Shown: positions 1 through 64,000 of the stretch, one piece after another
How positions within the stretch are numbered: position 1 is the first letter of the stretch
Layout of the letters: each line of letters starts with the position of its first letter
Origin: Myxococcota bacterium
Lineage (GTDB): Bacteria; Myxococcota_A; SURF-8
Direction of reading: 5' to 3'
DNA length: 64,000 nt
NCBI GenBank assembly: GCA_965140415.1
Contig: OZ223209.1
Location: forward strand, 2,816,001-2,880,000
Program-made: the position numbers and the translations under genes
The notes under the pieces: generated by a model
What the model was told of the DNA's origin: nothing
What the model saw: only the letters and a program-made list of their open reading frames with translations
The model's database searches: none

Positions 1-160
1 TTTTAATCAGCATAAGGGATTTGATATCGCGTGAAATCGTGGCTTGTGTGGTGTCGAAGCCTTGTTTCTTCAACGCATCCGCCAATTCGTTCTGGGTGCT
101 GACGCGCTTACTGGCGATCAATTCCAGAATGGCTTCTCGTCGTTTTCGAGTGTCAGACAT
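1..160 (-). CDS. argR: Arginine repressor, N-terminal part (runs off window edge)
   Basis: Not in the ORF track. Manual translation from ATG 160 gives [47 protein letters not shown], matching the ArgR winged-helix motif TQxEL...TQATISRD. Start overlaps the argE stop. Confidence 0.93.
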
Positions 161-1238
161 GATTCGACTCCGTACCGCTGTGATTGTTCAGGAATTGAGA
201 GGCGATTTGCAGATACGTTTGTGTGCCTGCTTCAAGTTCTTCTATGCTGATTCGTTCATCCGGCTGGTGGGAATATTTCGGATTTCCCGGTCCAAGCTTG
301 ATGGCGGAAATTCTCGCTTTTTGTAAAAACGCCCAGTCGCTGGCAGCATCGGAGGCGAATACTTTCTTTTGCGGCAGAGTCCTACGAGCCGCCATCGCAA
401 TCGGATGATCCGATGCCGTTTCACATGGAATCCAGTGATCAGAGCAAACGCTTATGTTTCCACTGACCACTCCCTGCAACAGCATCAGGATTTCCTCGTT
501 GCTGTAGGAGGGGGTCGTTCGAATATCCAATAACGCTTTGGCGTTTGGCGGAGTGACATTATCCGCCACTCCTGCAAGAATTCGGGTCGGTGTAACCCGG
601 ATCGTTCCAAGAGTTGGATGACTACGCTCGAAGGGAACCTTTTTCAAATTGATGAGATCGCCTGCCAGTAGATGAATCGCGTTGGTTCCGTTTTCACGGG
701 CCGCGTGTCCCTGTTTGCCGGAATTTGTCAGTTCTACAACCAGCAAGCCGCGCTGTGAAATGGCGATATCCAGGTTGGTTGGCTCGCCGACGACCGCGCC
801 CTGAAAGCTGCCCAGCTTTTTCAACAATCGGGGGAGGGAGGGGTCGTTGCCTTCTTCTCCGATGGAAAGCGCGACGACCAACTCGCCGCATTCAAAACCT
901 TGTTGCTGCAAAGCAGTTGTTGCGGCAAGCATGGCGGCGCAACTGCCACGCGCATCCACTGCGCCGCGTCCGTAGAGCCAGTCGTTTTCTAGAATTCCCT
1001 GCTGAGCAGGATACTTCCAACCTTCTCCTGCCGGAACCGTATCCAGGTGGGAGTTGAACAGCAGCCGAACCCCGGACTTTTCCCCTTTAATGGCAACCCA
1101 TATTCCATCTTCACAACGCTGACAGGGCAGACCGGCATCCGTACAGATGTCGTAAGCGGTTTGCAAAATCGCTTCTTCATGACCGGTTTCCCCCGAAACC
1201 GCAAGCAAACGCTGCAATATGGACAGGGTGTCAGGCAA
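153..1238 (-). CDS. argE: M20 family metallopeptidase, acetylornithine deacetylase-like
   Basis: NSHLDTV, GRGAVD, GEE, GEPT and C-terminal H metal-binding motifs; arg operon context. Confidence 0.8.
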
Positions 1239-2151
1239 GTTCCGTCTCCTGATAAACCTGTTTTTCGCGTTCTTCGACGATCATGGTGCCGCAGCCTTCG
1301 CCGGTGAACAGTTCGACCAGCAGAGAATCGGGAGTAAAGCCACCGATGATGTGCGTTCGTTTGACGCCCGACTGCACGGCTTTAAGGCAGGCGTCCAGTT
1401 TCGGTCGCATACCGGCGGAAACCGCACCGCTTTGCAGCAACTCATCCAAGTCCTGCTTGTCGGCAAAAGGAATGAGCGAACCGGGATCGTCCAGATTGGC
1501 GAAAAGGCCGCCGCTCTGAGTGATGAAGATCAGTTTCTTGGCTTGCATGGAAACGGCAACGGCTTTTGCGATGCTGTCTGCGTTGATATTAAGCACCTGG
1601 CCCGCTCCGTCACTGGAAAGGCAGGACAGCACCGGCACGTAGTCTTGATCGAGCAGTTGCGACAAGGTTTCAGTGTCCACGGAAACGATGTCCCCCACAA
1701 AACCGAAATCAACCGTTTTTGTATCGCCCTCATCGGTTTCAATGGAGACTGGAGGTCTTTTGCTTGCCAGGATCATATCGCCGTCCACACCGCTCAAGCC
1801 CACTGCCTTGCATTGCTGCTTTTGCAGGGAGACCGTCAGATCCAGGTTGAGTTGTCCGGCGTAGACCATTTTAACGACATCTAAAGTCCGCGCATCGGTT
1901 ACACGTCGACCGGCGACCATGACCGGCTCGATGCCGAGCTTACGGCTGATTTCACTGGCTTGCGGTCCACCGCCATGAACGACGACCACACGAATGCCGA
2001 GATCATTCAAAAGGGCGATCTGCTCTGCAAGATTGGTGACAGCGTCTGCATCGTTCAGAATCGCGCCACCGATTTTAATAACGAACGTCTGTTTTTTGTA
2101 ATGGCGAATGTACGTTCGTGCTTCCTTAAGTGAAATAATCGAAGGATTCAT
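1231..2151 (-). CDS. argB: Acetylglutamate kinase
   Basis: VIKIGG, VVHGGGPQ, GRRVTD, NINAD and GMRPKL motifs. Start set to ATG 2151, which follows a GAGGAG RBS. Confidence 0.93.
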   Translation of the reverse strand: MNPSIISLKEARTYIRHYKKQTFVIKIGGAILNDADAVTNLAEQIALLNDLGIRVVVVHGGGPQASEISRKLGIEPVMVAGRRVTDARTLDVVKMVYAGQLNLDLTVSLQKQQCKAVGLSGVDGDMILASKRPPVSIETDEGDTKTVDFGFVGDIVSVDTETLSQLLDQDYVPVLSCLSSDGAGQVLNINADSIAKAVAVSMQAKKLIFITQSGGLFANLDDPGSLIPFADKQDLDELLQSGAVSAGMRPKLDACLKAVQSGVKRTHIIGGFTPDSLLVELFTGEGCGTMIVEEREKQVYQETELA

Positions 2152-2158
2152 GTTCTCC

Positions 2159-3316
2159 TCATTCAAAACAACGTTGTAAGGCTTCAACAAACAGCAAGGC
2201 GTCTTTTTGAGACAGCACCAGTGGTGGCATCATACGGAAGATTTCGGGACGATTGCTGCTGCCGACGATGATGCGGTGTTTTTGCAGCAGGTGTTGTCGT
2301 ATGGGGCTGCTGTCTTCAAAGAGTTCCACGCCCAACAACAACCCACGACCATGCACCGCTTTGACTTTCGAAAGCTTTTTCAAGGCCGTTTTCAGTCGAT
2401 CGCCAACCGAACGGGCCTGCTCAAGAACGTTTTCTTTCTGGAGGATATCCAATGTTGCCAGCGCCGCCGCGCAAGCCAGGGGACCGCCACCGAACGTCGA
2501 GCCCAGCATCCCGCTTTTGACATGTTGGGTGATCGCTTCATTGGCGATTGTCGCTCCAACCGGAAAACCACCGGCCAGGCCCTTGGCCATGGTCAGAATA
2601 TCGGGAGTGACTCCGTATGCTTCGGCTGCCGTATAAAAGCCCATGCGACCCGCACCACACTGCACTTCATCGAAAATAAGAACGGAACCGGTTTCATCGC
2701 AACGCTTGCGCAACGCCTGGAGAAATTCCGGACTTGCATCGATTGCACCGGCCAGACCTTGCACCGGTTCGATGATGACGGCGGCGCAGTCGTCCGTGAC
2801 AATCTCGTTCAAATCCTGCGTTTGATTCATTTCAATCAGGCGAACGTGCGGAAAGAGAGCTTCTCCATTACAGGATGCAAGCTTGCGGTATTTTTCGATG
2901 CCTGAAACGGCCAGCGTGAGCAAGCTGCGACCATGGAAGCCGCCATGAATTGAAACGATGGTCTTGCGTCCGGTTGACAAGCGCGCCAGGGTCAAGGCGT
3001 TTTCATTCGCTTCCGCACCGCTGTTACACAAAAATACGGAAGCAAGTCCCTTCGGCATCCATTCGAGCAATCGCTCGGAAAGCCTCTGGCGCAGCGGATG
3101 ATCGGAAATATTGGAGTAAAAGATTAAGCGCTCGGCCTGCGCCGCGATGGCTTGTACCAGACGCGGGTGACAATGACCGACGGAGGCGACGGCGTGTCCG
3201 CCGTACAAGTCGAGATATTCGTTGCCGTCTTCGTCGATGACGGTGCAGCCCGTACCGGCAACCAACTTCATCGGTAGTTGCGGATAAACGGGCATTTGTG
3301 GAGCGGGACTTAACAT
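2159..3316 (-). CDS. argD: Acetylornithine aminotransferase (class III PLP)
   Basis: NSGAEANE, FHGRS, FDEVQCG, AKGLAGG and STFGG motifs. Confidence 0.9.
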   Translation of the reverse strand: MLSPAPQMPVYPQLPMKLVAGTGCTVIDEDGNEYLDLYGGHAVASVGHCHPRLVQAIAAQAERLIFYSNISDHPLRQRLSERLLEWMPKGLASVFLCNSGAEANENALTLARLSTGRKTIVSIHGGFHGRSLLTLAVSGIEKYRKLASCNGEALFPHVRLIEMNQTQDLNEIVTDDCAAVIIEPVQGLAGAIDASPEFLQALRKRCDETGSVLIFDEVQCGAGRMGFYTAAEAYGVTPDILTMAKGLAGGFPVGATIANEAITQHVKSGMLGSTFGGGPLACAAALATLDILQKENVLEQARSVGDRLKTALKKLSKVKAVHGRGLLLGVELFEDSSPIRQHLLQKHRIIVGSSNRPEIFRMMPPLVLSQKDALLFVEALQRCFE

Positions 3317-4350
3317 GGGTAGGCTCCTGTATGATGCAGCCCGGCGGTTTCGGAAAGACCGAGCATCAGGTTCATGTTCTGAATCGCCTGTCCGGCAGCG
3401 CCTTTGACGAGATTATCCAGAACAAGCGCGATTTCCACTTCATCGTTTTTCTGTGCCACGTGAATATGAACGTGGTTTGTGCCTGCAATCTCGGCCAGTT
3501 TTGGCGGCTGATCCAGGACATGAACGAAAGGCGCATTCTCGTTATAAAAGCGATTATATAAATCAGGAAGATCTACAGAAGTGATCTGTTCATTCTGAAG
3601 ATATGCCGTTGCGGCGATGCCGCGCACGAAAGGTCCGGAATGTGACAGCAAACGACTTTGAACGGTATGCCCTGCAATCCGGGAAAGCGTTTCGTTGATT
3701 TCCGGTTCGTGCTGGTGCGACAGCGTTTTGTAGGCATAGAAATTACCATCACGGAAGGGGTGGTGTGTTCCGATCTTTGGATGAATGCCGGAGCCGGATG
3801 AACCCGTTACTGCAAAGACGCCAACAGGAAACGAGAGCAGTCCTGCATTTGCCAAAGGCAATAACAGCAATTCTGCGGCGGTTGCAAAACAGCCGGGATT
3901 GGCGATGCGGGTTGTGGTTTCAATTTGCGGTTTAAAGGCTTCCGGCAGTCCATAAACGAAGGATTCCGTTAGTTCGAAGCAGTGATGTTCGCCGTAATTG
4001 TCTGCATATTCCTTTTGTGAGGAAAGCCTGAAATCGGCAGCCAGATCAATGATTTTTAAAGAGTCGTATGAAGTTAACTCCTTCATCAGTTTGTTGCTTT
4101 GACCATGCGGCATTGCCAGGAAAAGGACTTTGCATTGCTCTGCCAGTTGTGCCGGGTCAAGGTCGCGGAAGCAATCTTTTGTGAGATGACGCAAACTCGG
4201 ATGCACGCTGCATAAAGATGCGTTCGCGTGACTTCGGGAAATTGCCAGAACGTTTTCAACCTGTGGATGCTGATATAAAAGCCGAAGCAATTCTCCGCCT
4301 GCCAGTCCCCCTGCACCGATCACGCCTGCTGTAATCGTTGTTTCAGTCAC
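3310..4350 (-). CDS. argC: N-acetyl-gamma-glutamyl-phosphate reductase
   Basis: N-terminal Rossmann motif, IDLAADFRL, IANPGCF (catalytic Cys) and DNLVKGAAGQA. Confidence 0.95.
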   Translation of the reverse strand: MTETTITAGVIGAGGLAGGELLRLLYQHPQVENVLAISRSHANASLCSVHPSLRHLTKDCFRDLDPAQLAEQCKVLFLAMPHGQSNKLMKELTSYDSLKIIDLAADFRLSSQKEYADNYGEHHCFELTESFVYGLPEAFKPQIETTTRIANPGCFATAAELLLLPLANAGLLSFPVGVFAVTGSSGSGIHPKIGTHHPFRDGNFYAYKTLSHQHEPEINETLSRIAGHTVQSRLLSHSGPFVRGIAATAYLQNEQITSVDLPDLYNRFYNENAPFVHVLDQPPKLAEIAGTNHVHIHVAQKNDEVEIALVLDNLVKGAAGQAIQNMNLMLGLSETAGLHHTGAYPC

Positions 4351-5411
4351 AGCAGGGCCGCCTTTCTGGAATAGGCGTCCAGCACGATCTTGGATAATCC
4401 TTCGATATCCGAACGCGCGTTGTGCGCGGGGATACCCAACGAAGACGTGATGAAGTCACGACCTACCGCGTTGTCCGTCACGGGGCCGGTGAAGACATCG
4501 ACAGCCAGACCGAAGCTATTGTTGAATAGTTGTACTGCGCCAAAAGCTGCGACAGGGTCGGGAGCGCAAAGAACAAAACAGGCAGCGACGCTCATCAGTT
4601 GCTCATCGGACAAGATCTCCCGAACGCCGTATTGACCCAGGATGCCGTCGCCCAATTCGGCAACGATCAGATCCGGTGTTTCGCGAGCAAGTCTATTGAT
4701 CAGACCGCGCGCAATCGGAAGAATCATGTTGCCATTGGTGGAAACGACACCGGCATCGGTGAAGTCCATCACGGGGTCGGCTCCGGCATCGCCCATTGAA
4801 AGGATGTCGCGCATGAGGCTGACGCCGGTCAGTTTGACGGCGGCAACGCGCAAGCCTCGATGTGACAGGCGGCGCACGATTTCAGTTGCAGCCAGGGTCT
4901 TTCCGCTGTTCATGCTCGTTCCCGCCACGTAAATGATTGGCGGTGTGTTATCCAGCGTTTCGGCTGGTTGGATGTCGTTGGCGCTGATTGTGGCTGGCAC
5001 ACCCACACGATCTCCGATTTTTGGGAAGGCGAGCACGCTGCCAAGCACCTCGACATTAAAAGGATTTCCCAAGTCGGGATTGATAGCGGTGCATTTACCG
5101 ATGACGCCACCAAGGTTCAGAATTTGCAGCGTATCCCCAACGTTGACGGAAGAGGGGACCTGTCCTGCATAGCCTTGCAGCGCTTGTCTGGCTCCCAATA
5201 CACCGGCGACGATGTCTCCCTTGCGTATCTTGATCATACGTCCGGCATAGTTTTCGATGGTGTCGTATTGAAATTTCTGTGTGATTACGCGCACCGCGAC
5301 GATTGCGCCTTCGATGGCGGGGATTTCGTCTCCGATTACGGCGTTGTAATCCAGTTTCGCATTCCGTGTTGAAGAAGCGATTCGGTCAAGTTGTATTCGT
5401 CTCACATCCAT
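4347..5411 (-). CDS. DUF1611/DgcN-like P-loop-fold protein, first gene of arg operon
   Basis: VAGTSMNSGKT P-loop-like motif, KLTGV, DFTDAG and ELGDGILG. Stop overlaps the argC GTG start. Family assignment is from memory of motifs. Confidence 0.55.
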   Translation of the reverse strand: MDVRRIQLDRIASSTRNAKLDYNAVIGDEIPAIEGAIVAVRVITQKFQYDTIENYAGRMIKIRKGDIVAGVLGARQALQGYAGQVPSSVNVGDTLQILNLGGVIGKCTAINPDLGNPFNVEVLGSVLAFPKIGDRVGVPATISANDIQPAETLDNTPPIIYVAGTSMNSGKTLAATEIVRRLSHRGLRVAAVKLTGVSLMRDILSMGDAGADPVMDFTDAGVVSTNGNMILPIARGLINRLARETPDLIVAELGDGILGQYGVREILSDEQLMSVAACFVLCAPDPVAAFGAVQLFNNSFGLAVDVFTGPVTDNAVGRDFITSSLGIPAHNARSDIEGLSKIVLDAYSRKAALL

Positions 5412-5419
5412 GGTTCACC

Positions 5420-5464
5420 TGCATAACAATGCAATAAACAACGTAGAAGGTGCATGAATATGCA
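5420..5464. promoter_or_regulatory. Two ArgR operator (ARG box)-like palindromes
   Basis: TGCATAACAATGCA (5420-5433) and TGCATGAATATGCA (5451-5464), both TGCAT-N4-ATGCA, directly upstream of the operon. A TTGACT -35-like hexamer lies on the minus strand at 5483-5478. Confidence 0.75.
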
Positions 5465-5577
5465 GATTGCGCATAAAAGTCAAGGAATATTTCGTTCTAT
5501 TTCAGACTTTTTCGTGAGTTTTCGTAACTCTTGATTGCATGAAACGGTTTTTATAGGGTGGAAATTGCAAAAGCTTC

Positions 5578-5606
5578 TTGTTGGAATGATTCTTCTTGTC
5601 TATAAT
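5578..5606 (+). promoter_or_regulatory. Putative sigma70 promoter of the DUF819 gene
   Basis: TTGTTG-17 nt-TATAAT. Confidence 0.45.
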
Positions 5607-5726
5607 CCGGCAGGTTTACAGGCAGTACCCTGTCATACGTTCAAAAGACTGCTCACACGCAAACTGCAAGCCGTTTGGAAATTCCACCTGCGTTGGTAGT
5701 TCGTACAACCTCAGGAAAGGTAAAGG

Positions 5727-6863
5727 ATGTCCAACACGCCACTTTGGGCCATGTCGCTGCAAATCCTACTGTTATTGTTGTTGCCTGCGCTTGTTTTAAA
5801 GGCTGCAAAGCATCTGAAAATCGTACAACTTCTTTCTCCTGTGCTTGTGTGTTACCTAAGTGGAATTGCGCTGGCCAACCAGGAGACGATCCCTCTTTCA
5901 TTTGATATTGCCATGATCGTAAGAAATGCGACGGTGGCACTGGCTATCCCGTTACTGCTCTATTCGGTGGATATAATCGGCTGGTTGCGCTTGTCGAGGG
6001 CAACGGTGATCTCTTTTGCATTGTGTGTCTTCTCGGTGATGCTGACCAGTGCCATCAGTCATTTCATGTACCACGATACCTTCGATAACAGTGCGAAAAT
6101 CGCCGGAATGATGGTCGGTGTGTACACGGGCGGGACGCCGAACATGAACGCCATCGGCACTGCGCTGGGAATCGAGCCGGAAATGTTCATCGTGCTGGAA
6201 AGCGTGGACATGATTATGGGAGCGATGTACCTGATGTTCCTGCTATCTTTCGGCCCACGTCTTTTTGCGTATATATTGCCTCCATTCAAAAACGCACAAG
6301 GTGTTGAAAATGAACTGAACGATCAACTTCCGGTAAGTGAAGTCCTTTTCAAGCATGTCATGATTTCATTAGGATTGACGATCGTCGTCGTTGCATTGGG
6401 TGGCGGGCTTGGAATGCTGCTGCCGAAAACCTTTCAAGAGGCGGGTGCCATTCTCCTGATCACGACCTTCGCGATTATTTGTTCGCTTAATCCGAAAGTT
6501 CGCAACCTGAAAGGTTCACATGAATCGGGCATGTACGTCCTACTGATTTTCTGTGTTGCGGTAGGAAGTTGTGCTAAATTCGAAACTCTGGTCAACACCT
6601 CTCCGGCTATTTTCGGTTTCATCGGTTTCGCCATGTTCGGTGCCGTGGTTCTGCATCTGCTGCTTTCCAAATTGTTCAAAATCGATAGAGACACCGTGAT
6701 TATCACCTCGGCTGCTGGTATTTTCGGTCCGGCGTTTATCGGTCCGATTGCACAAGCGCTTAATAACAGGGAAATCTTTTTCAGTGGTATCGCAACCGGA
6801 TTGGTTGGCTATGCGATTGGAAATTATTTGGGGCTTGCGCTTGCCTGGATGTTGGGTGGTTAG
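5727..6863 (+). CDS. DUF819 family integral membrane protein
   Basis: About 11 TM segments, GVYTGGTPNM motif and C-terminal GLVGYAIGNYLG. Confidence 0.75.
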   Translation: MSNTPLWAMSLQILLLLLLPALVLKAAKHLKIVQLLSPVLVCYLSGIALANQETIPLSFDIAMIVRNATVALAIPLLLYSVDIIGWLRLSRATVISFALCVFSVMLTSAISHFMYHDTFDNSAKIAGMMVGVYTGGTPNMNAIGTALGIEPEMFIVLESVDMIMGAMYLMFLLSFGPRLFAYILPPFKNAQGVENELNDQLPVSEVLFKHVMISLGLTIVVVALGGGLGMLLPKTFQEAGAILLITTFAIICSLNPKVRNLKGSHESGMYVLLIFCVAVGSCAKFETLVNTSPAIFGFIGFAMFGAVVLHLLLSKLFKIDRDTVIITSAAGIFGPAFIGPIAQALNNREIFFSGIATGLVGYAIGNYLGLALAWMLGG

Positions 6864-6894
6864 GGGATTTCCCACCAAAGACGAGTAGATTCAA

Positions 6895-8847
6895 TCAGTC
6901 GTGTTCGGCATTGCGCCCGATTGTTTTCAACACGATGGAAAACACAAACAAAGCAGCAGTGTAAGCAAACAATGGTTGCAACATGCTGGCTGGAAGATAT
7001 CCCAATAGGATGGCGCCGACTCCTACAACCAATGCATATGGCATCTGGGTGCGGACGTGGTCCAAGTGGTCGCAGGCGGCGGCGATGGAAGACATGATGG
7101 TGGTGTCCGATAGCGGGGAGCAGTGATCTCCGAAAATCGCTCCGTCCAGCACCGCGCCGATGCTGATGACCATCACCGGCATGCCGCCGACGTGAAAGGC
7201 CAGTGGTACGGCAGCGGGCAATAAGACCGCCATGGTTCCCCAGGAAGAACCGGTTGCAAACGAAATGAATGCTGCCAGAAGGAAGATCAGTACCGGTAAG
7301 ATCCAATTCGGTAGCGTATCCGCCAATAGGCTTACCATATACTGTCCTGTGCCGAGTTGGTTGTTGGCATCGCCGATAGCCCAGGCCAGAATCAGCACCG
7401 CGAATGCCAGTAACAGCACCCGCCAGGCACTCAGCCAGGCCCGAAGAAGTGTTGTAAATGGCGTTTTACCGGATGTCCAACCTAGTATAATCGCAAGAAA
7501 AGAACCGGCAAGAGAGGCCATCGCCAGAACCCAGCCCCCGTCTTGACTGGCAATAAGGTAATTGTCTTTGAGCGCAAATAATCTGGCGGTGTCGAATGTG
7601 CTCCAGGCAGCAGAATGAAGTCCATCCGGGCTGATAAGACCGGCTCCATTGAAGGCCATGCCTGATAACGTGATGAAAATAACAAGCAAAACCGGCAAGA
7701 TCGCGGTATGGGCGCGAGGTCGCCCTATGGCTTCAGGCGCTTGCGCTCCGGCTAACGGTGTGGAACCTTCTCGAAGTACTTCATTGTGTTTCCTCGCGCG
7801 GCGTTCGGCTTGCAGCATGGGACCGAAATCGCGACCCATACCGACCGATAAAAACAAAAAGATGAGTGCAAACAAGCAGTAAAAGCGATAGGGAAGGGTG
7901 GACAGGAACATGGCATAGGGTGAGCCATCCATGCCCAAGGTCTGCATGGCATCGCCGATCAAGCCGACTTCGTATCCGATCCAGGTGGAAATCAGCGCCA
8001 GCCCGGCGATGGGTGCGGCGGTGCTATCCACAAGATAGGCCAGTTTTTCCCTTGAGATCTGCGCCCGGTCGCTTAATGGGCGCATGGAACTGCCGACGAC
8101 CACGGTGTTGGAGTAATCATCAAAGAAAATCAGAACACCAAGCAGGGCAGTGGCCAGTTGGGTCGAGCGAGCATTTTTAGCGAATTTTCCCAATAGATCG
8201 GCCAGGCCGCGCATACCACCGGAAACCGTGCAGACATTGACCATGCCGATCAAGGCGAATGTAAACAGGAAAATGTAAAAGTGGAAGTCATCTACCATCA
8301 CATGATACAGAATCATCGCGCTTTGCGTGACAGCAGCCAGTGTTGGACCGGCAGCGCTGCCATCCCAGCCCAGCAGTAAACCTCCTATTACCACACCGAG
8401 AAACAAGCCTAAAAGCAACCTTCGTGTTGCAATGGCAATGGCAACCGCCAATAATGCAGGTAGCAGAGAATACCAGCCGATATGCAGGGCTTGCGCTGTT
8501 GCACTTGGAAGACCGTCGCCCTGGAGAGTTATCGATTGAATAAATCCTTTCTGACTGATTGACATGCTACAGGAGTCGATTTGCTTCTTTCCGTTGCCGA
8601 TTACCAAGGGACTTGGCAATCTTTGAGCGACAGAAAGCAGGGCCTCTCCCTGTACAACGAGATTACAGGTGAAGCTTGTGTCGTTTGAAATGGCTTCAAG
8701 TTGTTTTACGAGGTTTTGCTGTAGCCTGTTCGCTTCGAATTCGCTGATTCGATTCGAATTTACCGGAAGGCTGGAAAGCAGCAGCGCCAGAATGGAAATC
8801 AACAGAAACGCCAGTATCAATCGAATTCGGATCTTCATCGGTTTCAA
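6895..8847 (-). CDS. Na+/H+ antiporter NhaC family transporter with N-terminal extension
   Basis: IFFDDYSN, SREKLAYLVDSTAAP, SFATGSSWGT and GDHCSPLSDTTIMSS. Confidence 0.88.
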   Translation of the reverse strand: MKPMKIRIRLILAFLLISILALLLSSLPVNSNRISEFEANRLQQNLVKQLEAISNDTSFTCNLVVQGEALLSVAQRLPSPLVIGNGKKQIDSCSMSISQKGFIQSITLQGDGLPSATAQALHIGWYSLLPALLAVAIAIATRRLLLGLFLGVVIGGLLLGWDGSAAGPTLAAVTQSAMILYHVMVDDFHFYIFLFTFALIGMVNVCTVSGGMRGLADLLGKFAKNARSTQLATALLGVLIFFDDYSNTVVVGSSMRPLSDRAQISREKLAYLVDSTAAPIAGLALISTWIGYEVGLIGDAMQTLGMDGSPYAMFLSTLPYRFYCLFALIFLFLSVGMGRDFGPMLQAERRARKHNEVLREGSTPLAGAQAPEAIGRPRAHTAILPVLLVIFITLSGMAFNGAGLISPDGLHSAAWSTFDTARLFALKDNYLIASQDGGWVLAMASLAGSFLAIILGWTSGKTPFTTLLRAWLSAWRVLLLAFAVLILAWAIGDANNQLGTGQYMVSLLADTLPNWILPVLIFLLAAFISFATGSSWGTMAVLLPAAVPLAFHVGGMPVMVISIGAVLDGAIFGDHCSPLSDTTIMSSIAAACDHLDHVRTQMPYALVVGVGAILLGYLPASMLQPLFAYTAALFVFSIVLKTIGRNAEHD

Positions 8848-8914
8848 TCTATGAAGGGTTGTCGATGATTGGAGTGTACACCCCTATCCGTGCAGGATCA
8901 ACACTTCGATCGTT

Positions 8915-10594
8915 TTAACGATTCTGTAAACTCTGCTGGGCCGCGGTTTTACGCAAAGGAAGAAAGTCGGACAGTGCCTGCATCGCTTGCTGATGTTCCG
9001 CCAATGTCGAGGGGGCCATCGGATCGGATTGTACGGAGTCTTGTATCGCAGCATGAAGCTCATCGATACGCTGTTGAAGGTCAAGAGGCTCTATGGCGTC
9101 TATAAAGGCTTGCAACTGCACATCGTAGCGAGCGCGACATTCGGTATTGGCTGCACATTTCGAAACGATCACACTGCTTCCGCTTGGAAAGTCCGGCGAT
9201 TGGGTAAAGGCACGGTCGGTTCCCCAGGGGAGCATCGAAAAACGGCTGCTGGCATCGCTGTGCAGGTAGTAGTTGTTGTGTGCCTGGGCATAGCCGTCGA
9301 AATGCCCGATATAATTTTCGACCACCCACATGCGGATGATTTCGTCCAGATCGGCAAGGCCGGAGACCGAACCATACCAGGTGTCATCCGAACTATTATG
9401 AATGGCTTGCACCAACTGTTTCAGATCGCCAATATCATCCTTGTCGCCTTCATCGATTTCGAAATCTTCTTCCTGACCGACATACAAATCGATACTGCCT
9501 TCGTACAAATGCTGCGAACTTGAAAAGGCATCGGACAAGAAGAGATCGTCGTAGCGTTCTACAACCGAGTACAGGCCGTAGTCTTCTCCATTGACACGCA
9601 CCCAGGCGTAACCAGTGCGAGGGGCAGGCACATTGAACAGGCGGAAGAGTTCGTATGCCAGGGTTTCATGGAGCATCGTGGGGTCGTCTACCATACTGTT
9701 CAAGGTCAAGTTCCTTAACCCGAGCAGGCGATTGCTTTCGATGATCTCATCTATTCCCAACTTGAAGGAGGCTTTTTGTCCCAATGGGCGATAGGACAGG
9801 CCACCTTTCAGGCGGATACCGATCGTGGTTTCATCTACATTCTGTTCCAGGTCACTAACGGAAATGGAGCCTTCTACGTAGTCATTCGGGTTTTGTGAAA
9901 GCGCCTGAATGGAGGCTTCACTAAGTGTCAACTCGATTGTGAAGACGTTCAACGGATCGAAAAGGAGACCGGAGTCTTCGGTGGTGGGAACATTCGTTTT
10001 GCCTTGCGTCGGCAGCGTTTGCCGCCAGGGGCCTTCCATATCGGGGAGTCTCCCCCAGGTGATGTCGTCTGGTAGATCCGGCAGGCTGGTTTGATCCTGT
10101 TCGTCCCGGTCGGGGGTTAACAGGTAGAGTTCATCGGAACCGCATTTGATACCAAAGGTGAAACCGGCTTCGCCGCCGTCTTCCGCCTTGATAACGAAGT
10201 GATCGCGAGGAGAAATGCGGGTTCCCTGTGGAAATGCGTAATCGTGGCTTTTATCGGACGGTTTGTCGGTAAGAATCCAGCCGGACAAATCCAGGCTTTT
10301 CGTTTTGGAAGGATTCGCGATTTCCACCCAGTCACGCCCCTGGCAGTCGATTTCGTTTAGAACAGGATTTGCCGTATCGCCATCAACAGGGGAATCCTGA
10401 TCATTTTCAGACGCTTCCATGTCGCCATCGATTGTATCCCCATCGGTACAATTGGGGCAGTCGCCATCTTGATCGGTCGGTGCATTGTCCGTACTGCCAC
10501 AGGCGAACATCGTTAGCGAAATCAGGCAACATGCCAATAACAGCCATGAAGCCGAATGGGGGAAAAAACTCACGCGATAAACAGGAGAATACAT
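8915..10594 (-). CDS. Lipoprotein: DGD linker + lamin-tail domain + CotH kinase domain
   Basis: Lipobox MFAC; LNEI..DWVEI..DLSGW (LTD); PAPRTGYAWVRVNGEDYGLY and DGY..NNYYL..LPWGTD (CotH). Confidence 0.8.
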   Translation of the reverse strand: MYSPVYRVSFFPHSASWLLLACCLISLTMFACGSTDNAPTDQDGDCPNCTDGDTIDGDMEASENDQDSPVDGDTANPVLNEIDCQGRDWVEIANPSKTKSLDLSGWILTDKPSDKSHDYAFPQGTRISPRDHFVIKAEDGGEAGFTFGIKCGSDELYLLTPDRDEQDQTSLPDLPDDITWGRLPDMEGPWRQTLPTQGKTNVPTTEDSGLLFDPLNVFTIELTLSEASIQALSQNPNDYVEGSISVSDLEQNVDETTIGIRLKGGLSYRPLGQKASFKLGIDEIIESNRLLGLRNLTLNSMVDDPTMLHETLAYELFRLFNVPAPRTGYAWVRVNGEDYGLYSVVERYDDLFLSDAFSSSQHLYEGSIDLYVGQEEDFEIDEGDKDDIGDLKQLVQAIHNSSDDTWYGSVSGLADLDEIIRMWVVENYIGHFDGYAQAHNNYYLHSDASSRFSMLPWGTDRAFTQSPDFPSGSSVIVSKCAANTECRARYDVQLQAFIDAIEPLDLQQRIDELHAAIQDSVQSDPMAPSTLAEHQQAMQALSDFLPLRKTAAQQSLQNR

Positions 10595-10837
10595 GTTGTT
10601 ATTATCTCTTTTAATTCTGGGCGATTAGTTTCATTAGATCGCCGATCTTGCCTTGAAAACGGATTCAATCTCTTTAGGAATCCTATCATAATGAGGAAAC
10701 GTCTGTAAACAAACTGTCTGTATCGAAGTGTCAAGAGCGAGATCAAGGAATTGGCAGGAAGGCATCGGCTCATTTTCATTGAGGAAAATATGGGTCTGCG
10801 ATAGGATGCAACAGGTTTCACCAAAGGGAGAGCAAAA

Positions 10838-13414
10838 ATGAGCAACGAACAAAAGCTGTGGCTACTCATCTTGATGTTGGCGGCGATGTGTATTTCTGGA
10901 GTCTCCTGCTCGGATTCTTCCAATGAAACGATTGTGGATGGCGACAGCGATCTATCGGAAACCGAAGAAGAACGGGAAGCGGAAGAGGATACCGTAGACG
11001 GCTTATTTGATAGCGCCTGGTGGCAGACTCCGGATGAATCTTCGATTCTGGGGCTGCTCGACCGCAGCACATTCTTCAAGGAAAACGCATGGTTGATTGA
11101 AGAGATGTCAAGCTGGTTCGAGGAGAACCACTATTCTGAAAAAGCGGAGATTCCCGGCGATGCCAGCCAGTTGGGATATTACCCCGTTGCAAATGGGAAA
11201 TGCTTTGCGTTTGTGGGTACCTATTTCCCTCGTAATACACTGCACGAACTCTTGGGACCGGATTATCAGAAAGGCGGGCAGGGCTATTTCAGCGATTTCA
11301 GCGCAATGCTGGATAAAGACGGTACCTTGCTTTCATGGAAGAGCGACCGCATCTGGAAACCGCGGCAGGCCCAGGTTGTGGTGACGAATATGGCTGTCGA
11401 TGGAGCGGATCTGGAACTGGATACGGTTGCCTTTATTCCGTCCGAAGATAGTGGTATGGCAACATCTGTGCTGCTACAGGTGCATACGATCCGCAATAAT
11501 GGCGAGGGCGCCATTTCTGGACTGCAACTCCGCCTGCAAAGTTACGGCTACGGTGAAGATGCAGCAAATGATTCGAAATGGCTCGAACAGGTGCGGGACG
11601 ATCATCGCTTGCGTGTACGGGCATTAGATGTCGATTTCAGCCAAGTGGAAGTGGAAAACGAAAAATATCCGGCTCTGGTTTCGCCGGAAATGACCGTAGA
11701 AGCCGGAGAGGAAAAGCAGTTCGTCATCGTCTATGAATTCGTGAAAGACGGTGAGGAGGTCGGCTCGGGATATGAAGCCGTGCAACAAGTGGGCTGGAAA
11801 ACCCTTCTTGATCGAACAGCAGCCTGGTGGCGGAAATTTCATCAGGAAGGTTTGATGATACATACTCCCGACCGCCGGGTAGACGATCTTTTGGAAACCA
11901 ACAAGGCGGTGGTACGCAGCCAGATTACCGAATACGGAGGCATCGTGCCGATGTCGCACTACACCAATACCTGGATTCGGGACTCCTTCGGTCCTACGCG
12001 CTTTCTGCTGAAGTTTGGATATACGGAACTGGCCTGGGGCTTAAGTGATTACTATTACAAAGCGGCGGCGCTTCGTGGTGGAATCGGGAACGCAGTTGAA
12101 GCGGATATGGATGTAACCGGTGAGATTCCCGAACTGGATTGGATGAGCGAAATTCCTTTTTCCGGTAGACTGCGTGGAGAAGGTCCCAGCTACCTGCCTT
12201 TGATGCATACCTGGTGTTGGCGATATACCGGGGAAGCGAAGCGTTTGCAAAAGCGCTGGGAATACCTCATGCATACCCTGAAGGGACAGGAGGTTACGGA
12301 CAAAGGGTTGATGTACTTCAGTGGAGATGAAACCTTCCGACCCGTTATGGCGTACAACATGGGGTTGGATCTGGAATATAAATTCGAGGAACTGACGTAC
12401 TCGGCCAATAGCGGCTTTCTTTTCGTGCGTGCGGCTGAAATGCTGGGCGAATTCGGTGAGAAAGTCGGCTTGCAGCAACCGGAGGATCTCGCATGGTTAG
12501 CGCAACAGGCTGAGGTCGTACGAAACTCTACGGAGCAGCAATATTGGATGGAAGCAACCGGGCGGTACAGTCCCTTCATTTACATGGACACGATGGCCCA
12601 GGAAATCAAACCCGGTGAAGATGTGAACACCAAGCCGCTGTGGTTGAACTATCTTGGCAGAGACGATGAACGGGCGCGAGAGAATATCGATTCCGTGATG
12701 GATGAAAGCTTGCGCGATAACGGACTGATCCAGAATCAGTTCAACCTGGACGATACCTTATTGGGTGTGCCGATCGGACCGGGCTTGATGACGGGAATGA
12801 GCATTGCCTATTTCATGTATAACGGTGCGGAACTGAACCTGGATGTAGCAGATAAAACATTCGATTCCATCGGTGCGTATGCCATTGCCAGTGGTACGTA
12901 TTCGGAAGTGATGCTGTTTGCCCTGCCGCGACAGGCGGTCAGCCCGTTTTATGATCGTGTCAGTACTTCCGGTGAAACCTGGGCGCGCTGTCGTCCCTGG
13001 GAGGGGGCCATCAGTGCAGAAGCGATCGAGCATTATTTGATCGGATTTGAAGCGGATGTCCCCGGCGGCTGGATGATGCTGGCTCCAAGATTGGTTCACG
13101 ATTCGAACTGGATCGAGGCCGAAAATTTGGCTTTCGGTCCACTGCGATTGAGTATGCGCTTTGAGCGTGAAGAAGATTCCTACAGCTTTACCATTACATC
13201 TCCGACAGAGCCGGATACTGCCGGGCTTGAACAGATTTATCTGCGCTTGCATGTGGCAAAGGGAAAAGAGTTTAACGTATTCGTAGACGGAGAGAAACTT
13301 CCCCAAACCGACTTGGAGATTATCTCGGATTATGATAGTGTCGCCGAACTTCGCCTGACCCTTGCCGCAAAGCAGGGCGAGCAGGTTGTGACGATAGAGC
13401 CCATCGTGCAGTAA
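10838..13414 (+). CDS. Large lipoprotein with putative six-hairpin glycosidase domain
   Basis: Lipobox GVSC, acidic linker with DGD, and YTNTWIRDS resembling the GH15-like Y-x-x-W-x-RD motif. Confidence 0.55.
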
Positions 13415-13482
13415 AGGGTTTTATTAAACTCTATGAAATAGCGGTTCGTACTAAGGTGAACCGAGAACGAGTTGAGGAAATT

Positions 13483-13839
13483 ATGCCGAGTCAGCCATCG
13501 AAGAAACTTGAAACATTCCCGAATCCCAAGCCGGAGCGGGACTACGAAATCCATATCACTTCGCCGGAATTTACCTGTTTGTGCCCGATGACCGGTCAGC
13601 CCGATTTCGCCACCATCGATGTGAAGTACGTGCCGGATCAGCTTTGTGTCGAGTTGAAATCCTTCAAACTGTACATCTGGTCGTTCCGGGATGAGGGGCA
13701 TTTTCACGAGGCGGTCACCAATCGCATAGCCGATGATCTGATCGCCGCTATCGATCCTCGCAAGATCACCGTAACCGGTTGTTTCAACGTGCGTGGCGGC
13801 GTGACGACAACCGTTACCGTCAGCCATCAAAAGGCATAA
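13483..13839 (+). CDS. queF: NADPH-dependent preQ0 reductase (unimodular QueF)
   Basis: [24 protein letters not shown] and VRGG motifs. ATG 13483 follows GAGGA. Confidence 0.95.
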
Positions 13840-13864
13840 AAAATAGGCCCCAAAAGTGGGGCCT
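13838..13864 (-). terminator. Intrinsic terminator between convergent queF and thrS
   Basis: AGGCCCCA-AAAG-TGGGGCCT hairpin preceded by an A-run (U-tract on the minus strand). Confidence 0.7.
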
Positions 13865-13893
13865 GAAAATCAAGCATTCAAAACAGGAAACGC

Positions 13894-15843
13894 TTAGTCG
13901 CGTTCGGGCAGGTTGCGTTCTTTGATTTCGGTCAGCAGCCATTGCTTGAATTCGGAATAGGGCAGGGTCTTCTGGGCTTTTACTCCGAAACGGCGCAGCG
14001 TAACGGTTTCTTCTGCGCGTTCCTTTTCGCCAACCACCAGAACATTTGGGATTTTCCAGTGGCTGATTGCCATACGGACTTTCTTGTTCAACGTTTCGCT
14101 GGAAGTATCCACTTCCGCGCGGACGAACTCTCCGAATAGATCGTCTTTCAGCTTCTGAGCGTAATCGGTGAATTCCGCTGCTACCGGGATGATGCGAACC
14201 TGAGTTGGAGCCATCCAGGTCGGGAATGCGCCTGCGAAATGTTCGATCAGGAAGGCGATGAAACGTTCGTGCGTGCCAAGTGGTGCGCGGTGAATGATCA
14301 CCGGGCGGTGCGGTTGACCGTCTTCGCCGGTATAGGAAAGATTGAAACGTTCGGCGGAAACGAAATCCACCTGATTGGTGCTGTTGGTTTCTTCGCGACC
14401 GATGACATTTTTAAACTGCACGTCCACTTTGGGGCCGTAGAAGGCCGCTTCGCCATAGGCGACTTTGTAAGGCAATCCCAACTCATCCATGGCCTGCATG
14501 CAGAAGTTCTCTGCTCGCTTCCATAGTTCCGGATCATCCACGAATTTGTCTTTTGCCGGATCGTGCAGGCTCAGGCGCATGTAATATTCCGTCAAGCCCA
14601 GCAACTTGTAATACTCCATGTGCATCTGCATCACGGACTTGAATTCTTGTTGGAACTGGTCTTCGCGAGCGTAGATGTGCGCATCGTTCATGCACATGCC
14701 GCGCACACGCAGTAAGCCGGCCAGTTCTCCCGATTTTTCGAAGCGATAGACATGCCCGTATTCCGCCATGCGCAGCGGCATCTCCCGGTAGGAGCGAGGA
14801 CGCGCATCGAAAATCATGTGATGATGCGGGCAGTTCATCGGCTTCAGGTAAAAGGCTTCTTCTTCATCTTCCAGTTTCATCGGTGGAAACATGGAATCCT
14901 TATAGTGCGCCAGATGCCCGCTTGTGTGATACAGGTTCTCTTTCGTGATTTCCGGAGTGGATACGCGCTGATAGCCATACCGGAATTCGGTTTCCTTGGC
15001 CAGTTTTTCGAGTTCTTCCCGAATCACCGTACCATTCGGAAGCCACAGAGGCAGCCCTTTGCCGACCATTTCACTGATATGGAAAAGTTCCAGTTGTTTT
15101 CCAAGTTTACGGTGATCGCGGCGCTCCGCCTCTTCCAACCTGTGCAGGTGATCCGACAGTTCCTGCTTCGTCGCCCAAGCTGTTCCGTAAATACGGGTCA
15201 GCATTTTGTTCTTTTCGCTGCCTCGCCAATAGGCACCGGCCACGCTCATCAGTTTGAACACTTTCAGTAAACCCGTGTGGGGCGCGTGAGGTCCACGGCA
15301 AAGATCGGTAAACTCGTCCTGTGTGTAAGTGGAAATGACTTCCCCTTCTGGAAGATCCTGAATCAACTCGACTTTGTAGATTTCTCCCGCCGGTTCCCAC
15401 ATGGCCAGCGCATCTTCTTTGCTGACTTCCTTGCGTTCGATGGGAAGCCGCTTATTCGAGATCGACTTCATTTCTTTTTCGATCTTCTTGAATTCTTCTG
15501 CCGAGAAGGTCTCGTCTCCGAAATCGATATCGTAGTAGAATCCGTTTTCAACGGTCGGACCGATGGCGAGTTTGGCCTTCGGATAATGTCGTAAAATCGC
15601 CTGCGCCATAAGGTGGGCTGTGGAGTGGCGCAGTACGGACAAACCTTCTTCGGAGGCGGTCGTTACACTCGTCAATTGACCGGATTCGGTCAACGTGGTC
15701 GATAAATCAACAACTTTATCATCTAATTTTGCAGCGATCACGTCGCCTTTTAAAAGCCCCTGGCTTTTCAACGCTTCCGCTGCGCTGATTCCGGAATCCA
15801 TTTCAATGGTTTCGGATTCGAATTGAATCTGCACTTTGCTCAT
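13894..15843 (-). CDS. thrS: Threonine--tRNA ligase
   Basis: TGS domain, HSTAH, DLCRGPH, RDHRKLG, KPMNCP and GEAAFYGPK. Confidence 0.98.
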   Translation of the reverse strand: MSKVQIQFESETIEMDSGISAAEALKSQGLLKGDVIAAKLDDKVVDLSTTLTESGQLTSVTTASEEGLSVLRHSTAHLMAQAILRHYPKAKLAIGPTVENGFYYDIDFGDETFSAEEFKKIEKEMKSISNKRLPIERKEVSKEDALAMWEPAGEIYKVELIQDLPEGEVISTYTQDEFTDLCRGPHAPHTGLLKVFKLMSVAGAYWRGSEKNKMLTRIYGTAWATKQELSDHLHRLEEAERRDHRKLGKQLELFHISEMVGKGLPLWLPNGTVIREELEKLAKETEFRYGYQRVSTPEITKENLYHTSGHLAHYKDSMFPPMKLEDEEEAFYLKPMNCPHHHMIFDARPRSYREMPLRMAEYGHVYRFEKSGELAGLLRVRGMCMNDAHIYAREDQFQQEFKSVMQMHMEYYKLLGLTEYYMRLSLHDPAKDKFVDDPELWKRAENFCMQAMDELGLPYKVAYGEAAFYGPKVDVQFKNVIGREETNSTNQVDFVSAERFNLSYTGEDGQPHRPVIIHRAPLGTHERFIAFLIEHFAGAFPTWMAPTQVRIIPVAAEFTDYAQKLKDDLFGEFVRAEVDTSSETLNKKVRMAISHWKIPNVLVVGEKERAEETVTLRRFGVKAQKTLPYSEFKQWLLTEIKERNLPERD

Positions 15844-16028
15844 CGATATTCTCCATACCTCAAACCGTTTAACTAAATGAACTCATTATCGAAAGGTGAT
15901 TTCTAGCACGAGCGTGACTGGGTGTCAACGACAATGAATGTGAAAGTAACGCACAAAACGGTCGCTTCGCTTCGCCGCGACTTTCAACGTTCCCTTTTGA
16001 TTGTTTAACTGTGCTGGAATAGCCGTTG

Positions 16029-18899
16029 TTACGCGTTGGATTGAACAAGCAAGGAATCCAGAAATGCATTGACTACAGGATCGGTTTCGCCTGCATAGTG
16101 ACCGCTGATGTGGCCGAACTGTTCAGTGGGAACCATGCGATGCAGGGCATATAAAACGATTTCTCGCAGTAGGGCTTCGTCATGGTCGATGAAGCGTTGC
16201 ATATCGGGTACAAGCTCGGATATCCGATTTTTCCCGATGGTTTGGATGGTGCAGGCGATCAGCCATTCGTCATACCCATCGTGTAAGAAAGAACGAAGCA
16301 GAGATACTGCATCGAGTGAATTGAGTTTGAATAACTGATGTCCGTTCTCGATCTTGTCTTCCAAGTCGATGCTGTCGAGAATGGGAAGCAGGTAGCGTTT
16401 GGTTTCTTTCTCACAAATATTGTCAATAATCTCCATTGCATTCGATCGCATGACCTGGTTACTGCTGCGCATGTTGTAGGAAACGATCTCGATCTGTTCG
16501 CGAGGGTAGATCATTGCCAGCAAATGGAAAGCCCGATCAAGGATTTCCTTTGCACGGTCTTTCAGGGCACTGTCAAGCAGTTGTTCATCTATCAGACTTT
16601 CCCTTAAAATTTTAATGTATACCAAGGTTTGGTAATATTGCTCAAGTTCCGAGTGCAGCATCGACTGGATGCGTTTGTAATCCAGTGAAATTTCATCATC
16701 TCGCTTGATGAACAGTTTTTGCATGGCGCGCACTACTGCCGACCGCAGCTTGACGTCCTTTGTTTCCAGCAGTTTTTCTAGAATTTCGTAGGCTTTGACT
16801 GATGGGATATTGGACAAGACGACAGGCAAGGATCTGCGAATTCCCGCGCTAATGTGATCGAGCAGTAGAACGTCTTCCAATTGTTCCAGAATCAATTCCC
16901 CATACTGGGAAAGGGCGACTATCGCTGTTTTGCGCGTGTCCGGGTCATTCAATTTGAAAATCAAGTTGGGAACCAGTTCCGTGGATCGCATCAGGCCGGC
17001 TGCTTCAATGGCGGCTCGTTGCACATCGAGATTGGGATCGTTGATCAATCGGAATAACGGCTGATAAAAGCTCTTGATTTTAATATATCCAAGTACGCGT
17101 GCTCCGTTTTCCCGCTCAACAGGGTCGTGATTGTCCAACATCTTTTTCAGTTCCGCCGTCGATGAGAGAATGCCTTCCAGGCCTCCAAATTCAATCAGAC
17201 CGCTGATCGTCGCGGCTTTCACCTGTGGGCTGGAATCATGCAGGAAATGAGTGATAATCTCGACCGCGCGGCTGTTTTCCAGTCTGCTGTACATTCGAAT
17301 CGCCATGGCGCGGACTCGTTCTTCCGAGTCGTTGAAATGATTGCGCAGATATTTCGAATACTTGCGATTGTGGCTTTGAGCCAGGTATTCGATGGCGCGC
17401 TCGCGTACCCTGGGATGACGGTTTTTCAGCAAGGGCAGGATCGATTCATCCCAATCACTGAAGTTGGATAGGGGAATTACCTCTATGGCATTGAGCACTT
17501 GAGTTTCATCCGAGGATGCCAGTGCTTTTTGAATGACGGTGCGGCTGATTGCCAGATTGCGGTCATCCTCTACGGTTTCCATGCCGGTACGTTTGGATCG
17601 ACGATCGCTGGCGAGTAATAGTGCTTCGATGTACTTGTGGCGCATGGACACCAGTAGCCCGATCCAGACCATCAATAATAGTAGAATGCCCCAACTCAAT
17701 TTCTGAATATGGGCCATGTCGTTAATCACGAAAAAGTAGTTTAAAAGCAGGAAAATCAATCCGGCGATAGCCTGGGCTGCCGGACGCATGATGCCGTCGC
17801 TTATGGCCTTGGCTTTGCGCCGATGAGCGGGAGGCAGTGGCTGATACAGTAATTGAGTCGTCGTGTCGGTAATCGTGTATCGAGTGACCAGTTCTCCGCC
17901 TTTGGCCATCGTTACACCGATAAATCCTACAAATCCCAGGGTAAGGATCGATCCACCGAACAGGGCGAAGGGAAGAACCAATAGCGCCCAAAGAATCCCC
18001 ACTTTTTCCAATAGCCTTGATGTCAGGAAGAACTGTGTGATGCAGGCCAGTAAACCGCCGTAGGCGTAAATAGAAAAGAAGAAATCCGCTAGGTCTTCGC
18101 CGCTGTATTTGTATTGCGCAGTCACTTTGAATTGATAGTCTACGAAGGTGACGGCCAGAATCATGACCATGGTTACCAATACGATGTGATTCTGAAGACT
18201 TTTAAAAACCGTAACGCTGCTTTCCGGGTAGGTACTGTCGAGTCGTTGTTGCCTGGAGCGCTGTCGACCACGTTGTTGATTGATTACCCGGTAACGATTG
18301 CTCAGAAAGTTAAAGATTACAAGGCAAACAAGGATAGATACGATACAGACGAAACTCAGATTGTAAATGCCGATGTGCTCTTTAAGGCTTCGAATGGGAA
18401 AGGAATATAGATTGGCCAGTACCGCACCGCCGCCGATTACACCGAAAAGGCGTTTCGCTTCTCTTGCATTGAACAGTTCATTGGCAAAAGTCCAGAACTG
18501 AATCACCAGCATGATTCCCATGATTTCGATGAACACATACAGCGCCGGAACCACCCAATAGGCCTGCGATGTTTCCAGCAATCCACGAAACACAAGGAGT
18601 ATCAGAACGAAAATCACATTGGAGGCATTGATGATACGTCTGAGCGATAAGCGGATGACCTGTCGGGTATAGAGTAAGGTCGTCAGGCTCACTCCAAGAG
18701 CCACGATAATGTACATATAGGGGAGCCAGTCCAATCGAGATTCGCTTAGAAACAGTGTGTCCTTCATGATTCGGCCAATAATGAAGGCAGCAACGGCATT
18801 GAAGGCATACATCGCCATTAAAAAGGTTTTTAAGAATTCACCTTTTCTAATTTTGAAAGCCTTCTGAAGGAAAGTTTTCACCCGTTCTCCAGGTGTCAT
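16029..18899 (-). CDS. Npt1/Npt2 (TLC)-like transporter fused to HEAT repeats
   Basis: 12-TM N-terminal half with QFWTFANELF..REAKRLF; C-terminal HEAT-like helical repeats. Confidence 0.8.
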   Translation of the reverse strand: MTPGERVKTFLQKAFKIRKGEFLKTFLMAMYAFNAVAAFIIGRIMKDTLFLSESRLDWLPYMYIIVALGVSLTTLLYTRQVIRLSLRRIINASNVIFVLILLVFRGLLETSQAYWVVPALYVFIEIMGIMLVIQFWTFANELFNAREAKRLFGVIGGGAVLANLYSFPIRSLKEHIGIYNLSFVCIVSILVCLVIFNFLSNRYRVINQQRGRQRSRQQRLDSTYPESSVTVFKSLQNHIVLVTMVMILAVTFVDYQFKVTAQYKYSGEDLADFFFSIYAYGGLLACITQFFLTSRLLEKVGILWALLVLPFALFGGSILTLGFVGFIGVTMAKGGELVTRYTITDTTTQLLYQPLPPAHRRKAKAISDGIMRPAAQAIAGLIFLLLNYFFVINDMAHIQKLSWGILLLLMVWIGLLVSMRHKYIEALLLASDRRSKRTGMETVEDDRNLAISRTVIQKALASSDETQVLNAIEVIPLSNFSDWDESILPLLKNRHPRVRERAIEYLAQSHNRKYSKYLRNHFNDSEERVRAMAIRMYSRLENSRAVEIITHFLHDSSPQVKAATISGLIEFGGLEGILSSTAELKKMLDNHDPVERENGARVLGYIKIKSFYQPLFRLINDPNLDVQRAAIEAAGLMRSTELVPNLIFKLNDPDTRKTAIVALSQYGELILEQLEDVLLLDHISAGIRRSLPVVLSNIPSVKAYEILEKLLETKDVKLRSAVVRAMQKLFIKRDDEISLDYKRIQSMLHSELEQYYQTLVYIKILRESLIDEQLLDSALKDRAKEILDRAFHLLAMIYPREQIEIVSYNMRSSNQVMRSNAMEIIDNICEKETKRYLLPILDSIDLEDKIENGHQLFKLNSLDAVSLLRSFLHDGYDEWLIACTIQTIGKNRISELVPDMQRFIDHDEALLREIVLYALHRMVPTEQFGHISGHYAGETDPVVNAFLDSLLVQSNA

Positions 18900-19140
18900 C
18901 TACTTCTATCGTCTCCTGTAAAGCATTAAGGTGGTCCCCGGATGCATCTTTCACATCGATTCGACAAAAACCATATCAGGAGGTTGGCATAAAGGCAAGA
19001 GAATGCCAAAAGGAAGAAAGCATATATGAACTGGTGGTTTGAAAAACGACAGGTCCGTTGCTGTTGCTTGACAGCCCGGTCAATTTTTCTATACTCACTC
19101 GATACTTGATTGAAGTGAAAACTTCGGGAAAGGAACGAAG

Positions 19141-19878
19141 ATGAGAGAAGATGGTCGACAAGCAAACGAGATCCGTCCTGCCGCAATTCAGACGGGTATT
19201 CAGAAATACCCTGATGGGTCTGTATTGATCACCTGTGGGGATACCAAGGTGATCTGCGCGGCTCATGTGACCCAAGGTGTGCCCGGTTTTCTGATCGGTA
19301 CCGGGCGCGGCTGGGTAACGGCGGAATATTCCATGATGCCTGGAGCGGGTCAGGGACGTACCAGGCGAGAACGGCAAACGGGAGGGCGTTCTTCTGAGAT
19401 CCAGCGCCTGATCGGTCGTTCGCTTCGTGCCGTATGCGATCTGGAGAAACTGGGTGAATTGACGGTAACCATCGATTGCGATGTGTTGCAGGCTGATGGC
19501 GGTACGCGAACGGCGTCAATTACAGGAGCTTTTGTTGCACTGGTACTGGCTTTGAAGCGTGTGCAGAGCATGGGACTCATTGGGGAACTTCCTCTTACGG
19601 ATACGGTAACCGCGATTAGCTGCGGCATTGTCGGAGGTCAATTGCTTTTGGATTTGCCCTATGTCGAGGATTATCAGGCGGAAGTCGACATGAATGTCGT
19701 CATGACCGGCAGTGGTCGCTTGATCGAAGTGCAGGGAACTGCCGAGGGGTTGCCTTATACCCGTGAGCAGCTGAACCAACTGCTGGATCTGGCGGAAAAG
19801 GGATGTGGTGAATTGGCTGCCTTACAGAGAGAAGCATTACCAGAGGTTTACGATGAAATTACTGCTCGCCACGCATAA
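19141..19878 (+). CDS. rph: Ribonuclease PH
   Basis: [20 protein letters not shown] and [17 protein letters not shown]. Confidence 0.97.
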
Positions 19879-20461
19879 CCGGGGTAAAGTCAACGATCTG
19901 AACGCACTGTTGCAGGACTCGGACATCACGGTGCTTAGCCTGGATGATGTTCCCGATTTGCCGGATGTCGAAGAGGATGGCGACACTTTCCTGGACAATG
20001 CCAGAAAGAAAGCCCAAGCTTGTTTCGGCCATTGTGGCATTCCGACTCTTGCGGATGATTCGGGGTTGATGGTCGATGCGTTAGACGGTGCGCCGGGCGT
20101 TTATTCCGCTCGCTATGGCGGTGAACCGTCCAATGACGAAAAGAATAAAGCCAAGTTGCTGGAGGAATTGAAAGATTTTCCATTAGATAGACAGCGTAGT
20201 GCCAAATTCGTTTGTGTGCTGGTGTTTATCGGAGAAGAAGGGCACGAAAGTGTAGTCGTTGGTGAGGCGAAGGGGCATATCACTCACGAGCCGAAGGGAA
20301 CGAACGGTTTCGGATACGATCCGCTTTTCGTACATCCTGCCTACAATGGAAAAACGATGGGAGAGGTAAGCCAGCAGGAAAAAAATGCGGTCAGCCATCG
20401 TGGTGCAGCCATGCGAGACATGCTCCCCAAAATTTTGGCATTTTCTAAAAGCAAGCGCTAA
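19853..20461 (+). CDS. rdgB: dITP/XTP pyrophosphatase (HAM1)
   Basis: [27 protein letters not shown] and SHR. Start set to ATG 19853, overlapping rph. Confidence 0.95.
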
Positions 20462-20516
20462 AATGCGCAAGCGATAACGATCCAGTGATATTTTCCGTCA
20501 GGAAAGGAAACAGGGA

Positions 20517-21425
20517 ATGACAAGTATTCTAGCTCCGCTGGAGACTCGGACGATTAAGAGCATCGATGGCTTACCGATACATGTCACGATTGCTGGTACA
20601 GGACCGCATCGATGGTTGTTGCCTCCTGGATTGGGGACTCCGGTGTTGTGCTGGAAATATCTTTTTGAATATTTTCATGAAAAGATGACGATCGTCACCT
20701 GGGATCCGCGTGGTTGCTATCAATCCGGAATACCTAAAGATCCTGAGCGATTGCGGGTTGAAAGTCACGTTGAAGATGCATTCGCCGTGATCGACGAGAT
20801 GGGCTGGCAGGATGGTGGTTTTGTGACCGGCGGATGGAGCATGGGCGTTCAGATCGGTCTCGAATTGTTCCACAATGCTCCTCACATGGTTCGAGCCTTG
20901 ACCCTGATCAACGGTGCATTTGAGAACGTGCTGAGAACGGCTTTCGCATTGCCGATCGGAAACAACATGATGCGTGGCGTTGCCCACGTCGCCAGCCTGC
21001 TCGCGCCTCTGAGTGCACCTGTTTCCAGTTATCTTCTTGGACAAGATTGGGCTTTGGATCTGCTTAAAAAGCTATCGATTGTTTCCAATAATGAAGACTT
21101 TTTCGCCGAAGTCGCACAACAGTTTAAAGGGCTGGACTTTAAGACCTATTTCAAAATGATGCTCAAGCTCGATGAACATTCCGCTCGCGAAATCTTACCA
21201 ACGGTCAATGTGCCGACCCTGGTGACGGCAGGAAGCCTGGACAAGATGACACCACCAGCGGTATGTCGGTTTGCCCATGAGCAAATTCCTGGAAGTGGTT
21301 ATTTCGAAATTCCCAACGGTACGCACTACACAACCATCGAGTACCCGGAGATTGTGAATCTTAAACTGGATCAATTCTTCCGAACTCGCGTGTTTGCCGA
21401 TAGTTGGGATAACCCCTCGGACTGA
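20517..21425 (+). CDS. Alpha/beta fold hydrolase
   Basis: WDPRG, GWSMG nucleophile elbow, D and H triad candidates. Confidence 0.85.
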   Translation: MTSILAPLETRTIKSIDGLPIHVTIAGTGPHRWLLPPGLGTPVLCWKYLFEYFHEKMTIVTWDPRGCYQSGIPKDPERLRVESHVEDAFAVIDEMGWQDGGFVTGGWSMGVQIGLELFHNAPHMVRALTLINGAFENVLRTAFALPIGNNMMRGVAHVASLLAPLSAPVSSYLLGQDWALDLLKKLSIVSNNEDFFAEVAQQFKGLDFKTYFKMMLKLDEHSAREILPTVNVPTLVTAGSLDKMTPPAVCRFAHEQIPGSGYFEIPNGTHYTTIEYPEIVNLKLDQFFRTRVFADSWDNPSD

Positions 21426-21611
21426 TGCCAGAATAGCCGATAAGAAAGCAAGTTCTCGCGTGAGATCACAATTTGTCGTTGTTTCTGTCCGTAATGCTGG
21501 AACGTGATCAAATCCTTACTTCGAGTCAATTGTAATTGCGAATGATTCCGTGATCGAATATACTCTGGGTAAGCTTCCTGGGGGCAGGAGGTATCTGGCA
21601 ATTGGATTGGG

Positions 21612-22766
21612 GTGACAATGCAACGGCTCGCAGCACTTCTTCAGCGGCATGAAACGTGGCTGATGGAGAGAATCCTCCATTACGCAAAAACTCACGACTA
21701 TGCGAAATATACATCTACACTAGTGGAAGCCTGGAGGCTTTCCATAAGTGGATTGACGGATTCCATTCTAAAAGGGATCGAACATTATAGAGAGTCCGCA
21801 GAGCTGCACCCGGATGATACTTTTCAAGATAATCCCGTAGCGGAATTCGGCATTGTTGAAGCACAACGCCATCGGGAACGCGGAATCAGTTTCACGATGT
21901 TTTTAGGGTTGTTCAAGTATTACCGACAAGCCTATCTTGATTTGCTTAAAGAATATCTGGAAGAGGATGCGGAACGCGATCATTTCGGTGTATTTCTAAA
22001 TCGTATTTTCGATCGAATCGAAATCGCATTTTGCGAAGAATGGACACAACTCAGTGATCGAGAATTAATTCAGAAATTGCAGTCTACCAATCGCTTTATG
22101 ACCAATGAAAAGAATATGTACCTGACCGCATTTGAGAGTCAGAACAATCCTGTTGTGCTTCTGGATTCTGCATGGTGTATCGTTAACATCAATTTTGAAG
22201 CGGCCCGCTTGGTTTCTCCAACAGTTTCACCTGGAAGCAGTTACTATAGTATAGAAAATGGTCGGACAGACGATGACTTGAAAACGGAAGCAGATGTAAT
22301 TCAAGGAAACAAGGCAATATTGGGGAAACGATTTGAGGATGTATTTCCCTGGTTGGGAGAAATCGTTCAAAAAGCGAAATGTGAAGATAAAAAAGAAGCG
22401 ACTTTCGAAATTGAGTTCAATCAGTTCGGTGAGTTACGTTTTTTCGAAGGAAAGTTATGCAAAATGTTGGATGTCAGTGAGAAGTTCAATGGCATCCTGC
22501 TGATACTTGAAGACCGCACTGAAGCGAGAGATCTCTCGAATGAGAGAGAATGCCTGATTGCTGATCTACAAAAGAATATTAGAGAAATCAAGAGATTGCA
22601 GGGGATGTTGCCGATTTGTGTGTCCTGTAAAAAGATCCGTGATGATAAGGGGTACTGGAACCAGATCGAGAACTACATTTCAAGCCGCTCCGAGGTCGAC
22701 TTCAGCCATAGCCTTTGTCCTGAATGCACCCAGGAACTTTATGGTGATTTCTTGAAAGAAAAGTGA
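21612..22766 (+). CDS. Sensor protein: helical (RsbRD_N/globin-like) N-terminus, PAS-like domain, C-terminal Cys4 module
   Basis: C-terminal LPICVSCKKIRDDKGYW..IENY..FSHSLCPEC; PAS-like middle; no kinase or GGDEF domain. Confidence 0.65.
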   Translation: MTMQRLAALLQRHETWLMERILHYAKTHDYAKYTSTLVEAWRLSISGLTDSILKGIEHYRESAELHPDDTFQDNPVAEFGIVEAQRHRERGISFTMFLGLFKYYRQAYLDLLKEYLEEDAERDHFGVFLNRIFDRIEIAFCEEWTQLSDRELIQKLQSTNRFMTNEKNMYLTAFESQNNPVVLLDSAWCIVNINFEAARLVSPTVSPGSSYYSIENGRTDDDLKTEADVIQGNKAILGKRFEDVFPWLGEIVQKAKCEDKKEATFEIEFNQFGELRFFEGKLCKMLDVSEKFNGILLILEDRTEARDLSNERECLIADLQKNIREIKRLQGMLPICVSCKKIRDDKGYWNQIENYISSRSEVDFSHSLCPECTQELYGDFLKEK

Positions 22767-22950
22767 ATATTCTCCGCGTGCTCAAAGCTCTGTTTCTGTT
22801 TTGGCCATACATTTCAAGCCTGTAAAGACGAGTTCCTGTTTTCTCGGAAAAACTCTTCATCTTTTCTATTGCGTATTGAGACAAACTGTGCTTTTATGAC
22901 CGACCGTGAAACGCTAAACGATGGTATGAAGACGGAAGAACAGGAAGTAT

Positions 22951-23178
22951 GACAGGATTTTCTGAAAGGTTCTTGGTTCAGCAGGCAATGGCACCGAAAG
23001 CAAGGACCGGAAAACACCCTCTTACGACTAAAGGGGGGCGAGTCGATGTCGCCTGTCCTCCCAAAAAGGGATTGCAGAGGCTTGTTGCAGCCTGTACGCA
23101 GTCTCTGGAAAATCGTTACGCAAACGTACAATTCCGACCTGAAATCCCCGGCTCAACAGAGAACCGGGGATTTTTTTT
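22951..23178 (+). ncRNA. Candidate structured RNA / attenuator leader ending in an intrinsic terminator
   Basis: Several nested helices (see findings); no family recognised. Confidence 0.35.
23142..23178 (+). terminator. Intrinsic terminator
   Basis: AAATCCCCGG...CCGGGGATTT stem with a run of 8 T. Confidence 0.85.
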
Positions 23179-23241
23179 CTCGATTCTGAAAAGAAACCTC
23201 TTTTCTATTACTCTCACCTGTAATCTACCGGGAGTTATACG

Positions 23242-23973
23242 ATGACACCTGACCGGCACATTTTGGAACAGTTGAGTTTACTGCTGGAACTGCAAGAACT
23301 GGATAACGAAATTCTGGAGTTTGAGAAAGAACGGGAGAAAATTCCTGAAAAAACGAAGAACATGGAAGTTACGTTGCTGGAGCACCAGAAAAATCTGGAG
23401 GAAATCGAAAACAGGCAACAGCAGTTGGAGACCGAACTCAACGATAAGAACACACAACTGAATTTGGAGCGGTTGAAAATAAAGAACACGCGAAATAAAG
23501 AGACCGCTCTGCAAAACATCAAGCAGTACGAAGCGTTTTTGCGTGAAGTGGAAGTTCAGGAAGACAACGCCGATGATTTGGAAGCGAACGTTCGTGATCT
23601 GCAAAAACGAATTGATGCAACCAAGGAAGAAAAAGACGAACTCAATCAGAAGATCGAGAGTATTCGTCATTCTCAGTCCGGCGAAATGAAGGAACTGGAA
23701 AACCGTTTGGAGAAGTTGGACGAAACGCTTGACAAAATGTACGACAATCGGGACGAATTCATCGAAAAGCTAGATGAAGACCTGTATTTAAAGTACGAAT
23801 ACATTGCCGAGCGTGTTGGTGATGAAGTTGCGGTCGCAAAAATCATCGATGGTCACTGTGCGGTTTGCAACATGGCGGTATTGCCGCAAATGCTCAATGA
23901 AATCATGGCTGGTGCGTTACATGCCTGTTCTTCTTGTCGACGAATTCTCGTCTGGGTTGATGAAGACGACTAA
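23242..23973 (+). CDS. Coiled-coil C4-type zinc ribbon protein (zf-RING_7 / DUF164)
   Basis: LLELQELD start, long coiled coil, and C-terminal CAVC..CSSCRRIL. Confidence 0.88.
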   Translation: MTPDRHILEQLSLLLELQELDNEILEFEKEREKIPEKTKNMEVTLLEHQKNLEEIENRQQQLETELNDKNTQLNLERLKIKNTRNKETALQNIKQYEAFLREVEVQEDNADDLEANVRDLQKRIDATKEEKDELNQKIESIRHSQSGEMKELENRLEKLDETLDKMYDNRDEFIEKLDEDLYLKYEYIAERVGDEVAVAKIIDGHCAVCNMAVLPQMLNEIMAGALHACSSCRRILVWVDEDD

Positions 23974-24064
23974 AAACATCGAATAACTTCGATCTCTTCC
24001 CTGTCTCTTGAACAATACAGCCCCCTTTTGGGGGACCCTGTGTTGTTTCAAGATGGAGAGTTAT

Positions 24065-24475
24065 ATGACTTTTGAAGAGATAGAGGAAGATCTAGGTTAT
24101 ATCCCGGATAGAATGGCCCGATTGCAGTATGTGGTCGATTTGGGGAAACAACTGCCGGACTTGCCGGATGAGTTCCGGATCGAGTCCAATCTAGTCAAAG
24201 GATGCATGAGCAAAGTCTGGATGGCAGGGCAACCTTTAAAAGGCAATCCCAAGTTGCTTGAATTCTTCGTCGACAGCGATTCCCATTTTGTAAAGGGCTT
24301 CGCGGCAATCGTACTGACAGTCGTTTCTGCAAAAACACCACAACAAATACTTCAAGTCGAAATCGAGCCACTGTTTAAAAGGTTGAATTTAGAAGAGCAT
24401 ATTTCCCCGCAGCGGAAAAATGGGCTTTTCGGACTGATTGGGCGCATTCATAAAATCGCGGAAGAATATTTATAA
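24065..24475 (+). CDS. sufE: SufE family sulfur-transfer protein
   Basis: LGKQLP, VKGCMSKVW, DSDS..VKG and SPQRKNGL. Confidence 0.88.
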   Translation: MTFEEIEEDLGYIPDRMARLQYVVDLGKQLPDLPDEFRIESNLVKGCMSKVWMAGQPLKGNPKLLEFFVDSDSHFVKGFAAIVLTVVSAKTPQQILQVEIEPLFKRLNLEEHISPQRKNGLFGLIGRIHKIAEEYL

Positions 24476-24508
24476 CAGACGTTCGAAAAGACTTAAAAAC
24501 CTAAAAAG

Positions 24509-24814
24509 CTAATCCTTATCAACAAGTTGTTTGGGACCGGCGTTTCCGGCGATGCGTTCGTATTCGCCTTTTCCTCTTCGCTTATAGGTTGTAAACCCTT
24601 TCTTTGCAGCATCTTCGTAATTGACTTTTCCGGTTGCAATGTCACGGGCGGATGTTAGTTTGGCCGGCGTTGAAATCAGGCGTTCCAGTTCGCCGTCACC
24701 GGGGGCATCTTCTGCCACACAATCACCGATGCAGTAGCTGCGTTTTTCTTGGGAAGAATGCAGTATCTCCAGAATCGCTCCACATTTCTTGCACTTATAT
24801 TCATAGATTGGCAC
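24509..24814 (-). CDS. FmdB family zinc-ribbon protein
   Basis: GTG start gives (M)PIYEYKCKKCG; GGAG RBS upstream. Confidence 0.8.
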   Translation of the reverse strand: MPIYEYKCKKCGAILEILHSSQEKRSYCIGDCVAEDAPGDGELERLISTPAKLTSARDIATGKVNYEDAAKKGFTTYKRRGKGEYERIAGNAGPKQLVDKD

Positions 24815-25153
24815 GAAAGCAGCTCCATTCATTATACGATTCAACAGCTTGGATCATAGAGCCGATTGCGGATGCAGTCAAGAAAGAGAGTGCACTAAAA
24901 CAGCGAAATGGTAAGGGACATGATGAACGGTCGTAATGATTGATTTGACTATGAAATTGGAACTTACCCGTTATTCGGACATGAATTGTAACCGAACCTA
25001 TTGACAAAGTAGTAAATACTGGAGTAAATGAAAGTCTCCAACTAGCGCCACCTAGTGACATGAAAATAAAGTCAAATAACCAATACACGTTACGATGGTG
25101 AAAATGTGATTTCCTGAGTCGCCCATGCCTTTTGATTGAAGGAGCAATATCCA

Positions 25154-26800
25154 ATGTCGTTGAGAAAAAGAATCTGTAATATCAATGTAATAACGGTAGC
25201 TTTTCTTCTAATTGCGATGCTTACGATGTCTGCCTGTGGTGGTGAAGATGATGATACCAGCACGGATGGCGATCAATCGAGTTCCGATGGAGATTGGGAG
25301 GGAGAAAGCAATACGCTTTGTGTACCGATGCAAATTCGTGCCTGTTCATGTCCAGCGGGAGTTTCCGGCACCCAGACTTGTAATGCCGATGGAACCGCGT
25401 GGGGAACATGTCAGGGATGCCCGTCTGTGGATGGAGATCTGACCACAGATGGAGATGTTTCGATAGATGGAGATAAGACAACAGACGGCGATGGGCCCGC
25501 TGATGGCGATGAACCTGCGGATGGTGATGAGCCTGCTGATGGCGATGAACCTGCGGATGGCGATGAGCCGGTGGATGGCGACGAGCCAGTGGATGGCGAC
25601 GAGCCCGCTGATGGCGACGAACCTGCGGATGGTGATGAGCCTGCTGATGGCGATGAGCCTGCTGATGGCGATGAACCTGCGGATGGTGATGAGCCGGTGG
25701 ATGGCGACGAGCCTGTAGATGGTGACACTCCCGTGCTGAATTGCGATAACAACCTCTTTGATGAGGTGGTTAGCGGTGTTTCCGTCGGGACTGACAATCA
25801 AAGTCAACCGGTATGGTTTTATAATGCCTATGATGACGAAACGTATCCGGCAAACAATATGGTGATAGAAAACTGGGCTTCTTATGGAGGACCGACAACT
25901 GCCGGAACCTATCAGTTTACCGCTACCGAAGCCAGCTATCTGGATTGTGGTTTCTGCCTACAGGTTTACAAGGATTGTGAAAGTGATGGGCAGGGTGGTC
26001 AGAGTTGCGACAAGGTCTTTATGCCCAAGGTCGGCGGAACTTACACAATCAATTCCTTGGGTACTACCGAAGGACAGAGTATTGCCGGTGTGGTTGAAAA
26101 CCTAGAGTTACAGGAAGTGACAATCAATTCCGAAACGCTGGTGACGACACCCGTTCGTAATGGTGAAACCTGGTGTTTGCCATATTATGAATTTTCTGGT
26201 GATTTACAGGCACCTGGATTTGTGGACATGGATCCTCCAACCGGTTTGAGTTGCGAATACCCGGATGCTCCTTATCATTTCTGGGGACCGGTTCCGGGTG
26301 ACACGGAAACGCAAGCCGGCACGGTTCCACCAATGGGATGGCCCGGCGCTTATCATGGAGGCGCGATCAAAGAATTTGATTTGGCGCGGTTTAAATGCGA
26401 CAACCCCAACATCAAAACGCTGTTTATTATGGTTGGGGCCGGTTGGTGTTCTGCTTGTGAGGGATTCTTCGAAGACATGGTATGTAATGATGGCGGGTTA
26501 GAAGAACAACTGTTGGCTTTAAATGCAGAAATTCTATACGTTATTGGTGAAAACAATAATGTGGCTACAGCTACGAATTCCTTTGCAGAGTTGAAAATGA
26601 ATAGTTATGGCTGCGAAGGCGGTTATCGGATCAGCGATACCGACAATACGGCGGGAGAACGTGTGATATGGGAAAGCCGATTGTACTCCGGTATCCCCTG
26701 GGCGGCGGCAATCCGCATGAGCGATATGAAACTGACTCACTCTCAAGGAGAAGAGTATTACCTGGATTTTGTTGGGATCGCAACAGAGAACAACCAATAG
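25154..26800 (+). CDS. DGD-repeat lipoprotein with C-terminal thioredoxin-like domain
   Basis: Lipobox MSAC, small Cys module, (DGDEP[AV]) tract, GAGWCSAC and GIPW. Confidence 0.75.
   Translation: MSLRKRICNINVITVAFLLIAMLTMSACGGEDDDTSTDGDQSSSDGDWEGESNTLCVPMQIRACSCPAGVSGTQTCNADGTAWGTCQGCPSVDGDLTTDGDVSIDGDKTTDGDGPADGDEPADGDEPADGDEPADGDEPVDGDEPVDGDEPADGDEPADGDEPADGDEPADGDEPADGDEPVDGDEPVDGDTPVLNCDNNLFDEVVSGVSVGTDNQSQPVWFYNAYDDETYPANNMVIENWASYGGPTTAGTYQFTATEASYLDCGFCLQVYKDCESDGQGGQSCDKVFMPKVGGTYTINSLGTTEGQSIAGVVENLELQEVTINSETLVTTPVRNGETWCLPYYEFSGDLQAPGFVDMDPPTGLSCEYPDAPYHFWGPVPGDTETQAGTVPPMGWPGAYHGGAIKEFDLARFKCDNPNIKTLFIMVGAGWCSACEGFFEDMVCNDGGLEEQLLALNAEILYVIGENNNVATATNSFAELKMNSYGCEGGYRISDTDNTAGERVIWESRLYSGIPWAAAIRMSDMKLTHSQGEEYYLDFVGIATENNQ
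25502..25717 (+). repeat. Coding tandem repeat, 18 bp x 12 (DGDEP[A/V])
   Basis: Read directly from DNA and translation. Confidence 0.93.
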
Positions 26801-26883
26801 GCGCTGACCGTGTTAGTAGTGGAAAATTTGTGTAAGCATGGATGCGTGATTCTGTGCGATTCTTGTGAAAAAAGGAAGGTAAA

Positions 26884-27945
26884 ATGAAGAGTGGATGGTT
26901 ATCGCTGATCGTTCTTATGTTGTGTCTGGCATTGTTTGTTGTCGGTTGTGGCAGTGGTGACGACGAGACTCCCGATGGGGATTCGAACATCGATGGAGAC
27001 TCTGAGAATGAGGACGATACAACCTCGGATGGAGACACGACTGTCGATGGCGATATGGATAGCGAAAGCGAACCCATTACCGATGGCGATGTGTCTGTTG
27101 ATGGCGATGATGAGATCGGTGATGGAGACTTAGAAATTGATGTCGAAAGCGAGCAGGAACAGCTCGCTTGCACGGGTACGGTAGTCGATACGGTTATGGG
27201 GACCGTTCAGAACCAGGATGGGAATGGAATCGATATGGTCGCTGCTTTGCTATGCATTGCCAAGCCTGGCGATCGGGAGACTTGCCTGGACCCGGAATTC
27301 ACGAACGGTAGCGGAGCATTTACCATCAGTGTCCCTGAAGAGCACCAATGCCAGGTGGGAGCTGCAATACACTATATCGCCACACAGGACTTTACGTTGC
27401 ATGGGCTTTATTGCCCGGTGGACATCAGTCAGGGCGGGACTCTTGCCGTGGATCCGGTCGTATTACGACAGGCTCCACAGGCGACGCGCACGGCGCTGGG
27501 AGATACCAGCCAGCCTCACGACATTACCAGTCCCGAAGGCGTGGTCTTGACTGTCATTCCTGATGATCTATATCTTTGGGATTTTACCTACGATGATTTG
27601 CGCCTGCTCAGTTGGGATTCCACCAGTTGGGGGTGGCCCTGTTTCATCGATGCCAATGATCCCCCAGACGCCTTGGTCGCATTGGTGCCTGAATTCGAAA
27701 CTGCGCATGAAACCGATGCTGTTCACATCGCGTTCCCCAATACCCAAAATCTTGCGGCAGGAACCGAAGTCGATTTATATGGCTTGGGCGGAGTTGGAAC
27801 GGAGAACTGGACCGGAGAGGAAATCGAAGAGGCGCAATGGGCGAAAATTGGAAGCATGACGGTCAGTAACGATGAAACCATGATCCGAACGGCAGCAGGG
27901 CAGGGGCTGCCATTCTGTACCTGGGTGGGATATAAACAAAAATAA
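26884..27945 (+). CDS. DGD-linker lipoprotein with beta-rich (carboxypeptidase regulatory-like) domain
   Basis: Lipobox VVGC, several DGD motifs, and GTVQNQDGNGI..TNGSGAFTI pattern. Confidence 0.65.
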   Translation: MKSGWLSLIVLMLCLALFVVGCGSGDDETPDGDSNIDGDSENEDDTTSDGDTTVDGDMDSESEPITDGDVSVDGDDEIGDGDLEIDVESEQEQLACTGTVVDTVMGTVQNQDGNGIDMVAALLCIAKPGDRETCLDPEFTNGSGAFTISVPEEHQCQVGAAIHYIATQDFTLHGLYCPVDISQGGTLAVDPVVLRQAPQATRTALGDTSQPHDITSPEGVVLTVIPDDLYLWDFTYDDLRLLSWDSTSWGWPCFIDANDPPDALVALVPEFETAHETDAVHIAFPNTQNLAAGTEVDLYGLGGVGTENWTGEEIEEAQWAKIGSMTVSNDETMIRTAAGQGLPFCTWVGYKQK

Positions 27946-27989
27946 CCCCCAGCAAGTTTCCTCGCCGGGGGTCTGTTTCGGACAGGCTG

Positions 27990-28026
27990 AACGGGATGAG
28001 AGCCAGGAGCTTTCGTCCCGTTTTTT
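27990..28026 (+). terminator. Intrinsic terminator
   Basis: ACGGGATGAGAGC/GCTTTCGTCCCGT stem plus T-run. Confidence 0.7.
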
Positions 28027-28027
28027 G

Positions 28028-28522
28028 TTACTTTTTCAGAACAGGCGTGACAAAGGAAACCAGCTTGTCTTTGAGCGCCTCTAAGGAAAATTCGGGGTTT
28101 TTAGCCACTTTCTCCGCCAGATCCTTGATTATCGACTCTTCGGTATTCAGTTCCTGGGCGATGTAGAAAGGATCGATTTCCTCGGGATTGCCGACTAATC
28201 CGCAGCCGGTGACCTGGCCAATCAACTCCTCGCCATCGAACAACGGAATGGCGATACGAATGAGACCGCCTTCACAGAAATCGACGACGGCTTGCTTGGC
28301 CGCTTTGGCTTGAACGATCATCGCCATGTTTGTCTGGCTACAGAAACTGGCCAACGTGTCGGGTTGCTCGCGAATTCGTTCGCATAGCGGGTTGCGAGTT
28401 CCTTCTCCGAAAAGGATTTTCCCGCCGCCATCGGTCAAAGACATTGCCAGACCGGTTTCCTTAAACATTTCTTGCAGTTTTTCTTTCCACAGCTCTTCCG
28501 ATAAAATACTTAACACGTCCAT
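28028..28522 (-). CDS. Stand-alone PocR ligand-binding domain protein
   Basis: NPLCERIR..FC..CEGGL..AIPL PocR-type Cys pattern. Confidence 0.75.
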   Translation of the reverse strand: MDVLSILSEELWKEKLQEMFKETGLAMSLTDGGGKILFGEGTRNPLCERIREQPDTLASFCSQTNMAMIVQAKAAKQAVVDFCEGGLIRIAIPLFDGEELIGQVTGCGLVGNPEEIDPFYIAQELNTEESIIKDLAEKVAKNPEFSLEALKDKLVSFVTPVLKK

Positions 28523-28574
28523 TCTTCCGCCTCGTTATCCACTTTGTAGAACATGAAAACAACTCTGGAGCAAT

Positions 28575-29804
28575 TTACTCTATCACGATGGCATTCGCAA
28601 GTAGTTCCCACATGTGGACGGATTTCCAGGGACGTTTGTACTCTTTGGCAAGATCGCCGATGCCGTCGATGCAGTTGACGCAGGGAGTGCAGACCAATTC
28701 CGCTCCGGTACGATCAATTTGTTCGACTTTGATCTTTCCATAGTGATTACGGGCTTGTGCAAAGCCGGAGATGAGCGCGCCACCACCGCCGGAGCAGCAG
28801 TAGTTGTATTCGCGATTCGGCCACATTTCAACCCAGTTTTCACATACGTTGTCCAGTACGTAACGGGCGTCTTCCAGAATATCCGCGTATCCGTTCATAA
28901 TGGATTTACGACCGGCGTTACACGGGTCATGCAGGGTGACGATTTCCTTGTTCTTGCTTTTATCGAGCTTGAAGCGGCCTTCCTGAATCCATTTGGCATA
29001 CAGGTTGACAACGTGAACTACATCAAATTTCGGTTTGATGCCGAATTTGCGGTAGCCATCAACGGTTGCAAAGTAACCATGACCGCATTCCGTATAGGCC
29101 ATGGTTTTGCAGCCAAGCTCTTCCAGTCTTTCAACTTGCTTTCGCAGGTTGTTTTCCCAAGATTCAAGATCACCGGAGAACATGCAGTAGTTGGTGCCTT
29201 CCCACCAAATGGAAGGCATCGTCCAGTCGGCATTGGCGGCGTGAAACACCTTGTAAATAAACTGTAATTCGTTCGGGTGGTACATGGGCAGCTTGGAGTT
29301 GATGGTGGCGTAGAATTCCGCCCCTTCTTTGTCGATGGGGACTTGAACTGCCGGAATTTCTTCCTGAAGTTCTTCCAGCATCCAATCCACCGTATCCAAC
29401 CATTCTTCGGTTGGAATCTGCATGTTGTTGCCCTTGTCACGGTGCAGTTCACAGGTGAGTTGCGCTTTTCCAGGTTTCTTGTCCATGGGACGCATCGAGC
29501 GTGCGCGGGTGACCATGCTGGTCATCTTGACGCCCATCGGGCATACGTAACTACAGCGCTCGCAGCCGGTGCACTGGAAAATCCAGTCGTGATCGATGAG
29601 TTCCTGCTCCTGACCCAGCATGACCAGGCGTACCGCTTTACGTGGTTCCATATCGGTGAAACCGCTGAGCGGACAGGCGCTGATACATTTTCCACAACTG
29701 AAACAGTAATCCAGAGCAGCCGTCCAGTTGGCCTCTTCCAACAACAGGTCGCGAAGAGGTGTTTCTTTGCTTTTATCGAGTTCGATGACAGTTCCGGTTT
29801 CCAT
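28575..29804 (-). CDS. Fe-S oxidoreductase, HdrD/DsrK/TmcB-like (2x[4Fe-4S] + CCG domain)
   Basis: CFSCGKCISAC, CTGCERCSYVCP, ECGHG, HDPCN, CCSGGGG and CVNC. Confidence 0.85.
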   Translation of the reverse strand: METGTVIELDKSKETPLRDLLLEEANWTAALDYCFSCGKCISACPLSGFTDMEPRKAVRLVMLGQEQELIDHDWIFQCTGCERCSYVCPMGVKMTSMVTRARSMRPMDKKPGKAQLTCELHRDKGNNMQIPTEEWLDTVDWMLEELQEEIPAVQVPIDKEGAEFYATINSKLPMYHPNELQFIYKVFHAANADWTMPSIWWEGTNYCMFSGDLESWENNLRKQVERLEELGCKTMAYTECGHGYFATVDGYRKFGIKPKFDVVHVVNLYAKWIQEGRFKLDKSKNKEIVTLHDPCNAGRKSIMNGYADILEDARYVLDNVCENWVEMWPNREYNYCCSGGGGALISGFAQARNHYGKIKVEQIDRTGAELVCTPCVNCIDGIGDLAKEYKRPWKSVHMWELLANAIVIE

Positions 29805-29807
29805 GTG

Positions 29808-31829
29808 TCAGACTCCTTCGTTTGCCACGTGTGGTTCGTTCGTTTCCTCACTCATGGGGGAATCGGACGACAGAACTCCGGCGGCGCTGTTGATGATTTT
29901 AGCAAGTCGATAGGGCTCGTTGTTGGCGATTGGATGGTATTGCACCATGTTCGTATCCAATCCGGACTCGGCCAGGAATTTCTGGACCCGCTTGACCCGC
30001 TCCGCCGCAACGAGATTGCCCTTCAATGAACGGCAAACCGACGGATGGCAGCCCATAACCAGAACCTGACTGGCGCCTTTTTCCAGCGCTCCAAGCATCG
30101 CTGTTTCTTCAACACGACCCGCACAGGGAACTTCGATAAACGTGGCTTCTGTCGGGACCGTCAAGCCAAGCCGACCCGCTTGATCCAGAGATGGAATCGC
30201 CGATTGTTGACAGGCAAAAACGATCAAAGGTTTTTTGTCGCCAAGAAGCGGTGTCGCTTCGTCTAAGACGTCGGACATCTGTAGTTTGCTGAGACCGCCA
30301 TGCTCGATGGCCTGACCCGGACACGCCGCAGCGCAGATGCCACATTCCCAACAGGCATTGGATAGAATCGTAACGGATTTCTTGTTGAGATACGTTTCAA
30401 TCGCACCATGTGGACAGAGCCGCAAGCAGGTCAAGCAACTTGCGCATTTGCTGACGTCGACTTTGACCATTTCCACAGGAGAGGTTACCGTTTCTTCCGG
30501 CAACAGGCTCAATACCTTGGCGGTAATGGCATCCGATTCGTATCGGGATTCCAAGGGGTTGCAGTCATTATGGCAGCCGCCTGCGAACAGGATTCCACGT
30601 CTGGCAGAGCTGACCGGCATATGGCGGATATTGCCGGGTTGCAGGAAACCTTCAGCATCCAACGGCTGGCGCAGCAAAGTGGAGAAAATGGGATTGTCCA
30701 GGCGTGGTTTCACACGACTGGGAACAACAAGACGGTCGATGTGGATTTTGAAAGCCCGATCTGGAATGATTGAATCCACCATGGTCACGACAATATCGTC
30801 TTCTCCTGCTTGCAAGAGAGGCGTTTTCTCATCATAACGCAGGAACTGTACTCCTGCCGCGCGGGCGTCATCGTACATCTTCTGGCCGTTTTTACCGAAG
30901 ACCGGCATATTGCGGAACATGACATACGCTTGCCCACCGTTCGTTACATGCTTGTTTGCAGCAACGATGGTCGCTTCTGCTGCGCAGCGCCGTTCCGGTC
31001 CCTGGAGATCCAGAAGAATGCCAACGGTGTCCGTTTTGGCACTGCCATTATGTGTGGAGTCCATGAGGCTTCGTAATGTCTCATGAGGCACCGCCAGTTT
31101 GGTGTCATCTTCGATGCGCGCATCGATTGCGATGACAACGGCTCCAGCTTGATAGCCTTTGGCCTTCCCATTGTCTTCTACGACGATGTGGAAATCTCCT
31201 AGCTGTCCATTGATCGCACGCAACGGTGTCTTTTCGCTGATTGTGATGCGCTCATTCTTTTCCGCAGCTTCAACAAGTGCTGTGGGCAAGGGGAAGAAGC
31301 ATCCTTCAGGAGTGTCCGTCTTTAAAAGCAGCACATCCAGATCCGCAGAGGCAAGCGACAGGGCCGTTTGATAGGCAGCGTGATTGCCACCCAGCACGAC
31401 GATGCGTCGATTGACCGGGCGCGTCGAAAGAGCGATGGGGCGCGCTTGTCTTGCGCGGGCAACCGCAATACGCAGGATGCGCTCCGCTTTTTCAGACGCC
31501 TGATCGATGTCAGGATGAATCCAGGCGCAGCGCTCTCTCAAATTGGTCTGGAAAAGGGGGATGGTTACCGTCGAATCCCCTTCGACTTGCAAAGGACGCT
31601 CCGTAACGGAAGGCTCCTGCGCACCGCAGACGACAGCCGCGACCAGTTGTTCCTGTTCGCACAACTGACTGAGTTTCTGCTGGCCTTGTTGACCGAATGG
31701 ATCGTCGATATGTGCAAGATAAAGACTAGAGTCCGCTTTCAGGCGTTCTTCCACCTGTGAAAGGCGAAGGCCGGTCTGCAGGGCTTCATCGGTATCGCCG
31801 ATAAAAATACCAACTCGTTGATTGCTCAT
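29808..31829 (-). CDS. Degenerate HdrA-like protein fused to ferredoxin and MvhD/FlpD domains (QmoB-like architecture)
   Basis: NLRERCAWIH (HdrA N-domain), CASCLTCLRLCP and CWECGICAAACP, FAC..PCAGRV..GCHPSVC (MvhD). Confidence 0.8.
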   Translation of the reverse strand: MSNQRVGIFIGDTDEALQTGLRLSQVEERLKADSSLYLAHIDDPFGQQGQQKLSQLCEQEQLVAAVVCGAQEPSVTERPLQVEGDSTVTIPLFQTNLRERCAWIHPDIDQASEKAERILRIAVARARQARPIALSTRPVNRRIVVLGGNHAAYQTALSLASADLDVLLLKTDTPEGCFFPLPTALVEAAEKNERITISEKTPLRAINGQLGDFHIVVEDNGKAKGYQAGAVVIAIDARIEDDTKLAVPHETLRSLMDSTHNGSAKTDTVGILLDLQGPERRCAAEATIVAANKHVTNGGQAYVMFRNMPVFGKNGQKMYDDARAAGVQFLRYDEKTPLLQAGEDDIVVTMVDSIIPDRAFKIHIDRLVVPSRVKPRLDNPIFSTLLRQPLDAEGFLQPGNIRHMPVSSARRGILFAGGCHNDCNPLESRYESDAITAKVLSLLPEETVTSPVEMVKVDVSKCASCLTCLRLCPHGAIETYLNKKSVTILSNACWECGICAAACPGQAIEHGGLSKLQMSDVLDEATPLLGDKKPLIVFACQQSAIPSLDQAGRLGLTVPTEATFIEVPCAGRVEETAMLGALEKGASQVLVMGCHPSVCRSLKGNLVAAERVKRVQKFLAESGLDTNMVQYHPIANNEPYRLAKIINSAAGVLSSDSPMSEETNEPHVANEGV

Positions 31830-32968
31830 CAGTTTCCTCCGATCCCGTAAACGGCCAGACTGTCCGTGTCGTTTTGTCGCCCCTGTAAATCCATCAGAAT
31901 TCGCTTGGTTGCCGCCATGGCTTGCAGGCGGGAGGCTTGAATGTCGACCGGTCCGGCACAGGCTCCAGCTAAATAAACTCTGGGTTTCGAGGTTCGAACG
32001 ACGCCATTCTGATTTGCGGAGTCAATGAAACCGTACTCGTTCAATCCCAATCCAAATTGTTCGATCAAGTGATTGTTGCGGGTGTCAGGTGCGATTCCGA
32101 CTGCCAGCACGATACGGTTGTATTCCTCTTCCAGGCCAAGTCCGGTTGCCTGATCGATACCGACTACGCGGACGTGATCCGTTTCGCTTCCGGGACGCAC
32201 TTCTGCGGGAACTCCCTGCATGAATCGGATATTGGAGCGACTTTCCTCGTAGAAATGTCGGAATTCCTTACCCATAATCTGCAAGTCGATGTAGTAAATG
32301 GTTACATCCAGGTCGGGACGCAGATGTTTCATCCGATTCACCAGGCGGATACTGGTTTTGCAGCAGAATTGCGAACAGTATTCTTGTCCGCGCGCTCGAT
32401 CGCGGGAACCGACACATTGAATGAACGCGATGCGATTCTTTTCCGGCTCTTTCGGCAGGAAAGAATCAAGATCGTCTTGTTTCAAACATTCATCGACATC
32501 AAACGTCGTATAGACTTCCGGCAGGTGACCGTAGCCCAATAGACGTTGATTCTTTGGATTGAACGGCTCGAAGCCTGTTGCCAGCACAACGGCCTTGCAG
32601 TTGATGGTTGCCGGTTTCTCAAGAATCCAGTCTGGTCTACCCGTACGTTCTTTAATGCTGCCGGGTTTGGGTTGAACCTGAACGGAGAATGCTCCACTCT
32701 GACCTTCTACGCCAACGACTTCTGCGTGGGTTAGTACATTGATTTTAGGATGTGAGGCGATCCGGGCGATGTCGTCTTCAATCAGGCATGCAGAGCAACG
32801 AGCACATTGTTCGGTGGCCATACAAGCCCAATGAGCCGCATTTCCGCCCAATTTGGCTTCTCGCTCAATCAGCAGCACATCCTGGCCCATCTCAGCCAAT
32901 GATGACGCTGTTTCCATGCCTGCTACACCTCCACCGATTACCAGGACACTTGATGTGATTTCCGCCAT
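31829..32968 (-). CDS. HdrA/QmoA-like FAD-dependent oxidoreductase
   Basis: GGGVAG, IERE..LGG, IQCVGSRD, YCSQFCC and AGACAGP; no ferredoxin insertion. Confidence 0.87.
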   Translation of the reverse strand: MAEITSSVLVIGGGVAGMETASSLAEMGQDVLLIEREAKLGGNAAHWACMATEQCARCSACLIEDDIARIASHPKINVLTHAEVVGVEGQSGAFSVQVQPKPGSIKERTGRPDWILEKPATINCKAVVLATGFEPFNPKNQRLLGYGHLPEVYTTFDVDECLKQDDLDSFLPKEPEKNRIAFIQCVGSRDRARGQEYCSQFCCKTSIRLVNRMKHLRPDLDVTIYYIDLQIMGKEFRHFYEESRSNIRFMQGVPAEVRPGSETDHVRVVGIDQATGLGLEEEYNRIVLAVGIAPDTRNNHLIEQFGLGLNEYGFIDSANQNGVVRTSKPRVYLAGACAGPVDIQASRLQAMAATKRILMDLQGRQNDTDSLAVYGIGGN

Positions 32969-33000
32969 AATTTACTCCCTGTCGTTAGACTGAGAAGGTG

Positions 33001-33399
33001 TTACGCAATTTTAGTTCCGCCAACCATCGAGGTTTTGGGAGCTTGCCCACTGAGCGATTTTTCGATCTGGTCGAGAAGCTTTTTCTCGTCGATAGGTTTG
33101 TCGATCACCGGAATTCTTGCGCTGATCGCCCAGTTTGCACCTGCCATGCCGCTGACTACGATTACAGGAATGTCCTGCATGTCTTTTTCGCGGTACATCC
33201 GTCGGAACATGCCAACTCCCGTTTCTTCGGGCATCTGGATGTCCAGAAGAATCAGGTCCGGATTGTAGCTACGCACTTTTTCAAACCCGGCATGACCATC
33301 CATTGCCGAATCGATTTCGTAGCCTTGATCCGTGAGAAGATCGGTCATGAATTCAATGATGTCTGCTTCGTCTTCGACAATAAGGATTTTTTTGCTCAT
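33001..33399 (-). CDS. Single-domain response regulator
   Basis: ILIVEDE, LLDIQMP and KP motifs. Confidence 0.92.
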   Translation of the reverse strand: MSKKILIVEDEADIIEFMTDLLTDQGYEIDSAMDGHAGFEKVRSYNPDLILLDIQMPEETGVGMFRRMYREKDMQDIPVIVVSGMAGANWAISARIPVIDKPIDEKKLLDQIEKSLSGQAPKTSMVGGTKIA

Positions 33400-33429
33400 G
33401 ATTGTGCTCCTATGATGGTTTGGGTGAAA

Positions 33430-35352
33430 TCAATCGTTACAGTCTTCAAAAACGCCGCCGGAAGATAAGTCTGCCGCCTTGCTGACGGAACTTTCGTACA
33501 TTGCCTTCAATTTCGAGGGACATAGGCGGATCGTAAAGCGTGTACCTTTTCCTGGTGAGGAATTTACCTCGATTTCGCCGCCATGTTCCTGAACGATTTT
33601 TTGTGTGACAGCCAGTCCCAGTCCGCTTCCATTCACGCCCTTGGTCGTGAAAAACATATCGAACAGTTTCTGCTGCACTTCTTCTGACATGCCGATGCCG
33701 GTGTCTTCCGTTTCAAAGAGCAGCATATCGCCTTGTAGTGCAGCGCGGAGTGTAAAGGTGCAGTGCTCCTTTTTCGCAGCGGAACAGGCATCAAGTCCGT
33801 TTGAAATCAAATTGGAAAGGCAGGTGTGCAGACCTTCTGCATCAAGGTAAACGTTTTTATCTTCTTTCAAAGGCTCAATGACGAACTCAATATTTCGACG
33901 GTTCGCTTCGGCCTTGAATAGCTGTTCCAACTCTTCGAGCATGGCGTTCGGTGACATGAGGTCAAGATGCGGTTCCTTGTTGCGGGAAAGATCCAGCAAC
34001 CCGCGCACCATTTCAGCAACGCGGTCAAAGTTACGATCCAACATTTCCAGCCCGCGTTCGATCAAAACGTCAGATGCTTTCCGCCGCCCGGATTTGAGCT
34101 TGTACATGCCGCCTTGAATTCCGACCAGGATGTTTTTAATGGCATGTGCAATGACTGCAACCGTTTGGCCGACAGTCGCCAGCCGTTCGCGTTCCAGTTT
34201 TTCGCGTTCCAAGCGCTTAATCGGGCGAAGATCCACAAACGAAGCCGCGCCACCAATGACTTGTCCGATTTCATCTTTTAGCACTGCACCGGAAACGCGC
34301 ACGGGGATGCGTTGGTTGTTCTGGTCTGTAATGTGAGTTTCATTGATTTCAACGGAATCTCCGCCCTCTGCAAGGGCGCGCCGGAATGATTCCGGGAAAA
34401 ATCGCTCGATGCCCTCCGTGCCGATGGCGTCTCTACTTCTAATCCCGAACAACTTCTCTGCGGCGGGATTGAACACCTTGACTCGTCCGTTTTCGTCCAC
34501 TGCAACCAAAGGGTCTAACGCGCTTTCCGTGATATTGCGGCGAAATGCACTTTCCTGTAGCAGCTTTTGAGAAAGCTTATGGGTTTCAGTGACATCAAGG
34601 GACATCTCTAAAACCTGCTTGAATTCTTTGCCATCGGATTTGAATGGAATGGAGGTCACCACATAGTATGTTGGATCGCCATCTTTCGTGACGCCGACGT
34701 GTTTGGAGCTATGGATTTCTCCATCTTCAAATGTCATTTTTGCCGGGCAGTATGGGCAGGCGCTTTCCCGATCTTTGTAGACCTGATAACAGTATTCCTG
34801 GTCGCTGTCTCCGAAAATATCGCGTAATTGCTTGTTGCTACGAACGATTTTCAGATCCTGATCGATGATTGAAATGCTACAGGGAACACGTTCAAATAAG
34901 GTGTTGTATTCCGCTTTCAGCGCTTCATTTTCCGTCTGGTCGTAGGACATCTCCACGATATAGGCGATATTTCCGTCATCATCGTATAAGGGAGAGAAAT
35001 GAATTTCGTAATGTGTGGCTTTTCCATTGATGTCGTACCCGTCCTCACGAGTCACCCGCACCTTGCCGTCGTCGAAGGTTTGCGCAGCCTGGCAGTTTTC
35101 GCAAGGCTTGTCACGGCGTTTATACACTTCGTAACATGGGCGTCCGTCTGCCTCGCCGAATTTGCTGCTGAACAAGTTGTTGGCGTGAATCACCGAGTAA
35201 TTTCGATCGATGATTGCGATGTGAACCGGGGTACATTCGAAAAGCTGTCGGTTGAGGCTTCGGTGGATTTCCTTCGGGAAATCATCTAGTGGGGCATTTA
35301 TCATATCAAACCTGATTCCGGTTATTGCACTTGAAAACGATGGTACTCCCAA
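33430..35352 (-). CDS. Cytoplasmic multi-PAS sensor histidine kinase
   Basis: Three PAS domains, AHAIKN H-box, N box, DTGIG, FFTTK and GSGLGL. Start may instead be ATG 35304. Confidence 0.92.
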   Translation of the reverse strand: MGVPSFSSAITGIRFDMINAPLDDFPKEIHRSLNRQLFECTPVHIAIIDRNYSVIHANNLFSSKFGEADGRPCYEVYKRRDKPCENCQAAQTFDDGKVRVTREDGYDINGKATHYEIHFSPLYDDDGNIAYIVEMSYDQTENEALKAEYNTLFERVPCSISIIDQDLKIVRSNKQLRDIFGDSDQEYCYQVYKDRESACPYCPAKMTFEDGEIHSSKHVGVTKDGDPTYYVVTSIPFKSDGKEFKQVLEMSLDVTETHKLSQKLLQESAFRRNITESALDPLVAVDENGRVKVFNPAAEKLFGIRSRDAIGTEGIERFFPESFRRALAEGGDSVEINETHITDQNNQRIPVRVSGAVLKDEIGQVIGGAASFVDLRPIKRLEREKLERERLATVGQTVAVIAHAIKNILVGIQGGMYKLKSGRRKASDVLIERGLEMLDRNFDRVAEMVRGLLDLSRNKEPHLDLMSPNAMLEELEQLFKAEANRRNIEFVIEPLKEDKNVYLDAEGLHTCLSNLISNGLDACSAAKKEHCTFTLRAALQGDMLLFETEDTGIGMSEEVQQKLFDMFFTTKGVNGSGLGLAVTQKIVQEHGGEIEVNSSPGKGTRFTIRLCPSKLKAMYESSVSKAADLSSGGVFEDCND

Positions 35353-35384
35353 CTGGTGGTCGCTCCGCTTCTAATTGATTATGT

Positions 35385-35401
35385 TGCAGGTTTCAGGCCA
35401 A
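35385..35401 (-). promoter_or_regulatory. Putative sigma54 (-24/-12) promoter for the HK-RR-hdr-like operon
   Basis: Minus strand TTGGCCTGAAACCTGCA, GG-N10-GC spacing, divergent from a sigma54 activator. Confidence 0.65.
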
Positions 35402-35665
35402 TTGTAGCGCTACAGTGAAATGAATCGCATTCATTGCTCGTGAAAATAAAAATCTGTGTATTTGCAATATGATCAGATACAGCAAAGGAATGTGTTGGAC
35501 TATGAATTAAGGTTGTGGTACGCATATATATGTACGCTATACTATAACCGTAGCGCAACAGTGTAGCGTTTTAGTGTTGCAATATGCATCGTATCGTGTT
35601 ATATAATATCGCAACAGTACTGTTGTTTAGCTGGAAGGTGTTTTTCGCAATATCGGGGATAAACC

Positions 35666-37006
35666 ATGACCAATTCATCACGACTCGATCCGCGCTATGT
35701 TTCACTGATACTGGACAGCGTAAGCCAGGGAATCTTTACGGTAGATTCAAAAGGTCGAATTACGACTTTCAACTCCGCAGCTTGCGAAATTACAGGGTAT
35801 TCCGAAGAGGAGGTTTTAGGGCGTCCCTGTAGAGAAGTGTTTAAATCCGATCTGTGTGACAGCATCTGCCCCATGCGGCAGAGTATCGACAGCCGAAAAG
35901 AGGTGCGTGGGCGCGAAATTCGTATCAAGAGCAAGGATGGGCGCTCCATCCCCATATCGATCACGACAACTCCATTACAAACGAAAAATGGTAACTTGCT
36001 GGGTGGGGTGGAAGTGTTTCGAGATCTTTCGCAATTGAATGCTTTGCGTCGCAAATTAGATAACAAATATCAATTTGAGGATATCATCTCGAAAAACCCC
36101 GAGATGCAACGAATTTTCCGTTTGCTACCTTTGGTTGCAGATAGCGACAGTACGATTCTGATTACAGGTGAAAGCGGAACAGGCAAGGAATTGATCGCCA
36201 AGGCCGTCCACAACGCAGGTGGGCGTGCGAATCATCCTTTCATTCCTGTGAACTGTGCCGCACTGCCAGAGACCCTGTTGGAGTCCGAATTGTTCGGTTA
36301 TAAAAAGGGGGCTTTTACCGATGCGCGTCAGGACAAACCCGGTCGTATTGCCATGGCAGAGGGCGGCACTTTGTTTCTAGATGAAGTTGCCGATTTGTCG
36401 CGGACTTTACAGGTGAAATTATTGCGCTTTCTACAGGAGCACACCTACGAACCGCTTGGCGAGAACAAACCGATTTCTACAGATGTTCGGGTGGTGACGG
36501 CAACGAATCGGGATTTGCGTGTGATGGTGCGGGAAGGGACATTTCGCGAAGATTTATATTTCCGATTAAATGTGATGGAAATCCATTTGCCGCCTTTACG
36601 GAAACGTACGGAAGATATTCCATTGCTTGTGCAGCATTTTATTGCGGATTACCAGACATCTAGCCGCAAGTCCATTCATGGCATTACCGAAGAGGCTCTG
36701 GCAAGCCTGATGCGGTATCCATTCCCGGGAAACATCCGAGAACTGGAAAATATCGTGGAACGGGCTTTTATTTTGTGCACCGGCCCGGAAATTACGCAGG
36801 ACAATTTGCCGGACTATATTCACGAGCATCAGGAGGATCATCCCTCTGCCAGCGGACCGCAGCTTGATAAGCTTAAACACGCAGAGCGAGATGCCATTAT
36901 CGAAGCATTGAAGAAACACGGAGGTAATCGCACCCATGCCGCCAGAGAGTTGGGGGTGCATCGTGTTACACTGGTCCGGAAACTAAGGAAATATGGGATT
37001 TCTTGA
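35666..37006 (+). CDS. PAS-domain sigma54-dependent activator (OrpR-like)
   Basis: PAS with C-x8-C-x3-C, GESGTGKE, GAFTDA, FLDEV and Fis-type HTH. Confidence 0.93.
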   Translation: MTNSSRLDPRYVSLILDSVSQGIFTVDSKGRITTFNSAACEITGYSEEEVLGRPCREVFKSDLCDSICPMRQSIDSRKEVRGREIRIKSKDGRSIPISITTTPLQTKNGNLLGGVEVFRDLSQLNALRRKLDNKYQFEDIISKNPEMQRIFRLLPLVADSDSTILITGESGTGKELIAKAVHNAGGRANHPFIPVNCAALPETLLESELFGYKKGAFTDARQDKPGRIAMAEGGTLFLDEVADLSRTLQVKLLRFLQEHTYEPLGENKPISTDVRVVTATNRDLRVMVREGTFREDLYFRLNVMEIHLPPLRKRTEDIPLLVQHFIADYQTSSRKSIHGITEEALASLMRYPFPGNIRELENIVERAFILCTGPEITQDNLPDYIHEHQEDHPSASGPQLDKLKHAERDAIIEALKKHGGNRTHAARELGVHRVTLVRKLRKYGIS

Positions 37007-37030
37007 TGCTGCCGAATGGGCCGTATGATG

Positions 37031-37069
37031 AAAAGTGACTGCCGGAATGAGACTCAAACCGGCAGTCGC
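37031..37069. terminator. Hairpin between convergent genes
   Basis: GTGACTGCCGG...CCGGCAGTCGC preceded by AAAA. Confidence 0.6.
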
Positions 37070-37076
37070 GTTGGAT

Positions 37077-37433
37077 TTACCAGGGATGCGTCCCGATAAT
37101 CACTTTCTTGCCCCACTTGCCTTCGATTTTGTTTTTCATGTCTTCCAGGTTCATCGGGCAGTCGGCGGTCGTGATCGCTTTCGTGATGCACGTGGCAATA
37201 TGGACCACATCGTATTCGCGCCCAAGTTGATTTGCCATGTCATCCAGCAGGGTCATTTTGGGCATGAACAATCCAGGGCAGCCACCGCATCCCGACCAGA
37301 AAACGACTTCGATTTCGTCTTCGTGCTCCGAAAACTTGCCGAGTTTTTCCGCGGCGGCTTTATGGCACTTCATGCAACCTATACATAGTTTGTCTTTGAT
37401 CTTTTCGCAGCAAAGCACACCAATTTTCGCCAT
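37077..37433 (-). CDS. CGGC domain protein
   Basis: C..CIGCMKC, CGGCPG, H..TC and C-terminal GTH. Confidence 0.9.
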   Translation of the reverse strand: MAKIGVLCCEKIKDKLCIGCMKCHKAAAEKLGKFSEHEDEIEVVFWSGCGGCPGLFMPKMTLLDDMANQLGREYDVVHIATCITKAITTADCPMNLEDMKNKIEGKWGKKVIIGTHPW

Positions 37434-37496
37434 GAGAACAAATCCTTTCTACTTTTATTGCTACGGGTAAGTGGAAACCGCAAAGGTTATACACAA

Positions 37497-37530
37497 ACAG
37501 GGGAGGGCGGTCAAGTCCGCCTTCCCCTGT
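37497..37530 (-). terminator. Intra-operon hairpin between DUF5320 and CGGC genes
   Basis: ACAGGGGAGGGCGG/CCGCCTTCCCCTGT stem. Confidence 0.55.
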
Positions 37531-37552
37531 AAAGGCAGGGATCACTTTGTTG

Positions 37553-37849
37553 CTACCAGTTTTGGCGTTGTCCGCGACCTTGACCGCGTCTTCGGCCATG
37601 ACCTCGTCCGTCTCCGCCTCCACCTCCGAAGCAGCGTCCACGACCGCCTCCATACGGTCTGCCGCCTCTGCCGACACCGAACATGACTTCATCGCCTTCT
37701 GGTGTCATGCTCTCCATCTCGGTTTCAGGTCGATCCGTGGTTTGATCGGCCTGTCCGGATTTTCGGGACGTCAAGGGGCGACAGCGTCCCATGCCGCGTC
37801 CGGTTCTTGGGCCATTGCCCATCGGTCCGGTCCCGTCTTGTCCAGGCAT
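37553..37849 (-). CDS. DUF5320 family Gly/Arg-rich protein
   Basis: MPGQDGTGPMGNGPRTGRGMGRC; AGGAGG RBS precedes ATG 37849. Confidence 0.85.
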   Translation of the reverse strand: MPGQDGTGPMGNGPRTGRGMGRCRPLTSRKSGQADQTTDRPETEMESMTPEGDEVMFGVGRGGRPYGGGRGRCFGGGGGDGRGHGRRRGQGRGQRQNW

Positions 37850-37850
37850 A

Positions 37851-38225
37851 TCAACCTCCTTTTCTGCGACGCAACCGACGGCGACAGCCAGGTTGCGAAC
37901 GCTGATCGAAACATGGAGCTTGCACGGACAATGTGCCATGCAGATACTCCGCGATGCGTGCTTCTGCCTCACCTGTGAGGCCGGTCAGCACGCGAATTCC
38001 CGAGTGGGTAAGGAAAAAATAGTCGCAGCGTCTAATTCCACCTGTCAGCAAGATTTCGACATTCAATCTTGTTAATAGGTTCAAACGATCGGCGCGACTT
38101 AACTGCGCCGCCCTGACGCGCAAGGCTTCCGATTGGCCTCGCTCGGTGTCCTGAACCAGGAAACCGTCACAGAAGTCCAAACGCGGTGAAATATTTCGAT
38201 CGAATAGGGCGGCGGCGACAATCAT
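37851..38225 (-). CDS. NifB/NifX-family (Di-Nase) protein
   Basis: ISPRLD and VEILLTGGI motifs; ORP-locus context. Confidence 0.75.
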   Translation of the reverse strand: MIVAAALFDRNISPRLDFCDGFLVQDTERGQSEALRVRAAQLSRADRLNLLTRLNVEILLTGGIRRCDYFFLTHSGIRVLTGLTGEAEARIAEYLHGTLSVQAPCFDQRSQPGCRRRLRRRKGG

Positions 38226-38237
38226 CGATAACCTCTA

Positions 38238-39461
38238 TCAGTGACCACCACATTTGTGGTTTTCGTCGTGTCCACAAACGTTTGCGCCTGTTTCCAAAAT
38301 ATCGTTGGCGAAGCGACGTACCAGTTCCTCCGGTTCATCGGAGGGGCAACCGGTCACGACGTTGACTCCGGCTTGATTGAACAATTGAATGGCGCGTCCT
38401 CCCATGCCTCCTGCCAGCACCATGTTAGCGCCTTGTTCGGCTACCCAGCGCGGTAATACGCCCGGTTCGTGCGGCGGAGGAGTCAGTTGTTTGGACTCGA
38501 CAATTTCTTTGCTCTCTTCGTCCAGATCGACGAAATGGAACACTTCGCAGTGGCCGAAATGAGCGCAAAGTTTTCCTTGAGCGACGGGGATTGCAATTCG
38601 TTTCACGTTGGTCTTCTCCTTTTGTTGTGGTTCGTTCGAGTCAGTTGTTTGTTGATTCGATTCAATCGATTTCGACAAATCCATAAACGCCTGAGCAACA
38701 GGCGAATCCGGTTGTGATAGCGCGCCTACTCCCTGGTCGGCGCAAAGTGAAATCTGTGGGTCCATAGGCAGCGAGCCAAGCAGGGGAACCCCCATTTGTT
38801 CCGCCATCGCGCGGGCTTCGCCCTCCGGGAAAAGGGTTATGCGTTCACCGCATTTGGGGCAGATAATGCCGTTCATGTTCTCAACGACACCGATCAGCTT
38901 CATTTCGAGCTTATGGCAGAAGGTGATCGATTTTCTTACGTCTACAGCGGAGACTCGCTGTGGGGTAGTGACGACCAGTGCCTCTGCATCCGGTAGGCTC
39001 TGGGCGACGGAAAGTGGTTCGTCGCCAGTGCCTGGAGGTGCATCGACGATCAGGTAGTCCAGTTTTCCCCAGTCCACTTCTGCCAGAAACTGCTGGATAG
39101 CGCCCATTTTGATCGGCCCGCGCCAGATGATGGGACTGTCTGCGTCCGGCAGCATGAAGCCGATGGACATCACTTTGAGACCATCTTTTTCAACCGGAGA
39201 AATCCATCCGTCGTTGCCTCCTGGACGAGCACCTTCCAAACCGAGCATTGTCGGTACGCTGGGGCCATGAATGTCCACGTCAAGCAGTCCCACTCGTTTA
39301 CCGCGTTCTTTCAGAGCGAGTGCCAAATTGACAGCTACCGTGCTTTTTCCAACGCCGCCTTTGCCTGAAAGTACCAGGATTTTGCGACTGACGGATTTCA
39401 TGTTGGCGGCCAATGCGATTTCCCGGGCATCGATTTTCTGTTTACGTTGTTCTTGACTCAT
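38238..39461 (-). CDS. mrp: Mrp/NBP35 Fe-S carrier ATPase with C-terminal Di-Nase domain (MrpORP-like)
   Basis: SGKGGVGKST, DIHGPS, WRGP, PPGTGD, CPKC; C-terminal AHFGHC..GGMG. Confidence 0.92.
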   Translation of the reverse strand: MSQEQRKQKIDAREIALAANMKSVSRKILVLSGKGGVGKSTVAVNLALALKERGKRVGLLDVDIHGPSVPTMLGLEGARPGGNDGWISPVEKDGLKVMSIGFMLPDADSPIIWRGPIKMGAIQQFLAEVDWGKLDYLIVDAPPGTGDEPLSVAQSLPDAEALVVTTPQRVSAVDVRKSITFCHKLEMKLIGVVENMNGIICPKCGERITLFPEGEARAMAEQMGVPLLGSLPMDPQISLCADQGVGALSQPDSPVAQAFMDLSKSIESNQQTTDSNEPQQKEKTNVKRIAIPVAQGKLCAHFGHCEVFHFVDLDEESKEIVESKQLTPPPHEPGVLPRWVAEQGANMVLAGGMGGRAIQLFNQAGVNVVTGCPSDEPEELVRRFANDILETGANVCGHDENHKCGGH

Positions 39462-39470
39462 TGCTACAAA

Positions 39471-39830
39471 TTACTCCGTTTTATTATGGTGTTCACAGTC
39501 GTGGATGGTTGAAAGCATCTGGGGGCCAGCTTCTGTCTGAGTCTGTTCCGCATGAAAATGCAGTTTGCCGAATGCCCCTTCTTCAATGGTCAGCGTAACG
39601 CCGCTGCGTCCATCCAACAGTGGTTCCTTCTTCATCAGTTTCTCGAAATCCGTTTCCAAAACGAAGCGTTGCAGCAGTTCGAACTCTGCTTCTTCTTCCT
39701 CCGTCATGTTTTGCGTACTGGCCAAGAGCTTTTCTGCAAGCTCTCGTCCTCTTGCTTTGGCTGTACAGACCATGCAGTGCCCGGATGTGAGCGGTAGTCG
39801 TATTTTTCGTTTGCAGTTACTCCGGGACAT
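39471..39830 (-). CDS. Hypothetical protein (HCxxC motif) in ORP operon
   Basis: Fills the operon gap, overlaps the upstream stop, has an RBS. Confidence 0.65.
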   Translation of the reverse strand: MSRSNCKRKIRLPLTSGHCMVCTAKARGRELAEKLLASTQNMTEEEEAEFELLQRFVLETDFEKLMKKEPLLDGRSGVTLTIEEGAFGKLHFHAEQTQTEAGPQMLSTIHDCEHHNKTE

Positions 39831-40707
39831 TGTCGGATTCTCCTGTGGAGTCTAACTCCTGCTTAACTTTTTCCCACAATGCCTTCACAGCCTGAGAGGC
39901 TGGTCCGGCTGAGAATTCTGTCAGGATTTCACCCGCAGCAACAGCTTTGACGACTTCCGGGTCGAATGGAATTCGTCCAAGACTACGAACTTGAACGGAA
40001 TTACAATAGTTTTCGATTTCTTCCGACATCTGTTCATTCAAGTCGGCTTTGTTGACGGCAACCGTAATCGGAACACTGAAATGCTGCGCCAGTTCAACCA
40101 CGCGCTTTAGATCGTGCAATCCGCTTTGCGTCGGTTCGGTAATGCATAGCACCAGATCGCAACCGGTAACGGAGGCGATGACCGGACAACCCACGCCGGG
40201 TGATCCATCGATAAGAATCTGCGATAAGCCGTCCTGCTCGGCACGTTCAACCGCTTTCTGGCGAATCAACGAAACCAGTTTGCCGGAGTTTTCGGACGCG
40301 ATACCGAGTTTGGCATGGATAAACGGTCCAAATTGCGTATCGGAGACAAACCAGTTCCCACTGAAAGCTTCTTTCATTTCAATGGCTTCAGTCGGGCAGA
40401 TACGGGAGCAGAATCCGCAGCCTTCACAGGCGATGATATCGATGACGTGCTCCCCGCTGATGGCACCGAAACGACAGTGTTCCCGGCAAAGGTCACAGTG
40501 AATGCACTTGTCCGGCTGAAGATGCGCTTTGACTCCGCCTGAGTAGTTTCCACTTTCCTTGATTTCCGGATTAAGGAGCAGATGCATATCGGCTGCATCC
40601 ACATCGGCATCGACGATCAGAGTCTGGGTTGCCAAGGCTGTAAACGAAGCCGTAATACTGGTTTTGCCTGTGCCACCCTTGCCACTTAAAACAACGAGTT
40701 GTTTCAT
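39817..40707 (-). CDS. MinD-like P-loop ATPase with inserted ferredoxin (COG1149)
   Basis: Start ATG 40707, MKQLVVLSGKGGTGKT, two 4Fe-4S motifs and PGVGCPVI. Confidence 0.92.
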   Translation of the reverse strand: MKQLVVLSGKGGTGKTSITASFTALATQTLIVDADVDAADMHLLLNPEIKESGNYSGGVKAHLQPDKCIHCDLCREHCRFGAISGEHVIDIIACEGCGFCSRICPTEAIEMKEAFSGNWFVSDTQFGPFIHAKLGIASENSGKLVSLIRQKAVERAEQDGLSQILIDGSPGVGCPVIASVTGCDLVLCITEPTQSGLHDLKRVVELAQHFSVPITVAVNKADLNEQMSEEIENYCNSVQVRSLGRIPFDPEVVKAVAAGEILTEFSAGPASQAVKALWEKVKQELDSTGESDNVPE

Positions 40708-41561
40708 TGTGCCGCCTCCTCTCGTATCTGTTGAGCGAGGGCGTACAATCGTTCCGTCATTTCCGGTTGGGCATCGAGCAGGGTGCCGCCTTTGGAGTAC
40801 ACTGCCGCGAAATTCCGATCGAAGGGTATTTCCAGTAAAATCGGTACGTTTTCTTGCTGACAGTAGGTGTGCACCGAGTCGTCTCCCAGATCCGAACGAT
40901 TGATAACCACACCGCAACTCAACTCAAGAGCCCGGCTCATTTCTACCGCTAGCTTGAGGTCGTTCAATCCGAATGGAGTTGGTTCAGTAACCAATATCAG
41001 AAATTCGACTTTGTTGGTGGCTGCAATAACGGGGCAGGAGGTACCCGGTGGTGCGTCGATGATCGTCCAATCGAGCTTGTTGCCCCGTTCTCTGAGTGTA
41101 TCGATGACCGACACGGAACGGACTTCGCCCACTTTCAGGCGTCCACGGTGAAAGTCTAGATCTTCCGGGTGGGCTTGCTCGATCCATCCTACGGTTTTCG
41201 GCACTTCCGTAATTGCCGATTCCGGGCAGTGGTAAGCGCAACTGCCGCAAGAATGGCAGAGTTCGGGGAAAACAAGGGGGCGATCCGCCAGAATGGCAAT
41301 CGCGCTGAACTGACAGACTTCTCGACAGATGCCGCAACCCGTACAGCGTTCTTCGTCCACTTCGGGAATTGTGGCGGTTGCTGTTTGTTCCGCCTGTGGT
41401 GTTTCATGTAGAAAGAGATGGGCGTTGGGCGCTTCCACATCCGCATCCAACAAGGTCACCGATTCTCCTTTTTTTTGCAGGGCAAGGGCGATCGCCACCG
41501 CCATTGTGGTTTTACCGGTTCCGCCTTTGCCGCTTGCTACGGCAATTGTTATGGGTTTCAC
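40704..41561 (-). CDS. MinD-like P-loop ATPase with inserted ferredoxin (COG1149)
   Basis: ASGKGGTGKT, DADVEAPN, CTGCGIC and CHSCGSC, PPGTSCP. Confidence 0.92.
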   Translation of the reverse strand: MKPITIAVASGKGGTGKTTMAVAIALALQKKGESVTLLDADVEAPNAHLFLHETPQAEQTATATIPEVDEERCTGCGICREVCQFSAIAILADRPLVFPELCHSCGSCAYHCPESAITEVPKTVGWIEQAHPEDLDFHRGRLKVGEVRSVSVIDTLRERGNKLDWTIIDAPPGTSCPVIAATNKVEFLILVTEPTPFGLNDLKLAVEMSRALELSCGVVINRSDLGDDSVHTYCQQENVPILLEIPFDRNFAAVYSKGGTLLDAQPEMTERLYALAQQIREEAAQ

Positions 41562-41923
41562 CAGTGTCCCTCCACATCCGCTCCGCTGGCTTTGGTCAGC
41601 TTGTTTGCGAGATAATCATCCACTGCCTGACGAACGGTGCCCTGGATGCCGGAATAGATTTCGATTTTCGCCGCATTCAGTGCGCGAAAGGCTTTAGGAC
41701 CGACGTGACCGGTAAGTAGGATTTCCACTCCAGCTTTGGAGACGGTTTCCGCCGCTTGAATGCCGGCTCCCTGAGCGGCGTGCAGATTCTGGGTATTGGG
41801 CAGAGTTTCGATTTCTTGATGGTCGCCATCGACTGTAACAATGCAAAAAGCCTGTGCACGTCCGAAACGTGTATCGGTTGGGGCGTCCCAGCCGGATCCT
41901 GCTGCCGTAACGGCGAGTTTCAT
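41558..41923 (-). CDS. Orange protein (ORP)-like NifB/NifX family protein
   Basis: RFGRA, GAGIQAA and LLTGHVGPKAF closely resemble Desulfovibrio ORP as recalled. Start ATG 41923 follows AAGGA. Confidence 0.88.
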   Translation of the reverse strand: MKLAVTAAGSGWDAPTDTRFGRAQAFCIVTVDGDHQEIETLPNTQNLHAAQGAGIQAAETVSKAGVEILLTGHVGPKAFRALNAAKIEIYSGIQGTVRQAVDDYLANKLTKASGADVEGHW

Positions 41924-42003
41924 GGTTATTTCCTTTCGTTTGCTTTCGCGTGTTCCAAAAATCAAACAACTTCGCAGAAAATCCGCGCTTGCAGGTATAG
42001 ATG

Positions 42004-42020
42004 AGCAAAGGCCATGCCAA
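42004..42020 (-). promoter_or_regulatory. Sigma54 (-24/-12) promoter of the ORP operon
   Basis: Minus strand TTGGCATGGCCTTTGCT, near-consensus TGGCAY-N5-TTGCW. Confidence 0.88.
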
Positions 42021-42081
42021 ACAGGTTAGGATGGACAGTAATAAGGGGATTTGATTCGCTAATCTGGAAGGAAACGGAAAG

Positions 42082-43434
42082 TTAAAGGAGACCGAAACGT
42101 TTCATCTTGCGCCACAACGTGTTTCTGGAAATACCCAGTTCCTTTGCTGCTTGACCACGATTGCCATGGCAACGATCCAGAACGGTTTGGATCGTCTGGG
42201 CTTCTGCAGCCTGTAGTGGCGAGTTGCTACTGTTTTCATGATCGAGTGGCGATGATTCAGGCTGAGCCGTGCGCACATGGGTTTCAAAAGAGGATGGAAG
42301 GTGCATTAAACGCAAGGTGTCGCCCTGACAAAGCACGGATGCGTGTTCCACTGCGTTTTCTAACTCTCTGATATTACCTGGATATGGAGCTGCCATCAGC
42401 GCCTGCATGGCTCTTGAAGACACCTGCTTGATGCGGCTGCCTTGTATGGCGTTGAAGCGGCGAATAAAGTGATCCAGAAGCAACGGGATGTCTTCTCGAC
42501 GCTGAGACAACGGTGGAAGTTCCACTCGAATTACGTTAAGCCGAAAGTAGAGATCCTCCCGAAAGCGCTTCTCTTTCATTTCCGTTTCGAGGTTTTTGTT
42601 GGTCGCTACGATGACGCGCACATCGACTTTCTGTGTATGTGTCGCACCCAGAGGCTCGAATTCCCGTTGTTGTAAAACACGTAATAATTTCACCTGCATT
42701 GCTGGTGAGATGTCCCCGATTTCATCCAGAAAAAGAGTGCCGCCATTGGCCAGCATAAAGCGGCCAGGCTTGTCTTGTTTCGCTTCGCTGAACGCTCCGC
42801 GAACATAGCCGAACAGTTCTGATTCCAATAGACTGTCTGGCAGTGCCGCGCAATTCACGGCGATAAACGAATTTTTCCTTCTTGGGCTTAAATTGTGGAT
42901 GGCTTGTGCAACCAGTTCCTTCCCTGTACCGCTCGCTCCTTCGATCAGGATGGTACTGGGGCTGGCGGCTAGTAATGGCAAACGTTCCAGGATACGCTGC
43001 ATCTGCTCGTTTTTACTAATGATATCTTCAAATTCGTAGCTTTTATGAAGGCGTTTGCGAAGTTCGGCAAGTTGTGAAAGATCACGAAACATTTCCACAC
43101 CACCGAGCACCTGACCTTGGGAATCGAGCAGGGCGGCAGTGGAGACGGCAATCGGTATTTCGTCGCCGGCTTTGTTTAAAATGCTGATTTCGCGTTCTCC
43201 GATTTTCTTCCGGGTTCGAACGCTGCGTTTTAGTGGGCAATCCTGCTGGCAGATATTGGCATGGAAAATATCGTAACAGCGTTGGCCAATCGCTTCTTCG
43301 GAGGTGTAGTGCGTAATTTCCTCGGCGGCACGATTGAACGACGTGATCCGGTTTTCCGAATCTACTGTGAAAATGCCCAGGGGTGAAGAATCGAACAATA
43401 TGGGCAAATAGCGTTGGTCTAATGCACCAGTCAT
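42082..43434 (-). CDS. Second PAS-domain sigma54-dependent activator (OrpR-like)
   Basis: PAS with C-x8-C-x3-C, GASGTGKE, GAFSEA loop, FLDEIG and HTH. Start uncertain (43434 or 43470). Confidence 0.9.
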   Translation of the reverse strand: MTGALDQRYLPILFDSSPLGIFTVDSENRITSFNRAAEEITHYTSEEAIGQRCYDIFHANICQQDCPLKRSVRTRKKIGEREISILNKAGDEIPIAVSTAALLDSQGQVLGGVEMFRDLSQLAELRKRLHKSYEFEDIISKNEQMQRILERLPLLAASPSTILIEGASGTGKELVAQAIHNLSPRRKNSFIAVNCAALPDSLLESELFGYVRGAFSEAKQDKPGRFMLANGGTLFLDEIGDISPAMQVKLLRVLQQREFEPLGATHTQKVDVRVIVATNKNLETEMKEKRFREDLYFRLNVIRVELPPLSQRREDIPLLLDHFIRRFNAIQGSRIKQVSSRAMQALMAAPYPGNIRELENAVEHASVLCQGDTLRLMHLPSSFETHVRTAQPESSPLDHENSSNSPLQAAEAQTIQTVLDRCHGNRGQAAKELGISRNTLWRKMKRFGLL

Positions 43435-43625
43435 GTGACAGAGACTATCATTGATGTCTCGAAAATGCAATATGAATAATCACTGTTTTGAAAATGGTGC
43501 AAAATTAAAAGAAATCGGATTCTAGAATGATATTTACCTTGAATCTAAGCGACCAGTCAGTCCTTAAATAACAATCATTTTAAATAATATCATGGAAGAA
43601 ATTCAATTTAATATGAATCTCCTCT

Positions 43626-44327
43626 ATGAAAGGTAGGAACACGATGAAGCAGCAATTACAAAAAGTGCGATTATTAAGCGACATACACCCTCACGATTTC
43701 AATGCGCTGGCACGTGTAACCATTGGAAAGAACTATGACAAAGGCGATTATATTTGCCATGAAGGTGAACGTGCGGTCAATTTTTACTGGGTAACTTCCG
43801 GTAAGGTGAAATTGGTGAAGCACACCACCTTTGGAAAAGATGTCATTCTGGAAATTTGTACAGCGGGTGAAACCTTTTTGTTGGAATCGCTTATGGATGG
43901 CAGTGAGCATCCTGTTTCTGCGATAGCCGCAGAGCCGACTTCGATTCTGCAACTGGAGCGGATCACCTTACTGCGGATCATGGACCAGAATCCCAAAATG
44001 GCACGAGCATTTTTGCGGGAAATGTCTTCGCGCAACCGGGTGCTAATCGATCAGATTCAGGAACTTTCCGTTGGTAAGGTGGATTATCGGATTGCCAACA
44101 TGGTTCTGAAACTCGGCCAGAAAATCGGAGAAGAAGATGCCAGTGGGCAGGTCAAGATGGACATTTCGCTGTCGAGACAGGATATTGCCGATCTGACGGG
44201 TACGACCATCGAGACGGCGATTCGTACCATGAGTCGACTGGCAAAGCAGGAAGTGCTGCGCACGACACGTGATTCCATTCTGATCTTGGATCGGGACAAG
44301 CTTGAAGATATCGCCGCTGGATTTTAG
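43626..44327 (+). CDS. Crp/Fnr family transcriptional regulator
   Basis: cNMP-like beta domain and SRQDIADLTGTTIETAIR HTH; no FNR N-terminal Cys cluster. Start may be 43644. Confidence 0.92.
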   Translation: MKGRNTMKQQLQKVRLLSDIHPHDFNALARVTIGKNYDKGDYICHEGERAVNFYWVTSGKVKLVKHTTFGKDVILEICTAGETFLLESLMDGSEHPVSAIAAEPTSILQLERITLLRIMDQNPKMARAFLREMSSRNRVLIDQIQELSVGKVDYRIANMVLKLGQKIGEEDASGQVKMDISLSRQDIADLTGTTIETAIRTMSRLAKQEVLRTTRDSILILDRDKLEDIAAGF

Positions 44328-44369
44328 TAGAGTGGTTTAAGTATTAAGAGCAAATTGCTGAAAATGCAC

Positions 44370-44410
44370 AAAAAAACGCCGGAAGGGTATGGGCCCTGTC
44401 CGGCGTTTTT
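44370..44410. terminator. Bidirectional intrinsic terminator
   Basis: AAAAAACGCCGGA...TCCGGCGTTTTT. Confidence 0.8.
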
Positions 44411-44427
44411 GGTCTGGTTGTAAAGCA

Positions 44428-46695
44428 CTAGTATTCCAAGCATCCACCATCTACGACATTGCCACTTTGATCCGTTACCGGAATGCAGACTTCGCCCACT
44501 TCACAACTGTTTGGTGTGGCATCACAGGTGCTCCAGCAAAGGTTATCTACACCTGGAGGCAGAATCGGCAAGCCCGCTACCGGTACGCATACTTTAAAGG
44601 GAATGTAACTGCAAACTCCACCAGGATTGTCACAAGGTTCTGCATTCAAGTCTGCGCATAGATCGAAGGGAGAGTCGAAGTCAGAGGCATCGATGCATGC
44701 GACATCCGAATCGCAAGTCGAGATATCGCAACGATTCAAGCAAAGCGAACCCAGTCCTTGCTGGGAAACGCAATAATCCCGACCAGCCGCTTCGCATTCG
44801 GAGTCTGAAGAGCAGGCTGTACATTCGCATGAATCATCATCGCTTGATTGCGGAATGCATTCGCCATCGACATATCCTTTGCCATGACAATAGGTATCGC
44901 AGGTGCGGGTATACCAGTGGTCGTTTACGGTACTACAGCGACAGAGCTGCTCATCGTTTTCGCACCAGTTCCATACATCCTCTGCTAAACAATCTCCGCT
45001 GCAAACCAGAGGCTCATCACCATCGACTATATCGCCGTCGGTAAGATCTCCATCCGGAACGATGTCACCGTCTGTGATGTCTCCATCGGTTAGATCTCCG
45101 TCGATCATATCGCCATCCACAAGATCTCCATCAAACAGGTCGATGTCCAGTTCCTCGTCGCCATCAACCGGGGGATCCGTACAGAAACAAGTGGCAATAT
45201 CTCCCATGATTCCACAACCATTGGAGATCATCTCGTTTGCAGCACAGAGTTCGGAACATGGATATTGCGTCCAAAAGCCATCTTCGCAAATACAGATGTC
45301 TTCGCTGTCTTCCACGCAGAACGTTTCATCAAGAAATACACAACCACCCTCGCAGTCAAGAGGATGCTCCAAGTCTCCATCGGGAATGAAGTCGCCGTCG
45401 ATTAGGTCGCCATCAATCAGATCGCCGTCAACATCACCATCGGAGGAGGCGAGCAGGGCGTCTATCAACGAATTGGATAAGCAACCGGATTGGTCGCCGT
45501 AGTTATCATCCGCAGTTTGCTGGTCGATAATGCCGGCTTCTACCAATTCTTGAGGGGAGAAGCAACGATAGTCGTCTTCCATGCGACATTGCTCGTCCAT
45601 GTCGCATTCAGCCAGACAGATTCCATAGCCTTCATACATCGGACCGAAAATCGGGGCGAGACTGAAGCAAAGACCGCCAAGGGCAGATGGACAACTGCTT
45701 TCCGGATCGGCAAGAGAACAGATGTTGGAGCAATAGCCTCCTGGCATCTCCGTTCCCGGAATAATCGCATCGATGTATTCCGTAGTCATGCAGGTGTCGG
45801 TCATGCATTCGTCGGCTGTTTCGCAAGGATCGCCAATCAGGCCAGTAATAATTTCCAGTTCCTCTTCCATATCCCCATCCGGTTGGACATCACCATCCGG
45901 TTGCACGTCGCCATCGGGCTGGAGGTCGCCATCCGGTTGGACATCACCATCCGGTTGCACGTCGCCATCGGGCTGGAGGTCGCCATCCGGTTGAATATCG
46001 CCATCCGGTTGAATATCACCATCGGGTTGGATATCCCCATCCGGTTGGACATCTCCATCGGGTTGGATATCGCCATCCGGCTGAATATCCCCATCCGGTT
46101 GGACATCTCCATCGGGTTGGACATCTCCATCGGGTTGGACGTCGCCATCCGGTTGGACGTCCCCATCGGGTTGGACGTCACCATCGGGCTGGATATCACC
46201 ATCCGGTTGAATATCACCATCGGGTTGGATATCACCATCGGGCTGGACATCACCATCGGGAGTATCGCCGTCAGGAGTGTCACCGTCAGGAGTGTCACCA
46301 TCAGGAGTGTCACCATCAGGAGTATCGCCGTCAGGAGTGTCACCGTCAGGAGTGTCACCATCAGGAGTGTCACCATCAGGAGTATCGCCGTCAGGAGTGT
46401 CACCGTCAGGAGTGTCACCATCAGGAGTGTCACCATCAGGAGTGTCACCATCGGGAGTATCGCCATCTGGAGTATCGCCATCTGGTTTAACATCTCCATC
46501 TGGGAGAGGATTTTCATCCTCATCACCATCGGCTTGATTGTCACCGTCCTGATTCTCTGTGTCAGTGATTTCAGAATCCATTTCCTGTTCGGAATCATCT
46601 CCATCGGGCAACGTCGGATCGTCGCTGGAAGAACATCCAGAAGTCAGCAAAAGAAAAAGGCTTAAGATGAACAGAGTCGCTGTCCATTTTTTCAT
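44428..46695 (-). CDS. DGD-repeat, Cys-rich lipoprotein
   Basis: Start MKKW at 46695, lipobox TSGC, long PDGD tract, then Cys-rich modules separated by further DGD tracts. Confidence 0.85.
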   Translation of the reverse strand: MKKWTATLFILSLFLLLTSGCSSSDDPTLPDGDDSEQEMDSEITDTENQDGDNQADGDEDENPLPDGDVKPDGDTPDGDTPDGDTPDGDTPDGDTPDGDTPDGDTPDGDTPDGDTPDGDTPDGDTPDGDTPDGDTPDGDTPDGDTPDGDVQPDGDIQPDGDIQPDGDIQPDGDVQPDGDVQPDGDVQPDGDVQPDGDVQPDGDIQPDGDIQPDGDVQPDGDIQPDGDIQPDGDIQPDGDLQPDGDVQPDGDVQPDGDLQPDGDVQPDGDVQPDGDMEEELEIITGLIGDPCETADECMTDTCMTTEYIDAIIPGTEMPGGYCSNICSLADPESSCPSALGGLCFSLAPIFGPMYEGYGICLAECDMDEQCRMEDDYRCFSPQELVEAGIIDQQTADDNYGDQSGCLSNSLIDALLASSDGDVDGDLIDGDLIDGDFIPDGDLEHPLDCEGGCVFLDETFCVEDSEDICICEDGFWTQYPCSELCAANEMISNGCGIMGDIATCFCTDPPVDGDEELDIDLFDGDLVDGDMIDGDLTDGDITDGDIVPDGDLTDGDIVDGDEPLVCSGDCLAEDVWNWCENDEQLCRCSTVNDHWYTRTCDTYCHGKGYVDGECIPQSSDDDSCECTACSSDSECEAAGRDYCVSQQGLGSLCLNRCDISTCDSDVACIDASDFDSPFDLCADLNAEPCDNPGGVCSYIPFKVCVPVAGLPILPPGVDNLCWSTCDATPNSCEVGEVCIPVTDQSGNVVDGGCLEY
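45883..46485 (-). repeat. Coding tandem repeats: 15 x 15 bp (PDGDT) and 21 x 18 bp (PDGD[VIL]Q)
   Basis: Read directly; 46261-46440 is three identical 60-nt blocks. Confidence 0.95.
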
Positions 46696-46975
46696 AGTTT
46701 TCTCCTTCCACAAAACGGCCTGCATCCTGGCAAACCAGAGGGGATGCTTGATATTTCGGCAAATATTCGCCGTTCAATTAACTGTTTTTAACGTTATCCC
46801 GAATTTTCCATTAAAAAACGAATGCCATGAGACAAATCCCATTGCAAGTCTTTTTAGTGGCCGCTAATACTTAATTGATAATGCGTTTTGGGCCTGATTT
46901 CAACCAAATTCTTAGCTGGCCGTCATCGCAGCACTCAAAACGCCGAAGATTCCCGTAAATTTCCTTGGAGTAGGT

Positions 46976-49096
46976 ATGCAAACGCAGGGTTGGCGCATGT
47001 GGTCGCCGCGATATTTAAAAACGATCGTTGATGCGACCCGGCAGGATCGTCTGGTTGTTAGCGGCGCGTCGATTGCTACAGCTCAGGCAAGGGAATTGTT
47101 AAAGGCTCATGCAATCCATGGGATGCATATTGAATTCGGTAACGTGATCGCGCATTGCAGTATTGAAGATTTGCTCCTTCATAAGTCGATCCAGGAGATC
47201 AGAAACTGGGTTTTGCTACAGCGTCGAAGGTCTGGGGCATCCAATTTGTTGCTACAGGCTATGGAGAAGCTGTTTTTACAGCGTAAGCCAGATGCTGCCT
47301 ACAGACTTCTGGATTCATGCGTCCAGACGAACCGATTCGGAACCATTCCTGTCCTACTTTGGATGCTCTATTTTCACGAACCGCTACGAGCGCGAAAAAT
47401 TCTGGAATTTAACGAGAATCGTTTTTCAACATGCAAGCAATGGATTCAAGCTGCTCTGCTATGGCGAAGCTTGTTTGCCGATGAGGATCGGGTGAATCGC
47501 TCCTTGAGTTGTGCGCTTGAAACTGCCGAATCCATTGGAGATAAGATTAGAGTTACAGAGTGTCTGTTGCTGCTTGATGAACCTCCATTGCGTATCGAAC
47601 GGCAATTTGAAGCAGCTTTGTCTCTTTCGGACAGTTGCCAGAATCTCGCTAAAGTTGGACTTGCTTGGCGGCGCTTGTTTGATAATGACAACAAGGCGCT
47701 CGACTGCTTGCGCCAAGCGGAAGAACAGGCAAAAGAAGCTTCTGACTGGTTGAGTTGTGCTCAAGGATGGATCTTGACCTTTCAGGGGAAGCACCACGCC
47801 GAACAGTGTCTATTAAATGCAACTGAACTGGTTGCAGATATAAAAGAAAAAAACTCGGAATTGACACATACGAGATTAGAAGTTGCTTATCACTGGTTGC
47901 ATATGCTTTGTGATGTCGATAGGACCCGGCAGCAACTGCATGACGTGATGGAGAGGCAGGCTACTGCAAGCCAGTGGATTGAATCTGCCAATTTATGGCA
48001 TGAACTGAGAACGGTAGATGCTCAGAGTGGCCAAGAGTGTGAAAGTCAAATAGAGAAGGCGCTGCAACATGCAAGTGAACATGCAAATGCTTTGCACGAT
48101 AGATGGGCAATCGTGCAGACCTGGAAAAAATGCAGTGGCGATCCGATGCTTCTGAAAAAGTGTTTTGCACATGCAGAAAAGAGTGGGTGTAATTGCCCTG
48201 AGATGACATGGGTTGCCTGGTTGTGGAAGGAATTCTTGGACGATACTTCCAGCACACGCCGTTGTTTGAAAAAGGCTGAAGAGTTGAGTTGTGAAGCCAA
48301 TGAGTGGCACATGGTGGCGGAAAGCTGGCAGGAATTGCTGGGTGCGGATAAAGAAACGGCGCGCTGTCTCGATCAGGCGGAGAAAAAAGGTCGGGGAGTC
48401 TCTTTTTTGCTCTCATTGCTAAAAGACTGGGACACCGTGACAGAAGGTGGGGAGAGAAAACGCCGTTGCATTACTCTAGCCTGCCGGATGGCCACTCGTT
48501 GCTCGGACTGGGTATTGCTTTCAAAGGCTTTTTCTGGCTGGTTGAACGATATGGATCAAGCTAATGAATGTCTCCGTCGGGCGCAGGACAATGCCGACTG
48601 CGTTTCCGACTGGTTGGATATTGCCAGAGAATGGAACAAGATCGACGAAATTGGATTTCATTGCCGTTTTGCGCTTGAATCTGCCGATCGGTTGGCAACG
48701 GCTTTTTCAGAAAAGCTGGATGTGCTTGTCATGCGGAAAGAATTGCTGAAAGACAATGAAACCCTGATTTCAGGGCTTAAGTACTTGATGAGATCCGCTT
48801 GTCAAACGGATGATTGGCTGGCATTGGAGCGCATGTTCCGAGAACACACGAAACATACAAAAGAAACTCTGCATTGTTGGAGAAAAGCCGTCATCGTTGC
48901 GGAAAGCACACAAGACTGGTTGAATATCGCGATGGTTTACAGCGAGTACCTAACGGTAGCGCATCTCTTTCACGATGCCGAAAAGACCTTGAAAACAAGT
49001 TTGGTCATGGCCGCGAATCTCGCCGAAACAGAGAATGAACGGAGGAGGGTGGATCGTACCTGGAGACGATTGATCGGTGGTGATATGCTGCGCTAA
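46976..49096 (+). CDS. Trp/Cys-rich helical-repeat (TPR-like) protein
   Basis: About 34-aa period W-x3-A-x2-W...CL-x2-A; no signal peptide. Confidence 0.65.
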   Translation: MQTQGWRMWSPRYLKTIVDATRQDRLVVSGASIATAQARELLKAHAIHGMHIEFGNVIAHCSIEDLLLHKSIQEIRNWVLLQRRRSGASNLLLQAMEKLFLQRKPDAAYRLLDSCVQTNRFGTIPVLLWMLYFHEPLRARKILEFNENRFSTCKQWIQAALLWRSLFADEDRVNRSLSCALETAESIGDKIRVTECLLLLDEPPLRIERQFEAALSLSDSCQNLAKVGLAWRRLFDNDNKALDCLRQAEEQAKEASDWLSCAQGWILTFQGKHHAEQCLLNATELVADIKEKNSELTHTRLEVAYHWLHMLCDVDRTRQQLHDVMERQATASQWIESANLWHELRTVDAQSGQECESQIEKALQHASEHANALHDRWAIVQTWKKCSGDPMLLKKCFAHAEKSGCNCPEMTWVAWLWKEFLDDTSSTRRCLKKAEELSCEANEWHMVAESWQELLGADKETARCLDQAEKKGRGVSFLLSLLKDWDTVTEGGERKRRCITLACRMATRCSDWVLLSKAFSGWLNDMDQANECLRRAQDNADCVSDWLDIAREWNKIDEIGFHCRFALESADRLATAFSEKLDVLVMRKELLKDNETLISGLKYLMRSACQTDDWLALERMFREHTKHTKETLHCWRKAVIVAESTQDWLNIAMVYSEYLTVAHLFHDAEKTLKTSLVMAANLAETENERRRVDRTWRRLIGGDMLR

Positions 49097-49158
49097 AGTG
49101 TTTCACGTAACCTCATGTCTCATCATTTCTGTTTTCGAAAATCCATAGTAGCAAAAAG

Positions 49159-49191
49159 AAACGCCCCGAACCGTGATGGTTGGGGCGTTTT
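49159..49191. terminator. Bidirectional intrinsic terminator
   Basis: AAACGCCCC..AACC/GGTT.GGGGCGTTTT. Confidence 0.75.
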
Positions 49192-49210
49192 AGTGTTGTT
49201 TAAAAGGTCG

Positions 49211-50278
49211 TTACTTGCTGCAATTGGCCTCCGGCGTGCAATAGCCGTTATCCGGGTCGTTCTGGTCGATGCCGATACAGCAGATCAGACCTTGTGAGCT
49301 ATCGCAGTTTCCAACTGTGTCCAGAGATCCGGAGGTCTCAGTGCAGAGATCCTGAGCGCAAAGTTCACCGTCTCCCACCAAGGGAACGCGGCATCGCAGA
49401 CCACTGACCGTGTCGATGCATTGCTTGGGGCAGTCGCAATCGTCACTGACTTCGCAGCGCCCGTTCGGGAAACATTCGATTCCGCCCAGACCATCGGAAA
49501 GACAGTCGTTGAACGGATCGCACATCGAAACTTCGTAAGCGTCACCGGCTGCGTTGCAGGTGAGGATTGCTTCTCCGCCTAGATCGCCCAGGTCGATGCA
49601 GTCTGGATTGCCAGGATCTTCGGTGCAGCAGATTTTCCAACCCGGCTGACAGGCGAAGATGTCTTCACGACAGGTGCCGGCATCACAGATGTAGCCTTCA
49701 CCATAAAGCGTGGTGCAGTCTTCCTGGCTACAGCATTCGGTTGTGCAGGGATTGTTTTCATCCACGCAGCGATTCAAGCGGCAGATGTAGCCCTCACCAA
49801 AATTCGGGTCGTTTTCACAGTCCCAATCCTGGCAGCATTCTTTATCGCAATCGACGATCAGTACGCAGGTGTGCGTGTTTGTGTCGCAGAAGTTGTTTGA
49901 GGGGCAGTCGGCATCTGTGCAGCATTGATATTGACAGACAACCTGGTCGGGGTCTCCACCGACCTGATCACCATCGGTGTTGTTATTGTTGTCACCATCG
50001 GTGGCCGGTTCGAACTTGCCGTTTTCACAGAGATGGTCGATGCAGGCTCCGTTGCATTCATCGTCTTTGATGCAGTATTCTGCTACCGAGTAGCACAATC
50101 CTTCCGGGGAGCAAACCCAAGAAGCCAAGCCGCCCGTGCCGCAGTCTGTCGCTTGATTGCAGGAATCTCGCTCCAGTTCGGAATCTCCATCCGCGTTGTT
50201 ATCACCGCTATCGGAACATCCGGCAATCATGGCCAGACAGATCGCAATAATCAGTAGTATGTTCCACTTCGCTCGCAT
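49211..50278 (-). CDS. Cys-rich lipoprotein with DGD motifs
   Basis: Lipobox IAGC, repeated CC-x4-C...C-x4-C modules. Confidence 0.8.
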   Translation of the reverse strand: MRAKWNILLIIAICLAMIAGCSDSGDNNADGDSELERDSCNQATDCGTGGLASWVCSPEGLCYSVAEYCIKDDECNGACIDHLCENGKFEPATDGDNNNNTDGDQVGGDPDQVVCQYQCCTDADCPSNNFCDTNTHTCVLIVDCDKECCQDWDCENDPNFGEGYICRLNRCVDENNPCTTECCSQEDCTTLYGEGYICDAGTCREDIFACQPGWKICCTEDPGNPDCIDLGDLGGEAILTCNAAGDAYEVSMCDPFNDCLSDGLGGIECFPNGRCEVSDDCDCPKQCIDTVSGLRCRVPLVGDGELCAQDLCTETSGSLDTVGNCDSSQGLICCIGIDQNDPDNGYCTPEANCSK

Positions 50279-50401
50279 TTCTATGCCTCCTGTTTCGTCC
50301 CTGAAATGGGACTTTATCCGAAAAATCCTGTTCCCTGTTCGGAAACGTACTGGAAAATCAGCATTTATACAATCGGGTTCTAAGAGAAACCGTATTTTAT
50401 G

Positions 50402-50722
50402 TTAGTTAACCGTGTTGTCAGAGTCAACCGGCGGCATGATTTTTGTTGCTTTGCGCAGTGGAATTTCGCCGAAGCGGTTTTCATAGGCTTCGATTTGACG
50501 ATTCAATAGTGAAGCCAAGCGCTTAGCATGTATCGGATTCAGCACCACTCGGGAAAATACTTTGGCTTTATTGGTTTGCGGTGCCAAAAAGACGAAATCC
50601 AACAAAAATTCCGTTTCCGACTGATTCACCATGATGAAATTGGAGTATTGACCTCCGGCGACGGTTTCGTCGGCATGAATTTCAAGTTTGATTCCTTTTA
50701 CTCGTTTCGGTTGATCGCTCAT
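50402..50722 (-). CDS. DUF3467 family protein
   Basis: GQYSNF..SETEFLLDF..HAKRL..YENRFGEI. Confidence 0.88.
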   Translation of the reverse strand: MSDQPKRVKGIKLEIHADETVAGGQYSNFIMVNQSETEFLLDFVFLAPQTNKAKVFSRVVLNPIHAKRLASLLNRQIEAYENRFGEIPLRKATKIMPPVDSDNTVN

Positions 50723-50873
50723 AAATACACTCCTCTCGTTTGCCGTTTATCATAGACGTTTCGAAACCGATTTCAAGGAAATTATCGTTTACAGGAAGAG
50801 AAGCCTTGTGCTAGTGTGAGTGCCCGATTGCACGCAGGAAAAGCGTTCGTACAGTAAACAGGAGGATGTGAGA

Positions 50874-52352
50874 ATGGGATCTTATATTCTTGCCATCGAT
50901 CAAGGAACAACCAGTTCACGCGCCATTATCCTGGACCGCGACCTTACGGTTAAAGGCGTCGGTCAGAAAGAATTCCAGCAGCATTTCCCGAATCCGGGTT
51001 GGGTGGAACACGATCCCGAGCAGATATGGGAAAGTGTTACTGTCTCTATTGCTACGGCATTAGAAAAAGCTGGAATTTCTGGAGAAGAAATTGCGGGTAT
51101 CGGTATTACCAACCAGCGCGAAACAATCGTAGTTTGGGACAAGGAGAGCGGTAAACCGGAATACAACGCGATTGTCTGGCAGTGCCGCCGGTCCATGGAC
51201 ATTTGTAACAACTTGAAAAAACAGGGGTTGGAGTCGAAATTCACACGGCGCACAGGCTTATTGCTCGATCCGTATTTCAGCGGAACGAAGCTCTCCTGGA
51301 TGTTCGAAAATGTTGAAGGCTTACGTGAAAAGGCCGAAAAGGAAAACCTACAGGCGGGTACGATCGACTGCTTCCTGGTTCATCGCCTTTCCGGTAGGCA
51401 GGCTCATGTCACCGATGTCAGCAACGCCTGTCGCACACTTTTAATGAACATTCAAACCCTGCAATGGGATGATGAACTGGCGCAAGCCTTGAATGTCCCT
51501 ATGAGTATTCTGCCGCAGATTGCAAGCTGCTCAGAAGTTTATGCCAAAACGAAAGGCTTGGACGTTCTCCCTGATGGTATTCCCATTTGCGGTATGGCAG
51601 GAGACCAGCAGGCGGCGCTTTTCGGACAGGCCTGTTTCGAACCCGGTGATGCGAAATGTACTTATGGCACCGGTGCGTTTCTTTTAATGAATACCGGCGA
51701 GCGTGCCGTACCCAGCTACAATCGACTGCTGACAACTGTGGCATGGAAGCTGGGTGATAAGACCACTTATGCTTTGGAAGGTAGCGCTTTTATTGCGGGG
51801 GCCGCAGTGCAGTGGCTACGGGATGGATTACAGATCATTTCTGAGAGTTCCGAAGTAGAGGCGCTGGCGCGTCAGGTAGATTCATCTGATGGTGTGGTGC
51901 TTGTCCCTGCTTTTGCCGGACTGGGTGCGCCACATTGGAGAGCGGAAGCACGAGGCATCTTAACTGGTATGACGCGCGGAACGACCAAGGCGCATATCGC
52001 ACGTGCAGCGCTGGAAGGTATTGCATTGCAGAACTTCGAATTGCTTTCTGCGATGGAGTCGGATTCCGAAACAAAGCTTAGGGAACTGAAGGTGGATGGT
52101 GGTGCAAGCGCGAACAACCTGCTGATGCAGTTCCAGTCCGATATCTTACAGTGCGATATTGTAAGACCAAAAATGCTGGAAACCACGGCTTTAGGAGCGG
52201 CTTTCTTGGCTGGCTTGGCTGTGGAGTATTGGAAGGGATTAGACGATATTCGCAATGCTTGGAAGGAAGACCGTTCTTTCACACCTCAGATGGATGCATC
52301 AAAGCGAGAAAATCACATCGAGCAGTGGAAAGCGGCGATTGAGAAGGCTTGA
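50874..52352 (+). CDS. glpK: Glycerol kinase
   Basis: DQGTTSSR, ITNQRET, GDQQAALFGQ, KCTYGTG and VDGG. ATG 50874 follows GGAGG. Confidence 0.97.
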   Translation: MGSYILAIDQGTTSSRAIILDRDLTVKGVGQKEFQQHFPNPGWVEHDPEQIWESVTVSIATALEKAGISGEEIAGIGITNQRETIVVWDKESGKPEYNAIVWQCRRSMDICNNLKKQGLESKFTRRTGLLLDPYFSGTKLSWMFENVEGLREKAEKENLQAGTIDCFLVHRLSGRQAHVTDVSNACRTLLMNIQTLQWDDELAQALNVPMSILPQIASCSEVYAKTKGLDVLPDGIPICGMAGDQQAALFGQACFEPGDAKCTYGTGAFLLMNTGERAVPSYNRLLTTVAWKLGDKTTYALEGSAFIAGAAVQWLRDGLQIISESSEVEALARQVDSSDGVVLVPAFAGLGAPHWRAEARGILTGMTRGTTKAHIARAALEGIALQNFELLSAMESDSETKLRELKVDGGASANNLLMQFQSDILQCDIVRPKMLETTALGAAFLAGLAVEYWKGLDDIRNAWKEDRSFTPQMDASKRENHIEQWKAAIEKA

Positions 52353-52454
52353 TTCCAAGAAATTCGTGATAGTGGCGGAATGGATACTGATACACCATTC
52401 TTTTTAATAGCAGACATTGCTTACTGTAATCTGAGTTACTGAAGGAGGAAAAAG

Positions 52455-53636
52455 ATGAGAGATGTTGTTGTTGTAGGTATGGCGCGTACGCCTATCGGTT
52501 CGTTTGGTGGCTCTCTGAAGCCCTTGCTTTCTTATGAACTGGGAACCATCGCAGTAAAAGAAGCGATCAAGCGCTCCGGTTTGGAAGATCTTTCGCAGAT
52601 CGATGACGTTCTGATCGGTAACTGCTTTATGCGCACCGATGAAATCAATGTGGCACGTTGTATCGGTCTAAGCTCCGGCATTCCGTTCACTACTCCGGCT
52701 TCTACGATTCAGCGTCAATGCGCTTCCGGTATGCAGGCCATCGTGTTTGGCGCCCAGAAAATCTGGCTGGAAGAATGCGATATCGTGGTCGCCGGTGGTA
52801 CCGAGTCGATGTCTAACGTCCCTTACGTCCTTAAAGATATGCGCTGGGGAGCGCGTCAACTGGATGTTAAGGCAACCGATTCTCTCTTTGAGGGCTTGAG
52901 CGATCCCTTCGAGCACATCCTGATGGGGATCACGGCGGAGAACTTGGCTACGAAACACAATATCAGCCGTGAAGAACAGGATGAAGTGGCTTTGATGTCG
53001 CAGACTCGTGCATTGAAGGCCATTGATGAAGGTTGGTTCAAGGAAGAAATCATTCCGGTTCCAGTACCGCAGCGCAGAGGCGATCCGGTCATGTTCGATA
53101 CAGACGAACATCCCCGCAAGGGAGCGACGCTGGAATCGTTGGGCAAACTCCGCGCAGCCTTCAAAAAAGACGGCACCGTGACGGCCGGTAACGCTTCCGG
53201 TTTGAACGATGGCGCGGCGGCCATGGTATTGATGAGCCTGGATAAAGCCAATGAACTGGGATTGAAGCCGATCTGCCGTATCGTTGCTCATTCGGTTGCA
53301 GGTGTCGAACCTGAATTGATGGGTTACGGTCCTGTTCCGGCCATTCAGAAACTGATGAAGAAAACCGGTTTCACGTTGGACGATTTCGACCTGATCGAGT
53401 TGAATGAAGCCTTTGCTGCCCAGTATCTCGCTTGTGAGAAACTGTTGGAACTGGATCGGGAAAAGACGAATATCGTCGGTTCCGGTATCGCACTGGGTCA
53501 TCCGGTCGGCGCAACGGGCGCTCGCATCACCATCAGTCTGATCCACAACCTCAAGCGCTTGGGTCTCAAGCGTGGTCTGGCTTCCTTGTGTGTCGGTGGT
53601 GGTATGGGTAAGGCGATCGTGGTTGAAATGATCTAG
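52455..53636 (+). CDS. Acetyl-CoA C-acetyltransferase (thiolase)
   Basis: [17 protein letters not shown] and CVGGG. Confidence 0.96.
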
Positions 53637-53659
53637 TTTTCTTATCGAAGTTACATAAG

Positions 53660-53690
53660 AAAAGGGCGCACCGTTTGGTGCGCCCTTTTT
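53660..53690. terminator. Bidirectional intrinsic terminator
   Basis: AAAAGGGCGCACC-GTTT-GGTGCGCCCTTTTT perfect stem. Confidence 0.9.
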
Positions 53691-53713
53691 AATGTCTTAA
53701 TAGAAACAGATGG

Positions 53714-55117
53714 TTACTCATCCATATTCTGTACCGCAATCTGAATGAGATCCAGGTAGTATTCGGAAGACTGCTCGTGAGTCAACTTCATATCACTCAT
53801 GCGAATGGCTGCCGCCCATGGGATGGCGTTGAACATGACGCTGTCGAAAATCACACGCTCATCAGCGTTACTGTCGATATCCGAAAGACGATAGCCTTCG
53901 GTGCATCCGTAAAGGTTGATTTTATCGTTTGCAAAGCTATTGCCGGTCGGAATGCCGGGGAAAGAGCTTTCTCCAACTACATGGATAAAGTCTGCGTTTA
54001 AATCGACTAGGCGATCTTCCAAGCCGCCTTCAATGCAGAATTGGTTCATCAGGAATTCCTGACAGGCCGGGCACCAACCCGCGCTGACGAGGATAAACAG
54101 CGTTTTGGTTTCTGGATGATCGCAGCGGTATTGCGCCAGATCGAGACCGGTAATTTCATCGTAATGATACGCGCCGGGCCAGGAAAGTGGGGGTACGGTG
54201 CCGGGTTCCGGTTCTGTTTTACCGGGTTCAGGTCCGAGGAAGTAATAAGGAGGTTCTGGGTACCCGCAATCCACTTCAGGCTTGTCCAAGTGGACGTAAC
54301 CGGGATCTTTTACCATAACGGAAAACGTATAGGTATCCAGGCACCAGACATCGCCGTTTTCAACCGGAGTGGTCGTCATATCCTGTGCAATCGTGACCTG
54401 CTGTAGCGCAACGTTATTGAAAGTAACGCTCAACATATCTCCGGGGACATCGCTGATTTCGCTGATTACGATTTCCCCGCCTTGAGCCGGCATATAGGTT
54501 CGACCGCAATAGCGGACTCCCTGGTCGTTGTAATCGCAGTTGTACTCAAAGACCATGCAGTTGGCGCAGGTTGCATAACTGGTTTCATCTTCACCGATCG
54601 GATACGTTCCAGGCTCTGTCGGGGCTCCATTTCCTTTCCACATTTCAAAACGGAGTACATTCATGGGATAACGGGCTTGTGAATAGCCTTTATAAGACCA
54701 AAGAGTTTCGTCCTGATCGTCTAACAGAAGGTCTACACGTTCCACTTCGGGAGCATAGCCGGTACGATTGCAGGAGAGTTGAGGAATATCGCCATCAACA
54801 TTTGTGTCACCATCGGTGGTGTCGCCATCTACGGTTGTGTCCCCATCAGGAGTATCTCCGTCGATTACATCCCCGTCCGTGTTGTCGCCATCTACATTCG
54901 TATCTCCATCGATACCATCTCCGTCCGGCTCTGTGTCTCCATCTGTTGTCGTGTCGCCGTCACTCGATGTGTCAGTTTCAGATAATTCGGAATCTCCATC
55001 CGTGGTGTTGCCGGTATCATCATCGTCTCCACAACTATAAATTGAAATGGAGAGGAGAACGATCAATGCAAAATGTAGCATTGTTTGTGTCCAAGAAGGA
55101 AGGGGGGCTTTAGTCAT
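53714..55117 (-). CDS. DGD-linker lipoprotein with thioredoxin-like domain (paralog of 25154..26800)
   Basis: Lipobox IYSC, DGD tract, SAGWCPAC, and shared C-terminus IPWAAAIRMSDMKLTH..YYLD. Confidence 0.8.
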   Translation of the reverse strand: MTKAPLPSWTQTMLHFALIVLLSISIYSCGDDDDTGNTTDGDSELSETDTSSDGDTTTDGDTEPDGDGIDGDTNVDGDNTDGDVIDGDTPDGDTTVDGDTTDGDTNVDGDIPQLSCNRTGYAPEVERVDLLLDDQDETLWSYKGYSQARYPMNVLRFEMWKGNGAPTEPGTYPIGEDETSYATCANCMVFEYNCDYNDQGVRYCGRTYMPAQGGEIVISEISDVPGDMLSVTFNNVALQQVTIAQDMTTTPVENGDVWCLDTYTFSVMVKDPGYVHLDKPEVDCGYPEPPYYFLGPEPGKTEPEPGTVPPLSWPGAYHYDEITGLDLAQYRCDHPETKTLFILVSAGWCPACQEFLMNQFCIEGGLEDRLVDLNADFIHVVGESSFPGIPTGNSFANDKINLYGCTEGYRLSDIDSNADERVIFDSVMFNAIPWAAAIRMSDMKLTHEQSSEYYLDLIQIAVQNMDE

Positions 55118-55295
55118 AGGAATCTCCTGCTGTGTAATGTTCCGGTTGTATCTCGCCAAAGGTCGATTATTTTTCGTTTATAGCATGGGCGAAATTGGTT
55201 GTTGATTGTCCTTAGCGTGGCCAGTCTTCTTCCAAAATTACTACGATAGGAAGCCGAAAGGTAAGATATGCCACAGTAAAAGTAATATTGTCCAG

Positions 55296-55327
55296 AAAAA
55301 AAACCGGCCCGGAAGACCGGGCCGGTT
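55296..55327 (-). terminator. Intrinsic terminator
   Basis: A-run followed by AACCGGCCCGG/CCGGGCCGGTT. Confidence 0.85.
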
Positions 55328-55354
55328 CGCTCACCTTGAAAATGTGAACCGGAA

Positions 55355-57163
55355 TTAACCGCAGAAGTCGCCGATGTAGCACATGGTGCTGTCGCCGACC
55401 GGACCGCAGCAGCCACCGCCGTAACCGGAGGCAGTACAGTCGCTGTCGCTCGTGCAGTCTCCCGCACACCAGGAAACACCGCAGTAACCTTCCACACACA
55501 CACCGCGGCTACCGACAACGGAGGCGCAGTCGGCTGCGGAAGTGCAGGGGGCAGGTTGGGAGGTGCTGGCATCGGCATGCATTCCAATGCAGTTCAGACC
55601 AGACTGACAGTTTCCGGCATCGGCATTGACCGAACCAAATGCACAGGCTTCACCCGCAGCCTGATCGCCAGTGCCACCACCACAGAAGTCTGCAATGTAA
55701 CACATGGTATCGCTTCCGACCGGGCCACAGCAACCACCGCCATAACCGGCAGCATTACAATCCGAATCGCTAGAACAGCTTTCAGCACACCAGGCAACAC
55801 CGCAGTAACCCTGAGCACATTCGCCACGGCTACCGACAACAGCGGTACAATCCGCGTCGCTGGTACAAGCTGCCGGTTGAGAAGTGGAAGCGTCGGCGTA
55901 CATGCCGATACAGCTCGCGCCGCTTTCGCAATCGCCGGCGTTGGCATTGACAACACCGAAGGTGCAGTCTTCACCAGGAGCCTGATCGCCAGTGCCGCCG
56001 CTACAGAAATCCGCGATGTAGCACATGTTGTCGCTTCCGACCGGACCACAGCAGCCACCGCCATAACCGGCAGCATTACAGTCCGCATCGGTCGTACAGC
56101 TTTCAGCACACCAAGAGACTCCACAGTAGCCTTGGGCACATTCGCCACGGCTACCGACAACGGCGGTGCAATCCGCATCGCTGGTGCAAGCTGCCGGTTG
56201 AGTGCTGGAAGCGTCGGCATACAGACCAATGCAGTTTCCGCCGCTTTCGCAATTGCCAGCATTGGCATTGACAACACCGAAGGTGCAGTCTTCACCAGGA
56301 GCCTGATCGCCAGTACCGCCGCTACAGAAGTCCGCGATGTAGCACATGTTCGTGTCGCCAACCGGACCACAACAGGCGCCATTTCCGAGCGCCGAGCAAT
56401 CGGCGTCCGTATTACAGGCCGCGGTGCACCAGGAAACGCCGCAATAACCCTGGGCGCAAACGCCCTGGCTGCCGACGACGGAAGTGCAATCCGAATCGGT
56501 CATACAAGGAGCGGGTTGGTCCGTGTTGGTATCCGCGTACATACCGATGCAGTCGTAACCAGATTGGCAATCACCGGCATTGGGATTGACTACGCCGAAC
56601 GTACAGGCACCACCCGGTTGTCCGGGATTGACAACGGTGTCTTCCACACAAGCGCCGTTTTCTTCATGATAACCATTGTCGCATTCGCAACGATTGGTCA
56701 TGGTGTTGCAATGCGCATGAAGTGGGCAGCCACCGCAAGGATCGCTGGTGTCGCCGTCGACCACGTTGTCGCCGTCAACTACATTGTCACCATCAACTAC
56801 ATTGTCACCGTCGACTACATTGTCACCATCAACGACATTGTCGCCGTCAACGACATTGTCGCCGTCAACTACGTTGTCGCCGTCAGTGGTGTTATCACCA
56901 TCAACAACGTTATCACCGTCAGTCGTGGTGTTGTCGCCGTCAGTCGTCGTGTTATCGCCGTCGGTCGTGGTGTTGTCGCCGTCTGTGATCGGCGGGTTAT
57001 ACGGATTGTTGGGGTTGTTGGGGTTGCTGGGACCGTCACCATCGGCGATTGTGGTATCACCATCGGTGTCATCGGTGTCTTCATCTTCGCCGCCGCAGCC
57101 GAAAGCAAACAGGGCTAAGATCAGCACTGCCAGCAAAAGAATAGAGTGCCATCTTTTTTCCAT
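55355..57163 (-). CDS. DGD-repeat lipoprotein with EGF-like module and four 14-Cys repeats
   Basis: Start MEKRW follows AAGGAGG; lipobox AFGC; (DGDNVV)n; about 107-aa repeats. Confidence 0.85.
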   Translation of the reverse strand: MEKRWHSILLLAVLILALFAFGCGGEDEDTDDTDGDTTIADGDGPSNPNNPNNPYNPPITDGDNTTTDGDNTTTDGDNTTTDGDNVVDGDNTTDGDNVVDGDNVVDGDNVVDGDNVVDGDNVVDGDNVVDGDNVVDGDTSDPCGGCPLHAHCNTMTNRCECDNGYHEENGACVEDTVVNPGQPGGACTFGVVNPNAGDCQSGYDCIGMYADTNTDQPAPCMTDSDCTSVVGSQGVCAQGYCGVSWCTAACNTDADCSALGNGACCGPVGDTNMCYIADFCSGGTGDQAPGEDCTFGVVNANAGNCESGGNCIGLYADASSTQPAACTSDADCTAVVGSRGECAQGYCGVSWCAESCTTDADCNAAGYGGGCCGPVGSDNMCYIADFCSGGTGDQAPGEDCTFGVVNANAGDCESGASCIGMYADASTSQPAACTSDADCTAVVGSRGECAQGYCGVAWCAESCSSDSDCNAAGYGGGCCGPVGSDTMCYIADFCGGGTGDQAAGEACAFGSVNADAGNCQSGLNCIGMHADASTSQPAPCTSAADCASVVGSRGVCVEGYCGVSWCAGDCTSDSDCTASGYGGGCCGPVGDSTMCYIGDFCG

Positions 57164-57326
57164 AACCTGATTCCTCCTTAACATTTCACACATGGCGTTG
57201 CACTACAATAAAACGGTTTTCTCTACCATGATTCTTTACCAAGAGTCAATTGAAAACCTGTATCCGCTACATGGCACAACGCCGACCAGGGTTAAAAACA
57301 AGTAATTTCAAGAATAAACACCTTGT

Positions 57327-58625
57327 TTATTCGCAAAAATCGCTGATATAGCACATGTTGTTGCTTCCAACCGGACCACAGCAGCCGCCGCCGTAACCGG
57401 ATGCCGTGCAATCCGAGTCGGTGGAACAACTTTCAGCGCACCAAGAAACACCACAATATCCTCCAACGCACACTCCGGTGCTACCAACTGTAGAGGTACA
57501 GTCAACTGCCGTCTCACAAGGGGCTGGGCTTGAAGTAGATGAATCGGCATGTAAACCGATGCAGCTAGAACCGGATCGGCAATCACCTGCATTTGCGTTT
57601 ACCATTCCAAAGGTACAAGGTTCGCCAGGTGCTTGATCTCCTTCAGGCGGTTCTTCGCAGAAGTCTCCAAGGTAACACATGTTGGAATCTCCGACCGGAC
57701 CGCAGCAACCGCTTCCATATCCTTCATCATTGCAGTCTTCATCGGTGGAGCAGTCTTCGGCACACCAGGAAATTCCGCAGTAACCGTCCGCACATACACC
57801 ACGACTTCCAACGACGGAAGTGCAATCCGCGGCTGACGTACAGGGGGCAGGTTGAACACTGCTGGCATTAGCGTGCATGCCGATACAGTTAGAACTGCTG
57901 TCGCATTCATTGGCCGTGGCATTAACCGAGCCGAAAGGACAGGGAGCGCCGGGACCGGATTCGACTGTGCAAAGGACGCAACCGCCGTTTTCTTCACAAT
58001 AGCCGTTGTCGCATTCACATTGATCAGTGCTTTCATTGCAGTGAGAATGCCAGGGACAGCTACCTCCGCAGGGAAGTCCTTGGTCTTCATCTTCATCGCC
58101 ATCGGGTTGAACGTCGCCATCCGGTTGGTCATCACCATCGGGCTGAAGGTCACCGTCGGGCTGATCATCGCCATCGGGTTGATTATCACCATCGGGTTGG
58201 TAGTCGCCGTCGGGCTGGTAGTCACCATCAGGCTGATCATCGCCATCGGGCTGGTAGTCACCATCGACTACGTTGTCACCGTCGACTACATTGTCGCCAT
58301 CGACTACATTGTCGCCATCGATTACGTTGTCGCCATCGACTATATTGTCGCCATCGACTACATTGTCGCCATCGACTACATTGTCGCCATCGACTACGTT
58401 GTCACCATCGACTACGTTGTCACCGTCTGTGGCGTTATCGCCGTCTGTGGTTATTGGAGGATTCACCGGATTCCACCAACTGGAATCGTCATCGCCATCG
58501 GATTGATGAGTATCGCCATCGGGATCGTCGTTATCATCCACATCATCCTCGCCACCGCAACCCAATACAAGCTGAGACAGGATAAGCGAAACCATTACAA
58601 GCCAATACCATCGTTCACGTCTCAT
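57327..58625 (-). CDS. DGD-repeat lipoprotein with EGF-like module and two 14-Cys repeats (tandem paralog)
   Basis: Lipobox VLGC, (DGDNVV)n then (DGDxQP)n, same Cys module. Confidence 0.85.
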   Translation of the reverse strand: MRRERWYWLVMVSLILSQLVLGCGGEDDVDDNDDPDGDTHQSDGDDDSSWWNPVNPPITTDGDNATDGDNVVDGDNVVDGDNVVDGDNVVDGDNIVDGDNVIDGDNVVDGDNVVDGDNVVDGDYQPDGDDQPDGDYQPDGDYQPDGDNQPDGDDQPDGDLQPDGDDQPDGDVQPDGDEDEDQGLPCGGSCPWHSHCNESTDQCECDNGYCEENGGCVLCTVESGPGAPCPFGSVNATANECDSSSNCIGMHANASSVQPAPCTSAADCTSVVGSRGVCADGYCGISWCAEDCSTDEDCNDEGYGSGCCGPVGDSNMCYLGDFCEEPPEGDQAPGEPCTFGMVNANAGDCRSGSSCIGLHADSSTSSPAPCETAVDCTSTVGSTGVCVGGYCGVSWCAESCSTDSDCTASGYGGGCCGPVGSNNMCYISDFCE

Positions 58626-58914
58626 TTAAAGCTCCTCCAATTTTCGGATTTCGTAAGGAAACAAATTATACGGGAAGGATTATTCCTACCCAGATGTTAT
58701 GTTTAAGAACGTGGCGAGATCCTCATCTTACCTAAAACGATTTAGCTTGACAAGAAATATCGTGATATTTGTTGACTGAGGTTAGCCTGTCTTCAAAAAT
58801 ATCAATTGAAATTCTTACTGTGTATGTTCGAAAACAATTAGTAAATACACAGATATATACATCGTTCTGCATGGTTCGCCGAGGTGCTGTGGAACAGATG
58901 TGATGCGCGATGAT

Positions 58915-60015
58915 TCAAGCGCTTTTCTTCTTTTCGTTGCGAATTTGCTCTAGCAGAGATTCGCAGGCATTGAATACTTTCTCAACGGAAAGATCCTGCA
59001 TACACTGGCAAATCGCAGCAGAATGGTTTCGCTTTTTGTAACAAGCACGATTGCAGGTCGGATTGTGGCGCACAACTCGATTTGGTTCCCAGAATGGACC
59101 ATGGATCATAGGATCGGTTGGTCCGTAAAGCCCAACAACGGGTGTTTTCTGCGCTGCCGCCAAATGCAAAGGTCCGGTATCGGGTGAAACCACATAAGCG
59201 CATTGCTCGAAAAACGCAGCCAATTCAAGTAAATTCATGCGTGGGCCCAATAACCCTTTTTGTTTCATTCTACCAATGATTTCTTTGGCAACGGCCTCCT
59301 CGTGATTTCCGTACCAAAGGATAATCGGAGTCAATCCCTGTTCGTTACTGATACGATCCGCCAATTCAGCATACGCATCTATACGCCATTGCTTGATTTT
59401 CTTGGAAGAACACGGGCAAATCGCAACGATTTGGTGAGAACTGAGTTTATAAGGCAGCAAGAAATCTTGTACCACCTTATGGTTTTCCTCGGACAGGGGG
59501 ATCGATACACGATTTGGCGTCATATCTACACCCATCGGCTGCAACAGCGATAGGTTCTGCATGATGGCGTGCTGTTTTCTGGAAACGGAGATTCTGACAT
59601 TATTCAGTAGCCAGCCGCCTTCCGCGAAACGGTTGAAACCGATACGGACGCGTGCGAAAGAAAGCCTGGCAAACAGGGATGACCTCAACAGTGGTTGAAA
59701 TACAATTGCTGCAACTAACTTCATTCGATACAAGCGATGGGCAAAAGCCAGAATCAATCCAACCGCTTTCCAGAACCACTGAAGCGTTTTCAGTTCTTTG
59801 GTTACTTCAGGTCGATCGAAGGAAACAACTTCTAGTTCATCAAAACTCTCAAGAAGATGACGGTATGGTTCATCCACCATCCAGCTAAAGCGGGTGCGTG
59901 GGTAACGTTTTTTCAGTGCGTGATAGGCGGGCAGGGTATGGATAATGTCCCCCAGCGCGCTCATGCGTCCGATCAGCAAATTGAATGGGGTGACACCATG
60001 CAAAGGATCTTTCAT
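58915..60015 (-). CDS. Glycosyltransferase family 9 (LPS heptosyltransferase-like)
   Basis: SALGDIIHTLP and DTGPLHLAAA..GLYGPT. Confidence 0.92.
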   Translation of the reverse strand: MKDPLHGVTPFNLLIGRMSALGDIIHTLPAYHALKKRYPRTRFSWMVDEPYRHLLESFDELEVVSFDRPEVTKELKTLQWFWKAVGLILAFAHRLYRMKLVAAIVFQPLLRSSLFARLSFARVRIGFNRFAEGGWLLNNVRISVSRKQHAIMQNLSLLQPMGVDMTPNRVSIPLSEENHKVVQDFLLPYKLSSHQIVAICPCSSKKIKQWRIDAYAELADRISNEQGLTPIILWYGNHEEAVAKEIIGRMKQKGLLGPRMNLLELAAFFEQCAYVVSPDTGPLHLAAAQKTPVVGLYGPTDPMIHGPFWEPNRVVRHNPTCNRACYKKRNHSAAICQCMQDLSVEKVFNACESLLEQIRNEKKKSA

Positions 60016-60107
60016 TTAGCTTCTCCCAATGAGCCTGGAGTGAGTACGTTGTTTATATATAAAACTTCATCTTTTTACTCCGATTCGCACGTCGTTTCAA
60101 GAGAAAC

Positions 60108-60881
60108 TCAGTGATTTTCGGGAGTCTGTTCGTTTTGTGATGTGGAGTGGTATTTGATCCAGCCTTCAATAAAGGCTGCTCGGGCCAGTCTATATCCATA
60201 AGTGCGGTCCAAAAATCCGGCTTTCAACACATAACTGCGGAAAAATCGCCAGCTTGGTCGAAACGTCCGATCCAGTATAGAGATCCTTTTTCCCTGTTTT
60301 GCCAGACTTTTTGCTGCCAGTTCCCCATAAAGTCGCGCTTTTTCTTCAATTCCTTCAATGTGTTGCGCTGTGACGTGCTCGATTGGTGTGTGCAGTTTAC
60401 CCCAGCGACCATTCAAACAGACATGGTCGTGCGGTTCCATATTTCGGTTCCAATATCCTAACTCGCGCTTGAATAACCTTTTCTGATAGCCTGGCCAATA
60501 TCCGTTATGCTGAAGATGCTTATCTCCAATGAATGTGCGTATTGGAATGCGATAGCCTGAGAATTTTGGAGATTCAAGAGTGGCAAGAATCTCTTTTACC
60601 AATGTGGGAGGGACGACTTCATCCGCATCCAGATTGAGAATCCACTCACCATGGACCATCTTTCGAGCAGCCTCTTTCTGGTCATTGGCTCCGATATATG
60701 GGCGCTGTATAACCGTGGTTGCCATTTCCTTGGCAATTTTTATTGTCTGATCTGTGCTTCCACTATCTATTACCAGTATTTCATCACAAAAGGCGAGTGA
60801 ACTCAGACAATTGGCTATATGCCTTTCTTCGTTCCGGCAAATTATGGTGGCAGAAAGTAGCGGGACAGAAGAAGATTTCAT
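60108..60881 (-). CDS. Glycosyltransferase family 2 (WaaE/KdtX-like)
   Basis: NEE..IDSGSTD, LDADE and FFRSYVLKAGFLD. Confidence 0.9.
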   Translation of the reverse strand: MKSSSVPLLSATIICRNEERHIANCLSSLAFCDEILVIDSGSTDQTIKIAKEMATTVIQRPYIGANDQKEAARKMVHGEWILNLDADEVVPPTLVKEILATLESPKFSGYRIPIRTFIGDKHLQHNGYWPGYQKRLFKRELGYWNRNMEPHDHVCLNGRWGKLHTPIEHVTAQHIEGIEEKARLYGELAAKSLAKQGKRISILDRTFRPSWRFFRSYVLKAGFLDRTYGYRLARAAFIEGWIKYHSTSQNEQTPENH

Positions 60882-61012
60882 TGTTTCACAGGTTCCTTGC
60901 TGATATTGACCTATACCCCTAGCAGATTATCTTGTCTTCTGCCAGTTGCGTGAAGTAAAAAGCGTGATATTTTGAATAAGGGTGTTGATGTCAAAGCCAG
61001 AGTTTCAAGTAT

Positions 61013-62215
61013 ATGACCACTGGAAAGAGCATGTCTGATTGGACGGGGCATAGAATGATTCTGCATGTCGATATGGATGCGTTTTTCGCAGCCATCGAAA
61101 TGCGGGACGATCCCACGTTGAAGGGAAAGCCGGTGATTATCGGTGCCATGCCGGGGATGCGTGGGGTTGTTTCGACTTGCTCATACGAGGCGCGCAAGTT
61201 TGGAGTTCATTCCGCCATGCCAATATCCGAGGCATATCGGAGATGCCCCAACGGCGTTTATTTGCGACCGGATATGAAGCGCTACAGTACTGCATCGAAA
61301 AAGGTGATGCGTGCTTTGCAAGATGTTTCTCCCATAGTTGAACCCGTTTCTGTGGATGAGGCTTACATGGATATCAGTGGCTTGGAGCGCCTCTGGGGTG
61401 GGCCGGAGAAAATCGGTCGGCGGGTGAAAGAGGCAATATGGGAAGCCACGAAATTGTCCGCTTCTGTAGGGATAGGACCGAATCGGCTTGTTGCCAAAAT
61501 CGCATCGGATTTTAATAAACCGGATGGGTTGACCATCATTGCTCCGACAAAAGTTCTTGAGTTTTTATTGCCGTTGGAAATTTCTCGTTTACGAGGCGTG
61601 GGAAAAGTATTCCAACGTAAAATGCGTGACCAGGGAATTCTGACCATTCGGGACTTGCACAGGTATACAGAGGAGCAACTTGTGCAACGATTCGGTCTGG
61701 CGGCGGGTAGGATGTTGTACCGGCAGGCACGAGGAATTGCGTCTGACATTGTGGGGCAGAGCAGTGGACGGAAATCGATATCGAAGGAAACCACTTTCAA
61801 TGAGGATGTTACAGACCTCGCACTGTTGCGAAAAACTTTACGAATGCAATCCGAACAAGTTGGCAGTTCATGTCGGCGAAAACAACTGAAAGGTCGCTGT
61901 ATCACTTTGAAAATTCGTTTAACAGGCTTTGAAACTCATACATGTAGCCTCACTCTTGCCGACTGCACGGATCAGGACAAGAACATTTTTTCCGTTGCTT
62001 GGAAATTATATGAAAACAGTGATTACAAGGGGAAAGCGGTGCGTTTGATCGGTGTTGGAATTTCAGATTGGAGCACCCAACAGCAATTAGACCTATTCGC
62101 ATCGAAAGCTCAGCAGGAGAGTACAGTCACAAATATCAAAGATGAAATTCGAATGCGCTTCGGTTCGCATGTGGTCGGTTTTAGAGCGAAAAAAGAAAAA
62201 CCACGATCAAAATAA
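61013..62215 (+). CDS. dinB: DNA polymerase IV
   Basis: HVDMDAFFA, SYEAR, SVDEAY and AKIASD..KPDG. Confidence 0.96.
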   Translation: MTTGKSMSDWTGHRMILHVDMDAFFAAIEMRDDPTLKGKPVIIGAMPGMRGVVSTCSYEARKFGVHSAMPISEAYRRCPNGVYLRPDMKRYSTASKKVMRALQDVSPIVEPVSVDEAYMDISGLERLWGGPEKIGRRVKEAIWEATKLSASVGIGPNRLVAKIASDFNKPDGLTIIAPTKVLEFLLPLEISRLRGVGKVFQRKMRDQGILTIRDLHRYTEEQLVQRFGLAAGRMLYRQARGIASDIVGQSSGRKSISKETTFNEDVTDLALLRKTLRMQSEQVGSSCRRKQLKGRCITLKIRLTGFETHTCSLTLADCTDQDKNIFSVAWKLYENSDYKGKAVRLIGVGISDWSTQQQLDLFASKAQQESTVTNIKDEIRMRFGSHVVGFRAKKEKPRSK

Positions 62216-62248
62216 GACCGTGGTTTTAAAGTGATTTGCTGCTTTTGC

Positions 62249-63394
62249 CTACACCATTCGTTCCGGTTTTGTGGAGGAATATTCTCGTTTATTCGACGAG
62301 AATATGCGATATCCCCAATCCAGTCGCACGAATGCGATCAGCAAAGATAAAAGGATTATCAGTATCGCTGCGGTGAGCGTTGGGCTGTGAACGTCACGGA
62401 AAAAGATTTTTCCTTCACCTACGGCTGGAGTCGTAATGGGCATAAGTGGCAATCCGTAGCGTTCAGCCAGTCGATTGATTTTCGTCATGTGAATGACGGG
62501 TATGCCTTCGTAGATAAATCGAGTCATTACCGAATCGATGATCGAAGCGCCTCTTGGGGCGGTGCGGTTCAGACCGGGATGGAACATCAACTTGCCGACT
62601 TTCGTACCGACTGAAGTCGTGCCTCCGCCGACATTGATATACACCTTGTAGTCGCCTTGACCGGCATGCAATCTATAAAGTGACATTCTCTGCTCAACAC
62701 TATCGGCATAATCTTTGACTGACAATGAGGGAAGACCGCTACGCTCGATTACGCCGTCCAACATTTTACGGGCGTCTTTGGTCAAACCCAATGCTCGGTC
62801 GTCGATACCTCCTCGAGAGAGAGCAACCGATCTTGAGGGAAACACACGCTTCTCTACCAACACTCGTTCCATATCCGGCCACATCATGTCCGGTAGGTTC
62901 GCGCCCCATTGTGAAGAGCCTGCACTGGAAATCGTAACCGGTTTCAGTTCCAACACCTGGACTGCCGCCAACACAGCGATATTGATGGCGGGAAAGGAGC
63001 CGGACATTCCTATGGCCACTTTGTCGCCGGGCTCTACTCCAGCTCGCTTCAGCAGATGTACAACTACTGCTGCGAAATTAGGATTGGCTGAAGTTTGTTT
63101 TGAGGGAAGGTGCCCAGGATTAGTTGTGACTGGCGAAAGCAGTTCTCCGATGATTCCTGAAAGTGCCGGGTCGGATTCTGCGTCAATGCGATGACCGATA
63201 CGAATTCGTTCTTTCTTGATCGTTTCAAATGCGTCTCTGGTTAGCTGAGCGGCTTTGATCTTTTCCGTATAAAACGGCTGTTTTTCGCGCACACTGTAAG
63301 TTTCGACCGCAATTAATCCTGCAATTGAAAGTAGGGCAACCAAAGAAAGCAGACGCAAGGAAATGCGCTGGGGGCGCCAGTAGAGCTTTTTCAT
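62249..63394 (-). CDS. pgsW: Poly-gamma-glutamate system protein
   Basis: TT..G.L.SK..NPNFAA, SGSFP, SSQWGAN and YINVGG; directly downstream of pgsC. Confidence 0.85.
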   Translation of the reverse strand: MKKLYWRPQRISLRLLSLVALLSIAGLIAVETYSVREKQPFYTEKIKAAQLTRDAFETIKKERIRIGHRIDAESDPALSGIIGELLSPVTTNPGHLPSKQTSANPNFAAVVVHLLKRAGVEPGDKVAIGMSGSFPAINIAVLAAVQVLELKPVTISSAGSSQWGANLPDMMWPDMERVLVEKRVFPSRSVALSRGGIDDRALGLTKDARKMLDGVIERSGLPSLSVKDYADSVEQRMSLYRLHAGQGDYKVYINVGGGTTSVGTKVGKLMFHPGLNRTAPRGASIIDSVMTRFIYEGIPVIHMTKINRLAERYGLPLMPITTPAVGEGKIFFRDVHSPTLTAAILIILLSLLIAFVRLDWGYRIFSSNKREYSSTKPERMV

Positions 63395-63837
63395 GACAGC
63401 ACCTCCGGCCCCACGATCAGAATGAGAATGAGACGCACGATAACCGAAACGATGGTCAAAGATGCCAGTGTTTGGACTACGCCTTGTTTGTCCATCCAGA
63501 GGGCAATCAGTCCTGGAATAATAAATCCGATGACATAGTAATCAAGCATGGCTACACCGCGCCAATTGCTGACCAGCATGCCGATGATATAGCCAACCAA
63601 GATCATCAAAGCCGTGCGGCGTCTTCCGTAGATGATCATGAAGGAAGAAAGCGCCCGGACAAAACCGAAGGTTGCAAAGGCGACTGCCAGAGTGATTGCA
63701 ATATCCGCCGGCTTGGTGAGATACAAAGCCATGTAGCCAGGAACGATCAAGCCGCCAGTTGCTATTCCAAAGACTTCCGTAAAGAGCATCCCGACAACCA
63801 AGCCGATTCCAACCGCCATCGAAAGAAGTTCGATCAT
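63391..63837 (-). CDS. pgsC: Poly-gamma-glutamate biosynthesis protein PgsC/CapC
   Basis: GGLIVPGYMAL, YGRRR and IGFIIPGLIA; 148 aa from ATG 63837. Confidence 0.93.
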   Translation of the reverse strand: MIELLSMAVGIGLVVGMLFTEVFGIATGGLIVPGYMALYLTKPADIAITLAVAFATFGFVRALSSFMIIYGRRRTALMILVGYIIGMLVSNWRGVAMLDYYVIGFIIPGLIALWMDKQGVVQTLASLTIVSVIVRLILILIVGPEVLS

Positions 63838-64000
63838 CACTGTTCCTCCGGAACACTTCGATTCTTGAAATAGCGCACCAACTTCAATCCTTGCCCGCCA
63901 ATATTTCCCATTCCAACAATCAGGGTGGTTTTTCCGCACACTTCTAAAACTTGCTCAAGAATATCGTCCATTCTTTCGCTATCTACGTGTATCAGCTTCT
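63837..64000 (-). CDS. pgsB: Poly-gamma-glutamate synthase PgsB/CapB, C-terminal fragment
   Basis: Not in the ORF track. Manual translation gives ...LIVGMGNIGGQGLKLVRYFKNRSVPEEQ*, with a TGATG overlap into pgsC. Confidence 0.8.
   Translation of the reverse strand, partial: KLIHVDSERMDDILEQVLEVCGKTTLIVGMGNIGGQGLKLVRYFKNRSVPEEQ

Follow-up and report, generated by a model that had tools for sequence, protein, structure and literature searches.

An arginine operon in the 64 000-nucleotide stretch of DNA analysed here (the window) is headed by a gene, denoted X, and the window holds neither argA nor argJ, which raises the question of what carries out the first step of arginine synthesis, the N-acylation of glutamate. 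X (4347..5411, minus strand) begins with an ATG at 5411, with a ribosome-binding site AGGTGA (5420-5415) 5 nt upstream, and encodes a 354 aa protein that we predict to be an N-acyl (probably N-succinyl)-L-glutamate synthase. It opens a tightly overlapping operon, X-argC-argD-argB-M20 deacylase-argR, that continues past the window edge with argG and argH; X must be the first gene, since the DUF819 gene upstream of it (5727-6863) lies on the other strand. The TGA stop codon of X (4349-4347) and the GTG start codon of argC (4350-4348) form a 4-nt GTGA overlap. The original prediction had X at the head of the operon and translationally coupled to argC, followed by argD, argB, an argE-like gene and argR, and all of this was confirmed.

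The genes downstream of X all lie on the minus strand. ArgC (3310..4350) matched TIGR01850 (331 bits versus a cut-off of 233.6) and the N-acylglutamate kinase ArgB (1231..2190) matched TIGR00761 (224 bits versus 151.3). ArgB is listed as 319 aa with an uncertain start; its kinase domain spans residues 35-281 and a fused acetyltransferase domain is absent. ArgD (2159..3316), a class III N-acylornithine aminotransferase, matched Pfam Aminotran_3 (335 bits), while its best models, NF002874 (373 bits) and TIGR00707 (358 bits), were both under cut-off. The ArgE/DapE/LysK-like M20 metallo-deacylase (153..1238), identified by Pfam Peptidase_M20 and M20_dimer with a best model, TIGR01910 (144.7 bits), under cut-off, is presumed to be an N-acylornithine deacylase. 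The 5' part of argR (1..160) crosses the window edge; the complete gene in the genome encodes 145 aa, with argG and argH next in line. The eight-gene operon is common to all four closest relatives, one of which lacks argR, and a homologue of the M20 enzyme (47–54% identity) occupies the same operon position in each of the four.

It had been suggested that argA or argJ could lie past the window edge. The closed 5.98 Mb genome disposes of this possibility, with argR, argG and argH in that position and neither of the two genes. Across the whole genome, as in the window, we found no ArgJ and no classical ArgA, the ArgA model matching only the kinase part of argB (positions 5-288). NAT-domain NAGS (PF04768) and LysW were also absent from the genome, S-NAGS did not exceed its cut-off, and the short GNAT NAGS models peaked at 46.7 bits versus a cut-off of 154 and at 36.8 bits versus 180, so that the genome-wide search for argA, argJ and GNAT-type NAGS yielded nothing over cut-off. 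Every other step of the arginine pathway is present. A canonical ornithine carbamoyltransferase is encoded outside the operon (NF001986, 411.8 bits, cut-off 306), and ArgF' is absent from the genome. A generic 165-aa GNAT (genome 1830558-1831055), weakly similar to the short NAGS models, is encoded 2.4 kb from argF beside an M20D amidohydrolase and could conceivably be an alternative synthase.

We analysed the distribution of X in relation to the other first-step enzymes. In the same phylum, ArgC was present in 120 of 151 genomes, comprising 89 with ArgJ, ArgA or NAT and 31 with a strong X homologue; none had both and none had neither, and X was found in none of the 31 genomes without ArgC. 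The anti-correlation with argA and argJ that the original prediction called for thus takes the form of an exact either/or split, and it was replicated in a second phylum, where 62 of 121 genomes had ArgC (28 with X, 26 with ArgJ, 7 with LysW and 1 unexplained) and X and ArgJ never overlapped. Two unpublished genomes (G179 and G204) are among those counted in the second phylum. These partition counts come from related genomes that are not independent of one another, and the line separating strong from weak X homologues was drawn after the E-value lists had been seen, at gaps of 1.8e-56 to 2.2e-35 and, for the second phylum, 6.0e-49 to 1.6e-31. Strong homologues are linked to arginine genes: in 32 of 34 loci the gene directly after X is argC (11/11, 7/8 and 14/15 in three neighbourhood scans). 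The linkage does not extend to more distant homologues (28–41% identity; L021 and L040-L044), which sit outside arginine operons, so an association with arginine does not hold for the whole X family. Linear-pathway genomes with a fused ArgB-NAT synthase and an M20 deacylase lack X, and therefore X tracks the synthase step rather than the deacylase. ArgH(A) is a further short GNAT-type N-acylglutamate synthase. Known N-acylglutamate synthases have a GNAT or ArgJ (Ntn/DmpA-type) fold, whereas X has neither. ArgA, ArgJ, ArgB-NAT fusions, short GNATs and the Bacteroidetes GNAT ArgA2 all act at the pathway step proposed for X, which replaces them one-for-one across genomes. The synthase types considered, including S-NAGS, C-NAGS, ArgO and ArgA2, are those described in PMC3827942, PMC9026213 and PMC7311316.

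X was modelled using AlphaFold2 with high confidence (pLDDT 97.2). It consists of an all-beta N-terminal domain (about residues 1–150), for which a PDB search gave no match, and a C-terminal P-loop domain of the BioD/DUF1611 type (about 150–354), so the P-loop fold originally proposed is borne out by both the model and its structural matches. The Walker A motif reads G-T-S-M-N-S-G170-K171-T172 and a further motif E252-L-G-D-G; in 65 diverse homologues G170, K171 and K193 are invariant, while T172, E252 and G254 are at least 90% conserved. Structurally, the C-terminal domain came closest to the DUF1611 proteins 2g0t_B (Z 17.0, with 181 residues aligned at rmsd 2.9) and 2obn_A (Z 15.9), followed by BioD (Z 15.6 and 15.4), CTP synthase (Z 15.2) and the N-acetyltransferase DgcN (7xrj_A; Z 15.1, with 185 residues aligned at rmsd 3.0). 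The metallochaperones HypB and UreG (Z 12.5–14.4) and formyl-THF synthetase (Z 12.9) were also among the matches. DUF1611, BioD and CTP synthase score within about 2 Z units of one another, in effect a tie. Foldseek placed BioD first (1dae, E 2.7e-6). BioD shares the G-T-x-x-x-x-G-K-T shape of Walker A and a conserved Lys after strand 2 that aligns with X, but X carries an additional N-terminal domain of 150 residues and sits in an arginine rather than a biotin context, and the BioD family models did not match it.

With the DUF1611 family (PF07755; 7xrj, 2g0t, 2obn), to which the D-glutamate N-acetyltransferase DgcN belongs, the homology is confined to the P-loop domain. Alignment of the X family with four bona fide DUF1611 proteins by hhalign gave a probability of 96% (E 4.4e-9) over this domain, and common to the two are a GTxxxxGK[T/R] loop and a second motif of the E-G-x-G type. 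However, X fell short of the Pfam DUF1611 cut-off (19.1 bits versus 25, residues 157-194 only) and belongs to no curated family, acyltransferase families included; its N-terminal domain is unrelated to the DUF1611 counterpart, and DUF1611 lacks the invariant Lys193. X and a true DUF1611 protein occur side by side in one genome from the same order (G018), which marks them as distinct families. The true DUF1611 genes seen in this analysis adjoin racemase- or epimerase-like genes, as judged from N-terminal sequences, rather than arg genes. X is thus a remote homologue of DUF1611/DgcN in its P-loop domain alone: the likeness claimed at the outset holds at that level, while the DUF1611 label itself rested on a sub-threshold match. 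Both DgcN and, as proposed, X would N-acylate glutamate, but DgcN works on D-glutamate in catabolism and X is proposed for arginine synthesis. DgcN uses acetyl-CoA. By analogy with this enzyme, the nearest relative whose activity has been characterised, acyl-CoA is the favoured acyl donor for X.

The acyl group transferred by X is probably succinyl rather than acetyl, judging from its relatives. Carbamoyltransferases inside X operons exceeded the N-acetylornithine carbamoyltransferase cut-off in seven of seven cases, and at the position that is Glu in a non-X reference they carry A (7), V (5), T (2) or P (1), with Glu in 0 of 15. The preprint bioRxiv 10.1101/2024.10.14.618325 links A/P/S/V-type ArgF' residues to succinylornithine. 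In the tree, the X clade of the window (support 99/97) and Val-type operons form sister groups (95/94), and its X is 57–58% identical to that of two of them (L015 and L019). Succinyl is therefore the likelier group, because ArgF' next to related X carries a succinylornithine-type residue and the window clade is nested among them; the call is borrowed from relatives, since the window's own genome has no ArgF' in which to read the residue. Acylation of glutamate, as first proposed, is supported, with relatives favouring succinyl over acetyl.

We nevertheless give a minority share of the probability to X making N-acetyl-L-glutamate, in which case the operon would encode a linear acetyl pathway of the classical kind whose synthase alone is unusual. 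The canonical ornithine carbamoyltransferase in place of ArgF' is consistent with this, as is the acetyl group transferred by the related DgcN according to the 7xrj entry title; ArgB and ArgC exceed the equivalog cut-offs of acetyl-pathway models, but these models match succinyl-pathway enzymes too and do not discriminate. The placement of the window clade and its identity to Val-type X argue for succinyl. Somewhat less likely is that X fills the same pathway role by other chemistry, as an ATP-dependent ligase akin to BioD, CTP synthase or formyl-THF synthetase, phosphorylating free succinate or acetate released by the M20 deacylase and transferring the acyl to the amino group of glutamate. 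The Lys of the BioD K-P motif is catalytic. X retains the full BioD-type phosphate-binding and catalytic set, and in a profile alignment to 3fgn K193 aligns with that Lys of dethiobiotin synthetase, a place where the bona fide DUF1611 alignment has none; all three ligase types are among the structural matches. On the other hand, P-loops can also bind CoA phosphates, and DgcN is an acetyltransferase by its entry title. If X were such a ligase, the protecting group would be recycled without coenzyme A.

Two further readings deny X a part in de novo synthesis. It is improbable that X is an accessory or regulatory NTPase, for example one that supplies metal to the M20 enzyme as a chaperone or that partners ArgC, with an unrecognised GNAT as the synthase. 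The SIMIBI P-loop class does include metallochaperones such as the HypB and UreG matched here, X adjoins argC rather than argB, and the GNAT near argF offers a candidate. However, genomes with a known synthase and an M20 deacylase never carry X, an M20 gene is missing from the locus in about half of the X operons seen with long flanks, and homologues of the GNAT occur in just three of the five closest X-bearing genomes (37–39% identity) whereas X occurs in all five (58–63%). The first step would also stay unexplained in all 31 + 28 X genomes. More improbable still is an ArgJ-like transacylase returning the acyl group from acylornithine or acylcitrulline to glutamate. An N-terminal extension of ArgB is typical of the arginine-sensitive kinases of recycling pathways, and the ArgB here has one (domain from residue 35); X and ArgJ are mutually exclusive, and five X genomes without an in-operon M20 gene have only distant M20 homologues elsewhere (28–31% identity). 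Yet recycling needs a priming synthase, of which none was found in the genome, the dedicated deacylase of the window operon and its four closest relatives fits a linear pathway, and operons of the ArgF' type keep the acyl group until citrulline.

We conclude that X is probably the synthase of N-acyl-L-glutamate, a non-orthologous replacement for ArgA/ArgJ. The catalytic role, which we infer from sequence comparisons, is supported by three independent comparative lines (pathway hole, synteny and phyletic partition), and the first-step assignment of the original prediction stands on the same computational grounds. X would make N-acyl-L-glutamate, the first committed intermediate, which ArgB, ArgC and ArgD would take on to N-acylornithine; the in-operon M20 hydrolase would then strip the acyl group, and the canonical ornithine carbamoyltransferase, ArgG and ArgH would complete the pathway.

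The operon also encodes ArgR, which may repress it via two palindromes that span the region of the promoter and the ribosome-binding site. Both ARG-box-like palindromes reported upstream of X are real: a distal one, TGCATATTCATGCA (5451..5464), and a proximal one, TGCATTGTTATGCA (5420..5433), which ends at the AGGTGA ribosome-binding site (both given in minus-strand reading). Each fits TGCAT-N4-ATGCA exactly, with 31 bp from centre to centre. The genome has 12 such sites versus about 5 expected from base composition, and nowhere else in it do two exact sites fall within 60 bp of each other. Of 12 related loci scanned, two (L003 and L004) carry an exact box of this type 18–25 bp ahead of the start of X. 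By eye, a −10-like TATTCA (5460-5455), overlapped by the distal palindrome, follows TTGACT (5483-5478) by 17 nt; a promoter scan returned no promoter-like sites and did not accept this pair.

The role of X is not new, having already been published as a prediction: the preprint bioRxiv 10.1101/2024.10.14.618325 (GapMind 2026) predicts it for the family of Steroidobacter ACG33_RS14135, computationally and from independent data. As described there, that family, like X, consists of hypothetical proteins nearly always in operons with argB, argC, argD, argG, argH and argR and sometimes argE, is never found alongside ArgA, and weakly resembles DgcN (PDB 7XRJ) in structure; the neighbouring ArgF' has A/P/S/V at position 92. 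Each of these features was also observed for X and its homologues. The two look like the same family, likened here by matching descriptions rather than by sequence alignment. ACG33_RS14135 clusters, as described in the preprint, contain ArgF'. What is particular to the clade of the window is that it lacks ArgF', encodes a canonical ornithine carbamoyltransferase elsewhere and carries an M20 deacylase within the operon.

The arginine operon lies on the reverse strand and opens with a 354-aa gene of no assigned family (4347-5411), here called X, followed by argC (3310-4350), argD (2159-3316), argB (1231-2190), a gene for an ArgE/DapE/LysK-like M20 deacylase (153-1238) and the 5' part of argR, which starts at 160 and runs off the window. 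All of the junctions overlap, by 4 to 32 nt, and the TGA stop of X shares the sequence GTGA with the GTG start of argC. X is the first gene of the operon because its upstream neighbour, a DUF819 membrane protein (5727-6863), is encoded divergently on the forward strand. Beyond this, on the reverse strand, is a 650-aa Na+/H+ antiporter-family protein (6895-8847) with a weak match (43 bits) to the arginine/ornithine antiporter ArcD; both proteins may be arginine/ornithine-linked transporters. The window covers positions 2816001-2880000 of a single 5,975,757-base contig, and past its edge the genome continues with argR (145 aa), argG (426 aa) and argH (458 aa) before unrelated genes begin.

Upstream of X are two exact TGCAT-N4-ATGCA palindromes (5451-5464 and 5420-5433) whose A/T-rich centres are 31 bp apart; the proximal palindrome runs into the AGGTGA ribosome-binding site. 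Exact copies of this palindrome number 12 genome-wide, against approximately 5 expected from base composition, and nowhere but upstream of X do two of them fall within 60 bp of each other. We take TGCAT to be a valid variant of the ARG-box half-site, and an A/T-centred palindrome pair in the promoter region of an arginine operon that encodes argR has the features of an ArgR operator. The gene order, the coupling of X to argC and the two palindromes are all as originally described. Among 12 related loci scanned, an exact box is found 18-25 bp 5' of X in two (L003 and L004), while the other 10 have no box at up to one mismatch. By our own reading, the elements TTGACT and TATTCA, 17 nt apart, could be placed over the distal palindrome; a promoter scan of 5380-5760 accepted no sigma-70-type site, this pair included. 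As argR is encoded in the operon, the natural reading is autoregulated repression by arginine through the predicted operator. Elsewhere in the genome, three exact sites fall inside 1 kb (G000:C1:1870919-1871889), two of them identical (TGCATCGGTATGCA), and look like repeated sequence rather than operators. At 55568-55591 of the window, TGCATTCCAATGCA occurs exactly, with a second copy, one mismatch off, 10 bp away.

All pathway steps except the first are accounted for in the genome. Whole-genome searches returned no ArgJ, no NAT domain (PF04768) and no LysW carrier. The ArgA model picked up only argB, through its kinase region (positions 5-288 of 429), and the best scores for two short-GNAT synthase models were 46.7 bits (cut-off 154) and 36.8 bits (cut-off 180). 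The original prediction had allowed that argA or argJ might lie past the window edge; this was rejected, since argR, argG and argH lie there with no other pathway gene and neither gene was found genome-wide. A LysW-type carrier pathway was likewise rejected, as no LysW was found and the operon genes overlap too closely to leave space for a small ORF. Among the carbamoyltransferases, just one is of the arginine type, a canonical ornithine carbamoyltransferase (OTC; NF001986, 411.8 bits, cut-off 306) that adjoins carbamate kinase; the two other carbamoyltransferase matches are PyrB and a YgeW-type enzyme, and no acylornithine carbamoyltransferase (ArgF') was found in the genome. The route must therefore go through free ornithine. 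The OTC locus (L056, G000:C1:1829338-1836995), with its carbamate kinase (TIGR00746, 360 bits), also encodes a 444-aa protein with just a weak CobW/HypB/UreG P-loop match. The YgeW-type knotted carbamoyltransferase (682.6 bits; L024, region of G000:C1:2930761-2931516) has a xanthine-dehydrogenase-like subunit and a cysteine-synthase-like gene as neighbours.

One other candidate for the N-acylglutamate synthase is a 165-aa GNAT encoded at the OTC locus, 2.4 kb from argF on the opposite strand and adjoining an M20D amidohydrolase (CpsA/DoeB-like). We do not favour it: its match is weak and generic (about 47 bits, cut-off 154), and homologues were found in only three of the five closest X-bearing genomes, at 37-39% identity.

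argC lies directly 3' of X in 32 of 34 strong-homologue loci (11 of 11 in the window's phylum, 7 of 8 named records from several phyla and 14 of 15 further strong matches from two phyla), a count in which L005 and L014 have identical X and should be taken as a single genome, while several more of the loci are closely related. The four closest relatives share the order X-argC-argD-argB-M20-argR-argG-argH, with argR undetected in one. In one of the two exceptions (L046), X sits between argR and the ArgF' gene. The other (L021:1502-5577, an Alphaproteobacteria MAG record) holds an X homologue of 41% identity outside any arginine context. The gene for this homologue begins within the last bases of one for a 629-aa protein without a Pfam match, and a family-2 glycosyltransferase and a PMT_2 protein come next, so the family seems to have a second use outside arginine. 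A divergent subgroup (33-36% identity; L036-L039, from G267, G243, G188 and G255) stands at the start of a minimal X-argC-argD-argB cluster whose ArgB is short (275 aa), and no M20 or carbamoyltransferase gene lies within the locus; G267, G243, G188 and two further X genomes whose operon lacks M20 have just distant M20 homologues elsewhere (28-31%). Weaker X-like proteins (28-34% identity, aligned from approximately residue 50; L040-L044, from G194, G157, G248, G017 and G084) are a paralogous subfamily. None of these five loci has arginine genes nearby, a glance at their contexts gave no clear lead, and the genomes concerned contain ArgA and/or ArgJ or lack ArgC. In the X operon of G205, a gene of the methionine gamma-lyase/cystathionine gamma-synthase family (L050:2192-3526) lies between argD and the ArgF' gene.

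We searched 151 genomes of the window's phylum for X, ArgJ, ArgA, the NAT domain and ArgC, with matches in 35, 77, 11, 24 and 120 genomes, respectively. X matched at E <= 1.8e-56 in 31 genomes and at E 4.0e-28 to 2.2e-35 in the other four, all of one genus, the boundary between strong and weak being set after the E-value lists were seen. The 120 ArgC-positive genomes, in which kin are not independent, divide exactly: 89 have ArgJ, ArgA or NAT, the other 31 have strong X, and no genome falls into both groups or outside them. ArgJ, ArgA and PF04768 were thus each found in none of the 31 strong-X genomes. ArgC-negative genomes (31) include none with X and one with ArgJ; G132, of the same phylum, has ArgJ and no ArgC at E <= 1e-30 and is an unexplained remainder of the count. 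All four weak-X genomes have both ArgA and ArgJ, and two weak-X loci of that genus (L043 and L044) have no arginine neighbours. The genomes of L059 and L060 combine a fused ArgB-NAT synthase with ArgF' and an M20 deacylase and do not contain X, which therefore tracks the missing synthase, not the deacylase.

A similar pattern was identified in a second phylum, sampled as 121 genomes around G152 with the unpublished G179 and G204 included. Here, the 62 ArgC-positive genomes, with the same dependence among kin, comprise 28 with X (E <= 6.0e-49, a boundary likewise set on sight of the list) and 26 with ArgJ, without overlap, leaving eight. Seven of these have LysW, mostly within a few kb of the ArgC match, and one (G237) is unexplained: it has ArgC and ArgB, and X, ArgJ, ArgA, NAT and LysW were not found. 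The pathway hole, the linkage to argC and the exact partition support, at the level of sequence comparison, the original prediction that X performs step 1 of arginine synthesis, and its expectation that homologues would be co-located with arginine genes and exclusive of ArgA and ArgJ was borne out among the strong matches.

X has no curated family assignment in Pfam or NCBIfam and no GNAT or ArgJ domain match in either. The Pfam DUF1611 model (PF07755) scores 19.1 bits over residues 157-194 only (threshold 25) and 19.8 bits, again under the cut-off, when run against the genome; MobB (TIGR00176) reaches 24.8 bits against a cut-off of 76.2. No BioD model is among the NCBIfam matches, and a PDB profile search gave a local P-loop match alone to BioD (E 1.6e-4), which is a single-domain protein whereas X carries an extra N-terminal domain. 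Homologues are numerous, with more than 3600 at E <= 0.001 among 8000 scored candidates (the best 120 at 55-76% identity) and 1418 cluster representatives at E <= 0.001 in an exhaustive search. Among the matches listed, source names are 'hypothetical protein' only, and atlas labels are automatic, for example 'DUF1611 domain-containing protein'. An alignment of 65 diverse members shows P86, G170, K171 and K193 to be invariant, with T172, E252, G254 and others at least 90% conserved.

The structure of X was modelled with AlphaFold2 on the family alignment (pLDDT 97.2), predicting an all-beta N-terminal domain (approximately residues 1-150) and an alpha/beta P-loop domain. The best matches in structural comparisons of the latter were DUF1611 proteins (2g0t_B, Z 17.0; 2obn_A, Z 15.9), dethiobiotin synthetases (3of5_B and 1a82_A, Z 15.6 and 15.4), CTP synthase (7dpt_A, Z 15.2) and the N-acetyltransferase DgcN (7xrj_A, Z 15.1, rmsd 3.0, 185 aligned), values that are close to tied for this model. 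The top Foldseek match was dethiobiotin synthetase (E 2.7e-6), and 7xrj was not among the best 50 matches listed. Profile alignment (hhalign) of the X family with four bona fide DUF1611 proteins of the same phylum gave a probability of 96% (E 4.4e-9, 173 columns), confined to the P-loop domain, and the alignments to 2g0t, 2obn and 7xrj cover about 181-189 residues, the size of that domain. The N-terminal domain of DUF1611 proteins has no counterpart in X, and one genome (G018) carries both X and a true DUF1611 protein. Folded alone (pLDDT 88.3), the N-terminal domain of X had no match at Z 5 among 48 161 chains (best: LexA C-domain, Z 4.2, 70 aligned) and none by Foldseek at E <= 0.001, which does not establish a new fold. 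By profile and predicted structure, X is a remote relative of DUF1611/DgcN and not a member: the likeness first noted holds for a homologous P-loop domain, but it is remote and sub-threshold, and the N-terminal domain differs.

The carbamoyltransferases of X operons bear on the acyl group. All seven examined pass the N-acetylornithine carbamoyltransferase cut-off (326.7-461.9 bits against 288) and fail those for OTC. In the alignment column where a reference ArgF' from a non-X, NAT-type genome has Glu (in a P-E-E-H stretch), the X-linked enzymes have A (7), V (5), T (2) or P (1) and Glu in 0 of 15, two further alignments having fallen short of the position. We take this column to correspond to position 92, as the site is described in a preprint. 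According to that preprint, the residue at position 92 discriminates acetylornithine from succinylornithine, and A, P, S or V occupies it in 90% of 70 such ArgF' proteins (bioRxiv 10.1101/2024.10.14.618325). A maximum-likelihood tree built from 38 X rows supports the window's clade, whose 7 rows lack an in-operon ArgF', at 99/97 and places it as sister (95/94) to a group including the Val-type operons L015 and L019, under midpoint rooting only. Given the ArgF' residues of X operons and the position of the clade, succinyl is the better guess for the window's clade, a reading taken from relatives and not from G000 itself. The originally proposed acylation of glutamate by X is supported as a role, with the acyl group probably succinyl.

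This role is already in print as a prediction: the same preprint (bioRxiv 10.1101/2024.10.14.618325) predicts N-succinylglutamate synthesis for the family of Steroidobacter ACG33_RS14135 from the genes around it, its mutual exclusion with ArgA, a weak match to 7XRJ by Foldseek and the residue in ArgF'. X shares the linkage, the exclusion and a remote structural likeness to DgcN. It lies inside arginine operons, in the window and in the loci with argC; it never occurs with ArgA, a rule that here extends to ArgJ and NAT (0 of 31 genomes, and 0 of 28 for ArgJ in the second phylum); and it has remote similarity to DgcN (7XRJ). G000 has no ArgF', and in the related operons the ArgF' residue at the column in question is small or non-acidic in 15 of 15 cases. 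The likeness to ACG33_RS14135 (A0A127FCT3) is by description; no named Steroidobacter match was among the best 120 listed in either X search. The synthase types listed in the portions seen of three papers include none with a P-loop (PMC9026213, PMC7311316, PMC3827942), and we found no P-loop or DUF1611 N-acylglutamate synthase in the literature beyond the preprint.

How X might acylate glutamate is a separate question, on which the analogies point in two directions. DgcN reportedly uses acetyl-CoA as donor. We give about an even chance to the reading in which X takes the acyl group from acyl-CoA, its P-loop holding the CoA phosphates while the acyl group passes to glutamate as in DgcN. Yet X also retains the whole BioD-type catalytic set, and K193 aligns with the Lys of the dethiobiotin synthetase K-P motif, a residue absent at this place from true DUF1611 proteins. 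An ATP-dependent ligase working via an acyl-phosphate would fit this set. Glutamate would then be re-acylated by X with the succinate or acetate that the M20 deacylase liberates as free acid, the carboxyl group of the acid being activated as by BioD-type P-loop enzymes. We consider such ligation rather unlikely; if true, it would give a CoA-independent, ATP-driven protecting-group cycle via free ornithine and canonical OTC, and that the clade runs this cycle, a pathway variant undescribed so far, is similarly doubtful. What probability remains falls to X not being the synthase, or to something we have not thought of. Acyl transfer from acyl-CoA is the reading we favour.

As the preprint already predicts the role, the value of this work is corroboration and a sharper acyl-CoA-or-ATP question, not discovery. 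To the earlier prediction, the window adds an exact partition extended to ArgJ, NAT-domain and LysW systems. It further adds a two-domain description of X, the BioD-like lysine that suggests the ligase alternative, and a clade whose X pathway would run via free ornithine with an in-operon deacylase, an ordinary OTC and predicted ArgR control. The window provides a clean operon in a closed genome, suited to a bench test. The first step varies more than any other in the arginine pathway and often shows up as a gap when arginine autonomy is predicted from genomes. X-type genes would fill it in a considerable share of arginine-making genomes, namely 31 of 120 ArgC-positive genomes in one phylum and 28 of 62 in another, and records from several more phyla include named homologues. 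Confirmation would make X a first-step enzyme with a nucleotide-binding fold in place of an acetyltransferase fold, and its recognition would correct many false auxotrophy calls.
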